64,000 nucleotides of DNA from an uncultured Acidimicrobiaceae bacterium (GTDB lineage: Bacteria > Actinomycetota > Acidimicrobiia > Acidimicrobiales > Bog-793). The stretch covers positions 139,235 to 203,234 of the forward strand of contig CAWHOY010000007.1 in NCBI GenBank assembly GCA_963831155.1, given 5' to 3'. The translations under genes and the position numbers were made by a program. The notes under the pieces are model-generated. The model saw nothing but the letters and a program-made list of their open reading frames with translations. It was not told where the DNA came from and searched no databases. How positions within the stretch are numbered: the stretch's first letter is position 1; every line of letters begins with the position of its first letter. This document shows, piece after piece, positions 1 through 64,000 of the stretch.

Positions 1-1
1 C

Positions 2-1318
2 TACCTCTACGTTGTGAACGCACTGACCGGCCGGAACCTCCCTGGCTGGCCAGAGCCCGTCGCCGTCGCGCCCGGCGTCCCGACCGCCGTCGAATCGTCG
101 CCGACCGTCGCGTACCTCGACGGGCCGAAGAGTCCCCCATCGATCATCGTCGGAGCCGGTTCGACCTATATCGCTGACCAGGAGGGTGGCGTCATCGCGT
201 TCAACGCGAACGGGACCATTCGGTTCAAGTTTCTTTCGCGCGCCGTGTTCGACGAGTGGCCGGGCACGTCGGGGGGCAACTACCGCAACTCGGTCTTCTC
301 GACGCCGGCCGTCGGTGATCTCAGCGGCGACGGCCAGCTCGACATCGTCTTCGGCTCGTACGACCATCGGCTGTACGCGCTCGACTCCGAAGGCAACCTT
401 CTTCCTGGATTCCCGATCGACACCCAGGACACGATCTGGTCGTCACCAGCGCTGTTCCACGTGCGCGGCAAGCCGCTCGCCGACGACATCTTCATCGGAG
501 GCGACGCGTCCGGCGATCACGACTGTTATGGCGGCTTCGTCTACGACTTCACCATCACCAAGCACGGGCCGAAGACGGAATGGAGACACTGCGAACAGCA
601 GACGATCTGGTCGTCGCCCGCCGTCGGGGTGATCAACTCTTCGGGCCAGCCAGCGGTCGTCGTCGGAACGGGCTTTGGTTGGAAACCCCCGTACAAGCCG
701 GGGACAGATCGCATCTACGCGTACTACGCGGCGACGGGCCGGAGCGTGCCGGGCTGGCCGGTGAAGACCGCTGGACCGACGTTCGGCTCGCCCGCGATCG
801 GCGTCCTCGCCGGACAGACGACGCCGTCGGTCGTCGATACGTCGTGGTGTCTCAGCTGCACTCCGAGCGGCAGCGAATCGATGGTCTACGCATGGAGCGG
901 ATCTGGACAGCAGATCTGGTCACAGACGCTTGGCGGTCCGAACGATTTCTCGTCCCCGGTCCTCGTCGACCTCACAGGGTCGGGGGGCAACGACGTCCTC
1001 GTCGGCTCGTCAGACGGGCTGTACCCCCTCGACGGTTCGACCGGCTCGTTCTTGTTCGGTACGAGCGAGGTCGACGCGATCAACACGGCGTCGATGCTGA
1101 ACTCGGTCGCCGTCGCCTACGTACCGGGAAGCGGATCAGGATCGGGATGGCGCGTCTTCGAAGCCGCCGGCGGACCGCAACAGGTGACCGCGACCGGCCG
1201 TCTCTTCGACTACCCGCTCCCCACGGTCCCGGGCACCCGCCCACCATGGCCGATGTGGCGGCAGGACCCGGCGCACTTGGGCGTCGCGACCTCGACAATC
1301 CCGTGCGCGAAGGGCTAG
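2..1318 (+). CDS. Secreted FG-GAP/VCBS-repeat beta-propeller protein (5'-partial)
   Basis: Frame is open from nt 2 (YLYVVNALTG...). Repeated 'SSPA(V/I)G', 'DLSGDGQLDIVFG', 'DLTGSGGNDVLVG' and 'PGWP' motifs; C-terminal 'WPMWRQDPAHLG'. Confidence 0.7.
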   Translation, partial: YLYVVNALTGRNLPGWPEPVAVAPGVPTAVESSPTVAYLDGPKSPPSIIVGAGSTYIADQEGGVIAFNANGTIRFKFLSRAVFDEWPGTSGGNYRNSVFSTPAVGDLSGDGQLDIVFGSYDHRLYALDSEGNLLPGFPIDTQDTIWSSPALFHVRGKPLADDIFIGGDASGDHDCYGGFVYDFTITKHGPKTEWRHCEQQTIWSSPAVGVINSSGQPAVVVGTGFGWKPPYKPGTDRIYAYYAATGRSVPGWPVKTAGPTFGSPAIGVLAGQTTPSVVDTSWCLSCTPSGSESMVYAWSGSGQQIWSQTLGGPNDFSSPVLVDLTGSGGNDVLVGSSDGLYPLDGSTGSFLFGTSEVDAINTASMLNSVAVAYVPGSGSGSGWRVFEAAGGPQQVTATGRLFDYPLPTVPGTRPPWPMWRQDPAHLGVATSTIPCAKG

Positions 1319-1328
1319 GAGCGAAGTC

Positions 1329-1952
1329 TCAGCTGATCCGGGTGATGCTCGCTGCCGAGCGGTCGATCACCTTGTCGATGAATCCGTAGTCGAGCGCCTC
1401 CTCGGCGGTGAACCAGCGATCGCGGTCAGAGTCCGCCTCGATGCGCTCGATCGTCTGGCCGGTGTGGAACGCGATCCGCTCGGCCATCATCCGCTTCAAG
1501 TAGACGATCTGCTCCGCTTGGATCGCGATGTCCGCCGCCTGCCCCTGCATCTGACCGCTCGGTTGGTGCATCAGGATCCGGGCGTGCGGCAGCGCGAACC
1601 GCTTGCCGGGAGCGCCCGCGCAGAGCAGGAACTGACCCATCGATGCGGCGAGGCCGAGGCAGATCGTCGCCACGTCGCACTCGACGTACTGCATCGTGTC
1701 GTAGATCGCGAGACCGTCGGTGACTGAGCCGCCAGGAGTATTGACGTAGAGCGAGATGTCCTTGCCCGGATCCTCGGCCTCGAGGAGCAGCAGCTGCGCG
1801 CAGACCTGATTCGCCGAGTTCTGGTCGACCTGGGTGCCGAGGAAGACGATTCGCTCGCGCAACAGCCGCTGGTAGACGTCGGCGGCAGGGTCGGGCGACA
1901 GGGCGAGAGTGGCGACAGCGGGGACGACAGGACTGGGATGAGGTTCGGTCAT
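1329..1952 (-). CDS. clpP: ATP-dependent Clp protease proteolytic subunit
   Basis: '[10 protein letters not shown]', 'YVNTPGGSV'; catalytic Ser in 'GLAASMG', His in 'LMHQPSG', Asp in 'DRDRWF'. Confidence 0.95.
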
Positions 1953-2039
1953 GGCCCGAGGCTACCGGTCACGAGTTGAGGGCCGGATGGCAAAGCGCTG
2001 GACTCGGCGGGCTGAGCAGCTCGCCGGACTGATGCGCAC

Positions 2040-2468
2040 CTAGGAGTCGCTCGAGCGCACGATCTGGGTGCAGCGGGCGCTGGCGACGAGGATGCCGTCG
2101 GCGTCCGTGACGTCGGCAGCGCAGAACGCGACCCCGCGGGTACGCCGGATGACCCACCCCTCGGCGCGCAGGGTGCCGGGTCGAGCTGGACGGTAGAACT
2201 CGGCGCGCAGGTCGGCGGTCAAAAAGCGCGCCTCGTCACCGAGCACGATGAAACAGGCGCCGCCCATCGCCGTGTCGAGCAGCGTCGTGACCATCCCTCC
2301 GTGGATGATCGCGCTGTCGTTGGTGTCCGGGAACGAGTACTCCTCTCGGGCATCCCATTCGATCACCATCCGTTCGTCATCAACTTCGATGCGCCGATAC
2401 CCGAGGGTGCGCCAGACGTGAGACGAACCGGGACGCCGCAAATTCCAACTCGGTGGCTCCCCGCTCAT
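2040..2468 (-). CDS. PaaI-family (hotdog) thioesterase
   Basis: 'IIHGGMVTTLLDTAMG', 'TADLRAEFYRPA'. True start taken as ATG 2468 inside the longer track ORF. Confidence 0.85.
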   Translation of the reverse strand: MSGEPPSWNLRRPGSSHVWRTLGYRRIEVDDERMVIEWDAREEYSFPDTNDSAIIHGGMVTTLLDTAMGGACFIVLGDEARFLTADLRAEFYRPARPGTLRAEGWVIRRTRGVAFCAADVTDADGILVASARCTQIVRSSDS

Positions 2469-2547
2469 TGCGGTCGATCCTACGGCCCGTTCGGCGACTC
2501 GATCGGTTGCAGTCGAACGCGTGCGCGGACCGCGTTTTGTGTGTGAA

Positions 2548-3321
2548 CTACGCGCCGTCGAGAAAATCGGCGATCGCGTCGGCTGTTTGCGCGAACGCGT
2601 CCCAGAGCACGACGTGTCCCCCCGGTACGTCGACGACCTGCAAGCGATCAGAGAGCACATGGCGGAGGTGCTCGACTTGTCGCGGCCCGACGACGCTCTC
2701 TTGGGAGGGGCGGACAAGGAGCACTTCCTGGCGAATCTGCTCAGGGGGCGGTCCCCAGGCGGCGAGCTCGCCGAGGATCGATACCACCGCGCTCGGCGAG
2801 TAGCGCCAGCGAAATCCGCCGGCGAAAGGTTCGAGGTGCTGACGCCGCTCCTCTTCGAGCACCTCCGCCGGCGTCGAGAACAGTCGCCCGGTAAATGGCG
2901 GCGGCACCGCCTCGGCCGGGCTACGAAAGACGCTCTCGACGCGCACCGTGTCGGCGAGAGCGAGCGCAATGTCAGGACGGATGCGGATTGCCGGATCGAG
3001 CAGAACGATCCGTTCGACAAGTTCCGGTTCGCGCGCCGCTATCTCGAGCACCAGGCGACCTCCAAAGCTGTGGCCGACCCATACTGCGCTTTCGATGCCA
3101 ATCGAGTCCATCGTCACGAGGACGTCGTCGAGATGGGTCCGGATTCCCCAAGGCGGGTCCCAGCTCGAATGGCCGTGACCACGCAGATCGGGAGCGACAA
3201 CCCGAAAGTGCGGGAGGCGCGTCGCCAGCCGAGCGAAATGTCCGCCGTGGGAGGTCACACCATGCAGGCAGATGACCGGCGGCGATTCGGCGTCGCCCCA
3301 CTCTTTTACGTGGAGTATCAC
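2548..3321 (-). CDS. Alpha/beta hydrolase
   Basis: 'CLHGVT', 'PDLRGHG', nucleophile elbow 'GHSFGG', C-terminal His in 'GGHVVLWD'. Confidence 0.9.
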   Translation of the reverse strand: MILHVKEWGDAESPPVICLHGVTSHGGHFARLATRLPHFRVVAPDLRGHGHSSWDPPWGIRTHLDDVLVTMDSIGIESAVWVGHSFGGRLVLEIAAREPELVERIVLLDPAIRIRPDIALALADTVRVESVFRSPAEAVPPPFTGRLFSTPAEVLEEERRQHLEPFAGGFRWRYSPSAVVSILGELAAWGPPPEQIRQEVLLVRPSQESVVGPRQVEHLRHVLSDRLQVVDVPGGHVVLWDAFAQTADAIADFLDGA

Positions 3322-4157
3322 GGACGAAACAGTGCGCGTTCGTAGACGCGGTCGCGCAGACGGTCCGGTAAGCGTTCGACGATCGCGCGCCGCCTGGCGT
3401 CGCGGCCAACGAGATACCGCGTTCTCGGGTGTGGCGCCGTCAGCGCCTGTTCAACGGCCTTCGCCACCTCATCGGCCGGCTCGCCCCGCCGACCCGCCGC
3501 CGCAGCCTGCTTGCGAAAGGAAGCCATCCGCTCGCGGTACAGGGCGGTCACCTCAGGGGAGAGTCCAGGCGCGATGCGCTCGAACGTCTCGGCGCCCTTA
3601 CGCCAGATCGGTGTCGCGATCGTGCCCGGTTCGACGATCACCACCTCGATTCCAAAGGGGTGCAACTCGATACGCAACGCGTCCGTCACCGCTTCGAGCG
3701 CGTGCTTCGATGCGGCATAGGCGCCGAGAAATGGCAGCGCGCTGCGCCCGGCGATCGAACCAATGTTCACGATCCGGCCGTGCGCGCGGCGGAGATTGCG
3801 GAGCACCGCCTGGGTGACCGCGACGTGGCCGACCAGGTTGACCTCGAGCTGTCGGCGCAACTCGTCGAGGGGCAGGAGCTCGACTGGCAAGGAAACCGCG
3901 ATCCCGGCGTTGTTAATAAGAGCGGCGAGCGCGCTTTCGCCGAGCCGCTCGCTCAAGCCGGCGATGGACGCGGGTTCAGTCACATCGAGCTCGACCGGCT
4001 CGATCCGGCCGGCGCCCTCTTCCGACAGGCGCGCACCGTCCGCCGACGTGCGCACGCCGGCGAGCACCTGCCATCCGTCCCTGGAGAGCCGCACGGCGCA
4101 TGCCTTGCCGATTCCTGAAGACGCACCGCTGACGAGGACCAAGCGAGAAGAGCTCAC
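3318..4157 (-). CDS. SDR oxidoreductase
   Basis: 'SGASSGIG', 'NNAGI', 'YAASK'. Start taken as GTG 4157. Confidence 0.9.
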   Translation of the reverse strand: MSSSRLVLVSGASSGIGKACAVRLSRDGWQVLAGVRTSADGARLSEEGAGRIEPVELDVTEPASIAGLSERLGESALAALINNAGIAVSLPVELLPLDELRRQLEVNLVGHVAVTQAVLRNLRRAHGRIVNIGSIAGRSALPFLGAYAASKHALEAVTDALRIELHPFGIEVVIVEPGTIATPIWRKGAETFERIAPGLSPEVTALYRERMASFRKQAAAAGRRGEPADEVAKAVEQALTAPHPRTRYLVGRDARRRAIVERLPDRLRDRVYERALFRP

Positions 4158-4173
4158 GGTGCGCGCGGCTCGC

Positions 4174-5319
4174 TCAGGCGAGGAACGACGGGCTGAGCTC
4201 GCGCGCGGTACGGCCACCGATCAGCGCGAGCGTGATGTCGGTCTCGGCGAGCAGCTGGCGGATCACCGCTTCGACGCCAGGTTGACCACCGACCGCGAGA
4301 CCGAAGGCGTAAGGGCGGCCGACGAGGACCGCGTCGGCACCGAGCGCCATCGCCTTCAAGACGTCCGCGCCGGTGCGGATACCACCGTCGACGAGCACGG
4401 TCGCCTCCGGGCCGAGCGCGTCGCGGACCTCGACGAAGGCGTCGAGCGCGGCGATCGAGCCGTCGACTTGGCGACCGCCGTGGTTCGAGACGATCACCCC
4501 GTCGACGCCGCAGTCGAGAGCGCGCTGGGCGTCCTCCGCGGTGAGCACGCCCTTGACGAGCAGCGGCAACTCGACCCGTTCTCGCAGCCAGATGAGGTCG
4601 TCCCAGGAGAGGCCGAGATTCGGGAACGTCGCGAGCATTGTCAGGGCAGCGGTCCGGGGGTCCTCCTCGGGTGGCCGCTGGAGCCGCTCGCGAAAGACGG
4701 GGTCGGTGAAGAACTGGGCACAGCCTTCGCCGCTCACGAACGGCAGATAGGCGCTCTTCAAGTCGCGCGGCCGCCACCCGAGGATCGGCAGGTCGAGCGT
4801 GACAACGACGGCACCGTAACCGACCGTCGTCGCGCGATGGACAAAGCTCAAGGCGACCTCTCGGTCGTTGATCCAATACAGCTGGAACCAGCGCGGCGCG
4901 TTCCCCATCGCGTCGGCGATCTCTTCGATCGAATGCGACGCCGCGCTCGAAAGGATGAAGGGGACGCCGGTCGCGGCCGACGCGCGCGCCACGGCCAGTT
5001 CGCCTTCGGGATGGGCGATGCTCAACACGCCCACCGGCGCCAGCAAAAAAGGTCCGGACGAGCGGGTACCGAGCACCTCGATCGACAAATCGCGATCGCG
5101 GAATCCAGCGAGCATGCGCGGCCGAAGCCGCAGGCGCTCGAAGGCTTCTCGGTTCGCGCGCATCGTCAGTTCGGCGCCTGCTCCTCCGGCGATGTATCCG
5201 AACGCGGGCGGATCCATCGCACCCTCTGCTCGAGCCTCCCAATCCGCGTGCGAAATCGGCCATTCGGCCGTCCCCGTCAAATAGATGGTGTTCTGGACCC
5301 GCGTCCCGTCGAATGTCAC
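4174..5319 (-). CDS. FMN-dependent alpha-hydroxy-acid oxidase (lactate 2-monooxygenase-like)
   Basis: 'YIAGGAG', 'WFQLY', 'VSNHGGRQVD', 'DGGIRTGADVLKA', 'GRP'. Confidence 0.9.
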   Translation of the reverse strand: MTFDGTRVQNTIYLTGTAEWPISHADWEARAEGAMDPPAFGYIAGGAGAELTMRANREAFERLRLRPRMLAGFRDRDLSIEVLGTRSSGPFLLAPVGVLSIAHPEGELAVARASAATGVPFILSSAASHSIEEIADAMGNAPRWFQLYWINDREVALSFVHRATTVGYGAVVVTLDLPILGWRPRDLKSAYLPFVSGEGCAQFFTDPVFRERLQRPPEEDPRTAALTMLATFPNLGLSWDDLIWLRERVELPLLVKGVLTAEDAQRALDCGVDGVIVSNHGGRQVDGSIAALDAFVEVRDALGPEATVLVDGGIRTGADVLKAMALGADAVLVGRPYAFGLAVGGQPGVEAVIRQLLAETDITLALIGGRTARELSPSFLA

Positions 5320-6323
5320 GGCTCCGCGACTTTGACGAGGAGCTTGCCGCGGTTTTCTCCGCGAAGCAGGCCGATGAACGCGCGGGGCGCTTTCTCGAGG
5401 CCTTCGACAACGTCTTCGCGATAGCGGAGGTGGCCATCGTTCAGCCAGCGCGCGAGACGCGCCAGCGCCGGCTCGTACAGATGCGCGTAGTCGGTGACGA
5501 GAAAACCCTCGACCTTCGCGCGGCTAACGATCGTGAAAAGGAGACTCCGCGGTCCGCCGTGCGGAGGTGACTGGTTGTACTCCGCGATCTGGCCGCAGAT
5601 CGCGACCCGCCCGCGCAACGCGAGCCGCGGATACACGGCGGCGGAAATGTCGCCGCCGACGTTGTCGAAATAGACGTCGACCCCTTCCGGGCATTCGCGA
5701 TCGAGCACGCTCGCCACCTCTTGGTCCTTGTAGTTGATCGCGACGTCGTAGTCGTACAGCGTGAGCAGGTCATCGATCTTTTCGGGCGATCCCGCGATCC
5801 CGACCGTTCGACACCCGGTTATGTGGGCGAGCTGGCCGACGATCTGGCCGACGGCACCCGCCGCCGCCGAGACGACGACGGTGTCCCCGGCGACAGGGCG
5901 GCCGACATCGAAGAGCCCGAAGTACGCGGTCAGTCCCGTCATCCCGAGCACGTGCAGCGCGGTGGAGATCGGCGCGACGCTCGCGTCCACACTCCGCAAC
6001 AAATGGGCGGGCGCGACACCGAACTCCTGCCAACCGTACGCGGCGAGGACGATGTCGCCCGGGCGGTATCGCGCAGAGCGGCTTTCGACGACCTCGCCGA
6101 CAGTCTGTCCCGTCATCACCTCGCCGAGTACGACGGGACGCGCGTACGAACGCGCCTCGCTCATGCGACCGCGCTGATAGGGATCGAGAGAGAGCCAGAG
6201 CGTCCGGACGAGCACCTCGCCCTCGGACGGCTTCGCGATCGCCGTCTCGATCAAGGCGAAATCTGACTCCTTCGGCTCGCCGGCTGGGCGAGCGACCAAC
6301 GTCACTTGCCTGTTCGGCGGCAT
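5316..6323 (-). CDS. NADP-dependent oxidoreductase (PGR/CurA-like MDR)
   Basis: 'LSLDPYQRGRM', 'GMTGLTAYFG', 'AAAGAVGQ', 'DVYFDNVGG', 'GENRGK'. Confidence 0.9.
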   Translation of the reverse strand: MPPNRQVTLVARPAGEPKESDFALIETAIAKPSEGEVLVRTLWLSLDPYQRGRMSEARSYARPVVLGEVMTGQTVGEVVESRSARYRPGDIVLAAYGWQEFGVAPAHLLRSVDASVAPISTALHVLGMTGLTAYFGLFDVGRPVAGDTVVVSAAAGAVGQIVGQLAHITGCRTVGIAGSPEKIDDLLTLYDYDVAINYKDQEVASVLDRECPEGVDVYFDNVGGDISAAVYPRLALRGRVAICGQIAEYNQSPPHGGPRSLLFTIVSRAKVEGFLVTDYAHLYEPALARLARWLNDGHLRYREDVVEGLEKAPRAFIGLLRGENRGKLLVKVAEP

Positions 6324-6480
6324 CGGCGTGATCCTACGACGAGAGACACGAGATCTCCCCCTTGATCCCTAGGCGTCGCTGCTCGGCGGCTCCGCCGCGC
6401 ACCCTACGATCGTGCACAAGAAGAGCACCCGTGTCGATTCCCGGCTTCGGGATCGAACGACAGGCGCGGAAGGAACGATC

Positions 6481-6759
6481 GTGGAAGGTACAGCCGAGAT
6501 CGAACCGTTCAGCGACGAGGAGCTCACCGAGCTCGCGCTTGCCGCCGATCCCGATCAGCCACTCGACGCCGATGCGATCCCGTTTGCCTTCTCCGACGCT
6601 GGAAACTTCGACCTTCTGCCGCATTGGTACATGCCACCGGTGATGTCGAGCGGTGGGACCCGTTGGAGGAAGACCGTCATCCTCGTCATCGTCGCGACGC
6701 TGATCACGATCGAAGCGCTCGGCCTTTGCAGCGTGTTCGGTCAGGTCGTGATCGGCTGA
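6481..6759 (+). CDS. Small hypothetical membrane protein
   Basis: GTG preceded by 'ggaaggaa'. Acidic N-terminus, 'LLPHWYMPP' motif, C-terminal hydrophobic helix. Confidence 0.65.
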   Translation: MEGTAEIEPFSDEELTELALAADPDQPLDADAIPFAFSDAGNFDLLPHWYMPPVMSSGGTRWRKTVILVIVATLITIEALGLCSVFGQVVIG

Positions 6760-6818
6760 GACCCAGCCGCCAACGAGGAAGCTAAGTTCCGCGTTCTGAG
6801 GACGAACGAGGAGACACC

Positions 6819-7247
6819 GTGAGGAATCCGGTACCGAAGAACGTGCTCGAGGAGCTCGCCGCGGTGCCGTTGTTCTCCGCCTGCAACAAAGCGGAGCTGC
6901 GACGCGTCGCTCACCTCGGTACGGAAACCTCGGTCTCGGACGGCACGGTCCTCGCCGAGCAGGGAAAAGCCGGGTTCGAGTTCTTCCTCATCGAAGACGG
7001 AAAGGTCCGCTGCCTCGTCGACGGGAAACAGGTTGCCACGCTCGGAGCCGGCGACTTCTTCGGCGAGATGGCGCTCATCGATCGCGGGCCGAGAGTCGCC
7101 ACCGTCGTCGCAGAGGGTTCTGTCCAGCTTCTCGTGTTCGACGCTCGGGAGTTCGGCACGCTTCTCGACGCGGCACCGACGATCGCGAAGAAGGTTCTGC
7201 AGTCGTTCGCGGTGCGAGTGCGGGCCAACGCCTCTGTCCGCCACTGA
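6819..7247 (+). CDS. Stand-alone cyclic-nucleotide-binding domain protein
   Basis: 'VPLFS', phosphate-binding cassette 'FFGEMALIDRGPRVATV'; no HTH follows; RBS 'gaggag'. Confidence 0.9.
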   Translation: MRNPVPKNVLEELAAVPLFSACNKAELRRVAHLGTETSVSDGTVLAEQGKAGFEFFLIEDGKVRCLVDGKQVATLGAGDFFGEMALIDRGPRVATVVAEGSVQLLVFDAREFGTLLDAAPTIAKKVLQSFAVRVRANASVRH

Positions 7248-7272
7248 GCGGCTCATCGCCCATGCGATCCGA

Positions 7273-8718
7273 TCAGAACTGCAGCGACTTCACCTGCAGG
7301 TAATCGCTGATCGCGAGGTGTCCGTTCTCGCGGCCGTGCCCGGACTGCTTGTATCCGCCGAACGGCGCCGCAAGGTTGAACTCGCCGCCGTTGATCTCGA
7401 CTTGTCCTGTGCGGAGTCGCAGCGCGACGCGCTTTGCGCGGTCCTCGTCAGCTGACCAGACTCCGCCCGCCAATCCGTACGCGCTGTCGTTCGCGATCCG
7501 TATCGCATCCTCTTCGTCGTCGTAGGGGATGACCACGAGCACCGGGCCGAAGATCTCCTCCTGCGCGATCGTCATCTCGGGACGCACCTCTGAGAAGACC
7601 GTCGGCCGTACGAAATAGCCACGCTCGAGTCCCGTCGGAGGTTGCGACCCGCCGGTGACGAGACGTGCGCCTTCGGCGATCCCGGTCTCGATGTACCCGC
7701 GCACGATCTCGCGCTGTTCGCTCGAGACGACTGGCCCGAGTCGTGTCGCCGGGTCGAAGGGATCACCCGGCGTGAAGCTTTCGGCCGCTCGCTTCGCGAT
7801 TTCCTCTACCTCCGAGATCTGTAGTCGCGGCACGAGCATCCGCGTCAGCGCGCTGCAAGTCTGGCCGGAATTGAGGAAGCACTTCGCGACCCCATCGGGC
7901 ACCGCCCTTTCGAGATTCGCATCATCGAGAACTAGGTTCGCTGACTTGCCGCCGAGCTCGAGAGCGCACTGCTTCACGGTCTGCGACGCAAGCTCGCTGA
8001 CGCGCCGGCCAACAGCGGTCGAACCGGTGAGCGAGATCATGTCGATGTCGGGGTGGGCGGCAAGTCCCTCGCCGACCACGCGACCCGATCCCGTGACGAG
8101 GTTGAATACCCCGGGCGGCAGACCGGCAGCGGCCACGACGTCCGCAAGAACGAACGCGTTCAGCGGCGCGACTCCGCTTGGCTTCAAAACCAGGGTGCAA
8201 CCCGCCGCGAGCGCCGGCGCGACCTTGCCCGCAATCTGATGGAGGGGGTAGTTCCACGGCGTGATCGCGCCGACGACGCCGGCCGCCTCTCGCACGACGA
8301 TCGAGTTGCCGATCCGTTCCTCCCAGAGGATCTGCTCCATCCACTCGCTGACCGACGCGAACTGGTTCACCGGCAGGCGAACCTGGATGCGCCGCGACAG
8401 CTCGAGCGGCATGCCGACTTCTTGTGAGATGAGCGCCGCCAGTTCTTCGCGCCGTTCTCTCAAGCCATCAGCGATCGCTGAGAGGTACCCGGCGCGCTCT
8501 TCGCGCGGTCTTTGGGACCAGTCGTCAAACGCGGCGCGGGCGGCGGAGACGGCGCGATCGACGTCCGCGACCGTGGCGTCTGGAACCGTCGCGATCACCT
8601 GCTCGGTTGTCGGATTGACGACTCCAATCGTGGCGCCGCCAGAGGGTTCGACCCATTCACCCGCGATAAAAAGAGCCTCGCGGGCGGGGACGTTCAGTGA
8701 TGTCGCCACGTTGGTCAC
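7273..8718 (-). CDS. Aldehyde dehydrogenase
   Basis: 'ITPWNYP', 'TGST', 'LELGGKS', catalytic Cys in 'NSGQTCSA', 'EEIFGPV'. Confidence 0.95.
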
Positions 8719-8724
8719 CTTTTC

Positions 8725-9225
8725 TTAGGGACTAACACCTCGTTCGAAAACGTTCGGGTCGGCAAAGATCTTCTCGCCCGCGAAGCGGCGCGACGCCCGA
8801 TCCCAAGGAAAGAAGATAACGACGCGCCAGCTGATCGGCATGCCGGAAGGCGGATAGCCGATCCATTCCGATTCATGCGTACCAGTGACCCGAGCGGCCT
8901 CACAGACTCCCTGTGGACCAATGACTATGTCGGTCAGTTCGAAGTGGATATCGGGAAAAGCCCGCAGCAGTTCCCCGTAGAAACGAGCGGCGCCGTCGTG
9001 GCCTTCCCAACGATGCTCTCCCGGAGCAATCTCGTAAACGCAGTCTTCGCTCAATGTCGATATCAGCCCGGGCAGGTCGCGCTTGTCCTCGGCGATCGAG
9101 TGGCGCTTCCACAGTTCCCGGATCTCCTCGTACTCGGCGGGGATTACTTGGCGCCGCATCAGTTCGACGACCGCGTCGTGTTCGACGTGGTCAGGTGTAT
9201 TCACCATCGTGCTCCATTCGCTCAT
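8725..9225 (-). CDS. SnoaL/ester-cyclase-like NTF2-fold protein
   Basis: 'RAFPDIHFE', 'VTGTH'. ATG 9225 overlaps the stop of the upstream LLM gene. Confidence 0.75.
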   Translation of the reverse strand: MSEWSTMVNTPDHVEHDAVVELMRRQVIPAEYEEIRELWKRHSIAEDKRDLPGLISTLSEDCVYEIAPGEHRWEGHDGAARFYGELLRAFPDIHFELTDIVIGPQGVCEAARVTGTHESEWIGYPPSGMPISWRVVIFFPWDRASRRFAGEKIFADPNVFERGVSP

Positions 9226-10235
9226 AAACAAAGCTCTGCCATCGTCCGAAGCGCAACGAGATCGTCTGTCTGAACGATCAGGGTGTTCGCTCCGGACTCC
9301 CGCCAAGCCGCGAGCCGGTCGCTGATGCGATCGCGCGAGCCGACGAGGGCAACTTCGTCTACGAGTCGATCAGGCACCGCGGCGATCGCGTCGCGCGGTT
9401 TGCCGTCGAGGTACAGCTGCTGGATCCGCTCGGCGTCAGCCTCGTAGCCATAGCGGCGCGCGAGCTCGTTGTAGAAGTTCTTGTCACGCGCTCCCATGCC
9501 GCCGACGTAGAGGGCGAGGATCGGTCGGACGGCGTCGCGTCCGGCGGCGAGATCGCTCGTCAGCACCACCATCGCCGACGGAGCGATGTCGAAACCGTCG
9601 CGCGCCTGAAAACCGAAAATCTGGCGCGCACGTTCGGGCGAAAAGAAGATCGGCAACCAGCCGTCAGCGATCTCGAACGCGAGCTCAACATTCTTAGGTC
9701 CCAACGCGGCCAAGTAGATCGGGATCTCTGCGCGCAGCGGTCGCATCATCAACTTGAGCGGCTTGCCGAGTCCGGTGGCGCCGGGTCCGCGGTACGGGAC
9801 GGTGAGCTCCGACCCGTCGAGCTCGACCGTCTCGCGACGCAGCGCCCGGCGGACGAGTTCGACGTACTCGCTCGTTCTCGTCAGTGGTTTCCCCCAGGGT
9901 TGGCCGTGCCATCCTTCGACGACCTGTGGTCCCGAAGTGCCGAGTCCGAGCAGGAAGCGGCCCCCCGACATCAAATCGAGCGTGGCGGCGGTCATCGCCG
10001 TGTTCGCGGCAGTCCGGCCGGGGATCTGCAGGACCGCCGCGCCGACCTTGATCCTCGACGTCGTCGCGGCGAGCCAAGAGAGCACCGTGACCGCGTCGGT
10101 GCCCCACGCCTCCGACGCCCAGGCCGAGTCGTAGCCGAGATCCTCGGCGTGTCGTGCCATCTCGATGAGCACGAGCGGGTTCGTCCCCGGCGGTGCGTAC
10201 CCCATCGAGAAACCGAGCCGCACGACCGGCGACAC
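9222..10235 (-). CDS. LLM-class (probably F420-dependent) oxidoreductase
   Basis: 'GYDSAWASEAWGTDA', 'SGGRFLLGLGTSGPQVVEGWHG', 'IPIYLAALGPKN'. Start approximate. Confidence 0.9.
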   Translation of the reverse strand: MSPVVRLGFSMGYAPPGTNPLVLIEMARHAEDLGYDSAWASEAWGTDAVTVLSWLAATTSRIKVGAAVLQIPGRTAANTAMTAATLDLMSGGRFLLGLGTSGPQVVEGWHGQPWGKPLTRTSEYVELVRRALRRETVELDGSELTVPYRGPGATGLGKPLKLMMRPLRAEIPIYLAALGPKNVELAFEIADGWLPIFFSPERARQIFGFQARDGFDIAPSAMVVLTSDLAAGRDAVRPILALYVGGMGARDKNFYNELARRYGYEADAERIQQLYLDGKPRDAIAAVPDRLVDEVALVGSRDRISDRLAAWRESGANTLIVQTDDLVALRTMAELCL

Positions 10236-10270
10236 TAATTGCTTGCCCTCGCCGCGCACGAAGGGCGCGA

Positions 10271-10309
10271 CCCCTGATGGCGGGGAGTTTGCACCCCCGC
10301 CATCAGGGG
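10271..10309 (-). terminator. Perfect 15-bp hairpin just downstream of the ABC solute-binding gene
   Basis: cccctgatggcgggg (10271-10285) pairs with ccccgccatcagggg (10295-10309), 9-nt loop, about 18 nt past the stop. No U-tract, so terminator or mRNA-stabilising stem. Confidence 0.7.
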
Positions 10310-10327
10310 ATATGGCGAAGTGGTCCC

Positions 10328-11716
10328 TTACGCCGTCGACACGAGTGACGCCGGAGGAGTGGACGTCTTTCCCGTGTACTTCTTCACCGGGCCCGCGCCG
10401 ACGTTCGTCACCTCGACACCCGTCAGCGGCGATGTGCCGACCCAACTCCCCGTCGGGGTTACGGCTTTCGGAGCGGACGGGTTCAGCTTGACGACCTCGG
10501 CGCCTTGGAAGCCGTAATGGACGCTCTTTGAATACGAGAGCGGCACGAATCCGGGCGTGACGAACATCGCCCCGTCATTCTCGATCGCCAAGATCAATCC
10601 TTGCCGGGTCAGGTTCTTGCCGGCCGCCTTCAGCGCCTGCACGAATGAGTAGGCGAGCGCGATGCCGTACGCGGTGTTCCCGTCAAGGCCCGCCTTCTTC
10701 CACAGCGCCGGGGCGTAGTTCTGTAGCAGCTTCTTTTCGACCTTGACCCACGCATTCGAGACGTCGGACTCCGCCGGAAAGTAGGCGTCGGTGATCACGC
10801 CGTCCAACAGCCCAGAGGCGGCCGCAGCCTCCGCCGCCGTACCGCCACCCGCCTTGGTGAACGCCTCCAACAGCGGACCGACGGTCGGTGCGTCAGCACC
10901 GACGTTCGAGATCACGTACTGGGGGAAGAAGCCGATCTCTGCCGCCGGCAGCATCGCGAGCGCCGTCGCCGCGGGGATCGTCGCCATCGCGACGACTTGC
11001 GCACCGGCCGCCTTCAACGCCGCCATCTGGTCAGACAGCGGTCCGGACAGCGTCGCCGCGTCGTAGGTCTGTTGTGACACCACCGACGACGACGGAATCT
11101 CCATGTTCAATCCCTTGATGAAGTCCATGCCGAACTCGTCATCTTGGTAGAGGTAGCCGATCTTCTCGCCGGCGAAGTGGGTCTTGATGTACGCGCCGAG
11201 GATTTTCCCCTCAACCGTGTACGGCGGCTGCCAGCCGAAGCTCTCGGGGTACTTCGGATTGCTCCAGCAGTTGCACCCCGACTCGATGAACAGCTGCGGC
11301 ACCTTTTGCGAGTTCAGGTACCCCTGCACCGCCGCCTGCGTCGGGGTCCCCAGCGATCCAACGTCGGCGAAGATGTTGTCCTCGAGGACGAGCTTGCGGG
11401 TCAGCGTCGCCGTATTGGCGGGGTCGTACGCGTCATCGAGATACGTGTAGTGGATCGTGCGCCCGTACACCCCGCCGTGCGCATTCACCCAGTCGAAGAC
11501 CGCGTCCATCGCCGGTGCGATCTCGTCGTATCCCGGAGCGGCCGGCCCCGTCAGTGGGACCGTCGCGCCGATACGGATCGACGCCGGCGTGACGCCCGGC
11601 GTCGACGATGCCGTAGCCGTGCTCGTCAGCACCGTTGCCGACAGCGCGGCCACCATGGCGCCAACCACGAGCACCCGCGCCAAATTGCCGATCAATTTGG
11701 CTCTTGTCTGTCTCAT
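10328..11716 (-). CDS. LIV-type (Peripla_BP_6-like) ABC transporter substrate-binding protein
   Basis: Signal peptide, 'PLTGPAA', 'NAHGGVYGR', 'DDAYDP'; RBS 'aaaggag' before ATG 11716. Confidence 0.9.
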   Translation of the reverse strand: MRQTRAKLIGNLARVLVVGAMVAALSATVLTSTATASSTPGVTPASIRIGATVPLTGPAAPGYDEIAPAMDAVFDWVNAHGGVYGRTIHYTYLDDAYDPANTATLTRKLVLEDNIFADVGSLGTPTQAAVQGYLNSQKVPQLFIESGCNCWSNPKYPESFGWQPPYTVEGKILGAYIKTHFAGEKIGYLYQDDEFGMDFIKGLNMEIPSSSVVSQQTYDAATLSGPLSDQMAALKAAGAQVVAMATIPAATALAMLPAAEIGFFPQYVISNVGADAPTVGPLLEAFTKAGGGTAAEAAAASGLLDGVITDAYFPAESDVSNAWVKVEKKLLQNYAPALWKKAGLDGNTAYGIALAYSFVQALKAAGKNLTRQGLILAIENDGAMFVTPGFVPLSYSKSVHYGFQGAEVVKLNPSAPKAVTPTGSWVGTSPLTGVEVTNVGAGPVKKYTGKTSTPPASLVSTA

Positions 11717-11785
11717 GTCTGCTCCTTTGTTTTTCTCTGCATCTCGACACATCGCTGTGTCCGTCACGATTCCTTGCGATCTCTG

Positions 11786-12892
11786 TCAATGACGATCTGG
11801 GCGTGTCGCATTGAGGAGGTGAGCCGCTGGTCTTGCGCTTCGGGAACGCAACCAAAGCACCGACGCTTGACTCCACAGCTTGCGGAGACCTCCTTGAATG
11901 CCGGAAGGAAGGGCGATCATCACCACGATCAAGACTGCGCCGAAAAAGATAGTGGCGAGGTACGCGTTTGCCCCGCTCCCGAGACTGAAGTGCGAAGAGA
12001 GGGATGTCGACCACTGCGGGACGTACACCAACAGGACCGCACCCCACACCATCCCGACGAGACTCCCACTGCCGGCGATCACCATCGCGGCGAGTAACTG
12101 AATGGAAAGTGTAAGCGGGAATTCCCCCGTACTCACGACGCCAGTCGATAACGCGAGGAATGAACCGGCCAGCCCGGCACACGCCGCGCTGACAACGAAG
12201 GCAGTGACCTTGGTCCGCGCGACATGCACACCCGCGAGGGCCGCCGCGACTTCGTCATCGCGCACTGCGCGAAAAGCACGACCAAAACGGCTGCGAAGCA
12301 GGTTGGCCAAGAAGACGAGCGTCAGCAACGCTCCCGCCATTTCGATCCACGCCAACCACTGATACGAATTGATCGAACCAGGCGCGGTCGGCACCGTCGT
12401 CGTGAGGCCTTGATCGCCGCCGAAGACGCTGTTCCATTTGTCGGCGATCGGAGGAAGCGCCAAGGCGACGAGCAAGGTCATACCGGCGAGATACGGACCC
12501 TTCAACCGGGTCGCCGAGACCCCGACCAAAAGGCCCAACACGGCGGCCGCTCCGATTGAGATCAACAGTTCAAGAATGAAGTTGATCTGTGTGTGGGTCA
12601 TGAGAAGCGCCACGGTGTATGCGCCAACGGCCATGAAGGCTCCGTTGCCGAGCGAGATCTGACCGCTGACGCCGGTGAGCACACTCAGTCCGGCCAGCGC
12701 GATCGCGTACAAGGCGATCTCCCCCGCCAAGTAGTCGTTGTATTGGCTCAACGCGTTGGTGACGAAGTACAAGATCGCAGCGCCGCACAACGCCAGCGTC
12801 AGGTGTCGAATCAGGGGCTGCTGGGCGAGAAGGGTCCAACGTCGCCGCCGAGCGCGACCACCGCTCGAGGGTGCGAGAGCGACGTCGGTCAA
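11786..12892 (-). CDS. Branched-chain amino acid-type ABC permease (LivM-like)
   Basis: 'GQISLG', 'SRFGRAFRAVRDDEVAA', multiple TM helices. Confidence 0.9.
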   Translation of the reverse strand: MTDVALAPSSGGRARRRRWTLLAQQPLIRHLTLALCGAAILYFVTNALSQYNDYLAGEIALYAIALAGLSVLTGVSGQISLGNGAFMAVGAYTVALLMTHTQINFILELLISIGAAAVLGLLVGVSATRLKGPYLAGMTLLVALALPPIADKWNSVFGGDQGLTTTVPTAPGSINSYQWLAWIEMAGALLTLVFLANLLRSRFGRAFRAVRDDEVAAALAGVHVARTKVTAFVVSAACAGLAGSFLALSTGVVSTGEFPLTLSIQLLAAMVIAGSGSLVGMVWGAVLLVYVPQWSTSLSSHFSLGSGANAYLATIFFGAVLIVVMIALPSGIQGGLRKLWSQASVLWLRSRSARPAAHLLNATRPDRH

Positions 12893-12893
12893 C

Positions 12894-13772
12894 TCAGACC
12901 TGCCGCGCGGCGGGCCGAGCGAAGATCCCCTCTGGCCGCGCCATCAGTGCGACCATCAACAACACCAACGCTCCGAGGGGCTCAAGACCGGATCCCAGAT
13001 AGCCACCGACGTAGGAGATGCACAGCCCCGTGACGAGTCCCCCGATCAGGGCACCGACCGGACTCTCGAGCCCCCCGATCACCGATGCCGTGAACGCGTA
13101 GATGAGAACAAGATCCATGTAATAGGGCCCGAAAGAGCTCGTCGGTGCCGTCAAAAGACCGGCCAACGCGCCCGCCACCCCGGCGAGCGCCCAGCCGAGC
13201 GTGAGCAGGATGCCGACGCGCACCCCGAGCAAGCGGGAGATCTCTCGGGCGAAAGCCGACGCCCGCATCCGAAGGCCGAGCGTCGTCGCCCTGAACAACA
13301 CGAGCATCGCGCCCATCAGCAAAAGGACCGCTACCAAGATGAAGACGTCGAAGTGTGAAAAGGCGATTCTCGTGTGACCGACAACGAGACCGCTCTGCGA
13401 GTACGCGGCGGGAAAGCCGCGGCTCGAGTTGCCGTAGACGGCGCCGGCAATTCCTTCGAGCACGACTAACAGTCCGATCGTCACGATCACCGGGTTGAGC
13501 TCGGACTTACCCGCGAAGGGACGGATGAGGACGCGCTCGATGAGCGCCCCCATGACAAAACCGATCGCCAGCACCGCGACGAACGCCCACCAGTACGACA
13601 GACCCTGATCGAGAAGGCTCAAGGCGATGAACGTCGTCATCATTCCCATCGCCCCTTGCGCGAAGTTGATGATCCTCGTCGCGCGATAAATCAACACGAG
13701 CGCCAGCGCGAGCGAAGCGAAGATCATTCCTTCGGTGAGACCATTCAACGTGTAGTTGATGAACAGGCTCAC
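12894..13772 (-). CDS. Branched-chain amino acid-type ABC permease (LivH-like)
   Basis: 'INFAQG', 'TTLGLRMRA', C-terminal 'RPEGIF'. Confidence 0.9.
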   Translation of the reverse strand: MSLFINYTLNGLTEGMIFASLALALVLIYRATRIINFAQGAMGMMTTFIALSLLDQGLSYWWAFVAVLAIGFVMGALIERVLIRPFAGKSELNPVIVTIGLLVVLEGIAGAVYGNSSRGFPAAYSQSGLVVGHTRIAFSHFDVFILVAVLLLMGAMLVLFRATTLGLRMRASAFAREISRLLGVRVGILLTLGWALAGVAGALAGLLTAPTSSFGPYYMDLVLIYAFTASVIGGLESPVGALIGGLVTGLCISYVGGYLGSGLEPLGALVLLMVALMARPEGIFARPAARQV

Positions 13773-13781
13773 GGTGACTCC

Positions 13782-14489
13782 TCAGAACCCTAGGTAGTGG
13801 TGACGCATCTTGCTGTCGCTTGCGAGAACGTCGGCGGAATCGGACGCCACGACCTCGCCCAAGTTGAGCACGACGGCGTGACGAGAGACTGAGAGTGCGC
13901 TACGGGCGTTCTGTTCAACGAGTACTACCGTCATGTCGGAACCTGCCGTCTGCTCCACCAACAACGCCATCAGTTGCGCGGCGATCAATGGCGCGAGCCC
14001 CAACGAAGGTTCGTCGAGCAGGAGAAGTCGCGGGCTCGTGATCAACGCTCGCCCGACGACCAGCATCTGGCGCTCTCCACCCGAGAGCACCGACGCACGG
14101 TTGTTGCGGAACTCGCCCAACCGCGGGAACAGCTCGAACGTTTTCTCAATCGCAGCGCGGCGTTCGCGCCGCCCCATACGCCACAGGGTGGCGACGCGCA
14201 GGTTCTCCTCGACGGTGAGTTCCTCGATGATCCCCCGCCCTTCCGGCACGTGGGCAACGCCCCGGCGCGCGATGTTCTCCACCGACCTTCCCAACAACTC
14301 TTCTCCTACGAATCGGACCGAGCCGTCGCGCGGCTTGGTCAAACCGCTGATCGTGCGGAGCAGCGTCGTTTTGCCCGCTCCGTTCGCGCCGAGAACCGCG
14401 GTGATCGCTCCCTCGTCAGCGATGAATGACACCGATCGGAGAGCGTTCACGGCGCCGTAGGAGACGCTGAGGTCCTTTACCTCAAGCAT
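13782..14489 (-). CDS. ABC ATPase (LivF-like)
   Basis: Walker A 'GANGAGKT', 'LSGGERQML', 'LLLDEPSLGLAP', 'VEQN'. Start ATG 14489. Confidence 0.92.
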   Translation of the reverse strand: MLEVKDLSVSYGAVNALRSVSFIADEGAITAVLGANGAGKTTLLRTISGLTKPRDGSVRFVGEELLGRSVENIARRGVAHVPEGRGIIEELTVEENLRVATLWRMGRRERRAAIEKTFELFPRLGEFRNNRASVLSGGERQMLVVGRALITSPRLLLLDEPSLGLAPLIAAQLMALLVEQTAGSDMTVVLVEQNARSALSVSRHAVVLNLGEVVASDSADVLASDSKMRHHYLGF

Positions 14490-15324
14490 CGCCAGGCTCT
14501 CGCGAACTCGCGGCAGGTGAGGAAAGGTCGGTTCCGAGATATGCGGTCGCCACCTCGGGATCGGTTCGAATCTCCGCGGGCGTGCCATCTGCAATCACCC
14601 TGCCGAAGTTCAGAACGACGACGCGGTCGCAAACGGATGTGACGAGATCCATGTGATGCTCAACGAGGAGTATTCCCATCCGTGGAGTCAGGTTCTTGAT
14701 CTCGGTGACTAACTCATCCATCTCACGATTCGAAAGCCCACTTGCTGGCTCGTCGAGCAGCAGCATCCGTGGCGCGGCGATAAGGGCGCGGGCGAGGGCG
14801 GCGCGCTTTTGGATGGCGTATGGCAGCGCGATCGGCAGTTGCTGCGCGTAGGTACCAATGTTGAGAACGTCGAGCAGCTCGCGGGCCTCTCTGGCGAGGC
14901 GGCGCTCTTCCCGACTTGAGCGCCATATGCCGAGCATCGCCGAACCGATGTCGGACCGAAGACGAGCTTGCGCGCCGAGCATCACATTCTCGAGAACCGT
15001 CATCCCACGACAGAGTCCAATGCCCTGAAGAGTTCTGGCGATGCCGATCTCGTTCAGGTCGTGCGGATGGTGGCGATGAAGCGCTAACCCGTTGAAAGTG
15101 ATGTCGCCCGAAACCGGACGGATGAAACCGCAAATCGCGTTGAACAACGTCGTCTTGCCGGCACCGTTGGGCCCGATGAGCCCGACGATCTCGCCTTGAT
15201 TTGCCGACATCGACACATCGTCCAGCGCGAGTAGACCACCGAACTCGACGCTGAGTCCGTCGACAACGAGCATCGCCTCATCGATTTTCGTGCGAGCCTC
15301 GGATTGCAACGCGACCGACATCAT
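14482..15324 (-). CDS. ABC ATPase (LivG-like)
   Basis: 'GPNGAGKTT', 'LLLDEPASG', 'VEHHM', C-terminal 'AYLG'. Confidence 0.92.
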   Translation of the reverse strand: MMSVALQSEARTKIDEAMLVVDGLSVEFGGLLALDDVSMSANQGEIVGLIGPNGAGKTTLFNAICGFIRPVSGDITFNGLALHRHHPHDLNEIGIARTLQGIGLCRGMTVLENVMLGAQARLRSDIGSAMLGIWRSSREERRLAREARELLDVLNIGTYAQQLPIALPYAIQKRAALARALIAAPRMLLLDEPASGLSNREMDELVTEIKNLTPRMGILLVEHHMDLVTSVCDRVVVLNFGRVIADGTPAEIRTDPEVATAYLGTDLSSPAASSREPGDA

Positions 15325-15436
15325 CGATGTCTCGAGCGCAAGAACCGCGCTCGCTTACGAGACCGAACCGCGGATCCGAGATCCGCGAGTGGCACTCGAC
15401 ACGCTCCCCACTTGCCCAGCACGATTCGCCGACCAG

Positions 15437-17038
15437 CTATGAAATCGGCGACGGCGCGGCGACGAACTGTTCGCGCAGCGCTGTCTTGCGGTATTTGCCC
15501 ACTGCGGTCTTTGGTATTTCGGTCATGAACTCGAAACGATCCGGCAGCTGCCACTTTGCGAAGTGCGGAGCGAGGAACTCGCGTAGCTCGTCGGCGGTCG
15601 CCGAAGCTCCCGGCTCGAGCACGACCGCGGCGAGCGGGCGCTCCTGCCAAGTCTCGTCTGGGATCGCGATCACCGCCGCCTCGGCGACTGCCGGATGAGC
15701 GATCAATGCGTTCTCGAGGTCGACCGACGAGATCCATTCACCGCCCGATTTGATGATGTCCTTCGCGCGATCTTTGATCTGGACGAAGCCACGTGGATGC
15801 ATCGAGACGATGTCACCGGTTCTAAACCATCCGTCGTCGGTCCAGCGGTCGGCCTGTTCGGCGTCGTCGTAGTAGGACGCGGCGACCCATGGACCGCGCA
15901 CTTCGAGTTCGCCCATCGTTTCCCCGTTCCAAGGGACATCTTCGCCTCCGTTACGGGCGCGGACTTCCACAAACGGCAGCGGCAGGCCGGCCATCGCCGC
16001 AAAGTCGTACTGGGTCTCTTGATCTGCGTTGCGGAGGTCGCCGATGAAATCCGTGGTCGAAGCGACGGGCGACGTCTCGGTCATCCCCCAACCCTGCACG
16101 ACGGTAAGGCCATGACGCTCCTTGTAGGCGGTGATCATCGCCCGCGGTACCGCGGCACCTCCGACGAGCATTCCGCGCAGGCGCGAGAGATCCCATCGAT
16201 CTGGTTCTGCGTCGAGCAGGCGCAGCATCCCGAGCCAGATCGTCGGCACTCCCGCCGTCCACGTGACACCTTCGCTGGCAAGGTCGTCGAGGAGGCTCTC
16301 GGGATCGAGGTACTGCCCCGGCAGGACGAGCTTGGATCCGAGCATCGTCGCAATGTACGGGTAGCCCCAGGCGTTCACGTGGAACATCGGCACGACCGGC
16401 AGGATCGTGTCCGCCTCTTGGAGACCGAGGCCGAGCGGCGCGAGCGAGGCGACCCCGAGTGCGTGCAGGATCGTCGAGCGGTGCGAATAGACGACCCCCT
16501 TCGGCCGGCCGGTCGTGCCACTCGTGAAACACATCGCCGCGGCTTCGCGCTCGTCGAGATCGGGGTCTTGCCATTCGTCCGGGTCTGCCGTTGCGAGCAA
16601 CTCTTCGTACGAGTCCTCGACGACAAAGACGTGCTCGAACGAAGTCTGGTCGCGGATCCGTTCGTAAAGCGGCAACGCCGATCGGTCGACAATGAGGACG
16701 CGGTCGCCAGCGTGGTCGGCAATGTACGCGACGTCGTTCGGGTGCAAGCGCAGATTGATCGTGTGCAGGACGAAGCCTCCACACGGCACGCCGAAATACG
16801 CCTCGAGATGCTGGTGGTGGTTGAAGCAGAGCGTCGCAACCCGGTCACCACGTTCAAGCCCCAGTGCTCCGAGCGCCACCGCGAGCTGCTTTGACCGTCG
16901 CACCATTTCTTTGTAGGTGTAGCGATGGAAGCTCTTGTCGGGCAGGCGGCTGACGACCTGCTTGTCGCCGAAGAACGTTTCGGCGCGCCGCAGCAGCGGC
17001 GGCAACGTCAACTGGAAGTCCATCATCTGGCCGTTCAC
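15437..17038 (-). CDS. Medium/long-chain acyl-CoA ligase (AlkK/DmdB-like)
   Basis: '[11 protein letters not shown]', '[10 protein letters not shown]', 'WGMTE', '[16 protein letters not shown]'. Start GTG 17038. Confidence 0.92.
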
Positions 17039-17210
17039 GTCGTGAACCTCCGTCGAAGTTGCATGCGCGATGCACCGCACCCGGTTCGGCGCGCGAACGG
17101 AGGCCCACACCGCCGCCCGGACGACTCCCGTGCCATCGACCGAATCGAGCCTTCGATCTCCTCGGCGATCGAGCGGTGGCGGCGTCCCGTCGGATCTGCT
17201 CCCTGCGTCG

Positions 17211-18042
17211 CTAATCGAGGAGCGCGTTTGCGATCTGCGCTCGGTGGTACTGGGCGTAGCCGCCGAACGCCTGGATCCACAACGCCCGCTTGTAATAGCG
17301 GTGCAGCGGGTTCTCCCAGGTGAAGCCCATCCCGCCATGGACTTGGATCGATCGTTCGCACGCCGCGACGGCAGCATCGGCCGCATAGCTCTTCGCCGCA
17401 GCGGAAGCGACCCGGGCGTCCTCGTCTCCTTCGGCGACGCACCACGCGGCCCAGTACGCGAGCGAGCGGGCGAGCTCGGTTTCGCGGAAGGTGTCGGCGA
17501 GCTTGTGGGAAACCGCCTGATACGTGCCGATCGGCTTGCCGAATTGCTCCCGTGACTTCGCGTGTTCGACCCCGAGTTCGAGCGCCCGCTGCGCGATGCC
17601 GACAGCCTCGAGCGCGAGCGCGGCGAGCGCGCGATCTCGAATGCGCTGCCGCGAGGGCGGCGTCGTTCACGACCACCACTTCGTCGACGAGGTCGCGGTC
17701 GGGAGTCGGAAAGTCGGCAAGCTCCGCTGTGTAGGTCCTTTCACCGGCGGCGACTTCGCCTTGGCGCTCCGGGCTGAGTGCGGGGAGGGCGAGACCGATC
17801 GTCGCGAAGTACGGACCCCGATAGAGCGCACGGCCGATCTCCTCGAATAGCACCGCCTCCTCGAGGAAGGTCAGGCCCGCTCCCCCCCGTGCTTCCGGCA
17901 CCGAGATGCCGGTCCAGCCCAGCTTGGCGATCTCCTGCCACGAGTTTTTGTCCCATGCGCCGTCGCTCGGAAAATGGTCCTCGAGGTAGCGGCGCGCCTC
18001 TCGGCGCAAGTGCTCTTGTTCGTCGGTGAAGGCGAACTCCAT
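17211..18042 (-). pseudogene. Acyl-CoA dehydrogenase (second subunit of a tandem pair), frameshifted near 17650
   Basis: N-half 'MEFAFTDEQ...LGWTGISVPE...EEIGRAL' is in one frame. C-half 'RIRDRALAALALEAVG...REQFGKPIG...QVHGGMGFTWE...LLD*' is in another frame. The start overlaps the upstream stop (TGATG). Confidence 0.8.
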
Positions 18043-19136
18043 CAGCGCGACCTCGGCAAGCCGAGCACGCGCTCGGCAACGATGCTGCGCAGGATCTCGC
18101 TCGTCCCTGCTTCGATCGTGTTCCCGCGGCTGCGCAGTTGCTGGTAGCGCCAGTAACCGTCGTCTTCGCCGCCGAGAATCTCCATCGCCAGCTTCGTCAG
18201 TCGCTGGTTCTGCTCCGACCAGTGCAGCTTCGCGATCGAGCCCTCGGGCCCCGGCATTCCCTTCCCGATCAGCGCCGTCAGCGCGCGGTAGTTCGTGAAC
18301 TTGAGAGCCTGCAGCTCGATCCATTCCTGCGCCACCCGGTCGCGGATGAGCGGGTCGTCCTTCGCACGTGCCTTGGCCAGGGTGACGAGCCGGCGCACCT
18401 GCGCGTCAAGCACACCGGTGAGGGCGATGCCGAAGGTTCCCCGCTCGTGCAACAGGGTCGTCATCGCGACCTGCCAGCCGCCGCCGACCTCTCCGAGGAG
18501 GCTCTCGCGCGGCACTTCGAAGTCGGTGAAGAAGATCTCGTTGAACTCCGATTCACCGGTGATCTGACGCAGCGGCCTCACCTCGACGCCCGGCGCGTGC
18601 ATGTCAGCAATGACATACGTCAGCCCCGCTTGGCGCTGTGACTCGGGGTCGCTGCGACCGAGGAGAATGCAGAAATCGGCGAGGTGCGCAAACGACGACC
18701 ACACCTTCTGACCGTTGACGAGAAAGTGGTCGTCCTTCGGCTCGATGCGCGTGCGGACCGAGGCGAGGTCGGAGCCGGCGCCCGGCTCAGAAAAGCCCTG
18801 GCACCAGATTTCCTCCGCGGAGAGGATCGTCGGCAGATACCGCTTTTTCTGCACCTCGCTGCCGTGGAACATGATCGTCGGGCCGGCCATGCCGACCCCG
18901 ATCGGGTTGGAGTGATTCGGCGCCTCGGCGAGCGCGAACTCCTCGAGGACGATCGCCTGGTGGCCGTACGGCTTTCCGCCGCCGCCGTACTCGATCGGCC
19001 ACGTGACACCGGCGTAACCGGCTTCGTGCATTTTGCGGCTCCACTCGCGGTCCGACCCCGCCGGCAGGTTCGCCGCCAGCCATTGGCGCACCTCGCCGCG
19101 AAAGGCCGACTCTTCTGGGGTGTCCCGGAGATCCAC
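18042..19136 (-). CDS. Acyl-CoA dehydrogenase (catalytic-type subunit of a tandem pair)
   Basis: 'WCQGFSEPGAGSDLAS', 'NGQKVWSS', 'FNEIFF', 'TIEAGTSEI'. Confidence 0.92.
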   Translation of the reverse strand: MDLRDTPEESAFRGEVRQWLAANLPAGSDREWSRKMHEAGYAGVTWPIEYGGGGKPYGHQAIVLEEFALAEAPNHSNPIGVGMAGPTIMFHGSEVQKKRYLPTILSAEEIWCQGFSEPGAGSDLASVRTRIEPKDDHFLVNGQKVWSSFAHLADFCILLGRSDPESQRQAGLTYVIADMHAPGVEVRPLRQITGESEFNEIFFTDFEVPRESLLGEVGGGWQVAMTTLLHERGTFGIALTGVLDAQVRRLVTLAKARAKDDPLIRDRVAQEWIELQALKFTNYRALTALIGKGMPGPEGSIAKLHWSEQNQRLTKLAMEILGGEDDGYWRYQQLRSRGNTIEAGTSEILRSIVAERVLGLPRSR

Positions 19137-19158
19137 GGCGAAACAGTACGCGATCGCC

Positions 19159-20190
19159 TCAGAATTGGTTCACGACGCTGCGAATACCTCGCCCCGCGCG
19201 CATCTCGGCGAAGGCCCCGGCGACCTCGTCGAGCCCGATCGTCTTTGTCACCAACCCGCCAAGGTCGATCTCACCGATCATCGCGAGCGCCGCGTAGCGC
19301 GGAAAGTCCTCGGCCGGGAGGTGGTCGCCGCCATGGGAGACGACGATGCGCAGCCGCTTGTCGAAGAACTTTGGCAGGTCGATCGACGCCCTCGTACCGG
19401 GGGGCGGGAGACCGATCGACACGAGGGTGCCTCCCTGTCCGAGCAGCTCGAGGGCCAAATCGAACGTCTCGGGCGTGCCGACGACGTCGAAAACTACGTC
19501 GAGCTCGTCGCTGGGGCCGGTGTGTGTCGCCCCGAAGCGCCGCGCTCCCTCAGCTTTCTGTTCGTCGCGGTCGATGGCGTGGATCTCCGTCGCGCCGGCG
19601 AGGCGCGCGCCCTGCACGACGGAGAGCCCGACCGCCCCGCAGCCGATCACCGCAATCCGCGCCCCGGTCGCGAGCCGCGCCGTCTCGAGAACCGACCCGA
19701 TCCCGGTCGCGACACAACAGCCGATCAGACAGGCGTGCTCTGGCGACAGTTCGTCGGGATAAGGGATCGCCGCCGATGCATGAACGACGGTGCGAGTCGC
19801 GAACGTCCCGAGCTGGAGCATCTGGGATAGTTGCTGCCCGCCTGAGAGGTGCAAGCGGCGCTTCGCCGACGGTGGCCGGCGGCAGCGGCGCGGATCGCCG
19901 GAGAGACAGGGCGGACAGCGTCCACATGGCGAGCGCCAACCGAGGATGACCCTCTCGCCGACGGCGAGTTGCTCGACGCCTTCGCCGATTTCTTCAACGA
20001 CGCCCGCCGCCTCGTGGCCGAGCAACACCGGAAGCCGGTGCGACCAGCCCGTCTCGAGCACGTGCAGGTCGCTCCGACAGACCCCACTCGCCTCCATTCG
20101 CACGAGCACCTCGCCCGGCCCCGGCGGCTCGAGCGCGATCTCCTCGATGGCGATGCGGCCAGGCTCGATTGCAACGACGCCCCGATCCAT
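19159..20190 (-). CDS. Zn-dependent alcohol dehydrogenase (MscR/AdhE2-like)
   Basis: 'CRSDLH', 'GHEAAG', structural Zn site 'CGRCPPC...C', 'GCGAVG'. Confidence 0.88.
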   Translation of the reverse strand: MDRGVVAIEPGRIAIEEIALEPPGPGEVLVRMEASGVCRSDLHVLETGWSHRLPVLLGHEAAGVVEEIGEGVEQLAVGERVILGWRSPCGRCPPCLSGDPRRCRRPPSAKRRLHLSGGQQLSQMLQLGTFATRTVVHASAAIPYPDELSPEHACLIGCCVATGIGSVLETARLATGARIAVIGCGAVGLSVVQGARLAGATEIHAIDRDEQKAEGARRFGATHTGPSDELDVVFDVVGTPETFDLALELLGQGGTLVSIGLPPPGTRASIDLPKFFDKRLRIVVSHGGDHLPAEDFPRYAALAMIGEIDLGGLVTKTIGLDEVAGAFAEMRAGRGIRSVVNQF

Positions 20191-20191
20191 C

Positions 20192-21340
20192 TCAGACGAA
20201 GGCGCTCTCGCCCGAAAGCGCGCGGCCGATAATCAGACGTTGGATCTGACTCGTCCCCTCATAAAGCGTCGACACCCGTGCGTCCCGGAGGAACTTGCCG
20301 ACCGGGTATTCGTCGATGAAGCCGTAGCCACCGAAGACCTGCACGGCGTCGTTCGCCGAACGGACGGCGACCTCGCTTGCGTACAGCTTGGCGATCGACG
20401 ACTCGAGAGTGTGCTTTTCTCCTGCATCCGCTCGGGCCGCAGCCTTCCAGGTGAGGAGTCTCGCCGACTCAGCCCCGACGGCCATCTCGGCGATCAGCTC
20501 CTGCACGAGCTGGAAGCCGGCGATCGGCCGGCCGAAGGCCTGCCGATCCTTCGCGTAGCGGACGCTCGCGTCCAGGCAACCCTGGGCGATTCCGACACAG
20601 CCCGCAGCGAGCGAGATGCGACCGGTGTCGAGCGCCGACATCGCCACCGCAAAGCCGTGATCGAGCTCACCGAGTCGGTTCTCGTCGGGAACGCGTACGT
20701 CGTCGAGCGAGAGCTCGGCGGTGTCCTGCGCGCGAAGGCCCAACTTGCCCCTGATCGGTCGCGCCGCGAATCCGCCGCTGTCCGTCGGGACGAGGAAGCA
20801 GGTAATGCCGCGTGCACCAGTTTCCCCGGTACGCGCGAAGACGAGCGCCACCGAGGCCCAGGACCCGAGCGTGATGAATGTCTTCGCCCCGTTGAGCACC
20901 CAGTCCGAGCCATCCCGCTCGGCGCGCGTCACAAGCGCTGCGGCGTCGGAACCACATCCCGGCTCGGTGAGGGCGAAGCAACCGAGCGCGTCTCCGGTCG
21001 CGAGCCGCGGCAGCCATTCCCGGCGCTGCTCTTCGGACCCGAAGCGAGCGATCGTCTTACCGACGAGTCCGACGTTCACCGAGACGATGCCGCGCACCGA
21101 AGAGTCGACTCGTCCCAATTCCTCGACGACGAGCGCGTAGGACAACATGTCGAGGCCGCCGCCGCCGTACTCCTCTGACCAGGCCGCACCGAGGAAGCCG
21201 GCTCCCCCGAGGCGAGCAACAAGTGACCGGTCGATCGCTTCAGCTCGATCCCAGTCGCGCACGTTCGGAGCGATCTCGCGTTCAGCGAACGTCCGCGCTG
21301 ACGTGCGAATCAGCTCTTGTTCCGCCGAGAGGTCGAACAT
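20192..21340 (-). CDS. Acyl-CoA dehydrogenase
   Basis: 'CFALTEPGCGSDA', 'GAKTFIT', 'QVFGGYGF', 'LYEGTSQIQ'. Confidence 0.93.
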   Translation of the reverse strand: MFDLSAEQELIRTSARTFAEREIAPNVRDWDRAEAIDRSLVARLGGAGFLGAAWSEEYGGGGLDMLSYALVVEELGRVDSSVRGIVSVNVGLVGKTIARFGSEEQRREWLPRLATGDALGCFALTEPGCGSDAAALVTRAERDGSDWVLNGAKTFITLGSWASVALVFARTGETGARGITCFLVPTDSGGFAARPIRGKLGLRAQDTAELSLDDVRVPDENRLGELDHGFAVAMSALDTGRISLAAGCVGIAQGCLDASVRYAKDRQAFGRPIAGFQLVQELIAEMAVGAESARLLTWKAAARADAGEKHTLESSIAKLYASEVAVRSANDAVQVFGGYGFIDEYPVGKFLRDARVSTLYEGTSQIQRLIIGRALSGESAFV

Positions 21341-21387
21341 CATTCTGACGGTAATCTGCGCCGAAACCGTCCGACGGGGAGGGACGC

Positions 21388-22320
21388 ATGCCATCGCTCG
21401 ACGGCAAGGTCGCGATCATTACCGGCGCGGGGCGCGGTATCGGTCGAGAGCACGCTCTCGCCCTCTCCCGCGCTGGTGCAATCGTCGTCGTCAACGACCT
21501 CGGTACCAGCCTCGCCGGCGAAGGTGCCGATCTGTCGCCCGCTCAGCAAGTCGTCGAGGAGATCGAGGCGGCCGGGGGCCGTGCGATTGCAAATGGTGAG
21601 AACGTCGCCGACTTCGCAGGCGCCAAGCGACTCGTCGCCGAGGCCGTCGAGACGTTCGGTCAGCTCGACATCCTCGTCAACAACGCCGGGATCCTGCGCG
21701 ACCGGATGCTCGTCACGATGGAAGAAGGTGAGTGGGACGCAGTGATCGAGGTACACCTGAAGGGGCACTTCGCGCCGACGCATCACGCCGCGGACCACTG
21801 GCGAGCGCGATCGAAGGCGGGTGAGGACGTCCGTGGCCGCGTGATCAATACCTCGAGCCCTTCAGGAGTTTTCGGCAACATCGGCCAGGCGAACTACGGC
21901 GCGGCGAAGGCAGGCATCGCCGGTTTCACGCTGATCGCTGCTCAAGAACTCGGTCGCTACGGAGTCACCGTCAACTGCCTGGCACCGAACGCGCGCACGC
22001 GCATGACGGAGTCGGCGTACGGCGAACTCGCGGTGCCCGAAGGATTCGATCTCCTCGATCCGGCTCACAATTCGCCGATCGTGGTTGCGCTCTGCGCGGA
22101 CGAAGCCCAGCACATCACGGGGCAGGTCTTCCTCGTGCAAGGCAAGGCGGTCAACGCGTTGCGCGGCTGGGAGGGTGGCGAGCTCTTTTACTCCGAATCG
22201 GGATGGGATCCCGATGCGCTGCTCGCAGAGCTTTTGACGCGCTACCCCGACGGAGTCGCACCCACCGGAATGATCGAGTCGATGCTGCGAGCCGGTGGGC
22301 AGTCGATGCGGACGCTGTGA
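21388..22320 (+). CDS. SDR oxidoreductase (MFE-2-type 3-hydroxyacyl-CoA dehydrogenase-like)
   Basis: 'TGAGRGIG', 'VVVNDLG', 'NNAGILRD', 'GQANYGAAK'. Confidence 0.9.
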   Translation: MPSLDGKVAIITGAGRGIGREHALALSRAGAIVVVNDLGTSLAGEGADLSPAQQVVEEIEAAGGRAIANGENVADFAGAKRLVAEAVETFGQLDILVNNAGILRDRMLVTMEEGEWDAVIEVHLKGHFAPTHHAADHWRARSKAGEDVRGRVINTSSPSGVFGNIGQANYGAAKAGIAGFTLIAAQELGRYGVTVNCLAPNARTRMTESAYGELAVPEGFDLLDPAHNSPIVVALCADEAQHITGQVFLVQGKAVNALRGWEGGELFYSESGWDPDALLAELLTRYPDGVAPTGMIESMLRAGGQSMRTL

Positions 22321-23837
22321 GCAAGGTCGGTACCCGCAACCTCGCTCGGCTCGCCGACGACGCGTTCGAACGGCACGGCGACCACCCCTACCTCTGCTTC
22401 GAGGGAACCTGGCACGGCTCGCGTGAGATCTGGGAGCGCGGCGCGCGCCTCGCCGCCGGACTCGTCGAAAGAGGCGTCGAGCCTGGTGATCGCGTCCTCG
22501 TCATGATGGAGAATTCGCCCAACGTCAGCGTGGTCTACAACGCCATCGTGCGCGCCGGGGCCGTCATCGTGCCGGCGATCTTCCTCCTCACTACCTCCGA
22601 GGTGCGGCGCATCGTCGTCGACTCCGGAGCCTCGGCCGCAATCACCTCGCCTACTTTCCGCGACGTCGTCGACGCGGCGATGACGGACATGCCGACCGTG
22701 CGCTTCGTCGCGTCGACCGGGGAAGAACTCGAAGAACTCTCGGCATCCGAGCCGGGACAGATTGTGCCGCGTGCCGACGACGATCTCGCCGCGCTCGTCT
22801 ACACGGGGGGCACGACCGGTCGTTCGAAGGGCGTCATGCTCACCCATGCCAACTGGTGGGAAGCGGGTCGGAGCGGCCACCTGGCAAGCTACATACCTGG
22901 ACTCAACCGTTCACTGACATCGCTGCCACTCTCCCACTCCTACGGTCTGCTCGTCTTCGTCTCATCGCTGCAGACGATCGAACCGCCAGAGACGGTGTTG
23001 ATGCGGTGGTTCGATCCCGAAGGATGGCTATCGCTCGCGCAGGAGCACCGCACGCAGTTCGCGGCGGTCGTCCCGTCGATGATCTACCGGTTGCTCTCTC
23101 AGCCGCTCGAGGACTACGACCTCTCCGCGCTCCGGCAGGTCGTCTCGGGCGCGGCGCCTTTGAGTGTCAAAGCGATGGAAGAGTTCACGCGGCGCGTGCC
23201 CAGCGTCGAGGTCCGCGAGGGCTACGGCCTCACAGAGACCTCCGCGCTCTGCTCCACGAATCCGCCCGGAGCCGCGAGGCCGGGCACCGTCGGACCTCCA
23301 GTCGAAGGCACCGATGTACGGCTGCTCGGCGATGACGGCAACGAGGTGCCCGCTGGTGAGCCGGGCGAGATCTGGATCCGCTCGAAGCTGGTGATGACCG
23401 GCTACTGGAACGCACCAGAACTCACCGCAGAGACGCTCCGCGACGGCTGGGTCCGCACGGGCGACGTCGGACGGCTCGACGAAAAGGGCTATCTCTCGAT
23501 CGTCGACCGCAAAAAGGACCTGATCCTGCGCGGCGGTTTCAACGTTTTCCCGCGCGACGTCGAAGATGCGCTCCTCGACCATCCTTGCGTCACCGCTGCG
23601 TCGGTCGTCGGACGCCCAGACGCGCTGCACGGCGAGGAGGTCGTCGCGTTCGTCACGCTCACCGACGGGAGCGAGACGAGCCCCGACGAGCTGCTCGCGT
23701 TCGCGAAGAGCCGACTCGCGGCGTACAAGTACCCGCGGGAAATACGGTTACTCCCCTCGTTGCCGATGACGCTCGTTGGCAAGATCGACCGCAAGGCGTT
23801 ACGCGAGCTGTTGACCAAAGAAGGAGCGACAACATGA
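22317..23837 (+). CDS. AMP-binding acyl-CoA synthetase
   Basis: 'YTGGTTGRSKG', 'EGYGLTE', 'RTGD', 'DRKKDLILRGG'. GTG overlaps the upstream stop. Confidence 0.92.
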   Translation: MSKVGTRNLARLADDAFERHGDHPYLCFEGTWHGSREIWERGARLAAGLVERGVEPGDRVLVMMENSPNVSVVYNAIVRAGAVIVPAIFLLTTSEVRRIVVDSGASAAITSPTFRDVVDAAMTDMPTVRFVASTGEELEELSASEPGQIVPRADDDLAALVYTGGTTGRSKGVMLTHANWWEAGRSGHLASYIPGLNRSLTSLPLSHSYGLLVFVSSLQTIEPPETVLMRWFDPEGWLSLAQEHRTQFAAVVPSMIYRLLSQPLEDYDLSALRQVVSGAAPLSVKAMEEFTRRVPSVEVREGYGLTETSALCSTNPPGAARPGTVGPPVEGTDVRLLGDDGNEVPAGEPGEIWIRSKLVMTGYWNAPELTAETLRDGWVRTGDVGRLDEKGYLSIVDRKKDLILRGGFNVFPRDVEDALLDHPCVTAASVVGRPDALHGEEVVAFVTLTDGSETSPDELLAFAKSRLAAYKYPREIRLLPSLPMTLVGKIDRKALRELLTKEGATT

Positions 23838-24298
23838 CGACGACGATGACGCTTGCCGAGCTCGAACAGTCACAGGACCGCGATCTCGGAACGAGCTCCT
23901 GGTACACGATCGAACAGGAGCGGATCAATCTCTTCGCCGACGCGACCGACGATCACCAGTGGATCCACGTCGACCCGCAAGCCGCCGCGAAGGGACCATT
24001 CGGCGCAACCGTCGCGCACGGCTACCTGACGTTGTCGCTGTTGCCACAGATGCTCCACGAGATCATCTCGCTGAGCGACGCGCAGATGGGGGTGAACTAC
24101 GGCACGGAGAAAGTCCGCTTCACATCTCCTGTGACGGTGAACTCGCGCATCCGCCTCCACGCGAAGTTGCTGAGGGCGCAACGGCGCGGGCCGAGTGTCA
24201 TCTACCACGTCGGCGTCGAAGTCGAGATCGAGGGACAAGAAAAACCTGCGCTTGTCGGTGAGGTCGTTTTCCTGGCCGCTGGAGGAGCTAATGCCTGA
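23834..24298 (+). CDS. MaoC-family (R)-enoyl-CoA hydratase
   Basis: Hydratase motif 'FADATDDHQWIHVD', 'AHGYLTLSL', 'NYG'; RBS 'aaggag'. Confidence 0.9.
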   Translation: MTTTMTLAELEQSQDRDLGTSSWYTIEQERINLFADATDDHQWIHVDPQAAAKGPFGATVAHGYLTLSLLPQMLHEIISLSDAQMGVNYGTEKVRFTSPVTVNSRIRLHAKLLRAQRRGPSVIYHVGVEVEIEGQEKPALVGEVVFLAAGGANA

Positions 24299-25439
24299 AG
24301 CGCTGATCGTCGCCGCCGCGCGAACGCCGATCGGCCGCGCGGCAAAGGGTTCGCTCGTCGACGTGAGGCCCGACGACCTCGTCGCGTTCGCGATCGACGC
24401 CGCGCTGTCGCGCGTACCAGGACTCGATCCGGCCGAGATCGTCGATGTGATGGTCGGGTGCGGTTTCCCTGAGCAGAAACAGGGGATGAACATCGGCCGG
24501 AGGGCTGCGCTGCTCGCCGGCCTCCCTGACACGGTGCCGGGCACAACGGTCAACCGATTCTGCGCCTCGAGCCTGCAGACGATCCGCATGGCCTTCCACG
24601 CGGTCCGCGCAGGCGAGGGCGATGCTTTCGTCGCGGCCGGCGTCGAGTCGATCTCGCAGGTGAACACGATGCCGCGTGACTTGGCAGACCTCCATCCGAA
24701 ACTCCTCGGCGACAACGCGGCGATCGCCAACGTCTACATCCCAATGGGTCTGACCGCCGAGAACGTCGCCGAACAGTGGAACGTTGCCCGCGAGGAGATG
24801 GACCAGTTCGCGCAGCGTTCGCAAGAACGCGCCGTCGCCGCCCAGGATTCGGGCTTCTTCGCCCGCGAGATCGCTCCCTTCGACGGCGTGGCAAACGACG
24901 ACGGCCCGCGTCGCGAGTCGACACTCGAACGACTCGCCTCGCTCGAGCCAGCGTTCAAGCCCGGCGGCAAGGTGACCGCCGGCAACGCCTGTCCGCTCAA
25001 CGACGGTGCCGCCGCGGTCGTCATCCTCAGTGACACCCGCGCCCGCGAGCTCGGAGTCAAGCCGCGCGCTCGCATCGTCGCCTCGGCGGTGTCGGGCGTG
25101 ACTCCCGAGATCATGGGCGTGGGCCCGATCGAGGCGGTACGGACGGTTCTCGAGCGGGCGAAGATGACGATCGACGACATCGACGTGATCGAACTCAACG
25201 AAGCGTTCGCAGCCCAGGTCCTGCCGGTGTGTCGCGAGATCGGCGTCGATCCCTTCGGCGAGAAACTCAACCCGCACGGCGGCGCGATCGCGCTCGGTCA
25301 CCCGTTCGGAATGACCGGGGCGAGAATCTTGAACACGCTCCTCAACGACTTGGAGACGCTCGACAAGACCGTCGGTCTCGAAACGATGTGCGTCGGAGGC
25401 GGTCAGGGAATGGCGATGATCATCGAGCGCGAAAACTGA
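24291..25439 (+). CDS. Acetyl-CoA C-acyltransferase (thiolase)
   Basis: 'NRFCASS', 'NEAFA', 'GGAIALGHPFG', 'MCVGGGQG'; RBS 'ggagga'. Confidence 0.95.
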   Translation: MPEALIVAAARTPIGRAAKGSLVDVRPDDLVAFAIDAALSRVPGLDPAEIVDVMVGCGFPEQKQGMNIGRRAALLAGLPDTVPGTTVNRFCASSLQTIRMAFHAVRAGEGDAFVAAGVESISQVNTMPRDLADLHPKLLGDNAAIANVYIPMGLTAENVAEQWNVAREEMDQFAQRSQERAVAAQDSGFFAREIAPFDGVANDDGPRRESTLERLASLEPAFKPGGKVTAGNACPLNDGAAAVVILSDTRARELGVKPRARIVASAVSGVTPEIMGVGPIEAVRTVLERAKMTIDDIDVIELNEAFAAQVLPVCREIGVDPFGEKLNPHGGAIALGHPFGMTGARILNTLLNDLETLDKTVGLETMCVGGGQGMAMIIEREN

Positions 25440-25455
25440 TCTGATCGCACGCAGT

Positions 25456-26226
25456 TCAGGCCGACTGACCTCCATCGACGACGAGCGTGTGACCGGTGAC
25501 GTAGGCGCCGGCCTGGGACGCGAGGAGCGCGACCGCTCCTTTCAAGTCGTCCTGGCCGCCAAACCGGCCGAGCGGAATCCCGGGCAGCAACGCCTCGCCG
25601 AAACGTTCGAGGAGCACCTTTGACATGTCCGACGGAAACCACCCTGGAGCGATCGCGTTGACGCGGATGCCGTAGCGCGCCCATTTCCACGCAAGGTCGC
25701 GGGTGAGCGCAATGACTCCGCCCTTGCTTGCGGAGTAGGCGACCGCGTCCATCATCCCGGGTCGCGAGCCGTGCAGACCGGCGACCGACGCGATGTTGAT
25801 GATGGCGCCCCCTCCCTGCGCGATCATTCGACGGGCGACGGCCTGCGAAAAAAGGAAGAGGCCCGTGAGGTTGACGTCGATCACCTTCTGCCATCCCTCA
25901 AGCGGTGTCTCCTCAGCGGGCGCGCCCCAGCTCGTACCGGCGTCATTGACGAGCACATCGACGCGCTCGAACTCTTCGACGGTCCGTTCGACGAGCGCTT
26001 CGATGTCGTCTGGCTGCCGGACATCGCAACGGAGCGCCAGCGCCCGCACGCCAAGCTCTGAAAGCTCGGCTGCGGTTTTCTCGCACCGCTCGAGTTTGCG
26101 GGCGCAGATGACGACGTTCGAACCGAGCTCGGCGAGAGCGATCGCCATTTGCCGGCCGATGCCGCTCCCGCCGCCCGTGACGATCGTCGCCTTGCCGGAC
26201 AGATCGAAAAGCTCTTGTGGCCGCAT
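25456..26226 (-). CDS. SDR oxidoreductase
   Basis: 'TGGGSGIG', 'YSASK', 'VNAIAPG', 'VVDGG'. Confidence 0.9.
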   Translation of the reverse strand: MRPQELFDLSGKATIVTGGGSGIGRQMAIALAELGSNVVICARKLERCEKTAAELSELGVRALALRCDVRQPDDIEALVERTVEEFERVDVLVNDAGTSWGAPAEETPLEGWQKVIDVNLTGLFLFSQAVARRMIAQGGGAIINIASVAGLHGSRPGMMDAVAYSASKGGVIALTRDLAWKWARYGIRVNAIAPGWFPSDMSKVLLERFGEALLPGIPLGRFGGQDDLKGAVALLASQAGAYVTGHTLVVDGGQSA

Positions 26227-26246
26227 CGGTGTGCGATGGTAACGGA

Positions 26247-27455
26247 ATGACGGTCAACTCCCTCGGTGTCCCCGTCGAGCACGAAAAGCTGCGCGAGCGA
26301 TACCGCGTGTTCATGGAGTCCGACGTCTACCCGAACGAAATGGCGCTGTCGCGTGAGGACGACGAGGCGGAGTCGCTGCTCGCCGAACTGCGCGCCAGGG
26401 CGAAGTCCGAAGGGCTCTGGGCACCGCACCTACCGCATGAGGCGGGTGGCACAGGACTCGGCTTCCTCGCGTACGCGAACCTCAACGAGGAGATCGGCCG
26501 CGTCACCTGGGCTCAACTGATCTTCAACTGTCAAGCACCCGACGCCGGCAACGGGGAGATCCTCCACCTGTTCGGAACCGACGCGCAGAAAGAGCGCTTC
26601 TTGAAGCCGCTCGTTGAAGGCGAAGCTCGATCCTTCTTCTCGATGACCGAGCCCGACGTCTCCGGCGCAGACCCGACCGGTCTCAGAACGACGGCAGTTT
26701 TAGACGGGGACGAGTGGGTGATCGACGGCACAAAGTGGTTCTCCTCCGGGGCCGAAGGCGCCGCCTTCGGCATCGTGATGGCCGTCACCGACCCCGACGC
26801 GGAGCCCCATCGGCGGATGAGCCAGATCCTCGTCCCAGCCGACGCGCCGGGCATCGAGATCGAGGCGGTGCCGGTGTTCGGTCACCGCGGCCGCGGTTGG
26901 TCGACGCACTGCGAGGTGCGCTACTCGGGCGTCCGCGCGCCGGCCGAGAACATCCTCGGCGAGCGCGGTGACGGCTTCCTGATCGCGCAGAAGCGACTCG
27001 GACCGGGCCGCATCCATCACGTCATGCGCTGGCTCGGCCAGATGCAGCGCGCGTTCGAGCTGATGTGCATACGAGCGCTCGAGCGCGACGCCTTCGGCGG
27101 TCCGCTCGCCGAGAAACAAACGGTGCAGAACTGGATCGCCGACTCGGCCGCCGAGATCCACGCCTGCCGGCTGATGACCTACGACGCCGCACGCAAGATC
27201 GACGAAGGCGCCGACGCGCGCGTCGAGATCTCGCTGATCAAGTTCTACGCGGCGACGGCTCTCTCGAATGTGATCGACCGCGCCGTCCAGGTTCACGGCG
27301 GCCTCGGTCTCACCGATCGCTCGCCGCTCTCGCACATGTATGTGATGGCCCGCGGCGGCCATATTTACGACGGCCCCGACGAAGTGCACCGCATGGTCGT
27401 GAGCCGGCGCATCCTGAGGTCCTTCTCCAAAGGCGAGCCCTGGACGTTTCGCTAG
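26247..27455 (+). CDS. Acyl-CoA dehydrogenase, ACAD10/11 (FadE2-like) subgroup
   Basis: 'FNCQAPDAGNGEIL', 'FSMTEP', 'AQKRLGPGRIHH', 'IYDGPDEVH' are typical of this subgroup. Confidence 0.9.
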   Translation: MTVNSLGVPVEHEKLRERYRVFMESDVYPNEMALSREDDEAESLLAELRARAKSEGLWAPHLPHEAGGTGLGFLAYANLNEEIGRVTWAQLIFNCQAPDAGNGEILHLFGTDAQKERFLKPLVEGEARSFFSMTEPDVSGADPTGLRTTAVLDGDEWVIDGTKWFSSGAEGAAFGIVMAVTDPDAEPHRRMSQILVPADAPGIEIEAVPVFGHRGRGWSTHCEVRYSGVRAPAENILGERGDGFLIAQKRLGPGRIHHVMRWLGQMQRAFELMCIRALERDAFGGPLAEKQTVQNWIADSAAEIHACRLMTYDAARKIDEGADARVEISLIKFYAATALSNVIDRAVQVHGGLGLTDRSPLSHMYVMARGGHIYDGPDEVHRMVVSRRILRSFSKGEPWTFR

Positions 27456-28165
27456 TCGAGTTCGTTGCGCAGACGATCGGGCGGAGGACCGACGGGGGCC
27501 CCGGTCGCGTCGCGCGGCCCGGGGACGTTCGGGAAGCGAAACGGCTCCGGATCCCGTCCAGGCTGCACGACCCAGACCTTCCCGGTCCCGCCGTCGCGTG
27601 CCGCACGGAGGACCGTCCGGGCGACCTCTTCGGGCCGAAGCAGCGGGAATCCCGACCGTTCCAATATCTCCCTTGTCGCCGAGATGAGCGGGGTGTCGGC
27701 GATTCCCGGAGCGACGGCGCTGATGCGAATACCGCGTCGTTCGAGCTGTGGCGCGACGCTGCGCACGAAACCGACGACGGCATGCTTGGTTAGCGAATAG
27801 AGCGGATCACTCGGAAGCGGCACGAGGCCAGCGAGCGAGGCGGTCGCGACGATCGCGCTGCCGGGTTCCATCACCGCTGCGAGGCGGCGCGTTCCGAGGA
27901 CAACGCCGTCCACGTTCGCGGCCAAGATGCGACGGTACGCATCATCCGATATGGCTGAGAACTCGGATTCGCCCGTTGTCACACCGGCGTTCAAGCTGGC
28001 GAGATCGACGGGTCCGATCTCGTCCCAGGCGCGCGGGTTCGCGACATCGAAGCCGTCGCGCAGGTCGAGCACGCGCACGTCGACGCCCTCTTCCTCGAGC
28101 AGCGCGACCAGCGCCGCTCCGATCCCAGATGCTCCCCCGGTGACAAGGGCCGTGCGCGGAAACAC
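27452..28165 (-). CDS. SDR oxidoreductase
   Basis: 'TGGASGIG', 'LNAGV', 'YSLTK'. Confidence 0.88.
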   Translation of the reverse strand: MFPRTALVTGGASGIGAALVALLEEEGVDVRVLDLRDGFDVANPRAWDEIGPVDLASLNAGVTTGESEFSAISDDAYRRILAANVDGVVLGTRRLAAVMEPGSAIVATASLAGLVPLPSDPLYSLTKHAVVGFVRSVAPQLERRGIRISAVAPGIADTPLISATREILERSGFPLLRPEEVARTVLRAARDGGTGKVWVVQPGRDPEPFRFPNVPGPRDATGAPVGPPPDRLRNELD

Positions 28166-28171
28166 GGCGCC

Positions 28172-28178
28172 TACAGTA
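28172..28178. promoter_or_regulatory. Overlapping bidirectional -10 element (TACAGTA) for two leaderless divergent genes
   Basis: TACAGT (+) lies 8 nt before GTG 28186; TACTGT (-) lies 7 nt before GTG 28165. Only 20 nt separate the starts and there is no SD. Confidence 0.55.
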
Positions 28179-28185
28179 AGCGTCT

Positions 28186-29109
28186 GTGCGCGTCGGACTG
28201 ACTATCCCTTTTCAAGGAGTCTCATTAACCGAGCTACCCGACCTCGTGCGACGCATCGAGGCGGCAGGCTACGACAGCCTCTGGACCGAGGAGTCGGTCA
28301 ATTTCGACGGCATCACACCGCTCGTCATCGCCGCTCAGCACAGCGAGCGTCTTCGGCTCGCGAGCGGCATCATCAACGTTTTCACACGCGGTCCAGCGCT
28401 TCTTGCGCAAACTGCCGCAGCGCTCGCGGAGCTGAGCGGTGGCCGATTCGTATTCGGGCTCGGGACCTCTTCGAACGTGATCGTCGAACAGTGGAACGGC
28501 ATCCCCTTCACGCGACCCCTCGAAAAGATGCGCGACACCGTGGAATACCTGCGCGGTGTGCTCTCAGGTGAGCGCGGGCCCGGCGGTTTCCGGCTGCCAC
28601 GACCGCCGACGCGACCTGTCCCGATCGTTGTCGCCGCGTTGCGCCCGTCGATGCTGCGACTTGCGGCTCAAATCGGCGACGGTGCCTTCACGAATTTCCT
28701 CCCACTCGGCAGCGCTTCGACGGTGGTCGACGCGTTCGGATCCCCCGACAAAGAGCTCGTGTGTCGCTTCTTCGTCGTGCCTGGGCCGGAAGACGAGGCC
28801 CTCGCAGTCGCGAGACGTGTCTTCGTCGCGTACGCGACCGTGCCGGTCTATTCGGAGTTCTTCCGTTGGCTCGGATGGTCGGAGGCGGTCGACCCGGTCG
28901 TTGCCGCCTGGAACGCCGGTGACCGGTCGCAGGCTCTCGAGCTTGTCAGGGATGATCTTGTGCGCGAGACGTTCTTAATCGGCCCGTTGGCAGGACAACG
29001 CGAACGATTGAAGGCGTTTGCCGAGGCGGGCGTCGACACCGCCGTACTCGCCGTGATCGCGCCGCCATCGGAACTCGACTCTGTGATCGACGCCTTCGCG
29101 CCCGCGTAG
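28186..29109 (+). CDS. LLM-class (probably F420-dependent) oxidoreductase
   Basis: 'GYDSLWTEE', 'SGGRFVFGLG', 'PIVVAALRPSM'. Confidence 0.88.
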   Translation: MRVGLTIPFQGVSLTELPDLVRRIEAAGYDSLWTEESVNFDGITPLVIAAQHSERLRLASGIINVFTRGPALLAQTAAALAELSGGRFVFGLGTSSNVIVEQWNGIPFTRPLEKMRDTVEYLRGVLSGERGPGGFRLPRPPTRPVPIVVAALRPSMLRLAAQIGDGAFTNFLPLGSASTVVDAFGSPDKELVCRFFVVPGPEDEALAVARRVFVAYATVPVYSEFFRWLGWSEAVDPVVAAWNAGDRSQALELVRDDLVRETFLIGPLAGQRERLKAFAEAGVDTAVLAVIAPPSELDSVIDAFAPA

Positions 29110-29111
29110 AG

Positions 29112-30203
29112 GTGGCTGGGGTCGAGCCCGACATCGTCGAATCCGACGCCGAGGCGGCGACGCTTTCACGGCAGCCGCTGCTCGTCCTCGATCGGGTGCG
29201 CGGCTTCCTCGACGAGCACGAACTCGGATCGGGAGCCGTCAAGGCGACCCGAATCGGCTCCGGTGGCGGCTCGAACTTCTCGTTCCTGGTTGAGCGCGGC
29301 GACGATCGCTACGTGTTGCGGCGCCCGCCCCGGCCGCCGCTCCCCCCTTCCGCGCACGACGTCGTGCGTGAGGCCAACCTCCAGCTGGCGCTGGCGCGAT
29401 TCGGCATCCGTGTACCACGCATTCGGGCCGTCTGCGACGACGAGTCCTTGCTCGGCGTGCCTTTCTACATGGCGGATTACATCGAAGGAGTCGTCGTCGC
29501 CGACGAACTCCCAACCGAACTACAGCAGGATGAGGAGGCGCGGCGACTCCTTGGATACGACCTCGTTGACACGCTCGTCGAGATCCACGCGGTGGATGTA
29601 TCCGCGCCTGCGCTCGCCCATTTCTCGCGTCCCGGCAGTTACCTCGAGCGCCAGGTGCGCCGTTTCTCTCAGCTCTGGGAGGTGAACGCGACCCGAGAAC
29701 TTCCGCTCGTCGCCGACGTCGGGGCCCGACTCGCGGAATCGATGCCCGAGCCGCTGACGCCGACGGTCGTCCATGGCGACTACCGGCTCGGGAACATGAT
29801 CGTCGCGCCCAACCCCCCAAACCGAATCGTCGCGGTCTTGGACTGGGAGATGGGGGCGATCGGTGATCCGCGCGCGGACTTGGGGTACCTCCTCGCCACG
29901 TACTCCGAGCCGGGAGGCGAGTCGAGCCCGCTCGGCACGTCGCCCGTGACGTCAGTTCCGGGCTTTCCTTCACGCGAAGAGCTCGCTAACCGCTACGTGG
30001 AAAGCAGCGGTCGCAAGGTGGAGTTGCTCGCCTGGTTTGAAGCGCTCGCTCTTTGGAAAGCGGCGGTGTTCTGCGAAGCGATCTATGGCCGTTTCACCCG
30101 GGGAGAACTCACTGCCGACGACGCGCGGGCGGCGCGATTCGAAGAGATCGTTCCTGCGTTGGCGGTGACTGCATCGGCACATCTCGATGCGCTGCGCGTC
30201 TGA
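29112..30203 (+). CDS. APH-family phosphotransferase (ACAD10/11 kinase-domain-like)
   Basis: 'GGGSN', 'VLRRPP...SAHDVVRE', 'VHGDYRLGN', 'AVLDWEM', 'GDPRADL'. Confidence 0.9.
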   Translation: MAGVEPDIVESDAEAATLSRQPLLVLDRVRGFLDEHELGSGAVKATRIGSGGGSNFSFLVERGDDRYVLRRPPRPPLPPSAHDVVREANLQLALARFGIRVPRIRAVCDDESLLGVPFYMADYIEGVVVADELPTELQQDEEARRLLGYDLVDTLVEIHAVDVSAPALAHFSRPGSYLERQVRRFSQLWEVNATRELPLVADVGARLAESMPEPLTPTVVHGDYRLGNMIVAPNPPNRIVAVLDWEMGAIGDPRADLGYLLATYSEPGGESSPLGTSPVTSVPGFPSREELANRYVESSGRKVELLAWFEALALWKAAVFCEAIYGRFTRGELTADDARAARFEEIVPALAVTASAHLDALRV

Positions 30204-30281
30204 CCGAGCGATCACATCGAAGCGATCACGATCACGCTCGGGGAGTCGAGAAAGGCGGCCTCCTCCACAGACGAGGCGGCT

Positions 30282-33200
30282 TCAGCCGGGTAACGCTGAG
30301 GCGGCACGCTGTGCCGGGTAGCGCTCCGCCAGGCGATCAAGCAGCGGCGTGACCCCGAGCAATTCGATTCCGTCACGCGCGGCCGCGGCTGCTTCCGCTG
30401 CCTCTGGGCGCGAGTCGAGCAGGAACGCCATGTCGACTTGGCAAAGGGCGAGATCGAATGGCGCCTCGAGCTCTCGCCACGCCCGAGTGGCACCCGTGTA
30501 CGTCGCCACCGATTGGTCGAGCTCACCGCTCAGTGCTGCGACACCAGCTTCGACAGTTTGCCGCAATGCGTCCATCCGGCGTCCATGGAAGTTGTCGATC
30601 GCAGCACGCGCTGTGGCCGCTCGTTCCCTGTCCCGCAACCACAGCGCCGCTCGCGCCTGGACCTGGAGGGCGGACGGGCCGTTGATGCCGGCGGGGTCGA
30701 CTGCGACCGCCGCCTCGGCACCGGCGTACGCGGATTCGAGTTCGCCGGAGATGAGACGCATTAGCGCGAGGTACCAGAGGTTGGTCGCGCGCATGTGAAT
30801 GTACGCCGCGGCTTCCGTTTCCTTTGCGAGCCGCTCAAGCTCGCGAATTGCTTGGCCGATGTCGCCGGTCAGCCCTTCGAGCAACGCTCTCGCGCAGTCT
30901 CGAAAATGCATCTGGCTGCTGTTCTCCTCTCCGAGGTGCATCGCGTCGACATCGGCAATCGCGCTGCGAGCCGTATCCCACTCGCCGAGGAGGAGCGAGA
31001 ACTCGGCCACGTTGAGGAGGTTGATCGTTTCGAGCGGGCGGTTTCCGGCTCGGCGCGCCACAGGGACCGCCCTCAGCGCCGCGTTCAAGGACTCGCGCGG
31101 CTCGTCGTCGGTCGCCGTAACGCCGAGAGAAGTGAGGTAGTCGGCCAGTTGGCCGAGCAGCCCGCTCGTCTCGGCGATCGCGACTCCCCCTCTATACAAG
31201 ATGAGGGCCTCTTTGTGACGGCCCATCGAAAAGAGCGAATGAGCCTTTGATTGGAGGGCTTCGAGAAAGGTCTCCGGGGCGTCGAGATGCTCGACGATGG
31301 CGAGGGCCCGTTCGGCCCAGTCGTGCGCGCGCCGCTGTTCGCCGACCATTGTCGCCAGCGCCGCCATCGTCTGGGCGAGCTCCGCGCGTACGTGTTGGTC
31401 ACCGTCGGCGTCAAGCGACTCAAAGGCCGCCTCGGAACGTCGCGACGCTTCATCGAATCTTCCAAGGAAAGCGAGCGGAATCGCCGCCCGTGCGACGGCG
31501 CGGCCGGCGGCGTCGCGGTCTCCGGCAGCGTCGAAGTCCCGATGCGCCTGCTCGTAGAGCTCGACGGCGCGTTCGTTCGAGCCCGAAAGCTGTGCCGCCC
31601 GGCCGGCGAGCAGCGAAAGCGTGCCGCGCTCTCCGGTTGCCGACGGGATCTCGAGCGCCTGGTCGAGGTAGGAGAGCGCCTGTTCCGGCGCCCCCAACGA
31701 GAGTGCGCGTTGCCCGGCGCCGACGAGCGACTCGCGAGCCCGCGCCCCGAGCTCGTCACGTTCGGGTCCTTCAGGAGATGTTCGGTGCGCCTCGAGATAG
31801 TGGGCGGCGACGACCCCGACGAGCTCGTCGTCAACAAGTGACTCGTAATACCTGGCGGCCAAGAGGTGTTTTCCCCGCCGGTCCTTGCGCGAAAGCGTCG
31901 AGTAGGCGACCTCGCGGATGACGCTCTGCAGAAAGCCATACTGGCCGCGCTCTGGCGAACGCGGATCGATGTCGACGGAGAGGAACTCTTTCCGAGCGAG
32001 ATCGCGGAGCTGACTCTCGAGCTCTTCTTTCCCCCTTCCCGTCAATGCCGAAAGTGCACTCGTGCTGAAGCTCTTTCCGAGCACGGCCGCGTCTTGAATA
32101 AGGGCGCGCTCGCCCTCTGGCAACGAGTCAAGCCGCGAGGCAATCAGGGCATGCAAGCTGTCCGGTATCTCGAAGTCGGTGAGTTCGCCCGAGGCCTCGT
32201 AGGTTCCGCCCCGTTCCCTCAGAAGGCCGTTGCCCGAGAGCATGCGAACGATTTCCACCGCGTAGAGCGGCACGCCTTCAGCTCGTTCGAGGATCGCCGC
32301 TGACAACGAAGCCGGGATTTCTTGAATCATCCCTTTGAGGAGTTCACCCATCGCCTCACTGTCGAGCGGCTCGAGGTGGAGCGAAGTGAAACTGCGCTGC
32401 CCCGCTCCCCAACTCGGGCGCCTCTCGAACAGTTCCGGGCGGGCGAGAACGACAACGAGAATGGGGTGACTCTTTGACCATTCGAGTACGAATTCGATGA
32501 AGTCGATCATTCCGGAATCGGCCCACTGGAGATCCTCGAAGACCATAACGACCGGCGCGCGTTCCGCAATGTGCTCAAAGAACGTCCGCCAAGCGGAGAA
32601 AGTCTCCTCGCGCGCCCCCTGTGGCGAGGCGGAAAGGCCGAGAAGGTGGGCGAGGCGTGTTTCGATCCAAGAGCGCTCGTCCTTGTCGGCGACGAACTCG
32701 TCCACGGAGTCGGCGAGCTTCCTTCGCGCGGAGGAATGCTCCTCGTCTTCGGCGATCCCGGCGCGCATCCGGATCATCTCGGCGAGGGCCCAGAAGCTGA
32801 TGCCCTCCCCGTAGGCGGGGCTGCGACCCTGGTGCCAGTAGATCGTCTCGACCAGCCCGTCGACGTATTTCTGGAACTCCCACGCGAGGCGGCTCTTTCC
32901 GATGCCGGGTATTCCTGTTACCGAGACGAGCCGAGCACGTCGTTCCCGCCCGACACCATCGAGCGCGTCCTTGAGTGAGCGGAGCTCCTCGACACGTCCG
33001 ACGAATGGCGCCTCGATGCCCCTTGGTCGTCCGACCCCTTGACGTTGCGCCACCACCCGCAGCGCACGCCAGGCGTGGACGGTCTCTTCCTTCCCCTTCA
33101 GGACGAGCTCACCGGCGTCGACGTAGGAAATGGCGTGGTTCGTTGATGTGAACGTCGCCTCGCCGACGAGTGCCGAGCGCGGATCGGCCACGTTCTGCAG

Positions 33201-33809
33201 CCGGGAGGCGGTATTGACGAGGTCGCCGGCAACCATCCTTTCGCCGATGCCGCCGCGGTTGATCGCGGCCTCTCCCGTCATGACGCCGGCGCGCGCCGCG
33301 AGCCCGGGGACATTGACTTCTGTACCGAGGGCGGTGATCGCCTCGATGAGGTCGAGGCCACAGCGAACCGCCCGCTCGGCGTCGTCTTCGTGGGCGACCG
33401 TCGCTCCCCAAACCGCAAAGACGGCGTCGCCGATGAAATTGTCGACGAAGCCCCCGTATCTTTCGATGACTGACCGGCAAACCTCGGCGAAACGCATGAG
33501 AAGGTCGCGAACCTCTTCGGCGTCCCGACTCTCCGAAAGGCTCGTAAATCCCACGAGGTCAGCGAACAGGACTGAAACCAGCCTGCGCTCGGCAAGAGAG
33601 GGTCCCGGTGGTGTCGACTCGACTTCCCTCCCTTGCGGTTGCGTGCCTGTAACCGCTGGCGAAACCGCCGTTCCGCACTGCTCGCAGAAGCGTTGTCCTG
33701 TCTGCACCGGAGCGCCGCAGGCGCTGCAGGCGAGCAGCATTGTGTAGCCACAACTGCCGCAAAAGCGAGCCGACGAGCTGGCTTCAACGCCACAATTCGA
33801 ACAGCGCAC
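30282..33809 (-). CDS. Double zinc-ribbon + class III nucleotide cyclase + STAND/AAA ATPase + TPR protein
   Basis: Four N-terminal CxxC pairs; 'LFADLVGFT', 'FIGDA', 'GDLVNTASRLQ'; Walker A 'GIPGIGKS'; Walker B 'VFEDLQWAD'; helical C-terminus. Confidence 0.92.
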   Translation of the reverse strand: MRCSNCGVEASSSARFCGSCGYTMLLACSACGAPVQTGQRFCEQCGTAVSPAVTGTQPQGREVESTPPGPSLAERRLVSVLFADLVGFTSLSESRDAEEVRDLLMRFAEVCRSVIERYGGFVDNFIGDAVFAVWGATVAHEDDAERAVRCGLDLIEAITALGTEVNVPGLAARAGVMTGEAAINRGGIGERMVAGDLVNTASRLQNVADPRSALVGEATFTSTNHAISYVDAGELVLKGKEETVHAWRALRVVAQRQGVGRPRGIEAPFVGRVEELRSLKDALDGVGRERRARLVSVTGIPGIGKSRLAWEFQKYVDGLVETIYWHQGRSPAYGEGISFWALAEMIRMRAGIAEDEEHSSARRKLADSVDEFVADKDERSWIETRLAHLLGLSASPQGAREETFSAWRTFFEHIAERAPVVMVFEDLQWADSGMIDFIEFVLEWSKSHPILVVVLARPELFERRPSWGAGQRSFTSLHLEPLDSEAMGELLKGMIQEIPASLSAAILERAEGVPLYAVEIVRMLSGNGLLRERGGTYEASGELTDFEIPDSLHALIASRLDSLPEGERALIQDAAVLGKSFSTSALSALTGRGKEELESQLRDLARKEFLSVDIDPRSPERGQYGFLQSVIREVAYSTLSRKDRRGKHLLAARYYESLVDDELVGVVAAHYLEAHRTSPEGPERDELGARARESLVGAGQRALSLGAPEQALSYLDQALEIPSATGERGTLSLLAGRAAQLSGSNERAVELYEQAHRDFDAAGDRDAAGRAVARAAIPLAFLGRFDEASRRSEAAFESLDADGDQHVRAELAQTMAALATMVGEQRRAHDWAERALAIVEHLDAPETFLEALQSKAHSLFSMGRHKEALILYRGGVAIAETSGLLGQLADYLTSLGVTATDDEPRESLNAALRAVPVARRAGNRPLETINLLNVAEFSLLLGEWDTARSAIADVDAMHLGEENSSQMHFRDCARALLEGLTGDIGQAIRELERLAKETEAAAYIHMRATNLWYLALMRLISGELESAYAGAEAAVAVDPAGINGPSALQVQARAALWLRDRERAATARAAIDNFHGRRMDALRQTVEAGVAALSGELDQSVATYTGATRAWRELEAPFDLALCQVDMAFLLDSRPEAAEAAAAARDGIELLGVTPLLDRLAERYPAQRAASALPG

Positions 33810-33910
33810 AGACCTACCCCCGTTGTTCCGAACGAGCGTAGTGAGCTAGTCGCGTCTCGAGGAGGGGACTCCGCCCGAGGCGGTCGCGCTCCGTGAGAGG
33901 CTTTCGACGC

Positions 33911-33993
33911 GCGGGTGTGGCGGAATTTGGCAGACGCGCCGGGTTTAGGTCCCGGTCCCTTCGGGGGTGGAGGTTCGACTCCTCTCGCCCGCA
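33911..33993 (+). tRNA. tRNA-Leu(TAG)
   Basis: Acceptor GCGGGTG/CGCCCGC plus discriminator A; D-arm with GG; anticodon arm CCGGG-TTTAGGT-CCCGG; long variable arm; T-arm GGAGG-TTCGACT-CCTCT. CCA not encoded. Confidence 0.95.
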
Positions 33994-34108
33994 CGCACGT
34001 AGCTCTTTGCGAACCGATCGCACGATGTGCGGCGTCTATACGCGACCGAAGCGCGGGCGGCGTCGGTGTGCAGGATCTCTGGCTCAAACGGAAAAAGGGA
34101 GTCGCGAA

Positions 34109-35329
34109 GTGCGTGTGCTGTTGTCGACGTATGGCGGGCGCGGGGACGTCGAACCGCTGGTGAGCCTTGCCGTTCGGTTACGGGACCTGGGCGGCGAGGT
34201 ACGGGCGTGCGCGCCGCCGGACCGCGGCGAGCGGCTCGCCGAATTCGGCGTGCCGCTGGTGCCGGTCGGCCAGCCGGTGCGCCCGCTGCTGCACGGGCCA
34301 AGGCCGGCTTCGGCGGCGGACGTGCCCCGGATCGCGGCCGAGTTGATCGCCGCGCAGTTCGACGCGCTCGCCGGGGCAGCCGAGGGATGTGATGCGCTAA
34401 TGGCGACCGGCCTACTGCCGGCCGCGGCCGGCGCGCGGTCTGTCGCCGAGCATCTGGGCATCCGCTACCTATACGCGGCCTACTGTCCAATTTTTCTGCC
34501 CTCGCCGCACCACCCACCGGTGCCGCTTCCGGGTCGGCCGCTACCGCCGGACGTGACCGACAACCGAGTGCTGTGGGACCTGAACGACCAGAGCGCGAAC
34601 GCGCTGTTCGGCGCGGCGCTCAACGCCCGCCGGGCGTCGAGCGGCTTGTCGCCAGTGGACAACGTCTACGACTACGCCTTCACCGACCATCCCTGGCTGG
34701 CGGCAGACCCGACTCTGGCTCCCTGGAAGGAGACGGCGGAACTCGACGTCGTACAGACGGGCGCGTGGACGCTGCCGGACGAGCGCCCGCTGCAAGCGGA
34801 GCTGGTGGCTTTCCTGGACGCCGGCCCACCACCGGTGTACGTGGGCTTTGGCGGTATGCCCATGCGCGCCCCGGAGGACATCGGCAGGGTGGTCATCGAG
34901 GCGGTGCGCTCCCAGGGCCGCCGAGCCGTCGTTTCGGCCGGTGCGGCCGAGCTGGCCCTGATTGACGAGCGGGACGACTGCTTCGCCATCGGCGAGGTCA
35001 ACCAGCAGGCACTGTTTCCTCTAGTGGCCGCCGTCGTGCACCACGGCGGCGCGGGCACGACGACGACAGCCGCCCGGGCCGGCGCGCCTCAAGTGGTGGT
35101 GCCCCAGATGGCGGACCAGCCCTACTGGGCCGGCCGAGTGGCCGAGCTCGGCATCGGCACGGCGCACGACGGCCCGGCTCCGACCACCGAGTCCCTGGCG
35201 GCCGCGCTCAGGACCGCGCTGACCCCCGAGACGCGCGCACGCGCGGCAGCCGTCTCGGGCACGATCCGGACCGACGGGGCGAGGGTGGCCGCGACACTGC
35301 TGCTCGGCGCGGCCAGACCAGCGACTTGA
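34109..35329 (+). CDS. GT1 glycosyltransferase, Rgt (rifamycin)/GtfA-E (glycopeptide)-like
   Basis: 'MRVLLSTYGGRGDVEPL', 'WLAADPTL', 'QTGAWTLPDERPL', 'EVNQQALF', 'HHGGAGTTTTAARAGAPQVVVP', 'DQPYWA', 'TIRTDGA'; GTG after 'aaaagggag'. Confidence 0.85.
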   Translation: MRVLLSTYGGRGDVEPLVSLAVRLRDLGGEVRACAPPDRGERLAEFGVPLVPVGQPVRPLLHGPRPASAADVPRIAAELIAAQFDALAGAAEGCDALMATGLLPAAAGARSVAEHLGIRYLYAAYCPIFLPSPHHPPVPLPGRPLPPDVTDNRVLWDLNDQSANALFGAALNARRASSGLSPVDNVYDYAFTDHPWLAADPTLAPWKETAELDVVQTGAWTLPDERPLQAELVAFLDAGPPPVYVGFGGMPMRAPEDIGRVVIEAVRSQGRRAVVSAGAAELALIDERDDCFAIGEVNQQALFPLVAAVVHHGGAGTTTTAARAGAPQVVVPQMADQPYWAGRVAELGIGTAHDGPAPTTESLAAALRTALTPETRARAAAVSGTIRTDGARVAATLLLGAARPAT

Positions 35330-35467
35330 ACGCGCCGGGCTGAGCCCAGATTCGCTATCCGGTCTTCATCCGCAAAGCGCTCGAGTTCTGGTCGTGCGCG
35401 AGACAACGATGCTCCCGGTGTCCGAAGGTCAGTTTCCGGCGGCTCGAGTCGCCTACCCGGCGCAGCC

Positions 35468-36472
35468 CTAGAGCTCAATCTCGATCGTTTGACCTTGCCA
35501 CTCCACCGTCAACGCGCGGGCAGCTGACGCCGCATCATCGTTCGCCTCCTCGGGGACAAAGTACGAACGCCCGGCCCAGTCGCCGGTCGCTTGCGGCTCG
35601 GAATCACCGAGTGCGAGCAGATAGCGCTCATTTGCGTCTACCGAGATCTTTAGAAATTGCGGCCCTTCCGGTGTGCCGTGCCTTCGCGGCTCGCCGGGAT
35701 CTCTCGTCGCCCTCGCGCGCCGCCCGCCGGGGCCAGTGATCAGGCGCTGAATGGGCTGGCGAAGGCGGCGCATCCCCCCGAAGGGGGCATTCGGATCGCG
35801 CTGCAGCAAATCGAGGAGCGGCTTGGGCACGCCGGAGAGCTTCCAATGCACTTCGATGTCGTTCTCGTAGAACAAGATCCCGACCACCCGGAAGTCGATT
35901 CCCTCTCGGGAGAGAGAAAGTTCCGGTCCAGGAATTACCCGCGTCGGGTATCGCGGCCAATCGAACTCTTGCACGAGGCGCGTTATGCGAGCCGTGTTGG
36001 AGGACACGGACTCTTGTTCGACGGCCGGATGGTCATACCCCTCGAGAAGCGAGATGACGACACCGCGAACTTTGGGCAAGTCAGCACCGAGGCTCTGAAG
36101 GACCTGAGCAGCGACTCCTTCGCCTTCCCGAACGAGTCCGAGGAGTATGTGCTCGGTCCCGATGTAGTTATGCCCGAGCTGCAGTGCTTCGCGCAGGGAG
36201 AGCTCCAACACTTTCTTTGCGCGGGGAGTGAACGGCATCTCCACGCTCGCCTGTGTTCGGCTGGCGGGTCCGATTGTCTCTTCGACTCTCTCTCGCACCT
36301 CCTCAAGCGAGATATCGAAGGAGCGGAGCGCCTGTGCAGCGAGTCCTTCGCCCTCGTCGATCAAACCGAGCAGGAGGTGCTCGGTTCCGACGAAGCCGTG
36401 ATTCATCAGGCGTGCTTCGTTTTGGGCGAGGACGAGTACTCGGCGAGCCCGATCCGTGAACCGCTCGAACAC
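35468..36472 (-). CDS. ClpC N-terminal-domain protein fused to an unrecognised C-terminal domain (no AAA+ module)
   Basis: First ~145 aa '[12 protein letters not shown]...GTEHLLLGL...[33 protein letters not shown]' match the actinobacterial ClpC NTD. No Walker motifs downstream. Confidence 0.88.
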
Positions 36473-36652
36473 AGGCTCAGGCTATGCATTTGGCATGGCC
36501 CTAGCGCATCAGTTTTGGCCGACTGACCTCGAGATGGCTGCGGCGGTTGTGGCGGCGTCGGCTCTTTTGATGTTCGTACCCTTGGGGGCGGAGCCCCTGT
36601 CGCCTGCGCAAACAAACGGGTGAACAGCCGTCCGGGCGAAGGAGGAACTCAG

Positions 36653-37081
36653 ATGACCGTGGTCGCGATCCACCTCGGAGAGGTCGAAGGTGGTCCGCTG
36701 CAATCGGTCGCCTCGGTGCGGGCACTCGCAGGTAAAGGTCTCGTCGGCGACCGCCATTTCGATGAGGACGGAGCGAGTTCCGGGCGCGCACTCACACTCG
36801 TGGAAGAAGAGGTCGTCAACGACGCCCGACTTTCCGAAGGTGCGACCCGCAGACAGCTAACGGTTCGAGGAGTGCGCTTGAACGACCTCGTCGGAAAGCG
36901 CTTTCGAGTCGGCGACATCGAGTGCTACGGCGTTGAACTCTGCGAGCCGTGCGGCCACCTACAGAGTATGACGAGACCTGGCATCGTCAATGAGCTCGCG
37001 CACCGAGCGGGCATCAATGCCGACATCCTTTCCGACGGCACGATCGCGGTTGGAGATCCGGTCTCAGCGATCGACACCTAA
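36653..37081 (+). CDS. MOSC-domain protein
   Basis: 'GKGLVGDR', 'TRRQLTVRG', 'LVGKRFRVG', 'CEPC'; RBS 'ggagga'. Confidence 0.85.
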   Translation: MTVVAIHLGEVEGGPLQSVASVRALAGKGLVGDRHFDEDGASSGRALTLVEEEVVNDARLSEGATRRQLTVRGVRLNDLVGKRFRVGDIECYGVELCEPCGHLQSMTRPGIVNELAHRAGINADILSDGTIAVGDPVSAIDT

Positions 37082-37105
37082 ATGGGGGTGTTCATTCCCA
37101 CTACG

Positions 37106-37124
37106 GGCTGCGAACACCGCAGCC
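37106..37124. terminator. Short GC hairpin between the convergent MOSC and arfB genes
   Basis: ggctgcg-aacac-cgcagcc. Confidence 0.35.
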
Positions 37125-37130
37125 GCGGCG

Positions 37131-37553
37131 TCATTCATCCGACGGTGGCGATTGGCGAGACCGCTTCACCTCGCTCCGCTTGCGCTTTTCCTGGAGTCGG
37201 CGTTCCTTCGACGCCTTGGTGGGCGACGTCGGCGTCCTGGGTCGTTCAATCTTCAACGCGTCGATGAGGCGAGTCTGGAGTCGCTCGAGCGCGAGTTCGC
37301 GGTTGCGCGCCTGAGAGCGCGTATCGGAGGCGACGATCCGCACCAGCGGGCCGAATCGCTCAAGGATGCGGGCACGTTGTCGAGGCCCGAGCGATGTCGA
37401 CGCCGCCACGTCGAAGACGACTTCGACGCGCGTATTTGCAGTATTCGCGTGCTGACCGCCCGGTCCACCGCTACCGCTGAATCGCCATTCGAGTTCTTCG
37501 AGTGGAATCCGTGTCCTGCGACCGATGTGAAGCGCTCGATCATCACCGCTCAT
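37131..37553 (-). CDS. arfB: Alternative ribosome rescue peptidyl-tRNA hydrolase ArfB
   Basis: 'SGGPGGQHAN' (GGQ), 'RSQARNRELAL', basic C-terminal tail. Confidence 0.92.
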   Translation of the reverse strand: MSGDDRALHIGRRTRIPLEELEWRFSGSGGPGGQHANTANTRVEVVFDVAASTSLGPRQRARILERFGPLVRIVASDTRSQARNRELALERLQTRLIDALKIERPRTPTSPTKASKERRLQEKRKRSEVKRSRQSPPSDE

Positions 37554-37603
37554 GACGTCACGGCAGTCGTGCGCAACTCCTCGCCGGATCGGGACTCAGC
37601 CGA

Positions 37604-37825
37604 CTATTCGTCCTCGTTGAGCTTCTCTGGGTCGTCCAGCATGGCGTCGGCTTCGAGCGCTTCGACGACGTCGATCGGTCCGACCTCGTCCTCGACTTCG
37701 TCGTCGAAATCGATCTCGCTGTCCCTCGACGCGACGTCTGCTGCATCTTCCGGTATCAGGGGATCGGAGTGCTCAATGACCGGGATTTCGTCGTCGTCTT
37801 GATCATCGAACTCTTCCCTCGTCAT
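37604..37825 (-). CDS. Small hyper-acidic hypothetical protein (73 aa)
   Basis: ATG after 'ggagagg'. About 32 of 73 residues are D/E by my count. Confidence 0.65.
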   Translation of the reverse strand: MTREEFDDQDDDEIPVIEHSDPLIPEDAADVASRDSEIDFDDEVEDEVGPIDVVEALEADAMLDDPEKLNEDE

Positions 37826-37920
37826 CGCCTCTCCGTCCAATCGGGTCGCGGCACAGACTGTTCAACGTCCGCCACTCTCGTCAGTCTCGTGGATCGTACC
37901 GATGCTGGTGGCAACAACAT

Positions 37921-38982
37921 CTAGACCTCTGCGACGGCGGCCGTGATAGCCGCCGCGAACTCGTCGACGTCCTCTTCGGTGGTGTCAAAGGCGCTCATCC
38001 AACGCACCTCTCCCGTGTCGTCGTCCCACACATAGAAATGGAACTTGGACTGGAGGATCGAAGTCACCGACGGATCCAAGACGGCGAAGACAGCGTTCGC
38101 CTCGACGGGTCGCGTGATCGACACCCCTCTGAGACCCTTGAGCCTCGCAGCGAGGCGCCGGGCCATCGCGTTCGCGTGCTTCGCGCTTTCGAGCCAGAGG
38201 TCCCCCTCCAAGAGCGCGACGAGTTGCGCGGAGATGAAGCGCATCTTCGAAGAGAGCTGCATCGATGACTTTCGCAGGTGATCGAGCCCTCGCACCACTG
38301 TCGGGTCCAGAACGACGACGACCTCCCCGAGCACGAGGCCGTTCTTCGTTCCCCCGAACGACACGACGTCGATGCCGACGTCGGTCGTGAACGCCTTGAA
38401 GCCGAGACCGAGGGTGGCCGCGGCGTTCGCCAGGCGGGCGCCGTCGACATGGACCCTCATGCCGACGTCGTGGGCGCGCACGCAGATCCTGGCGAGCTCG
38501 TCGGGGGTGTAGCACGTGCCGAGCTCGGTCGTCTGGGTCACCGATACGACGCGCGGAGCGGCGCGATGCGGGTTGTCCCACCCGAAGGCTTCCTCCATGA
38601 TCGCCTCGGCCGTCATCTTCCCGTTCGGCGCTGGGACTGGGATGAGTTTGATCCCTGCCAATCGCTCGGCGGCGGCGCACTCGTCGGTGTTCAGGTGTGA
38701 TGACACGGCGCAGACCACCGATTCCCACCGATCGGTCATCGCCTGGAGGCTGACGACGTTCGCCCCCGTCCCGTTGAACACCGGGTACGCCTGCGCGTTC
38801 TCACCGAAGTGGTGTCGGATCAGATCCCGCAGTCGTTCGGTGTAGACGTCCTCGCCGTACGAGGGCTGGTGCCCACCGTTCGCGGCGACGAGCGCTTCGA
38901 GGATCCGCGGATGCGCTCCAGCGCAGTTGTCGCTCGCGAACGAGCGTTGCCCGGGATCGTGCAGAGATGAAGAGGGGGTCAC
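37921..38982 (-). CDS. Low-specificity L-threonine aldolase
   Basis: 'FASDN', 'NGTGAN', 'HVDGARLANA', PLP Lys in 'FGGTKNG'. Confidence 0.9.
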   Translation of the reverse strand: MTPSSSLHDPGQRSFASDNCAGAHPRILEALVAANGGHQPSYGEDVYTERLRDLIRHHFGENAQAYPVFNGTGANVVSLQAMTDRWESVVCAVSSHLNTDECAAAERLAGIKLIPVPAPNGKMTAEAIMEEAFGWDNPHRAAPRVVSVTQTTELGTCYTPDELARICVRAHDVGMRVHVDGARLANAAATLGLGFKAFTTDVGIDVVSFGGTKNGLVLGEVVVVLDPTVVRGLDHLRKSSMQLSSKMRFISAQLVALLEGDLWLESAKHANAMARRLAARLKGLRGVSITRPVEANAVFAVLDPSVTSILQSKFHFYVWDDDTGEVRWMSAFDTTEEDVDEFAAAITAAVAEV

Positions 38983-39028
38983 TGACTGAGGTTAACCAGG
39001 CGGTTCGTGGCGCAATTTCGTCCAGTCC

Positions 39029-40069
39029 TCACGGACTGACGAAGCCTTGGAGATCTTTGATCACCGTTGGGGCGTCTTCAAAGAGCGACGCGTACCCACT
39101 GCGGGCAAACACGACGAGGCGTGCGTGTGGAAGGAGCGCATCGAGGGCGTACGCATTCGCCGGCGGCACGACGACGTCTTGTCCTCCCTGGAAGATGAGT
39201 GTCGGGATCCCGACCGCCTCAAGGTTCTGCTCGACGAGGTTTGAGCCGTAGCCGTTCGCCGCTACTTCCGCTTCGTGCACGACTGCGGCCGCGGTCATCA
39301 CATCGGCGATCACGCTCGCGGTGTCGGAGAGCCACGTCGCCCGCGCGCTCTGCTCATCGGTCGGGTACTCGAGGTAAGAGAGCTCGGTCGGCGTCTCGTT
39401 CGGCGACGCCAGCGCGTCGGAGACGGGGCGGCTCGGCAGGGTCGCCGCGTCGCCCCCCGGGGTCGCGTCGGCGAGGACGAGCCGCCAAATGAGTCCCGGG
39501 TGACGCTCGACGAGGGCGAGCGCGACCTCGCCCCCGAGTCCCCACCCGAGCACGGTCGGTCGTTCGAGGTCGAGCGCCCAGATCAGCCCGGCCGTGTCGT
39601 CGGCGAGTGCCGCGACGCTCGTGTCGCGCGTGTCGGGTGCCGAGTAGCCGACGTCGGGAAAGTCGAACTCAGTCACGGTGAAGTGCGCGGCGAGATCGAG
39701 GAGGAACTTCGGGTCCCACGAGGTCATCGTCGAGTGCTCGCCGGCGATGAGGAGCAGGTCCGGACCCGAACCAAACTGGCGATAGGCGACGAGAACGGTG
39801 CCGGAAACGAGCATCCCCTTCGAAAGGCGGGGAGCGATGCGGTTCCTTCCGAGGCGGTCGACGGCGACGCGGTACACGGGCCCGACGGCGGCGAACGGAC
39901 CGCCGACTCCGGAATTCGCGACCGCGAGCGGCTCCGGCAGTGTCGTCGTGGTCGTCGTCGGCGACGCAGCCCCACGGGGTGCGTCGGTCGCGCCGCATGC
40001 TCCGGCGCCGAGAGCGACGGCGACGACGAAACCAACGACAAATCCGCGATTGTTCCGCGCACTTCTCAT
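39029..40069 (-). CDS. Predicted lipoprotein with an alpha/beta-hydrolase fold lacking catalytic Ser and His
   Basis: Signal with lipobox-like 'GAGAC' and a Thr linker; 'GWGLGG' at the nucleophile elbow; 'SGYASLF' at the His position. Confidence 0.75.
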   Translation of the reverse strand: MRSARNNRGFVVGFVVAVALGAGACGATDAPRGAASPTTTTTTLPEPLAVANSGVGGPFAAVGPVYRVAVDRLGRNRIAPRLSKGMLVSGTVLVAYRQFGSGPDLLLIAGEHSTMTSWDPKFLLDLAAHFTVTEFDFPDVGYSAPDTRDTSVAALADDTAGLIWALDLERPTVLGWGLGGEVALALVERHPGLIWRLVLADATPGGDAATLPSRPVSDALASPNETPTELSYLEYPTDEQSARATWLSDTASVIADVMTAAAVVHEAEVAANGYGSNLVEQNLEAVGIPTLIFQGGQDVVVPPANAYALDALLPHARLVVFARSGYASLFEDAPTVIKDLQGFVSP

Positions 40070-40091
40070 CGATCGTTTGATCTGCGAACCG

Positions 40092-41477
40092 TCAGCTCGC
40101 GCGACGACGCGCCCCTTTGACGAGTGAGCGGCCGAAATCGAAGATCAGCGAGGAACCCTTCTCGACGTCGGTGAGCACGTCTTCCAACGCGTCGGTGAAG
40201 TAGCCGACTTCTTCTTGGCCGATCGTGAGCGGTGGCAGCAGTTTGACAACATTCATCGAGTCCGCGGCGACCTGGGTGAGGATCCGGTAACGCGTGAACA
40301 ACGGCCCGACGATGATCTGGGAATACAGACCGGTGTGTGCCGCCTCCAAGAGGCGAAAGCGCGTGCGCGGACCGAATGACTTCGGCGCCCCGAAGACGAG
40401 ACCGATCATCAGTCCCTTGCCACGCACCGAGTGGAAGCTCTCATGGCGTTCGACGAGCGGCGCCAGCGCCTTTTCGAACTCGACTCCGGTGACGCGCGCC
40501 CGATCGACGAGGTGTTCGTCGTCGATCGTCGCCAGTGTCGCGAGGCCGGCGACCATCGCCAGCTGATTGTTCTTGAAGGTCGACGAATGGACGAGCGCCC
40601 GCTGCATCGACGAATAAACCCTGTCCGAGACCTCGGTCGAACACACCATCGCGCCAACAGGGACGAATCCCCCAGAAAGCGCCTTCGACAGCGTCACGAT
40701 GTCGGGCGCCAGTCCGTAGTGCTCGTAGGCCCACAGGCTCCCGGTTCGGCCGAGGCCCGTCTGGATCTCGTCGACGACGAGAAGGGTGCCGTACCTTTCG
40801 CACAGCTCTCCGACGGCATCCCAGTACTCCTGGGACGCTACGTTGACTCCCTTTCCCTGGATGACTTCGATCACGAACGCCGCGACGTCGCGGCGTCGCA
40901 GCGCCTCCTCGAGCGAGTCGGCGTCGCCGAAGCGCACTTCCCCGTTGCCGGGAAGCAGGGAGCCGAAGCCATTGCGGAATTCGCGGCCACCGTTCAGCGA
41001 CAGCGCACCGTAGGTGAGGCCGTGAAAGGAATGGTCAGCATGGAGCACCCGGTCACGCCCTGTCGCGCAGCGCGCGAACTTCAACGCGGCTTCAACGGCC
41101 TCAGCGCCGGAGTTCGTGAAAAAGACCCGGCCCATCTTCTTCGGCAACCGATTGAGCAGTTCTTCGGCGAGGACACCGGCGAGCAAGGGCGCGTCCATCT
41201 GCACGAGATTCGGCAGATCGGCGTCGATCGCTTCGTGGAGTGCCTTCTTGATGACCGGGTGGCCGCGGCCGAGGCCGAACACCCCAAAGCCGGCGAGAAA
41301 GTCGAGATAGCGGTTCCCGTCCGCATCGAACAGGTACGCCCCCTCGGCTTTCGTGTAGTAACGGTCGAACCCGATCGAAGAAAGCACCCGGACGAGCTGG
41401 GGGTTGACGAACCGCCGGTAACGATCGAAGTTCTCGCCCTTGTGGGCATCGAGCACGCCTTGCAGGTCGAATCCCAT
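40092..41477 (-). CDS. Class III PLP aminotransferase, HpnO-like (aminobacteriohopanetriol synthase family)
   Basis: 'LDFLAGFGVFGLG', 'NSGAEAVE', 'SFHGLT', 'DEIQTGLGRTG', 'LSKALSGG', 'VHSSTF', 'KLLPPL'. The overall layout recalls HpnO. Confidence 0.75.
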   Translation of the reverse strand: MGFDLQGVLDAHKGENFDRYRRFVNPQLVRVLSSIGFDRYYTKAEGAYLFDADGNRYLDFLAGFGVFGLGRGHPVIKKALHEAIDADLPNLVQMDAPLLAGVLAEELLNRLPKKMGRVFFTNSGAEAVEAALKFARCATGRDRVLHADHSFHGLTYGALSLNGGREFRNGFGSLLPGNGEVRFGDADSLEEALRRRDVAAFVIEVIQGKGVNVASQEYWDAVGELCERYGTLLVVDEIQTGLGRTGSLWAYEHYGLAPDIVTLSKALSGGFVPVGAMVCSTEVSDRVYSSMQRALVHSSTFKNNQLAMVAGLATLATIDDEHLVDRARVTGVEFEKALAPLVERHESFHSVRGKGLMIGLVFGAPKSFGPRTRFRLLEAAHTGLYSQIIVGPLFTRYRILTQVAADSMNVVKLLPPLTIGQEEVGYFTDALEDVLTDVEKGSSLIFDFGRSLVKGARRRAS

Positions 41478-41604
41478 CTCCGCTCCTGTAAATGACCTGC
41501 TCGCAGCCTACAGAAGGGCGCCCGGGGGACACGACCGTCCGAACGAACGATCGCCTCCGAGCGGTCGGAGGTTGGCGAACTCCGCGAGCAGATACCTTTT
41601 GGCG

Positions 41605-43293
41605 ATGTCGAGCACTCTCGAGGACTTGCGGCGCGCGTCCTCGAACGACCCGGCGTCTGCTAACGACCTCGGCGAGTCGGCGAAAGATCGCTCGCGAAGG
41701 CGCCTTTTTCTCGTCGTCTCGCTGTGCGCGCTCGGCGCTTTTGTCGCGCTGAGCGCCTTTCTTTACGTCGTTTCGACCCACGCGTTCCTGCCCGATTCTG
41801 ACGGCGCGACCGTCGTTCTGGAAGGGAACTCGATCATCCACGGAAACCTGGGCCTGCACGGTTGGTCGCTCTCGTACGACTCGTTCTGGCTGCTCGACGC
41901 CCTCTACTACGCGGTTGCCGTCGGCATCGTCGGGATCAAGGGATACCTCCTGCACCTCGTTCCGGCGATCATCGCCGCCCTCGTGGTTGTCGTCGGCGCC
42001 CTCATCGCTCGGGACGAAGAACGCGGGCTTGTCGGGCTTGTCGGAACGGCCGTCGTCGTCGCCGTCCTCGCCTTCCCGTCGCACTTGCTCGCCTATTTCT
42101 TCCTACGCGGACCCCTCCACATCGACACCGTCCTGTGTGCCCTGATCGCCTTCGCCGCGATGCGAGACCACCGTTTCGGCTGGCGCTGGGTCGTCGCGGT
42201 CGTCTTCCTGGGCGCTGGAGCGCTCGGTGACCTACAAATAGTCGCGCTAGGAACGGTGCCGATTTTGTTGGGTGGTGTCGCCGCAGCACTGCGGACAAGG
42301 AAGGTCTCAATTGCGAACGCGGCAACCACAGCGGCAGTGGCGAGCTTGGCACTGGCGCTTGTCGTCAGGGAGGTCGCGAAGGCACTCGGCTCTTTCAAAC
42401 TGATCAAGGCGAATCCGCGCGCGACGTACTCGATGATGTTCGGAGCGAACGTCAAGCTTGCCGGGCATTACTTCGCCAATCTCGTCGGTGTCGGCTCGTC
42501 CCAGTACGGCAACGGCGGTGCGCCGTCGTCGTTCGCGTACGGACACGCCGTCGTGCTCGTCGTCATCTTGGCGAGCGTGGTGATCGGCGTCGTCGCGCTC
42601 GTCAAGGGTGCGGTGGTCGGCGACGAGAGGGGTCCCAAGGGACTAAGCCGCTCGGCGATGGACGACTTTCTCGTCTTTGGAACGATCGGGGGCCTGGTCG
42701 TCTTTCTGGCGCTGACGACCGCGCCGAACTTCGCGTACGGGCGCTACCTCGTGCCGTCGCTGATCTTCGGCGTCATCCTCACCGCGCGTTACGCCAGCCG
42801 GCTGGCCGCGCATTTCGCGAGATCCCGTGACGTCACGCCCCGCGTGATCCCGATCGCCGTTGCCGCCGTCGCGCTCGCGATCGTCGGGGTGCTCGCTTCG
42901 GCAACTGGATACCAACTCGCCCAACCGAAGCCTGGCGACCCCTATACGCTGGTCGCAAACTTCCTCGAGCGTCACCACCTGCACGATGGGCTCGGCGACT
43001 ACTGGACGTCGTCGATCGTGACCGTCGAATCGAACGACGCGGTCGTCGTCCGCGCCGTCACGGCGACGCCGAAGGGAAGACTCGTCCGCTACGACCGCGA
43101 GTCCGATGCCTCCTGGTACTCAGGGCATCACTTCCAGTTCCTCGTGTTGAACCCCAGCCTCAACTTCGGAAACGTGAACCCGCTGACCGCGGTCGCGACG
43201 TTCGGTAAGCCGGTTCACGACTGGACAGAATTCGGACTCGAGATCCTCGTCTGGCGCCATCCGATCACGGTGTCGAGCCACGGACTCACCTGA
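41605..43293 (+). CDS. Polytopic membrane protein, possible GT-C-fold glycosyltransferase
   Basis: Many TM helices, acidic 'PDSD' loop after TM1, 'RYL' motif, soluble C-domain with 'GLGDYW'. Confidence 0.6.
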   Translation: MSSTLEDLRRASSNDPASANDLGESAKDRSRRRLFLVVSLCALGAFVALSAFLYVVSTHAFLPDSDGATVVLEGNSIIHGNLGLHGWSLSYDSFWLLDALYYAVAVGIVGIKGYLLHLVPAIIAALVVVVGALIARDEERGLVGLVGTAVVVAVLAFPSHLLAYFFLRGPLHIDTVLCALIAFAAMRDHRFGWRWVVAVVFLGAGALGDLQIVALGTVPILLGGVAAALRTRKVSIANAATTAAVASLALALVVREVAKALGSFKLIKANPRATYSMMFGANVKLAGHYFANLVGVGSSQYGNGGAPSSFAYGHAVVLVVILASVVIGVVALVKGAVVGDERGPKGLSRSAMDDFLVFGTIGGLVVFLALTTAPNFAYGRYLVPSLIFGVILTARYASRLAAHFARSRDVTPRVIPIAVAAVALAIVGVLASATGYQLAQPKPGDPYTLVANFLERHHLHDGLGDYWTSSIVTVESNDAVVVRAVTATPKGRLVRYDRESDASWYSGHHFQFLVLNPSLNFGNVNPLTAVATFGKPVHDWTEFGLEILVWRHPITVSSHGLT

Positions 43294-43386
43294 ATTCGCC
43301 CAGGTCCGCGGGCCTGAGACATCCGATCAGTAACCTGCCACTTCAATGACCGAACCGAGTGCGGGTGGGTTCGTCCACGCCACGGA

Positions 43387-43415
43387 GATCCAGTTCGCGC
43401 CCCGCGAACTGGATC
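43387..43415 (+). terminator. Perfect 13-bp inverted repeat
   Basis: gatccagttcgcg-ccc-cgcgaactggatc in the intergenic region before rmuC. Confidence 0.55.
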
Positions 43416-43485
43416 ATCTCTGCGCAACCTTCGGACCGTCGTGCCAGAGGTCGATCCCCCGTGTGTTGATGCATGGCGTGCGCCG

Positions 43486-44706
43486 ATGACCAACGCCGAA
43501 GCCCTCACCGTCGGAATCGTCGTAGGCGTCGTGATTGGCGGAATCATCGCGGCGCTCTGGTGGCGAGCGCGATTCGCGCAGCTTCGTGGCACGGCTGTGA
43601 ACGAGGTCTCGCAAGCCTCCGCAAAGTCCGCCGCTGAACAGGCGGCATTTTTTTTCCGCCAGATCGAGGAGAACAACAAACGACTGGCAACCGAGGAGCT
43701 TGAAAGGCGGCAGTCGGAACTCAACGAAGTCGTGTCTGAACTCGTTCGCCCCGTAACCGAGCAGCTCAAGGAGTACAAGGAACGAGTCGAGAATCTCCAG
43801 ACGACAAGCACCCGCCTGCAAGGTGAACTCAAGAATCAACTTGAGCAACTTGCATCCGCAAACGCCAATCTTCAACGAGAGACCGGAAATCTGGTCAGTG
43901 CTCTTCGACGTCCCGAAGTTCGAGGCGGCTGGGGCGAGCAACAACTTCGCCGCATTGTCGAGCTCGCGGGCATGGTCGAGCATTGCGACTTTGACGAACA
44001 AGTCACGATGACCGACGGCGCGGGAGATCGGCAACGTCCCGATGTCGTCGTTCACCTGCCAAACCATAGGGAACTCATCGTTGATTCGAAGGTTCCACTC
44101 GATGCGTATCTCGACGGACTCGCAGCTGCCGACCAACAAACACGCGACGAATGCATGCAAAGGCACTCGGCGCAGCTGCGATCCCACGTCGATTCGCTCG
44201 CCAAGAAGTCCTATCAGAGCGGCTACGAAGGATCAGTTGACTTCGTCGTCGCCTTCGTACCGGGCGATCCGTTGCTCGCCGCCGCTTTTGAGCACGACCC
44301 GAGCATCTTTGAGCGGGCGATCGCCGAGAACGTCATCATCGCCACGCCGACAACGCTCATTGCCTTGTTGAAGGCTGTCGCCTTTGGGTGGCAACAAGAA
44401 GCGGTCACACGCAATTCACAGGAGATTGCCGCCACGGCGAAGGAGCTCTATTCGCGCCTGCGTACGGTGGCCACGCACCTTGCTGAACTTGGAAATCGAC
44501 TGCGGTCGGGGGTCGAGGCCTACAACAAGCTCGTCGGCTCCTTCGAGCGCCGCTTGATTCCCCAAGCCCGTCGTTTTGAAGACTTGCAGACGATCGGCGC
44601 CGCGGACTCCAAGGTCGTGGAACCCCAAGAGATCTCGGAGGTCCCGCTCACACCCCGTCTGGCCGAGACTCCTCCCCTTCCCAATGGGGAGACCGCCAGG
44701 GTGTGA
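43486..44706 (+). CDS. rmuC: DNA recombination protein RmuC
   Basis: N-terminal TM and coiled coil, 'RGGWGEQQL', 'RPDVVVHLP', 'VDSKVPL', 'ATPTTLIALL'. Confidence 0.92.
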   Translation: MTNAEALTVGIVVGVVIGGIIAALWWRARFAQLRGTAVNEVSQASAKSAAEQAAFFFRQIEENNKRLATEELERRQSELNEVVSELVRPVTEQLKEYKERVENLQTTSTRLQGELKNQLEQLASANANLQRETGNLVSALRRPEVRGGWGEQQLRRIVELAGMVEHCDFDEQVTMTDGAGDRQRPDVVVHLPNHRELIVDSKVPLDAYLDGLAAADQQTRDECMQRHSAQLRSHVDSLAKKSYQSGYEGSVDFVVAFVPGDPLLAAAFEHDPSIFERAIAENVIIATPTTLIALLKAVAFGWQQEAVTRNSQEIAATAKELYSRLRTVATHLAELGNRLRSGVEAYNKLVGSFERRLIPQARRFEDLQTIGAADSKVVEPQEISEVPLTPRLAETPPLPNGETARV

Positions 44707-44781
44707 GCGGCAGTTCCCTCGACGTGCATCGATCCCGGTGCGAGCGCCAGTTGATTCGAACGGGCGAGTACCGGGTCTGCG

Positions 44782-45390
44782 CTAACGGCGAACCGGTTCG
44801 GTCGCGTACGTCGACATTTGCCGCCAGCCGGTCGTGATCGTCGCGAAGATGATCAGCGTCAGCACGTGCACGCCGGTGCACCACAAACAGATCTTGTCGA
44901 TCTCGAACAGCTCCGCGTAGACGAGATAGCAGACAAAACCGATTCCGGCAACGGCCATCGCCAGGCGAGCTTGCGCGACGACACGCACCTTCGAGCGCCA
45001 AAGAACCGGGAGTGAGATGCCGGTCATTGCGACGAAGTAGATCAGCCCGAGCAGCGCGACCGGAATCCCAAACACGTACGACTCCGGGCTGTGCGTCACC
45101 GCCTCGCAGTTGATCGGCCCCGTGGCGGGGCACGTCAGCTGAATGCCGGCCGAGAAGTGCGCGAGTGTCAGGTACATCGCGACGCCGACGCCGGCGACCG
45201 ATGCCACCAAGACGACGATGTTGCGAACGTCGAAGTTCGCGAGTACTGACGGCGACGTGTCGTCGTAGTCGACGGCGGGCACCCGGCGGCGCGGCTCGCG
45301 CGGACCGAAAGCGAAGCGTCGACGGACTTCGGGTGGCGGCGGTGCCACCACGACGCGACGACCCCGCGCGGCCGTCGGTGGCTTCGGCAT
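44782..45390 (-). CDS. Vitamin K epoxide reductase (VKOR)-family protein
   Basis: 'YLT', loop cysteines 'CPATGPINCEAV', 'FGIPVALLG', active-site 'CLWC'. Confidence 0.9.
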   Translation of the reverse strand: MPKPPTAARGRRVVVAPPPPEVRRRFAFGPREPRRRVPAVDYDDTSPSVLANFDVRNIVVLVASVAGVGVAMYLTLAHFSAGIQLTCPATGPINCEAVTHSPESYVFGIPVALLGLIYFVAMTGISLPVLWRSKVRVVAQARLAMAVAGIGFVCYLVYAELFEIDKICLWCTGVHVLTLIIFATITTGWRQMSTYATEPVRR

Positions 45391-45393
45391 CGC

Positions 45394-46443
45394 TTAGGAG
45401 ATCTTCTTCTCGGCTGCCATGAGCTTCTCTGCGGCCTTGACGCCGGACTGCTGGCAGACGCTTCCCGGTTTGCCGCCGTCGACCGTGCAGATCGCCGCCG
45501 TGTCGAAATTTGCCGCGGCGATGAACCCGGCTGCGTTGATCGCCTTTCCGGTCGCTGACGTCGGATGTGCGATCGCGTCGCCGATGCCCGTGAACCCGCC
45601 GGGACCACCGCCCGCGACGGCGTCGATCGAATCGTTGAGAACCCCTGGCGCGCCGGAGGAGACATGCTGGTTCGCGACGTCGAAGAACGGGAAACCGACT
45701 CCGGTCGAAAGGTTGAACTTCGACTTTGTGCTGACCCCGTCGTACTTGTTGTAGAGATCCTGGATGTATTTCGGCGGCACCTCGAGCGCGTTGCCCTCGC
45801 GGTCCGCGACCTCATACGGCGTGAAACTGACGTACTTGCTCGTGTACTTCGAGCCCACGAAGCTGAACGTCGGGATTGGCGCCACGTCGGCGTTCGACGT
45901 CGTCTGGCGCAGGTTGGTGAAGGTGCCGAAACGGCTGAGCGCGGTGACGATCGCCCAGCGGTAGACCGCACAGTACGGGCAGTACTCCGCACCGACGAAA
46001 ACGACCTGCGGCTTGCCGTCGAGGCCGAGGAACGGCTGCTTCGCCGTTTCGGTGAACGGGTCGGACGACTTGTCCGTGCCGATCGCGTTGAACGTCGAAG
46101 TCGGGATCGACTTCAGCTCCGAGACCACCGACACCGGGGCGAGGGCGAGATTTTTGCCGCTCTTCGCGCTCGGCGAGTGCGAGGTCAAGTGGACGATGAC
46201 AAAGACGAGGACCACTGCGACGACGACCAGGACCCCTAACCACGCCGACAGTCCCGAGCTGCGCCGCCCGCGGCGCGAGCGCTCGTAGCGGCGCTGAGCG
46301 CTCGCGGAGCGCTGCGGAGGCGGCTGTCCGCCGAGACGGCGCGGCCCGTGCTGAGAGCGCTGCGCGGGCTGATTGCGCTTGGCGGGCTGATTGCGTTGGG
46401 CGGGACGGTTCGGGCGCTTCGTGGAGCGCCTATTCGAGGCCAT
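45394..46443 (-). CDS. Membrane-anchored thioredoxin-like protein (DUF929-like)
   Basis: Basic N-tail, one TM helix, 'GKPQVVFVGAEYCPYCA..RW', 'LSRFGTF', 'PTFSF', C-terminal Cys pair. Confidence 0.75.
   Translation of the reverse strand: MASNRRSTKRPNRPAQRNQPAKRNQPAQRSQHGPRRLGGQPPPQRSASAQRRYERSRRGRRSSGLSAWLGVLVVVAVVLVFVIVHLTSHSPSAKSGKNLALAPVSVVSELKSIPTSTFNAIGTDKSSDPFTETAKQPFLGLDGKPQVVFVGAEYCPYCAVYRWAIVTALSRFGTFTNLRQTTSNADVAPIPTFSFVGSKYTSKYVSFTPYEVADREGNALEVPPKYIQDLYNKYDGVSTKSKFNLSTGVGFPFFDVANQHVSSGAPGVLNDSIDAVAGGGPGGFTGIGDAIAHPTSATGKAINAAGFIAAANFDTAAICTVDGGKPGSVCQQSGVKAAEKLMAAEKKIS
46352..46411 (-). repeat. 18-nt tandem coding repeat (PAQRNQ/PAKRNQ/PAQRSQ)
   Basis: 'gcgggctgattgcg' occurs twice; three degenerate units in the N-tail of the DUF929-like gene. 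Confidence 0.6.
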
Positions 46444-46536
46444 AAGAGATCATTCTCCCCTGAATGTGAGCCGGCATCGTAGACGCCGTTTCTGGGCGCG
46501 AGCTGGGAGTACGCATGCTTCCGTCACGGTGTCCGC

Positions 46537-47793
46537 CTAGTTCGGCGAGAACTCCTCACCCTGGGACTCAGCGAGGCGCTTTCGGATCTTCACGACGACG
46601 TCTTCGGAGTGGTTCGCGTCGGCACCCTTTTCGGCGACGAGTACGCGGCGATCCTCTTCTGCCTCTTGCTCCGCGCCTTCATCGGCGGCGGCGAGGCGGG
46701 CGTCGATCCCTTCGGAGACGATTTTCTCCGCCTCCGCGACGAGCGCGACGACCATTTCGTTCTCGGGGACGACGCGGATGATCTTGCCCCGGATGAACAG
46801 GTGTCCCTTGTGCTTGCCGGCAGCGATTCCGAGGTCGGCGCCTCGCGCCTCCCCCGGTCCGTTGACGACGCAGCCCATGATGGCGACTTGGAGCGGAATC
46901 TTTCGCTCCTCTAACGCGCGCTCGGCGTCCTTGGCGACGGAGATCACGTCGATCTCCGCCCGCCCGCACGATGGACAGGCGATAAGGTCGAGCCCCTTTC
47001 GCGCACGGAGCCCGAGCGACTCGAGCAACTTGCGCCCGGCGATCGCCTCTTCGACGGGGTCGGCGGTGAGCGAGTAGCGGATCGTGTCGCCGATCCCTTC
47101 CGAAAGCAGGGTCGCGATACCCGCCGTTCCTTTGATCAGCCCGGCCGGCGGAGGTCCCGCCTCGGTGACACCGAGGTGCAAGGGGTGATCGAAGGTCTCG
47201 GAGGCAAGGCGATAGGCGGCGATCATCAGCGGGACGTTCGACGCCTTCACCGAAATCTTCACGTCTTCGAAGTCGACCTCGGCAAAGTAGGCGAGCTCGA
47301 TGCGCGCCGATTCGACGAGGGCTTCTGGGGTCGCGCCGCCGTATTTCTTGTAGAGGTCCGGATGGAGCGATCCCGCGTTAACGCCGACGCGAATCGGCAC
47401 GCCGCGGTCTTTCGCCTCCTTCGCGACGAGCTTGATCTCCTCCGGCTTGCGCAGGTTGCCCGGATTGAGACGGAGGCCCTGCACGCCGGCCTCCAGGGCG
47501 GCGAGCGCCATCTCGACGTGGAAGTGGATGTCGGCGACAATCGGCACGGGCGAGCGCGGGATGATGCGGGCGAGCCCCTCGGCGGCTTCAACCTCATTGC
47601 ACGTGCAGCGCACGATGTCGGCGCCGGCGCCGGCGAGCGCGTAAATCTGCTGGAGCGTCCCCTCGACGTCGGCCGTCTTCGTCGTCGTCATCGACTGCAC
47701 CGAGACCGGCGCGCCGGCGCCGACCGGGACTGACCCGACGCGAATCTGACGGGTCGGCCGACGTTTCGGCAGGGTGACCTCTGAGATTTCCAC
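46537..47793 (-). CDS. ispG: HMBPP synthase
   Basis: 'VQSMTTTKT', 'ADIHF', 'NPGN', 'HLGVTEAG', 'CPSCGR', 'MGCVVNGPGE'. Confidence 0.97.
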   Translation of the reverse strand: MEISEVTLPKRRPTRQIRVGSVPVGAGAPVSVQSMTTTKTADVEGTLQQIYALAGAGADIVRCTCNEVEAAEGLARIIPRSPVPIVADIHFHVEMALAALEAGVQGLRLNPGNLRKPEEIKLVAKEAKDRGVPIRVGVNAGSLHPDLYKKYGGATPEALVESARIELAYFAEVDFEDVKISVKASNVPLMIAAYRLASETFDHPLHLGVTEAGPPPAGLIKGTAGIATLLSEGIGDTIRYSLTADPVEEAIAGRKLLESLGLRARKGLDLIACPSCGRAEIDVISVAKDAERALEERKIPLQVAIMGCVVNGPGEARGADLGIAAGKHKGHLFIRGKIIRVVPENEMVVALVAEAEKIVSEGIDARLAAADEGAEQEAEEDRRVLVAEKGADANHSEDVVVKIRKRLAESQGEEFSPN

Positions 47794-47901
47794 GACGGCG
47801 TCTCCTACAAGGTGCCCTGGCAGCGCACCACGCTGCACCAATGCCTCAAGCCTAGGGCCGGAGAGGGCATTGGCCTCGCAAAGGCAGCGCGAAGTCCCTT
47901 C

Positions 47902-49236
47902 TCAGTGCGGCAACGACGGTGGTTGGACGATGTTCACGTACAGCGCCGACAGCCCGAGCACGATCAGCGCGGCGAGAAAGGCATAGGCGACGGGCATCAG
48001 CTTCCTGACGTCCGCGTGATACGGCCGGTTGCGCCGGGAGCGGATGCGCTCGTAGATGGCGATCGCGACGTGGCCGCCGTCGAGCGGCAGCATTGGAAAG
48101 AGGTTCGCCATCCCGACGAACAGGTTGATCGCGACGAGGATGTAGAGCAGCTCCGAGACGTTGTTCCGCAGCGCCTGCGCGGCGATGTCGACTGCGCCCG
48201 GCAGCGACAACAACTCGCTCGAACGCGACGAAGACGTTGATTTCGTGGCGGACGCCCCGCTCGTCGAGGTTGACGACGGCGCGTTGCGCGCCGTCGCGAC
48301 CTGATGGACGAAAGTGCTCAGTCCGTGGAAGGAAAAGACCTGTGCGAAGCCCTCACCGGTCGCCTGGATGACGCGGCCGAGCATCACGCCCGATCGCGGC
48401 ACGGCGTCGAGCACAGACGAGGTCACGAGCTGAACCGCGCCGAGGTCGACACCGATAACGCCGATCGGTCGGTTGCCTTGTTTTTCCGGCTGCTTGTGGT
48501 CGCTCGCAAGATCGGCGGTGCGACCGTCGATGACGTGCACAGCAAGGGTCAACAAATGGCCGTTGCGGCGCACGGTCAGCGAGACCGTGTCGCCCGGATG
48601 GTCCTCGATGAACGTGATGAAGCGCGTCACGTTTGTGTAGTGGTGACCGTCGACCGCGACGAGCGTGTCGCCGGGTCGGACGCCCGCTACTCCGGCGGGA
48701 TTCGTGCGGTTCGAGTACGCCGTGAGACCACTGATTTCAAGCGGGGCGGACCTCGGCAAGCCGGTGAAGGCGATCATCACGAACACCAGAACGAAGGCGA
48801 TGATGAAGTGCATCGCCGATCCCGAGACCGCGACCAGGAGCCGACGGGGGAAGGTCGCCTCTCGGTAGCTGCGTGCTTCGTCCTCGGGCGCGACCTCCTC
48901 GAGCGAGGTCATGCCGACGATCCGGACGTAGCCTCCAGCTGGAATCGCCTTCACCCCGTACTCGGTCTCGCCGCGTCGGATCGACCAGAGCCGCGGTCCG
49001 AAGCCGAAGAAGAACTCCGTCACTTTCATCCCGGAAGCCTTCGCGGTGATGAAATGTCCGAACTCGTGCAGCATCACCATGAGCACGAGCGCGGCAACGA
49101 CGATCAACACATCGAGACCGTGGAACAAGACGGCGATGGCAATGATCGCCGCGACTGCGACGAGGAGGCGAACCACCGCCGCCGCGTTGGACGGCGTTTT
49201 TCCGCTCCCGCTCGCGATCGTCGCTGACTCGCTCAC
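47902..49236 (-). CDS. M50 site-2 metalloprotease (RseP/Rip1-like, PDZ)
   Basis: 'HEFGH', 'GGYVRIVGM', 'NLFPMLPLDGGH'; located between dxr and ispG. Confidence 0.93.
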   Translation of the reverse strand: MSESATIASGSGKTPSNAAAVVRLLVAVAAIIAIAVLFHGLDVLIVVAALVLMVMLHEFGHFITAKASGMKVTEFFFGFGPRLWSIRRGETEYGVKAIPAGGYVRIVGMTSLEEVAPEDEARSYREATFPRRLLVAVSGSAMHFIIAFVLVFVMIAFTGLPRSAPLEISGLTAYSNRTNPAGVAGVRPGDTLVAVDGHHYTNVTRFITFIEDHPGDTVSLTVRRNGHLLTLAVHVIDGRTADLASDHKQPEKQGNRPIGVIGVDLGAVQLVTSSVLDAVPRSGVMLGRVIQATGEGFAQVFSFHGLSTFVHQVATARNAPSSTSTSGASATKSTSSSRSSELLSLPGAVDIAAQALRNNVSELLYILVAINLFVGMANLFPMLPLDGGHVAIAIYERIRSRRNRPYHADVRKLMPVAYAFLAALIVLGLSALYVNIVQPPSLPH

Positions 49237-50429
49237 GCGATTTTTCGCCCGATAACCGTCGACGCGACGGCGCGCGCGTCGGCATCCGCGGCGATCACGT
49301 CGTCGACCTCGACGAGTTTTGATTCCTCATGGCGCTCGAGAGTTTCTTCAACGACCGGGGCGATGTCGAGCCATCCAATGCGACCCGAGAGGAAAGCCGC
49401 CACCGCAACCTCGTTCGCCGCATTCAGCCAAGCCGGTGCCGAGCCACCGGCGCGGCCCGCGGCGAACGCCAGTCCGAGACAGGCGAACGTGTCGTAATCC
49501 GGCTCCGAGAAGTCGAGCTGTGAAAGGCGCGACCAGTCGATCGCGCCGAACGGTTCGCGAAAGCGGTTCGGGTACGACAGTGCGTAGCCGATCGGAAGGC
49601 GCATGTCGGGATGCGACAGCTGGGCGATCGTCGCCCCGTCAGAGAACTCGACCATCGAATGGATGATCGACTGCGGATGGATGACGACTTCGATCCGGTC
49701 GTAGTCGACGCCGAACAGCGCGTGTGCCTCGATGACCTCGAGGCCTTTGTTCATCAAGGTTGAGGAGTCGATGGTGATCTTCGGACCCATCTTCCACGTC
49801 GGATGAGCGAGCGCATCGTCGACGCTGACGGCGCGGAGCTCGTCGCGGTGCCGTCCCCGGAATGGACCGCCGGACGCCGTGATGATGAGCCGGGCGACGT
49901 CGGCAGGAGGATCAGGTCCGTCAGACGAGTTGACACCCAGGTTGCGCCGCTCGCCAAGGCACTGGTGGATCGCGCAGTGCTCGGAGTCGACCGGCACGAT
50001 CTCAGCTCCCTCGGTTGCCCGGGCGGCTTGGACCACCGGCGCGCCGGCGATTAGCGACTCTTTGTTCGCTAGCGCAAGCCGCCTTCGCGATCTCAGCGCG
50101 GTGACGGTGACCCCGAGACCGGCGAAGCCGACGACCGCGTTGAGCACGACCTCGGCGGAATAACACAGCGACGCCAGACCCTCCGTGCCGACTCGAATCT
50201 CGACCCCTTGCGGAAGGCGCTCAGCGAGCTCCGAGACGAGCGACTCGTCGCCGATCGCGACGACCTCTGGTCGGAACGCCTCAGCTTGAAGGGCGAGCAC
50301 GTCGACCGATCGGTTTGCGCCGATCGCGACGACGCGTAGCGCCTCGGGGTCGCGTCCGATGACGTCGAGCGCCTGGCGTCCGATCGAGCCAGTCGAACCG
50401 ATCACCGAGACCGTGTGTGGCGTCGTCAT
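49233..50429 (-). CDS. dxr: 1-deoxy-D-xylulose-5-phosphate reductoisomerase
   Basis: 'GSTGSIG', 'LANKESL', 'PVDSEH', 'HPTWKMG', 'MNKGLE'. Confidence 0.97.
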   Translation of the reverse strand: MTTPHTVSVIGSTGSIGRQALDVIGRDPEALRVVAIGANRSVDVLALQAEAFRPEVVAIGDESLVSELAERLPQGVEIRVGTEGLASLCYSAEVVLNAVVGFAGLGVTVTALRSRRRLALANKESLIAGAPVVQAARATEGAEIVPVDSEHCAIHQCLGERRNLGVNSSDGPDPPADVARLIITASGGPFRGRHRDELRAVSVDDALAHPTWKMGPKITIDSSTLMNKGLEVIEAHALFGVDYDRIEVVIHPQSIIHSMVEFSDGATIAQLSHPDMRLPIGYALSYPNRFREPFGAIDWSRLSQLDFSEPDYDTFACLGLAFAAGRAGGSAPAWLNAANEVAVAAFLSGRIGWLDIAPVVEETLERHEESKLVEVDDVIAADADARAVASTVIGRKIA

Positions 50430-51928
50430 CCGAGGTGCACAAGACGGAAGAAGATGAACGCAGCGGGAAGGACGAAGAGCATCGCATCAATCCTGTCCGA
50501 AATACCCCCGTGCGCTGGGAGCAATCGCCCCATGTCTTTCAGTCCGAGGTCCCGCTTCACGACCGACTCGACGAGGTCGCCGAGCGGCGCGAGGACGACG
50601 ACGACCGCACCGAGTCCGAGAGCCGCGGCGACGGTGAACGGATGGACGCGGGAGACAACCAAACCCGCGACCAAAAGCGCGAGAACGCTGCCACCGATCA
50701 ACCCTTCGACCGACTTGCCCGGACTGACGCGCGGGACGAAGCGGCGCCGTCCGAACCGCGAACCGACGACGTAGGAGCCGACATCGTGCGCGACCGTGAT
50801 GCCGACGACGGCGCCCAAGTAGGCGACGCCGTGACGGTGCGGAAAGGTCGTCGGGTTGAGGAGCATCGCGGCGAAAGAGCCCAGCACGCCAACCCAGGTC
50901 ACGACGAGGATCGTCGCCCCGAAGTCCTCAACCGCCAAGCGCTGCGCTGATGAGAAGACGAGCGCCACCCCGACGAGGACGACAAGTCCCGCCAAGACGA
51001 CGGGGTCGGCGATCGGTCCTTTTAGATAGGCGAAGACGACGAGCGCCGCGGTCGCCACGAGGCCGAAAAACGACAGCGGACGGTAGTCAGAGCGACGGAG
51101 CGCCCCGAACGTCTCGCCCGCCGCGAGGGTAATCGCAACGGTCGCGAGCACGAGCACGCCGACCGGACCGCTCTCAAAGCAACCGACCGCGATCCCGGCG
51201 AGGACGATCCCGGTCGCGATCGCGACGGTTCCCTTGCGTTTCGTCGAGCCAACTGCTCTCGGTCGGTGCGCGGCCGAACGCGAACGGCGGCGGTGACTCG
51301 CCGGCGTGGCGACGAAATCGATCCACGCCGTGTCGTCGGGTGTAACGCCGAGCTCTGCATCCTCTGGCGCCGTCGGAACGCTCGATACGTTCGCCGGCGC
51401 CGATTCGGCGCGCGGATGATGAGTCGGTGGCTCGAAGTCGAACTCGAACGGGTCGGTATCGCCAACGCTCGACGATTCACGCCCCGCAATCGCCGACGAT
51501 TCGTCGACCTCGTCGCCTTCTTCGACGAGGTACTCGAGCGCATCGGCGTCCAAGTCCCAGTCCTGCGCGCGCTGTCGCCAGCTCGGGCCCTTGAGGCGCG
51601 GCGCGTCAGGGTCGTCTCCTTCGTCGAGCAGCACGCGGGGTACTTGTCCCGTCGGCGGATCCGTCCAATCCGGCAGCGGGATCGAGCCCGTGTCCTCGGG
51701 GGCCGATTCCACGCCCTGCGGTTCGGGTGCCGGCTCGACGAGCCCCGCCGCGACCGCGGCCTCCACTGCGACGACACGTACTTCGCCGGTAGTACGGCGC
51801 GGGGCCTCCTCGTCGGCGGCGTCGTCGGAGCGGGGATGCTCCCCGTTCATTCCGATCGGACGCTCCGCGCGATCTTCCATTGCGTTGTTCGGCACATCTC
51901 CTCCGGCAGGCGTGCCCATTGGCCCCAC
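50426..51928 (-). CDS. cdsA: Phosphatidate cytidylyltransferase with a long N-terminal extension
   Basis: C-half 'SPGKSVEG', 'GDLVESVVKRDLGLKD', 'HGGISDRID'. Start uncertain. Confidence 0.9.
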   Translation of the reverse strand: MGPMGTPAGGDVPNNAMEDRAERPIGMNGEHPRSDDAADEEAPRRTTGEVRVVAVEAAVAAGLVEPAPEPQGVESAPEDTGSIPLPDWTDPPTGQVPRVLLDEGDDPDAPRLKGPSWRQRAQDWDLDADALEYLVEEGDEVDESSAIAGRESSSVGDTDPFEFDFEPPTHHPRAESAPANVSSVPTAPEDAELGVTPDDTAWIDFVATPASHRRRSRSAAHRPRAVGSTKRKGTVAIATGIVLAGIAVGCFESGPVGVLVLATVAITLAAGETFGALRRSDYRPLSFFGLVATAALVVFAYLKGPIADPVVLAGLVVLVGVALVFSSAQRLAVEDFGATILVVTWVGVLGSFAAMLLNPTTFPHRHGVAYLGAVVGITVAHDVGSYVVGSRFGRRRFVPRVSPGKSVEGLIGGSVLALLVAGLVVSRVHPFTVAAALGLGAVVVVLAPLGDLVESVVKRDLGLKDMGRLLPAHGGISDRIDAMLFVLPAAFIFFRLVHLG

Positions 51929-51943
51929 CGAGCGCTCGGGGTC

Positions 51944-52516
51944 TCAGACCTCGAGCAATTCCTGCTCCTTGTGGGTAAGCAACCGATCTATCTCCGTGAC
52001 GAAATCGTGGGTGAGCCGGTCGAGCTCTTTGCCCGCCCATTCGACATCGTCGGATGAGACGGCACCGTCGTGCTCGTGCGTCTCGAGTTCGTGGCGGGCG
52101 TGCCGGCGCACGTTCCGCACCGCTACGCGACCCTCCTCGGCGCGCTGGCGGACAACCTTCACGAGTTCGCGGCGGCGCTCCTCGTTGAGTTGCGGAAAGT
52201 TCAGCCGGATGACCTCACCGTCGTCGGTGGGGTTCACCCCGAGGTCCGATGCTTGGATCGCCTTTTCGATCGCCTTCATCGCGTTCTTGTCGTAGGGGTG
52301 GATCACAAGCGTGCGTGCTTCGGGAACTGTGATGCCGGCGAGACTCTGCAGCGCGACGTCGCTGCCGTAGTAGTCGACCTTCAACTTCTCGACCAAGACC
52401 GGGGCAGCGCGGCCGGTTCGTACGGCACCGAATTCTCCCTTCGTGTGCTCGACGGCGCGCTGCATTTTCTCCCGCGCGTCGTTGAGCGCCGCATCGATGA
52501 TGACGTCGGCGGTCAT
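51944..52516 (-). CDS. frr: Ribosome recycling factor
   Basis: 'VRTGRA', 'DYYG', 'LNEERRRELVK', 'VRNVRR'. Confidence 0.97.
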   Translation of the reverse strand: MTADVIIDAALNDAREKMQRAVEHTKGEFGAVRTGRAAPVLVEKLKVDYYGSDVALQSLAGITVPEARTLVIHPYDKNAMKAIEKAIQASDLGVNPTDDGEVIRLNFPQLNEERRRELVKVVRQRAEEGRVAVRNVRRHARHELETHEHDGAVSSDDVEWAGKELDRLTHDFVTEIDRLLTHKEQELLEV

Positions 52517-53292
52517 CGAATCAGCGTACCGATCGGGTCACCGGTAAGCGCCCCACGGATGTTGCCGGGCGTCATCAGGTCGAACACGAGGATCGGAATG
52601 CCGTTGTCCTTGCAGAACGTGATCGCAGTGAGATCCATCACGCGCAGATCGCGCGAGATGACGTCCATGAAACTGATCTCGTCGTATTTCGTCGCCTTCG
52701 GATCCAGGCGCGGATCCGCGCTGTAGACGCCATCGACGCCGGAGTGCGTGCCCTTCATGATCACGTCCGCTTCGATCTCCGCCGCACGGAGCGCGGCGGG
52801 GGTGTCGGTCGTGAAGTACGGGTTGCCCATTCCGGCGGCGAAGATGACGACCCGTCCTTTTTCAAGGTGCCGAATCGCGCGTCGACGAATGTACGGCTCG
52901 CAGACCTCCGCCATGGAAATCGCCGACAGCACCCGAGTCGGCCGTCCCTCGCGCTCGATCGCGTCCTGCAGGGCGAGCGAGTTGATCACCGTCCCGAGCA
53001 TTCCCATCGTGTCGGACGTCGCTCGGTCAATTCCCTCACCGGCACCGGTCTGACCACGCCAGATGTTTCCACCGCCCATCATGACGGCGAGCTCGACGCC
53101 GAGCTCGTCCACCGACTCTGCGATCTCCCTCGCGATGCGGCCCACCGTCGCCGCGTCGATCGTTTCGACCGAGGATGCGGAAGCGAAGGCCTCACCAGAA
53201 ATCTTCAGCACGGCGCGCGACCACTTCCGTGGAAACAAGCCTTCGGTGAGCGTGCCCGACGCGACCGCCGCCGGCTGTCGGCGCGGGGTCAC
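52513..53292 (-). CDS. pyrH: UMP kinase
   Basis: 'VLKISGEA', 'GGGNIWRG', 'PYFTTD', 'DGVYSADP'. Confidence 0.96.
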   Translation of the reverse strand: MTPRRQPAAVASGTLTEGLFPRKWSRAVLKISGEAFASASSVETIDAATVGRIAREIAESVDELGVELAVMMGGGNIWRGQTGAGEGIDRATSDTMGMLGTVINSLALQDAIEREGRPTRVLSAISMAEVCEPYIRRRAIRHLEKGRVVIFAAGMGNPYFTTDTPAALRAAEIEADVIMKGTHSGVDGVYSADPRLDPKATKYDEISFMDVISRDLRVMDLTAITFCKDNGIPILVFDLMTPGNIRGALTGDPIGTLIR

Positions 53293-54089
53293 GAACCGAC
53301 GACGACCTGCGCGAAACGGCGGACCTTTGCGCCACCGAGCAGCTGGGCGATCGTCTGCTTCTCGTCCTTCGCGAACGGCTGGTCGAGCAGTACGTGGTCC
53401 TTGAACCAACCGTTCAACCGACCTTCGACGATCTTTTCGAGCTGGGACTCGGGCTTTCCTTCGTTCTTCGCGATCGCGAGCATCGTCTCGCGCTCGCTCG
53501 CGACGACCGATTCGGGAACTTCCGCGCGTGACAAGTACTCCGGACGTGCGAACGCGATGTGGACGGCGATGTCGTGGGCGAGCGCGGCAGAGCCCCCCTC
53601 GAGCTCGATCAACACCCCGTTGACCCCGCGACCGTTCTGCACGTGCAGGTAGCTCTCTAAAATTGTCGTCCCGTCGGACTCGAAACGCGCGTGCTGACCG
53701 ATGGCGATGTTCTCTTTCATCGTCACCTTCAGTTCGTCGATCTCATCCGCGTGCCGCGCGAGCGCCTCTTCCCCGTCGGTCGCGAGGGTCTCAGCGAGCG
53801 TGTCGACGAGGCGTACGAAGTCGGCTGACTTCGCGACGAAGTCGGTTTCGCATTCGAGTGCGACAACCGCGCCGACGCCATGCTCGCCGCTGACGACAAC
53901 CGAAACTGCGCCTTCGGCGCGTTCGCGGCCCGACCGCTTCGACGCGCCCGATAGTCCCTGTTCGCGCAGCCAGCGCCGCGCCTTTTCGAAGTCGCCGTCG
54001 GTCTCCACCAGCGCCCTCCTGGCGTCGAGAATGCCGGCTCCGGTCGCTTGACGAAGCGCCTGAACGTCTTTTGCAGTGATGTTCGCCAT
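53289..54089 (-). CDS. tsf: Elongation factor Ts
   Basis: 'VQALRQATGAG', 'ECETDFVAK', 'GKPE...KIVEG'. Confidence 0.96.
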   Translation of the reverse strand: MANITAKDVQALRQATGAGILDARRALVETDGDFEKARRWLREQGLSGASKRSGRERAEGAVSVVVSGEHGVGAVVALECETDFVAKSADFVRLVDTLAETLATDGEEALARHADEIDELKVTMKENIAIGQHARFESDGTTILESYLHVQNGRGVNGVLIELEGGSAALAHDIAVHIAFARPEYLSRAEVPESVVASERETMLAIAKNEGKPESQLEKIVEGRLNGWFKDHVLLDQPFAKDEKQTIAQLLGGAKVRRFAQVVVGS

Positions 54090-54090
54090 C

Positions 54091-54876
54091 TCAGGCTTCC
54101 TCAGCCGCGCCGACCGTCGCCGGCGCACTCTCGACCGCCGGAGGTGGCGACGTGTCTTGCACCGAACGCAGGTTGTCTGCCGCTCGACGCGAGTAGATGA
54201 ACCGTCCTTCGATGACGGCATCGGAGATCACCCGGCACATCAGCCGCCCGGAGCGGATCGCGTCGTCGTTGCCGGGAATCGGGTAGTCGATCTCGTCCGG
54301 GTCGCAGTTGGAGTCGACGACGGCGACGACGGGGATCCCGAGCTTGCGTGCCTCGGTGACTGCGATGTGCTCCTTTTTTGTGTCGATGACGAAGAGCGCG
54401 TCCGGCCGCTTCGAAAGACGGCGGATACCGCCGAGGTTGCGGGCGAGCTTTTCGAGCTCACGCTGCAACATGAGGGCCTCTTTCTTCGGCATCTGATCGA
54501 ACTCGCCGGAGTCGCGCTGGCCCTCGAGCTCCGCGAGCTTTCGCACCCGGCTCGAGATCGTCTCGAAGTTCGTCAGCATTCCGCCGAGCCAGCGTTCGTT
54601 GACGTACGGCATACCGCAGGCCGTCGCGTACTCGGCAACGGGACCCTGGGTCTGTTTCTTCGTGCCGACGAACAGCACCGTGCCGCCTTCCGCGACGAGA
54701 TCTCGCACAAACGCGTACGCCTTTTCGATACCGGCGAGGGTCTGGTGAAGATCGATGATGTAGATGCCGTTGCGCTCGCCATAAAGGAAGCGCTTCATCT
54801 TCGGGTTCCAACGTCTCGTCTGGTGCCCGAAGTGAACCCCGGCTTCGAGCAGCTGCTTCATTGTGACGACGGCCAC
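54091..54876 (-). CDS. rpsB: 30S ribosomal protein S2
   Basis: '[22 protein letters not shown]', '[10 protein letters not shown]', '[10 protein letters not shown]'. Confidence 0.98.
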
Positions 54877-54889
54877 GCGTCGCTCCTCC

Positions 54890-54950
54890 CAACGGTTACT
54901 CGCGCCGGACACCGCGCCCTGAGGCGACCGTGGGTGTGTCCGGTCAAGGT
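54890..54950 (-). promoter_or_regulatory. Structured rpsB 5' leader (t44/S2-autoregulatory-like)
   Basis: Outer stem ccggacac/gtgtccgg (54905-54912 and 54936-54943) encloses cgcc-ctga-ggcg, just upstream of the SD. Confidence 0.5.
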
Positions 54951-55051
54951 TTGTTGGACCCGGTTAGGCCCGCACAGATGGTAGCCGGTGAGTTTCCGCC
55001 TCTGATCAGGGAGCGGAGTCCGATTCGCGCGCGAAATGGCGCTCAACGTCG

Positions 55052-55939
55052 TCAGGAGCGAGGGTGGGCCTTTTCGTAGACGGCGAGGAGCCGCTCTTTT
55101 GAGACGTGGGTGTAGCGCTGGGTAGTGCGCAGGCTGGCGTGACCGAGCAGCTCCTGTACGACCCTCAGGTCCGCCCCCCCGTCGAGAAGGTGCGTCGCGT
55201 AGGTATGGCGGAGCGCGTGAGGGTGGGTCGGCGAAGCCGCTCGTGCGTCGACCGACCGCCGCACGTCCCGCGGCGACATCCGGCGCCCCCTCCGGTTGAA
55301 GAACACCGCTTCTTTCGGCGAGTCCTTCTTCATCAGCAGAGCCCGCCGGCCCTCGAGGTACCTCGACAGGGCGTCGACGCTCGGCTCGCTCATCGGCACC
55401 CGCCGCGACTTGTTCCCTTTTCCGACAACAGTCACCGCGCCGCGATCGAGCTCGAGGTCCCCCAGGTCGAGGTCACAGCACTCGGCGACGCGCAGCCCGG
55501 ATCCGTAGAGCAGCTCGACGATCGCGTCGTCGCGAGCGGCAACGGCGAGCGTCACCGAGTCGGCGCCCTCGGGTCCTTGCTGTTGTCCCAAGAGCGCGGC
55601 GAGCTCTCCTGGCCCGAGCACCTTTGGCAGGCGACCCTCCCCCGACGGCGCGCTCAACCGGCGGGCAGGGTCGTCGTCGACGAGATGCCGGCGAAGCGCG
55701 TAGGCGAAGTAGCGCCGGAGCGACGCCGCCTTGCGGGCGATCGATCGACGGGCGAAGCCGCGCGTCGACAGATAGGCGAGGTAGCGGCGGAGCATGATCC
55801 GGTCGACCTCGCCCGGCCCGTCCACTCCGGCGCGCCCCGCCCACTCGGCAAAGGCATCGAGATCACTGCGGTACGCCCTTCTTGTCGCCGGTGACGCCGA
55901 GGTGAGCGAGCGGGAGAACCCATCGAAATCCCAGCTCAC
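55052..55939 (-). CDS. xerC: Tyrosine recombinase XerC
   Basis: 'LLYGSGLRVAE', 'GKGNKSR', 'HPHALRHTYATHLL', 'LGHASL.TTQRY'; conserved position upstream of rpsB. Confidence 0.88.
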   Translation of the reverse strand: MSWDFDGFSRSLTSASPATRRAYRSDLDAFAEWAGRAGVDGPGEVDRIMLRRYLAYLSTRGFARRSIARKAASLRRYFAYALRRHLVDDDPARRLSAPSGEGRLPKVLGPGELAALLGQQQGPEGADSVTLAVAARDDAIVELLYGSGLRVAECCDLDLGDLELDRGAVTVVGKGNKSRRVPMSEPSVDALSRYLEGRRALLMKKDSPKEAVFFNRRGRRMSPRDVRRSVDARAASPTHPHALRHTYATHLLDGGADLRVVQELLGHASLRTTQRYTHVSKERLLAVYEKAHPRS

Positions 55940-56049
55940 CGGCCGAGTTTACGGTCGCCGCCAGGCTGTTTCGCGTGATGGCGGACCTTTTCGCCACAGA
56001 GCCGTCCGAGCCGCGCTCGCCCTCGTGTGAAAAGGGAAACAATGGTGGC

Positions 56050-56742
56050 GTGGCGAGCCATCTTTTACTAGTGGAAGACGACGAGCGGATCCGGACCTCG
56101 ATGCGCCTCGCCCTCGAGGACGAGGGATACGGCGTCGTCGAGGCGGGGAGCGGCGAGGTCGCGCTCGACCGATTCGCCAAGGCGCCGCCATCGGAGCCGA
56201 TCGACCTCGTGATCATCGATCTCATGCTTCCTGGCATCGACGGCTTCGAGTGCTGCCGGGAGATCCGACGCGAGTCGGCGGTCCCGATCATCATGGTCAC
56301 CGCACGCACGGACACCCACGACATCGTCGCCGGACTTGAGGCGGGCGCCGACGACTACGTGACGAAGCCGTTCGAGCCGAAGGAGCTAGCGGCGCGGATC
56401 CGGGCGCTGATGCGCCGAGCGCGCTCGACCGAAGGCGGTCCTCCGACCCTTACCTTCGGCGAACTCGAGGTGATGCCCGACGCCGGCGTTGTGCGCCTCG
56501 CAGGCGAGGAGGTCCATCTCACGCGCACGGAGTTCCTGCTCCTGTGCGAGCTCGCGGCAAACTCCGGAAAGGTGTTGAGCAGAGAACAGCTGCTCGAACG
56601 CGTCTGGAGCTACGACTATTTCGGCGACGGACGCCTCGTCGACGTCCACATCCGCCGGCTCCGTACCAAGGTCGAGCCCGACCCGGCAAACCCCCGCTAC
56701 GTGCTCACGGTTCGCGGCCTCGGCTACAAGCTCGCAAGTTAA
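56050..56742 (+). CDS. OmpR-family response regulator (MtrA-like)
   Basis: 'LVEDD', 'IIDLMLPG', 'GADDYVTKPF', 'VDVHIRRLR', 'TVRGLGY'. Confidence 0.93.
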   Translation: MASHLLLVEDDERIRTSMRLALEDEGYGVVEAGSGEVALDRFAKAPPSEPIDLVIIDLMLPGIDGFECCREIRRESAVPIIMVTARTDTHDIVAGLEAGADDYVTKPFEPKELAARIRALMRRARSTEGGPPTLTFGELEVMPDAGVVRLAGEEVHLTRTEFLLLCELAANSGKVLSREQLLERVWSYDYFGDGRLVDVHIRRLRTKVEPDPANPRYVLTVRGLGYKLAS

Positions 56743-58242
56743 ATGTCGTTCGGGGAGCGGCTTCGCCGCGTCGTTTCCCCCAAGGGTGGTGAAGACCGAT
56801 CGCGACGACTATCACGACTCGGCCTTCGGGCCCGCATCACAGCGAGCTTCGCCTTGGGTGCGCTCGTACTTGCGATCCTCATCTCAACGATCACGTACGT
56901 GAAGACAAGTTCGTCGATCGTCAGCGGGGACAAACGCTCCTATAACGCGCAGGCGATCGCCAATGCCACAGCAGCACAAGGCGTCGTATTCGCAAGCGAT
57001 CCCAACGCGGAGGAGCTGAGCGCGCTCAGGCTCGTGAACGACCTGAAGACGACGTCGACGTTCACACTCGTCTACCTGGGCGATCTCCAGCAGTGGTTCT
57101 CGTCATCTCCTGTCTCGTTCACTTCGACGCAGCTGCCAACGTCACTTCGTGATGACACGATCGCCGGTCTCTCGTCCGAACAGACCTTTTCGTTCCGCAA
57201 CGCTCCGATGTACGGAGTCGGCATCGCTCTCCCAGGGCACGCTCGCTTCTTCGCGATCTACAACTTGTCGAGCGCATCTGACACGCTGCACGCGCTGCTT
57301 GCCACGCTGATCGCGGCGGGCATCGTGACTACGGCGCTCGGCGCGGTGCTTGGACGCTGGGCAGCAGGACGCGCCTTGCGACCCTTGCGGGACGTCTCTC
57401 AGGCGGCGCTTGCCATCGCTGGCGGGATGCTCGACACCAGGCTAGAAACTGCGGACGCTCGAGACCTCGCAGTTTTGACGTCGTCGTTCAATCGAATGGC
57501 AGACCGCCTCCAGCAGCGCATCGAACGCGACGCCCGCTTCACTTCCGATGTCAGCCACGAACTGCGATCTCCGTTGACGACACTCGCCGCCGCGCTCTCG
57601 GTGATCGAAGCCCGCAAAGACGAGATGCCCGAGCGCTCGCGCCACGCACTCGAGCTGCTGGCGGCAGAAGTGCGGCGCTTTCAGCGCATGGTCGCTGACC
57701 TTCTCGAAATTTCGCGCTACGACTCGCGCTCTGCCGATTTCGAGCCGACGTCGGTCGAGATCGGCGAGCTCATCCGACACGCTTCCGCTCCGCCGGGCCA
57801 CAGCGCGATCCCGATCTCGATCGAGCCTGAAAGTGATCACCAACGTGTGTTCGTCGACAAACGACGGATCGAACGAGTGCTCTCGAATCTCATCGAAAAT
57901 GCCGACCGCTACGCCGACGGAGTCACAGGAGTCTCGGTGGAAAGCGAAGACGGTTTCGTGCGCGTCCTCGTCGACGACGCAGGTCCGGGCGTTCCGGAAC
58001 CAGACCGCACGCGGATCTTCGAACGCTTCGCGCGTGGGTCATCAGTCTCGGGCAGTCGAGGCGCTGGAGTCGGAACGGGTCTCGGACTCGCGCTCGTACG
58101 CGAGCACGTGCGCTTGCACGGCGGACGCGTATTCGTCACCGACGCGCCGACGGGCGGCGCCCGCTTTGTCGTCGAGATCCCGTTGGCACCGTTGTCGGCC
58201 GCGGAGCACGACGGCCAGTCGACGAACACCAACGAGCAATGA
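56743..58242 (+). CDS. HAMP sensor histidine kinase (MtrB-like)
   Basis: Two TM helices, H-box 'DVSHELRSPL', 'NLIENA', 'DAGPG', 'GTGLGLAL'. Confidence 0.93.
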   Translation: MSFGERLRRVVSPKGGEDRSRRLSRLGLRARITASFALGALVLAILISTITYVKTSSSIVSGDKRSYNAQAIANATAAQGVVFASDPNAEELSALRLVNDLKTTSTFTLVYLGDLQQWFSSSPVSFTSTQLPTSLRDDTIAGLSSEQTFSFRNAPMYGVGIALPGHARFFAIYNLSSASDTLHALLATLIAAGIVTTALGAVLGRWAAGRALRPLRDVSQAALAIAGGMLDTRLETADARDLAVLTSSFNRMADRLQQRIERDARFTSDVSHELRSPLTTLAAALSVIEARKDEMPERSRHALELLAAEVRRFQRMVADLLEISRYDSRSADFEPTSVEIGELIRHASAPPGHSAIPISIEPESDHQRVFVDKRRIERVLSNLIENADRYADGVTGVSVESEDGFVRVLVDDAGPGVPEPDRTRIFERFARGSSVSGSRGAGVGTGLGLALVREHVRLHGGRVFVTDAPTGGARFVVEIPLAPLSAAEHDGQSTNTNEQ

Positions 58243-58843
58243 CCACAAGACGACGACCCCGATCGATAGCGGCGCTGTTCGTCCTCGCGATCGCGGTTGC
58301 AACGGCGGGATGCGGCGTCGCGATCCAAGCGAGCGCGCAGCCGATTGCGGTGCCGCCGAACCTCTTCCACGCCCCGACGGTTCCCGATCTTCCCCGCCAC
58401 GGACGCCCCGTCGACGTCTACTTCTTGACGCGGGACATCTCGTGGCGTCCACGCGATACGTGACTGCCGGCAAGGTCGCACTCGACCACTTTTTGCAGAA
58501 CACGTTGAACGCCCTCACGCTCGGTCCAACGACTTCTGAGCTGCGTTCGGGCATATCCACCGCGATGAGCGAGTTCCCTCGCTCGCAAGTCACCCTCACC
58601 GGCAACGTGGTCGATGGCGTCGCCTCTGTCTCCCTGGACTCGTCGTTTGCTTCGCTCGACGCGACGGAACTGTTCGAAGCCGACGGCCAAATCGTCTACA
58701 CGCTCACCCAGTTCCCCCAGGTCACGTCGGTCAACTTCCTCTTCGGCGGCGTGCGGGAGGCGTTCCTCGCCCGCGGAAAGGTCAACTACAGCACGTCGGT
58801 GGGACGCCCCGATTATCTGTCGATACGACCGCTCGCGACCTGA
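58239..58843 (+). pseudogene. GerMN-domain lipoprotein, frameshifted near 58425
   Basis: Lipobox 'TAGC' and 'VDVYFL' are in one frame. 'DAGHLV...LTLGPT..E..SGIST...QIVYTLTQFPQVTSVNF' continues in the -1 frame. Confidence 0.75.
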
Positions 58844-59234
58844 GCCGCCAACGGGATTTGGTCAGCGGCGAGCGAACTCGCCCGACGCCGCGCTCGTCGA
58901 GGGCGACGCGCGGTGCATCGGCCCACAGTCGCTCGAGCGCGTACAACGCCCGCGACTCGAGGTCGAAGACGTGGACTACGAAGTCGCCGTAGTCGAGCAG
59001 CACCCAGCTCATCGATTCGAGGCCCTCGGACTGGCGAACGGTTGCGCCCGTCTGCTCGCGGACCTGGCGGGAGACCTCATCGACGATCGCGCGGACTTGC
59101 CGGTCATTGCGGCCCGCCGTGATCACGAAGTAATCGGTAATCCCGATCAGATCGCCGACGTCGAGAGCCACCGTTTCTTCGAGCGTCTTTGCCGACGCCG
59201 CCCGCGCGGCGATCAGCACGGCATCGAGGCTCAA
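58782..59234 (-). CDS. rsfS: Ribosome silencing factor
   Basis: 'DYFVITAG', 'RQVRAI', 'WVLLDYGDFVVHVF', 'YALERLW'; follows nadD. Confidence 0.93.
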   Translation of the reverse strand: MSLDAVLIAARAASAKTLEETVALDVGDLIGITDYFVITAGRNDRQVRAIVDEVSRQVREQTGATVRQSEGLESMSWVLLDYGDFVVHVFDLESRALYALERLWADAPRVALDERGVGRVRSPLTKSRWRLRSRAVVSTDNRGVPPTCCS

Positions 59235-59313
59235 CGAGAAGTTCCGTCCCCGCGGAAGGCAAGGTGTGGCACAGGGATCGCGACCGGAACGGGTCGGGCG
59301 ATCGCTCGGGCCT

Positions 59314-59922
59314 TCATCTGCCGACAGCGTACAGGCGACGGGAGCGGATCACGCGGACTGCGGCCTCCGGAATCAGATAGTCGAGCGGTCGGCCGTCGGC
59401 GGCGCGCTCGCGAAGATCGGTGCTCGACAGCTCGATCCCAGGAATCTCGATCGAGACTGCGTCCCACCCGTCGAGCGCCCTCTCGCGTCCCGGATCGACG
59501 GCCGTTGAGCCGGGACGGTTGACGATCACAATGGTCGTCAGTTTGCGGATCTCCTCAAGCCGTTCCCACGTATCGAGTCCGGCGATAACGTCCGCGCCGA
59601 CGATCAAGAACAGTCGCGCGGACGGGTCCATCGTGTGGAACTCGGCGACCGTGTCCGCAGTGTATGACGGACCTCCGCGCTCAATTTCGATGCGCGATGC
59701 TTCAAGCCCTTCGACGTCGCCGAGCGCCGCTTCGACGACGTCGAGGCGGTCCTGTGCAGGCGTCACGGATCGATCGTCGATTTTCTGCCACGGCTCGTTG
59801 GCGACGACGAACAGCACACGATCGAGTCCCAGCGCGTCGCGCGCGTTCACCGCGGCGACGAGGTGACCGATATGAATCGGATCGAACGTGCCGCCAAAGA
59901 TCCCGATGCGCTGTGACGCCAC
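59314..59922 (-). CDS. nadD: Nicotinate-nucleotide adenylyltransferase
   Basis: 'GGTFDPIHIGHL', 'SYTADT', 'GAD', 'LSSTDLRER'. Confidence 0.95.
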   Translation of the reverse strand: MASQRIGIFGGTFDPIHIGHLVAAVNARDALGLDRVLFVVANEPWQKIDDRSVTPAQDRLDVVEAALGDVEGLEASRIEIERGGPSYTADTVAEFHTMDPSARLFLIVGADVIAGLDTWERLEEIRKLTTIVIVNRPGSTAVDPGRERALDGWDAVSIEIPGIELSSTDLRERAADGRPLDYLIPEAAVRVIRSRRLYAVGR

Positions 59923-60001
59923 CAAGAAAGCGTACGCGTCCCTGCGCGGAAACCCGCCAGAGTGCCCTTCTCTACCGGTGCCACGCCGGTAGGGTTGGAC
60001 C

Positions 60002-61378
60002 GTGGTCCCGCCCGGAGTCCAACCTGACGCGACGCGCGCCCGGACTCCGTGGTCGCCCGATACCTGGCACCGATTCCCCGCCGAGCAGTCGCCAGATTGG
60101 CCCGATGAGATCGCGCTGAAACGCGCTCTCTCGGAACTCGAACGCCTCCCTCCCCTCGTCGATCCCGCCGAGGCACGGCGGCTATTGGCCGCGCTCGGCG
60201 ACGTCAGCGAGCGACGCGCGATCGTGCTCCAGGCCGGAGATTGTGCCGAGTCCTTCGCCGAAGTGACATTCGAGTCGATTCGCGAGCGGTTGTCGGTGAT
60301 TCTGCAGATGGCGGTCGTCCTCGCCTACGGATCAGGGTTGCCCGTCGTACGCGTCGGAAGGATCGCCGGTCAGTTTGCAAAGCCGCGTTCATCGCCGACT
60401 GAACACGTCGGCGATTGCGAGTTGCCGAGCTTTCGCGGACACATGGTCAACGACGACGCGCCGGATCTCGTCGCGCGGGCACCGGACCCGATGCGGATGG
60501 TCGCTGCGTACCACCACGCTGCCACGACGCTGAACGTGATGCGCACGTTGACCGCGCAAGGCTTCGCTTCCCTACCTCACGTGCACACCTGGAACCAGAA
60601 CTTCGTTGCCGCCACCGACGAAGGACGTCGCTACACCGAGACCGCAGGAGAGCTCGAGCGCGCCGTTGCCGCGTTGGGCACCTTCGGGATGCGTCTCGAC
60701 TCCGACTCCGAATCGTCGCGGGCGAACCTGTACACAAGCCACGAGGCGTTGCTCCTCGACTACGAACAGGCGCTCACTCGCAAGGACACGACGGACGGCT
60801 ATTACTACGACTGCTCCGCGCACATGGTCTGGGTCGGCGACCGGACGCGCAGGCTCGACGGCGCGCATGTCGAGTTCGCGCGAGGAATCCGCAACCCGAT
60901 CGGCGTGAAAGTCGGCCCGTCGACGACCGCCGGCGACCTCGTCACACTGTGCAACGTGCTCAACCCCGACCGGGTGCCGGGTCGACTCTCGCTCATCTGC
61001 CGGCTCGGCGTCGGCAGGGTCGAAGACCTACTTCCGGAATTCGTCGGCACCATTGAAAGGGCAGAGCACCCGGTCGTATGGCAGTGCGATCCGATGCACG
61101 GCAACACGTTCATTTCCGAAGGCCGAAAGACGCGCCGCTTCGAGGACATCTTGGGCGAGATCCGCGGATTCTTCGCCGTCCATCGCGACCTCGGCACGTG
61201 GCCCGGTGGTCTCCACGTCGAGCTCACCGGTGACGACGTCACGGAGTGCCTCGGGGGGACCGAGGACATCTTGGAAGAGCACCTCGCTCTGCGTTACACG
61301 ACCGCGTGTGACCCCCGATTGAACGCCCGCCAAGCGCTCGATCTCGCCTATCGAGTCGCGGAGCTGTTGCGGGACTGA
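60002..61378 (+). CDS. Class II DAHP synthase
   Basis: 'LQAGDCAE', 'GRIAGQFAKPRS', 'WVGDRTR', 'DPMHGNT', 'HVELTG', 'CDPRLN'. Confidence 0.95.
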   Translation: MVPPGVQPDATRARTPWSPDTWHRFPAEQSPDWPDEIALKRALSELERLPPLVDPAEARRLLAALGDVSERRAIVLQAGDCAESFAEVTFESIRERLSVILQMAVVLAYGSGLPVVRVGRIAGQFAKPRSSPTEHVGDCELPSFRGHMVNDDAPDLVARAPDPMRMVAAYHHAATTLNVMRTLTAQGFASLPHVHTWNQNFVAATDEGRRYTETAGELERAVAALGTFGMRLDSDSESSRANLYTSHEALLLDYEQALTRKDTTDGYYYDCSAHMVWVGDRTRRLDGAHVEFARGIRNPIGVKVGPSTTAGDLVTLCNVLNPDRVPGRLSLICRLGVGRVEDLLPEFVGTIERAEHPVVWQCDPMHGNTFISEGRKTRRFEDILGEIRGFFAVHRDLGTWPGGLHVELTGDDVTECLGGTEDILEEHLALRYTTACDPRLNARQALDLAYRVAELLRD

Positions 61379-63353
61379 TGGCGAGGCGGTGGTACCCGCT
61401 GCCGGGCGCGCGCGTCGCCGGGGCGGTGGCAGTGGTTTTCGCGGCGTCGTTGCTCTCGACCGGAGCTTCCGGAGCGACAACCAACGGCACTCCGGACTCG
61501 GGCCGGGCGAGCGACCGCGCGCACTCGCTCACCGTGACGATCACCCCGACGTGCTCGTATCCGGTGACCCCGACGACTACCACCACGACCACCACGACGA
61601 CGTCCACGACGACGACCACCTCGTCGACCACGTCACCACGACGTCCACGACGACAACGACCGCACCGAGTTCGACGACCTCGACGACAACAACCACGCCG
61701 ACGACCACGACGACGCGCCCACCGGCACCGGCCACGATCGAGAAACCCACCTACTACCTCGTCGAGTCGAACGGCGGCGTCCACCCCTTCGGTGGTGCGG
61801 CGTTCCACGGCTCGAAAGCGAAGCCCCGACAATCGGGCTTCGTCGGCGCGGCAACGACGGCGGATGGCGCGGGGTACTGGCTCACGGACGCGAAAGGAAG
61901 CGTCTACGGCTTCGGCGACGCGTCGTTCTTCGGTTCGCCCGTGCACGTCCCCCACCACGCGCCGATCGTCGCCATCGCCGCTGCGCCGGTCGGCGTCGGC
62001 TACTGGGTCATTTCGTCGAACGGGGCGGTCTACAACTACGGCACGGCGCCTTTTTGCGGCTCGCTCGTGCACGAGAAACTCCATTCCCCGATCGTTTCGA
62101 TCGCGCCAGCACCCGACGACGGCGGCTACCGACTCGTCGCAGCAAACGGTCAGGTCTTCGGCTTCGGCGACGAGAGTTCGCTCGGCACAATCTCGTCGAG
62201 CAAGGTTGACAACGGCGTTGTCGCGATCGCCAACACCCCGGACGGAAATGGGTACTGGATAGCGACGTCGAGTGGAAGCGTCTTCCGCTTCGGCGACGCC
62301 CCCTACTTCGGCGCACCGGCACGCAAACACATCAAGGACGTGTTCACTTCCTTTGTTGTCACCGCCGACGGCAGCGGGTACTGGTTCACCTCTTCGACGG
62401 GGCGAGTCTTCAACTATGGGGACGCGCGTTTCGCTGGATCCCTCGCGCACAATCCGCCTCAACACGGCGTCAAAATCGTCGAGCTGATGCGCTCGTTCAC
62501 CGTCGAACAAGGACTCCTTGCGCTTGCGCCAGGGCTGTTCGGCTATGACATCTCGAACTTCCAGTGCGCCTCGCCGAGTTCGAATCAGGTCATGGCGAAG
62601 ATGCCGCCCGTCTCCGCGATCTCGATCATCGAGGTCGCCGGTTGGCTCGACGGCGCGAACAATCGGTGCCTCGCCTCCGAGATCGTGTGGGCGGAGAAGG
62701 TCGATCCGGCGAGCGGCACTCCGTACAACCTCTATCTGTTCATGAATTCGCCGGACACGAATGCACAGGGGCAGGCGTTCTCCGCGACCGGTCCGCGCGG
62801 GACGTGCTCGCAGATGTCCGGGTCGAACCAGGCGAACTGCGTCGCCTACAACTACGGCTACAACGGAGCTGAGTCAGCGCTCACGTACGCCGCGAACGTC
62901 GGAGCCGAAGCTTCGATCTGGTGGCTCGACGTCGAGAACTCGACGCTTTCGCCGACCAACTATTCGAGCTTTTCCCAGGGCCAGTTCTGGTCACACAACA
63001 CCGAATTGAACGATCAGACGATCCAGGGGGCGATCGACGCGTTGCACGCGGCGGGACTGGAGGTCGGCATCTACTCGACGAGCGTCCAGTACCCGACGAT
63101 CGCCGGCAATTACGTGCCGACTGGTGGACAGATCCCGATCTGGGTCGCCGGTGTGCCCTGGACGAACCCGCCGTATTCAGGAGCCGGTTTTCCGAGCCCC
63201 GCGACGCTGGGCGCCTGGTGCGCCGGGACGGCGAACTACCCGCGCGCGACGGTTTCCGGCGACGTCTTCGCGGGGGGAATCCCGACGATCTTGCAGGAGA
63301 CGCCGGGCACGATCGCCTCGCCGTACGGCCTCGACCCCGACTACACCTGCTGA
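61378..63353 (+). CDS. Secreted protein: signal peptide, Thr-rich linker, GYW-type repeats, C-terminal GH25-like domain (frameshift near 61635)
   Basis: The signal peptide is in frame 61378 and the body in frame 61389. Repeats 'GYWL/GYWV/GYRL/GYWI/GYWF..G.V..(F/Y)G'; then 'GYDIS', 'WWLDVE', 'VGIYS'. Confidence 0.7.
61570..61715 (+). repeat. Low-complexity (acg/acc)n Thr/Ser tract
   Basis: 'acgactaccaccacgaccaccacgacgacg...' encodes a poly-Thr linker. Confidence 0.8.
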
Positions 63354-64000
63354 TCGACCGGGGCCCGCGTCACTTCGTTGTCGAGCCAGGCGGGAACCGC
63401 CGAGCGCACCGCGTCGCGTCCCGGTCCGCCCAAGTGCGCGACGTCGTTGAATCGGACAAGGCGCCAGCGATGCGCGGTCCGAACCCACTCGGTGATCGAG
63501 GTGTTCTCGGCGTGCAGCTGCACACCCGAACCGTGCTCTGGGATGCCGAGGAAGCGGATCACCGACGCCGCCACGACGCCACCGTGCGCTACGGTGACGA
63601 GGAGTTCTCCCGGATACCGCGACGCCACGTCGAGGAGACCAGTGCTCGCGCGGTCCAAGAAGGCGATCCAGCTCTCGCCCCCCGGCGACAAGGGCAGTTC
63701 GGGATCGGATCCGGGCAGCGACACCCGCTCGTAGCGCCGCTCGAACTCCGACCAGGAGATGCCGTCTGCCTCACCTGGGTGCTGCTCACAGAGCGAGCAG
63801 CTCTGTTCGACGACGCCGATTCCGAGCGCCGGGGCGATGATCTCCGCCGATTCGATCGCTCGCGGCAGGACGCTCGTCCAGACAGCTGCCGCCCCGTCGA
63901 GCTCGCCGGTCGTGCGCAGCCTGTCGACGAGCACCTTGCACTGCGCGACGCCGCGATCGGTAAGCCCCCGGCAGCCGTCATGGCCGCCGATCAGGTCCTC
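63341..64000 (-). CDS. Histidine phosphatase family protein (5'-partial)
   Basis: Open from the window end ('EDLIGGHDGCRGLTDRG'), 'TSVLPRAIESA', 'PGGESW', 'VAHGGV', 'NTSIT', 'RFNDVAHL'. Confidence 0.85.
   Translation of the reverse strand, partial: EDLIGGHDGCRGLTDRGVAQCKVLVDRLRTTGELDGAAAVWTSVLPRAIESAEIIAPALGIGVVEQSCSLCEQHPGEADGISWSEFERRYERVSLPGSDPELPLSPGGESWIAFLDRASTGLLDVASRYPGELLVTVAHGGVVAASVIRFLGIPEHGSGVQLHAENTSITEWVRTAHRWRLVRFNDVAHLGGPGRDAVRSAVPAWLDNEVTRAPVDQQV

Follow-up and report, generated by a model that had tools for sequence, protein, structure and literature searches.

A stand-alone Rgt-like glycosyltransferase gene, likely acquired into a tRNA-Leu slot of an Acidimicrobiaceae genome and lacking the rifamycin-associated element of its family

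Introduction

The glucosyltransferase Rgt uses UDP-glucose to place glucose on the C23 hydroxyl of rifamycin, and rifamycin-associated elements (RAEs) are stated to precede all known rifamycin-inactivating enzymes and to be required for induction (10.1101/2021.05.10.443488). Rgt is likewise cited in PMC10719064 and PMC13214531. The RAE regulon of Actinobacteria comprises rgt, rox, rph, arr, and helR. Two other sets of enzymes offer comparison, namely (i) the glycopeptide-tailoring GtfB/GtfE, GtfA, and GtfD (PDB 1iir, 1pn3, and 1rrv) and (ii) promiscuous, uninduced antibiotic GT1 enzymes, such as Ngt-1 of Bacillus thuringiensis, which modifies an antibiotic without being induced by its own substrate, belongs to the YjiC/YojK family, and has a His base (PMC13214531).

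Here, we analyzed a 64,000-nt stretch of DNA from an uncultured Acidimicrobiaceae bacterium (hereafter, the window), in which a glycosyltransferase (GT) gene follows a tRNA-Leu gene (Table 1). The reading we favor, at slightly better than even confidence, is that this gene, likely acquired into the tRNA-Leu slot, encodes a possibly eroding rifamycin glucosyltransferase that stands outside its regulon and has a predicted expression that is weak, constant, and uninduced.

Table 1. Features of the tRNA-Leu slot and its glycosyltransferase gene, in window coordinates.
Feature	Position	Strand	Basis or remark
tRNA-Leu(TAG)	33911..33994	+	ARAGORN; 3' end is the left border of the variable slot
114-nt spacer	33995..34108	+	no RAE, terminator-like site, or stable fold
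Putative gene-facing -10 box relic of the RAE module	34066..34085	+	CAGGAT at 34071-34076 keeps A2 and T6
Ribosome-binding tail	34097..34108	+	same 12-nt tail precedes the start codon in many homologue loci
GT1/GT-B glycosyltransferase, Rgt/Gtf family	34109..35329	+	406 aa; Pfam, NF000354, GtfB match, structure model
Clp_N-domain gene, older slot cargo	35468..36472	-	also in G003 at 88% nt identity; absent from the empty site
Degenerate repeat of the 3' half of the tRNA (remnant of an att site); right slot border	36579..36607	+	shuffles

Results

The gene encodes a full-length GT1 enzyme

The open reading frame runs from a GTG start to a TGA stop without internal stops, and its product carries the Pfam domains Glyco_transf_28 and EryCIII-like_C. 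Its GT1/GT-B assignment is given by two Rossmann domains, an N-terminal base, and the HHxGxGT and D-Q donor motifs, with Asp13, His311-His312, and Asp336 all retained, and the predicted structure (pLDDT 89) superposes on GtfB and GtfD with TM scores of 0.88-0.93. Kinship with Rgt and the Gtfs along the whole length, as claimed in an earlier note on this DNA, was borne out: the best curated family is the Rgt model NF000354 (501 bits, cut-off 800) and GtfB leads the matches to solved structures (519 bits), as compared with 77 bits for a sterol GT and 35 bits for YjiC, whose family includes Ngt-1. GtfB/GtfE, GtfA, and GtfD share with the window protein the fold (TM 0.88-0.93), 61-65% identity, Asp13, and the HHxGxGT motif. 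A host housekeeping lipid or sterol glycosyltransferase is scarcely credible: Pfam PF03033, which the protein contains, is common to sterol glucosyltransferases, but the sterol GT match is far below that of GtfB, just 4 of 60 relatives (2 of 4 within the genus) have close homologues, and the gene is a codon outlier located in a variable slot.

The window GT lies apart from both Rgt and the glycopeptide Gtfs

In our comparisons, Rgt1438 is represented by its model only, and the best scorers against that model stand in for it. The NF000354 cut-off is very narrow, since neither any of 88 proteins (433-624 bits) nor anything in two sets of 151 and 81 genomes (top scores, 708 and 670 bits, respectively) reached 800 bits. 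Mean identity of the window GT to 36 RAE-bearing near relatives is 78%, as compared with 64% to 18 of the best Rgt-model scorers and 65% to 11 GtfB types. Its acceptor half is 57% identical to the best Rgt-model scorers and 76% identical to the near relatives. Four motifs had been read as closer to Rgt; all four are present, and two of them (EVNQQALF and DQPYW) do side with Rgt, but the closeness does not extend to overall identity or to the 31 columns that separate the Rgt set from the GtfB types, at which the window GT matches GtfB in 16, Rgt in 6, and neither in 9.

Trees of 243, 70, and 42 rows (rows shorter than 370 aa and duplicates excluded) placed the window GT among RAE-bearing stand-alone rows, as sister to L100 and L126 (support 100/98). 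AU tests rejected its grouping with the Gtfs (p 0.004), with the best Rgt-model scorers (p 1.6e-16; 42 rows, with the proxy set for Rgt1438), and with the copies found in congeners (p 7e-5). The Gtf clade, whose rows were chosen as tandem arrays in Amycolatopsis-genus genomes (two matched to PDB GtfB at 662 and 639 bits), received 100/100 support without the window GT. Its likeness to Rgt1438 resides in the full-length model match, the C-terminal motifs, the stand-alone gene, and the leader tail; it differs in scoring below 800 bits, in forming a separate clade, in having lost the RAE, and in the alteration of three near-invariant residues. By inference the enzyme would work like Rgt, yet by score, clade, and missing RAE it falls outside Rgt in the strict sense.

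It is very improbable that the window GT is a stray glycopeptide-tailoring enzyme of the GtfB/GtfE type that glucosylates vancomycin-type aglycones. GtfB does lead the solved matches by sequence (65% identity) as well as by fold, relatives are labeled 'vancomycin aglycone glucosyltransferase' by JGI, and one tree joins the Gtfs with the wider group of the window GT. However, GtfB wins by default, because no Rgt structure is among the matches; the joint clade is rejected as above; an RAE-type leader is absent from 41 tandem Gtfs, whereas the window GT retains the tail of one; and the window gene is neither in a tandem array nor in a biosynthetic cluster. As the earlier note had observed, no NRPS, PKS, or sugar-pathway genes lie nearby, none being found by Pfam in 41 window ORFs (of ~52 called; 2 of the 41 lacked any match).

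In two IQ-TREE runs, the glycopeptide Gtf clade (L269-L279) fell inside the RAE-bearing radiation, as sister to L054, which is linked to an RAE, rox, and helR. This placement, next to the group of the window GT, is tentative, since the alternative to it survived the AU test (p 0.47) and FastTree with a distant outgroup differed.

The family is widespread and linked to the RAE and to helR or rox

The window GT had been called an orphan, which in the sense of rare it is not: it has at least 7998 homologues, 120 of which are listed at 76-100% identity, and the best homologue among the matches listed is 84% identical. Judged by sequence, it is an ordinary member of a very large, widespread actinobacterial family. 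One GT among thousands matters little alone; as for the family, annotations routinely call its members 'vancomycin aglycone glucosyltransferase', and the Rgt model fails to pick them up.

In the GTDB set, 78 of 80 loci gave 81 starts, 65 of which are preceded by an RAE core within 1 mismatch; in the metagenome set (near-duplicates included), this holds for 51 of 66 starts. The other 2 of the 80 GTDB loci and 14 of the 80 metagenome loci were dropped for having no usable start or upstream region. The RAE nearly always lies 71-76 nt (∼73 nt) before the GT start, which is the place that it also occupies in the best Rgt-model scorers. Moreover, of 80 loci, 37 have helR within 6 kb, 7 have rox, and 43 have either of the two, counts that include kin genomes and are hence non-independent. 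All 43 of these linked loci bear an RAE, and none of the 12 RAE-less loci has such a neighbor. The neighbor identities pass the NCBIfam cut-offs (HelR, ∼1300 versus 750; Rox, 877 versus 800).

Rifamycin appears the likeliest substrate of the window GT, because the family carries the RAE and is linked to helR or rox and because of the stated roles of Rgt and the RAE; this support, which backs the earlier proposal of rifamycin, is by association, through relatives whose genomes are not independent. Membership in a broad RAE-associated, Rgt-like family is likewise given by nesting in the tree and by the RAE and helR/rox linkage of the relatives, not of this locus. While its relatives belong to the actinobacterial RAE regulon, neither an RAE module nor a HelR, Rox, Arr, or Rph above cut-off was found in the host genome; HelR was over cut-off in none of 61 related genomes searched. 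Host RpoB keeps residues that we take to be rifamycin-contacting and typical of a rifamycin-sensitive enzyme. The GT could thus be useful to its host, which looks sensitive and lacks the four other determinants over cut-off. Going by its RAE and helR/rox linkage, the family probably makes up a large, hidden share of the rifamycin resistome in soil.

Several observations concern the spread and architecture of the family. RAE-bearing homologues occur in records titled Bosea (L080:6001-7236) and 'Enterobacteriaceae' MAG (L039:6001-7227), the latter of which may be mis-binned, and homologues lie on 22 plasmid records, including those of Microvirga, Devosia, and Gemmatirosa. GT domains fused to ∼250 extra C-terminal residues (648-662 aa; L078:7286-9232, L083:2888-4831, L235, L270, and L279) are found beside RAE-less copies or inside Gtf arrays.

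The RAE has been lost upstream of the window GT

The absence of an RAE from 33994-34108, reported in the earlier note, stands: the best match to the core has 5 mismatches of 11, and the spacer reaches 1.8 bits (E 0.16) against a profile built from 133 RAE-bearing upstream regions. Nothing in the host genome exceeded 10 bits with this profile. A decayed whole RAE in the spacer was rejected as not significant, by the profile as well as by alignment to the leaders of relatives. The putative -10 relic matches the L126 upstream region at 18 of 20 nt (2 of 2000 shuffles were as good) and aligns weakly to positions 56-103 of the family profile; it has no significant match to four other upstream regions compared. 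On this comparison, the RAE, the -35 region, and the outward-facing -10 box are gone from the window, and the ribosome-site tail and the 20-nt -10 relic remain.

The missing RAE reads as a loss and does not indicate another origin. The RAE core before the copies in relatives has 1 mismatch in G003, 2 in G004, 0 in G021, and 1 in G033; among the sisters of the window GT, the RAE is worn in L100 and absent from L126; and RAE-less stand-alone GTs recur in the family (31 rows).

Neither a terminator-like site nor a consensus promoter was found in the spacer, and its fold (z = 0.53) is not stable. Expression by read-through from the tRNA-Leu gene is possible, because no terminator-like site or stable fold lies between the tRNA and the GT; the retained -10 relic would be an alternative source of transcription.

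The RAE resembles the shared core of two promoters

Members of the family pass from genome to genome and have repeatedly shed the switch, and natural before-and-after pairs are thereby available; their comparison shows an RAE that has a -10 box at 19 bp on either side, offering a mechanistic lead. Around intact RAEs, each strand has a -10-like hexamer (A2, T6) at a distance of exactly 19 bp from a TTGC-type -35. This spacing was found in 142 of 144 GT leaders for the gene-facing box and in 132 of 144 for the outward box, with other spacers (16-18 and 20) found in at most 4, and the outward box fits the consensus better than the gene-facing one. Both boxes are also present in 28 of 29 class-wide RAE sites before helR, rox, rgt, and other genes (31 loci, 29 scored); the leader and site rows come from upstream of homologues in L020-L283 and from L290-L319. 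The RAE thus looks like the -35 core shared by two back-to-back promoters, a model that would explain which half of the module survived in the window.

A Bacillus two-promoter rifampicin sensor with 19-bp spacers has been described in a source that calls the RAE mechanism unresolved (PMC12802891); according to other reports, the RAE overlaps one -35 only (PMC10719064), and deletion of half an RAE abolishes resistance (10.1101/2021.05.10.443476). A literature search, which covered mainly open main texts and few subscription papers or theses, returned no publication on the sub-family or on an outward-facing RAE promoter. A thesis is said to deal with RAE induction. A conserved terminator on the outward RAE transcript was rejected, z being below -2 in just 31 of 145 cases. 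Among 61 related genomes, the only strict match to an RAE plus -10 box is L284:1521 (G035), where both -10 boxes are present.

The GT gene was likely acquired horizontally

Codon usage was compared with that of 958 script-called genes of 300-600 codons from the same genome, an assembly of 2.9 Mb that is 96% complete and for which a comparison of the flanks weakly favors Acidimicrobiia as the host class. The heavy use of CTG and GTG described in the earlier note was confirmed: CTG/(CTG+CTC) is 0.78 versus a genome median of 0.31 (binomial p 1.5e-7), GTG/(GTG+GTC) is 0.69 versus 0.34 (p 6.7e-5), and G+C is 0.728 versus 0.656, and in all three the GT ranks first of the 958, with a single tie that is presumably its own ORF. 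Its Karlin B (0.371) is matched or exceeded by 13 of the 958 genes. Two measures, however, are ordinary: the CAI-like index (0.625 versus a median of 0.654), which is no higher in 292 of 958 genes, and GC3, which 155 of 958 genes reach. The bias is typical of the family, with medians over 157 homologue genes of 0.73 for the CTG share, 0.66 for the GTG share, and 0.733 for G+C; the GT has therefore kept the style of its donor. Horizontal acquisition, as had been proposed, is likely from the codon outlier, the patchy distribution, the variable tRNA slot, and the tree.

The earlier note had placed a full-length GT1 115 nt after the tRNA; the tRNA is tRNA-Leu(TAG), and the gap is 114 nt. Similarity to the congener G003 ends at 33998, and the slot varies among relatives. 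In G002 it is empty, with the tRNA-Leu followed by ∼90 nt and then a MOSC gene; the interval from tRNA-Leu to MOSC is 1.8 kb in G001 and ∼1.1 kb in G021; in G004, ∼3.8 kb follow the tRNA-Leu before the next shared match; and the slot of G003 contains a PadR/ABC/permease block and the Clp_N gene also seen in the window, together with a degraded repeat of the tRNA 3' end. The right-border remnant in the window was equaled in score by 35 of 5000 shuffles, and the copy at the equivalent position in G003 is clearer (86.5% over 52 nt). The hallmarks of a tRNA island are thus seen in an empty site in a relative (G002) and in a direct repeat, though a degenerate one. No integrase lies inside the slot, 33995-36620 holding just the GT and Clp_N genes.

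The GT copy of G003 itself lies ∼70 kb away, ending ∼220 nt from the 3' end of a tRNA-Val, and is 82% identical in nucleotides to the window GT, as against 87-91% for the flanks. Because the contents of the slot vary, its repeat is worn, and the G003 GT is elsewhere and more divergent than the flanks, we infer that an old integrated element left this slot behind and that the GT arrived separately. Vertical orthology with the G003 and G004 copies was rejected by this divergence, by the different site, and by the AU test above (p 7e-5), and the window GT would have been acquired independently of the RAE-bearing copies in these two congeners. An assembly artifact at the junction is unlikely, because a soil-run contig from a related population spans 33966-38500 with the GT in place, at ∼6% differences; near-identical contigs are also present in soil sequencing runs.

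Linkage to a tRNA as a trait of the family was rejected, since none of 77 scanned loci has a same-strand tRNA directly upstream. Between G003 and G004, the copies (L002/L016 and L003/L017) share 92% identity over 1.4 kb, although their neighborhoods are not the same and the backbones of the two genomes differ more; the RAEs of both copies are worn. This suggests exchange of the GT inside the genus. The Clp_N gene (35468-36472) has Clp_N domains and a C-terminal region without a Pfam match, and other Clp_N-like matches occur in the genus; contigs of two soil runs diverge at 35723 into other sequence, which suggests an insertion in this gene in part of the population. On the other side of the tRNA and divergent from it, 30282-33809 encodes a Zinc-ribbon/guanylate cyclase/AAA/TPR protein that has many paralogues in congeners and has moved between sites in the genus. 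A tyrosine recombinase at 55052-55939, adjoining rpsB and 19 kb from the slot, is probably XerC/D-like rather than the integrase of the slot.

A working, a decaying, or a re-purposed enzyme

In the favored reading, that of a rifamycin glucosyltransferase off its regulon, a GT from a family that typically sits ∼73 nt behind an RAE, often adjoining helR or rox, would have entered a slot that is empty or otherwise occupied in congeners, keeping its family codon habits while losing the RAE, the -35 region, and the outward-facing -10 box. Going by this linkage and the Rgt literature, UDP-glucose would be held by the C-terminal domain, Asp13 would serve as the base, and glucose on the C23 hydroxyl would block binding of rifamycin to RNA polymerase; transcription, from the leftover -10 box or by tRNA-Leu read-through, would not be inducible by rifamycin. 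Against this reading, the case for rifamycin activity in the sub-family is one of association; in addition, the protein reaches 501 of 800 bits, is separated from the best Rgt scorers (AU p 2e-16), shares only 57% of its acceptor half with them, and has Ser249, Trp279, and Arg305 replaced. Descent from the RAE regulon is common to this reading and to the two that follow.

The three replacements (Ser249 to Gly, Trp279 to Ala, and Arg305 to Leu) all affect near-invariant C-terminal positions. Ser249 is present in all 164 RAE-bearing rows and in all 31 RAE-less rows compared, and Trp279 and Arg305 are each conserved in 162 of 164 RAE-bearing rows. Both donor-site loops, that of the GFGS serine and the GW loop, are thereby altered; by analogy with Gtf structures, these loops would bind the donor. 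Such changes, together with the loss of the RAE and -35, could point to a decaying relic of the same origin, barely expressed after the switch was lost and losing activity, which we consider doubtful. In its favor, Leu305 looks recent, because related soil populations have Arg at this position (among 40 of 341 differences listed); a second assembly has a tail frameshifted past residue 378, which may be a sequencing error; and RAE-less rows have drifted more, with a mean of 3.6 conserved-column differences versus 2.0 in RAE-bearing rows, although this comparison is biased, because the columns were chosen from the RAE set. However, the frame is full-length, the GT is in place in the related population despite ∼6% differences, and RAE-bearing rows also reach such numbers of changes, with four or more in 28 of 164. 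Pairwise dN/dS against three relatives is 0.23-0.29, which likewise speaks for a working enzyme, but this value partly reflects time preceding the RAE loss, and the measure is noisy, because two RAE-bearing pairs gave 0.56-0.57.

Alternatively, the clade of the window GT, L100, and L126 may have left the rifamycin regulon for another acceptor or sugar donor, which we regard as unlikely. In all three, the RAE is worn or missing and the conserved Trp279 loop is lost; the family has switched substrate before, the glycopeptide Gtfs being one of its clades; promiscuous, uninduced antibiotic GT1 enzymes such as Ngt-1 are known (PMC13214531); and 16 of the 31 diagnostic columns are GtfB-like. On the other hand, the changes lie outside the acceptor domain, because the acceptor half is 76% identical to that of RAE-bearing near relatives, and L100 and L126 have unlike neighbors that hint at no pathway. 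A bolder form, in which this clade escaped rifamycin control and gained a new donor or acceptor specificity, from a large RAE-regulated branch where the vancomycin-tailoring Gtfs may also originate, is more speculative still; if it holds, new chemistry would have drawn on a resistance enzyme at least twice.

As a further observation on the active site, Asp13 is replaced by Gly in 18 of 164 RAE-bearing rows (L137, L044, L051, and others), with an Asp at position 9 where seen, and these rows possibly have a shifted catalytic base.
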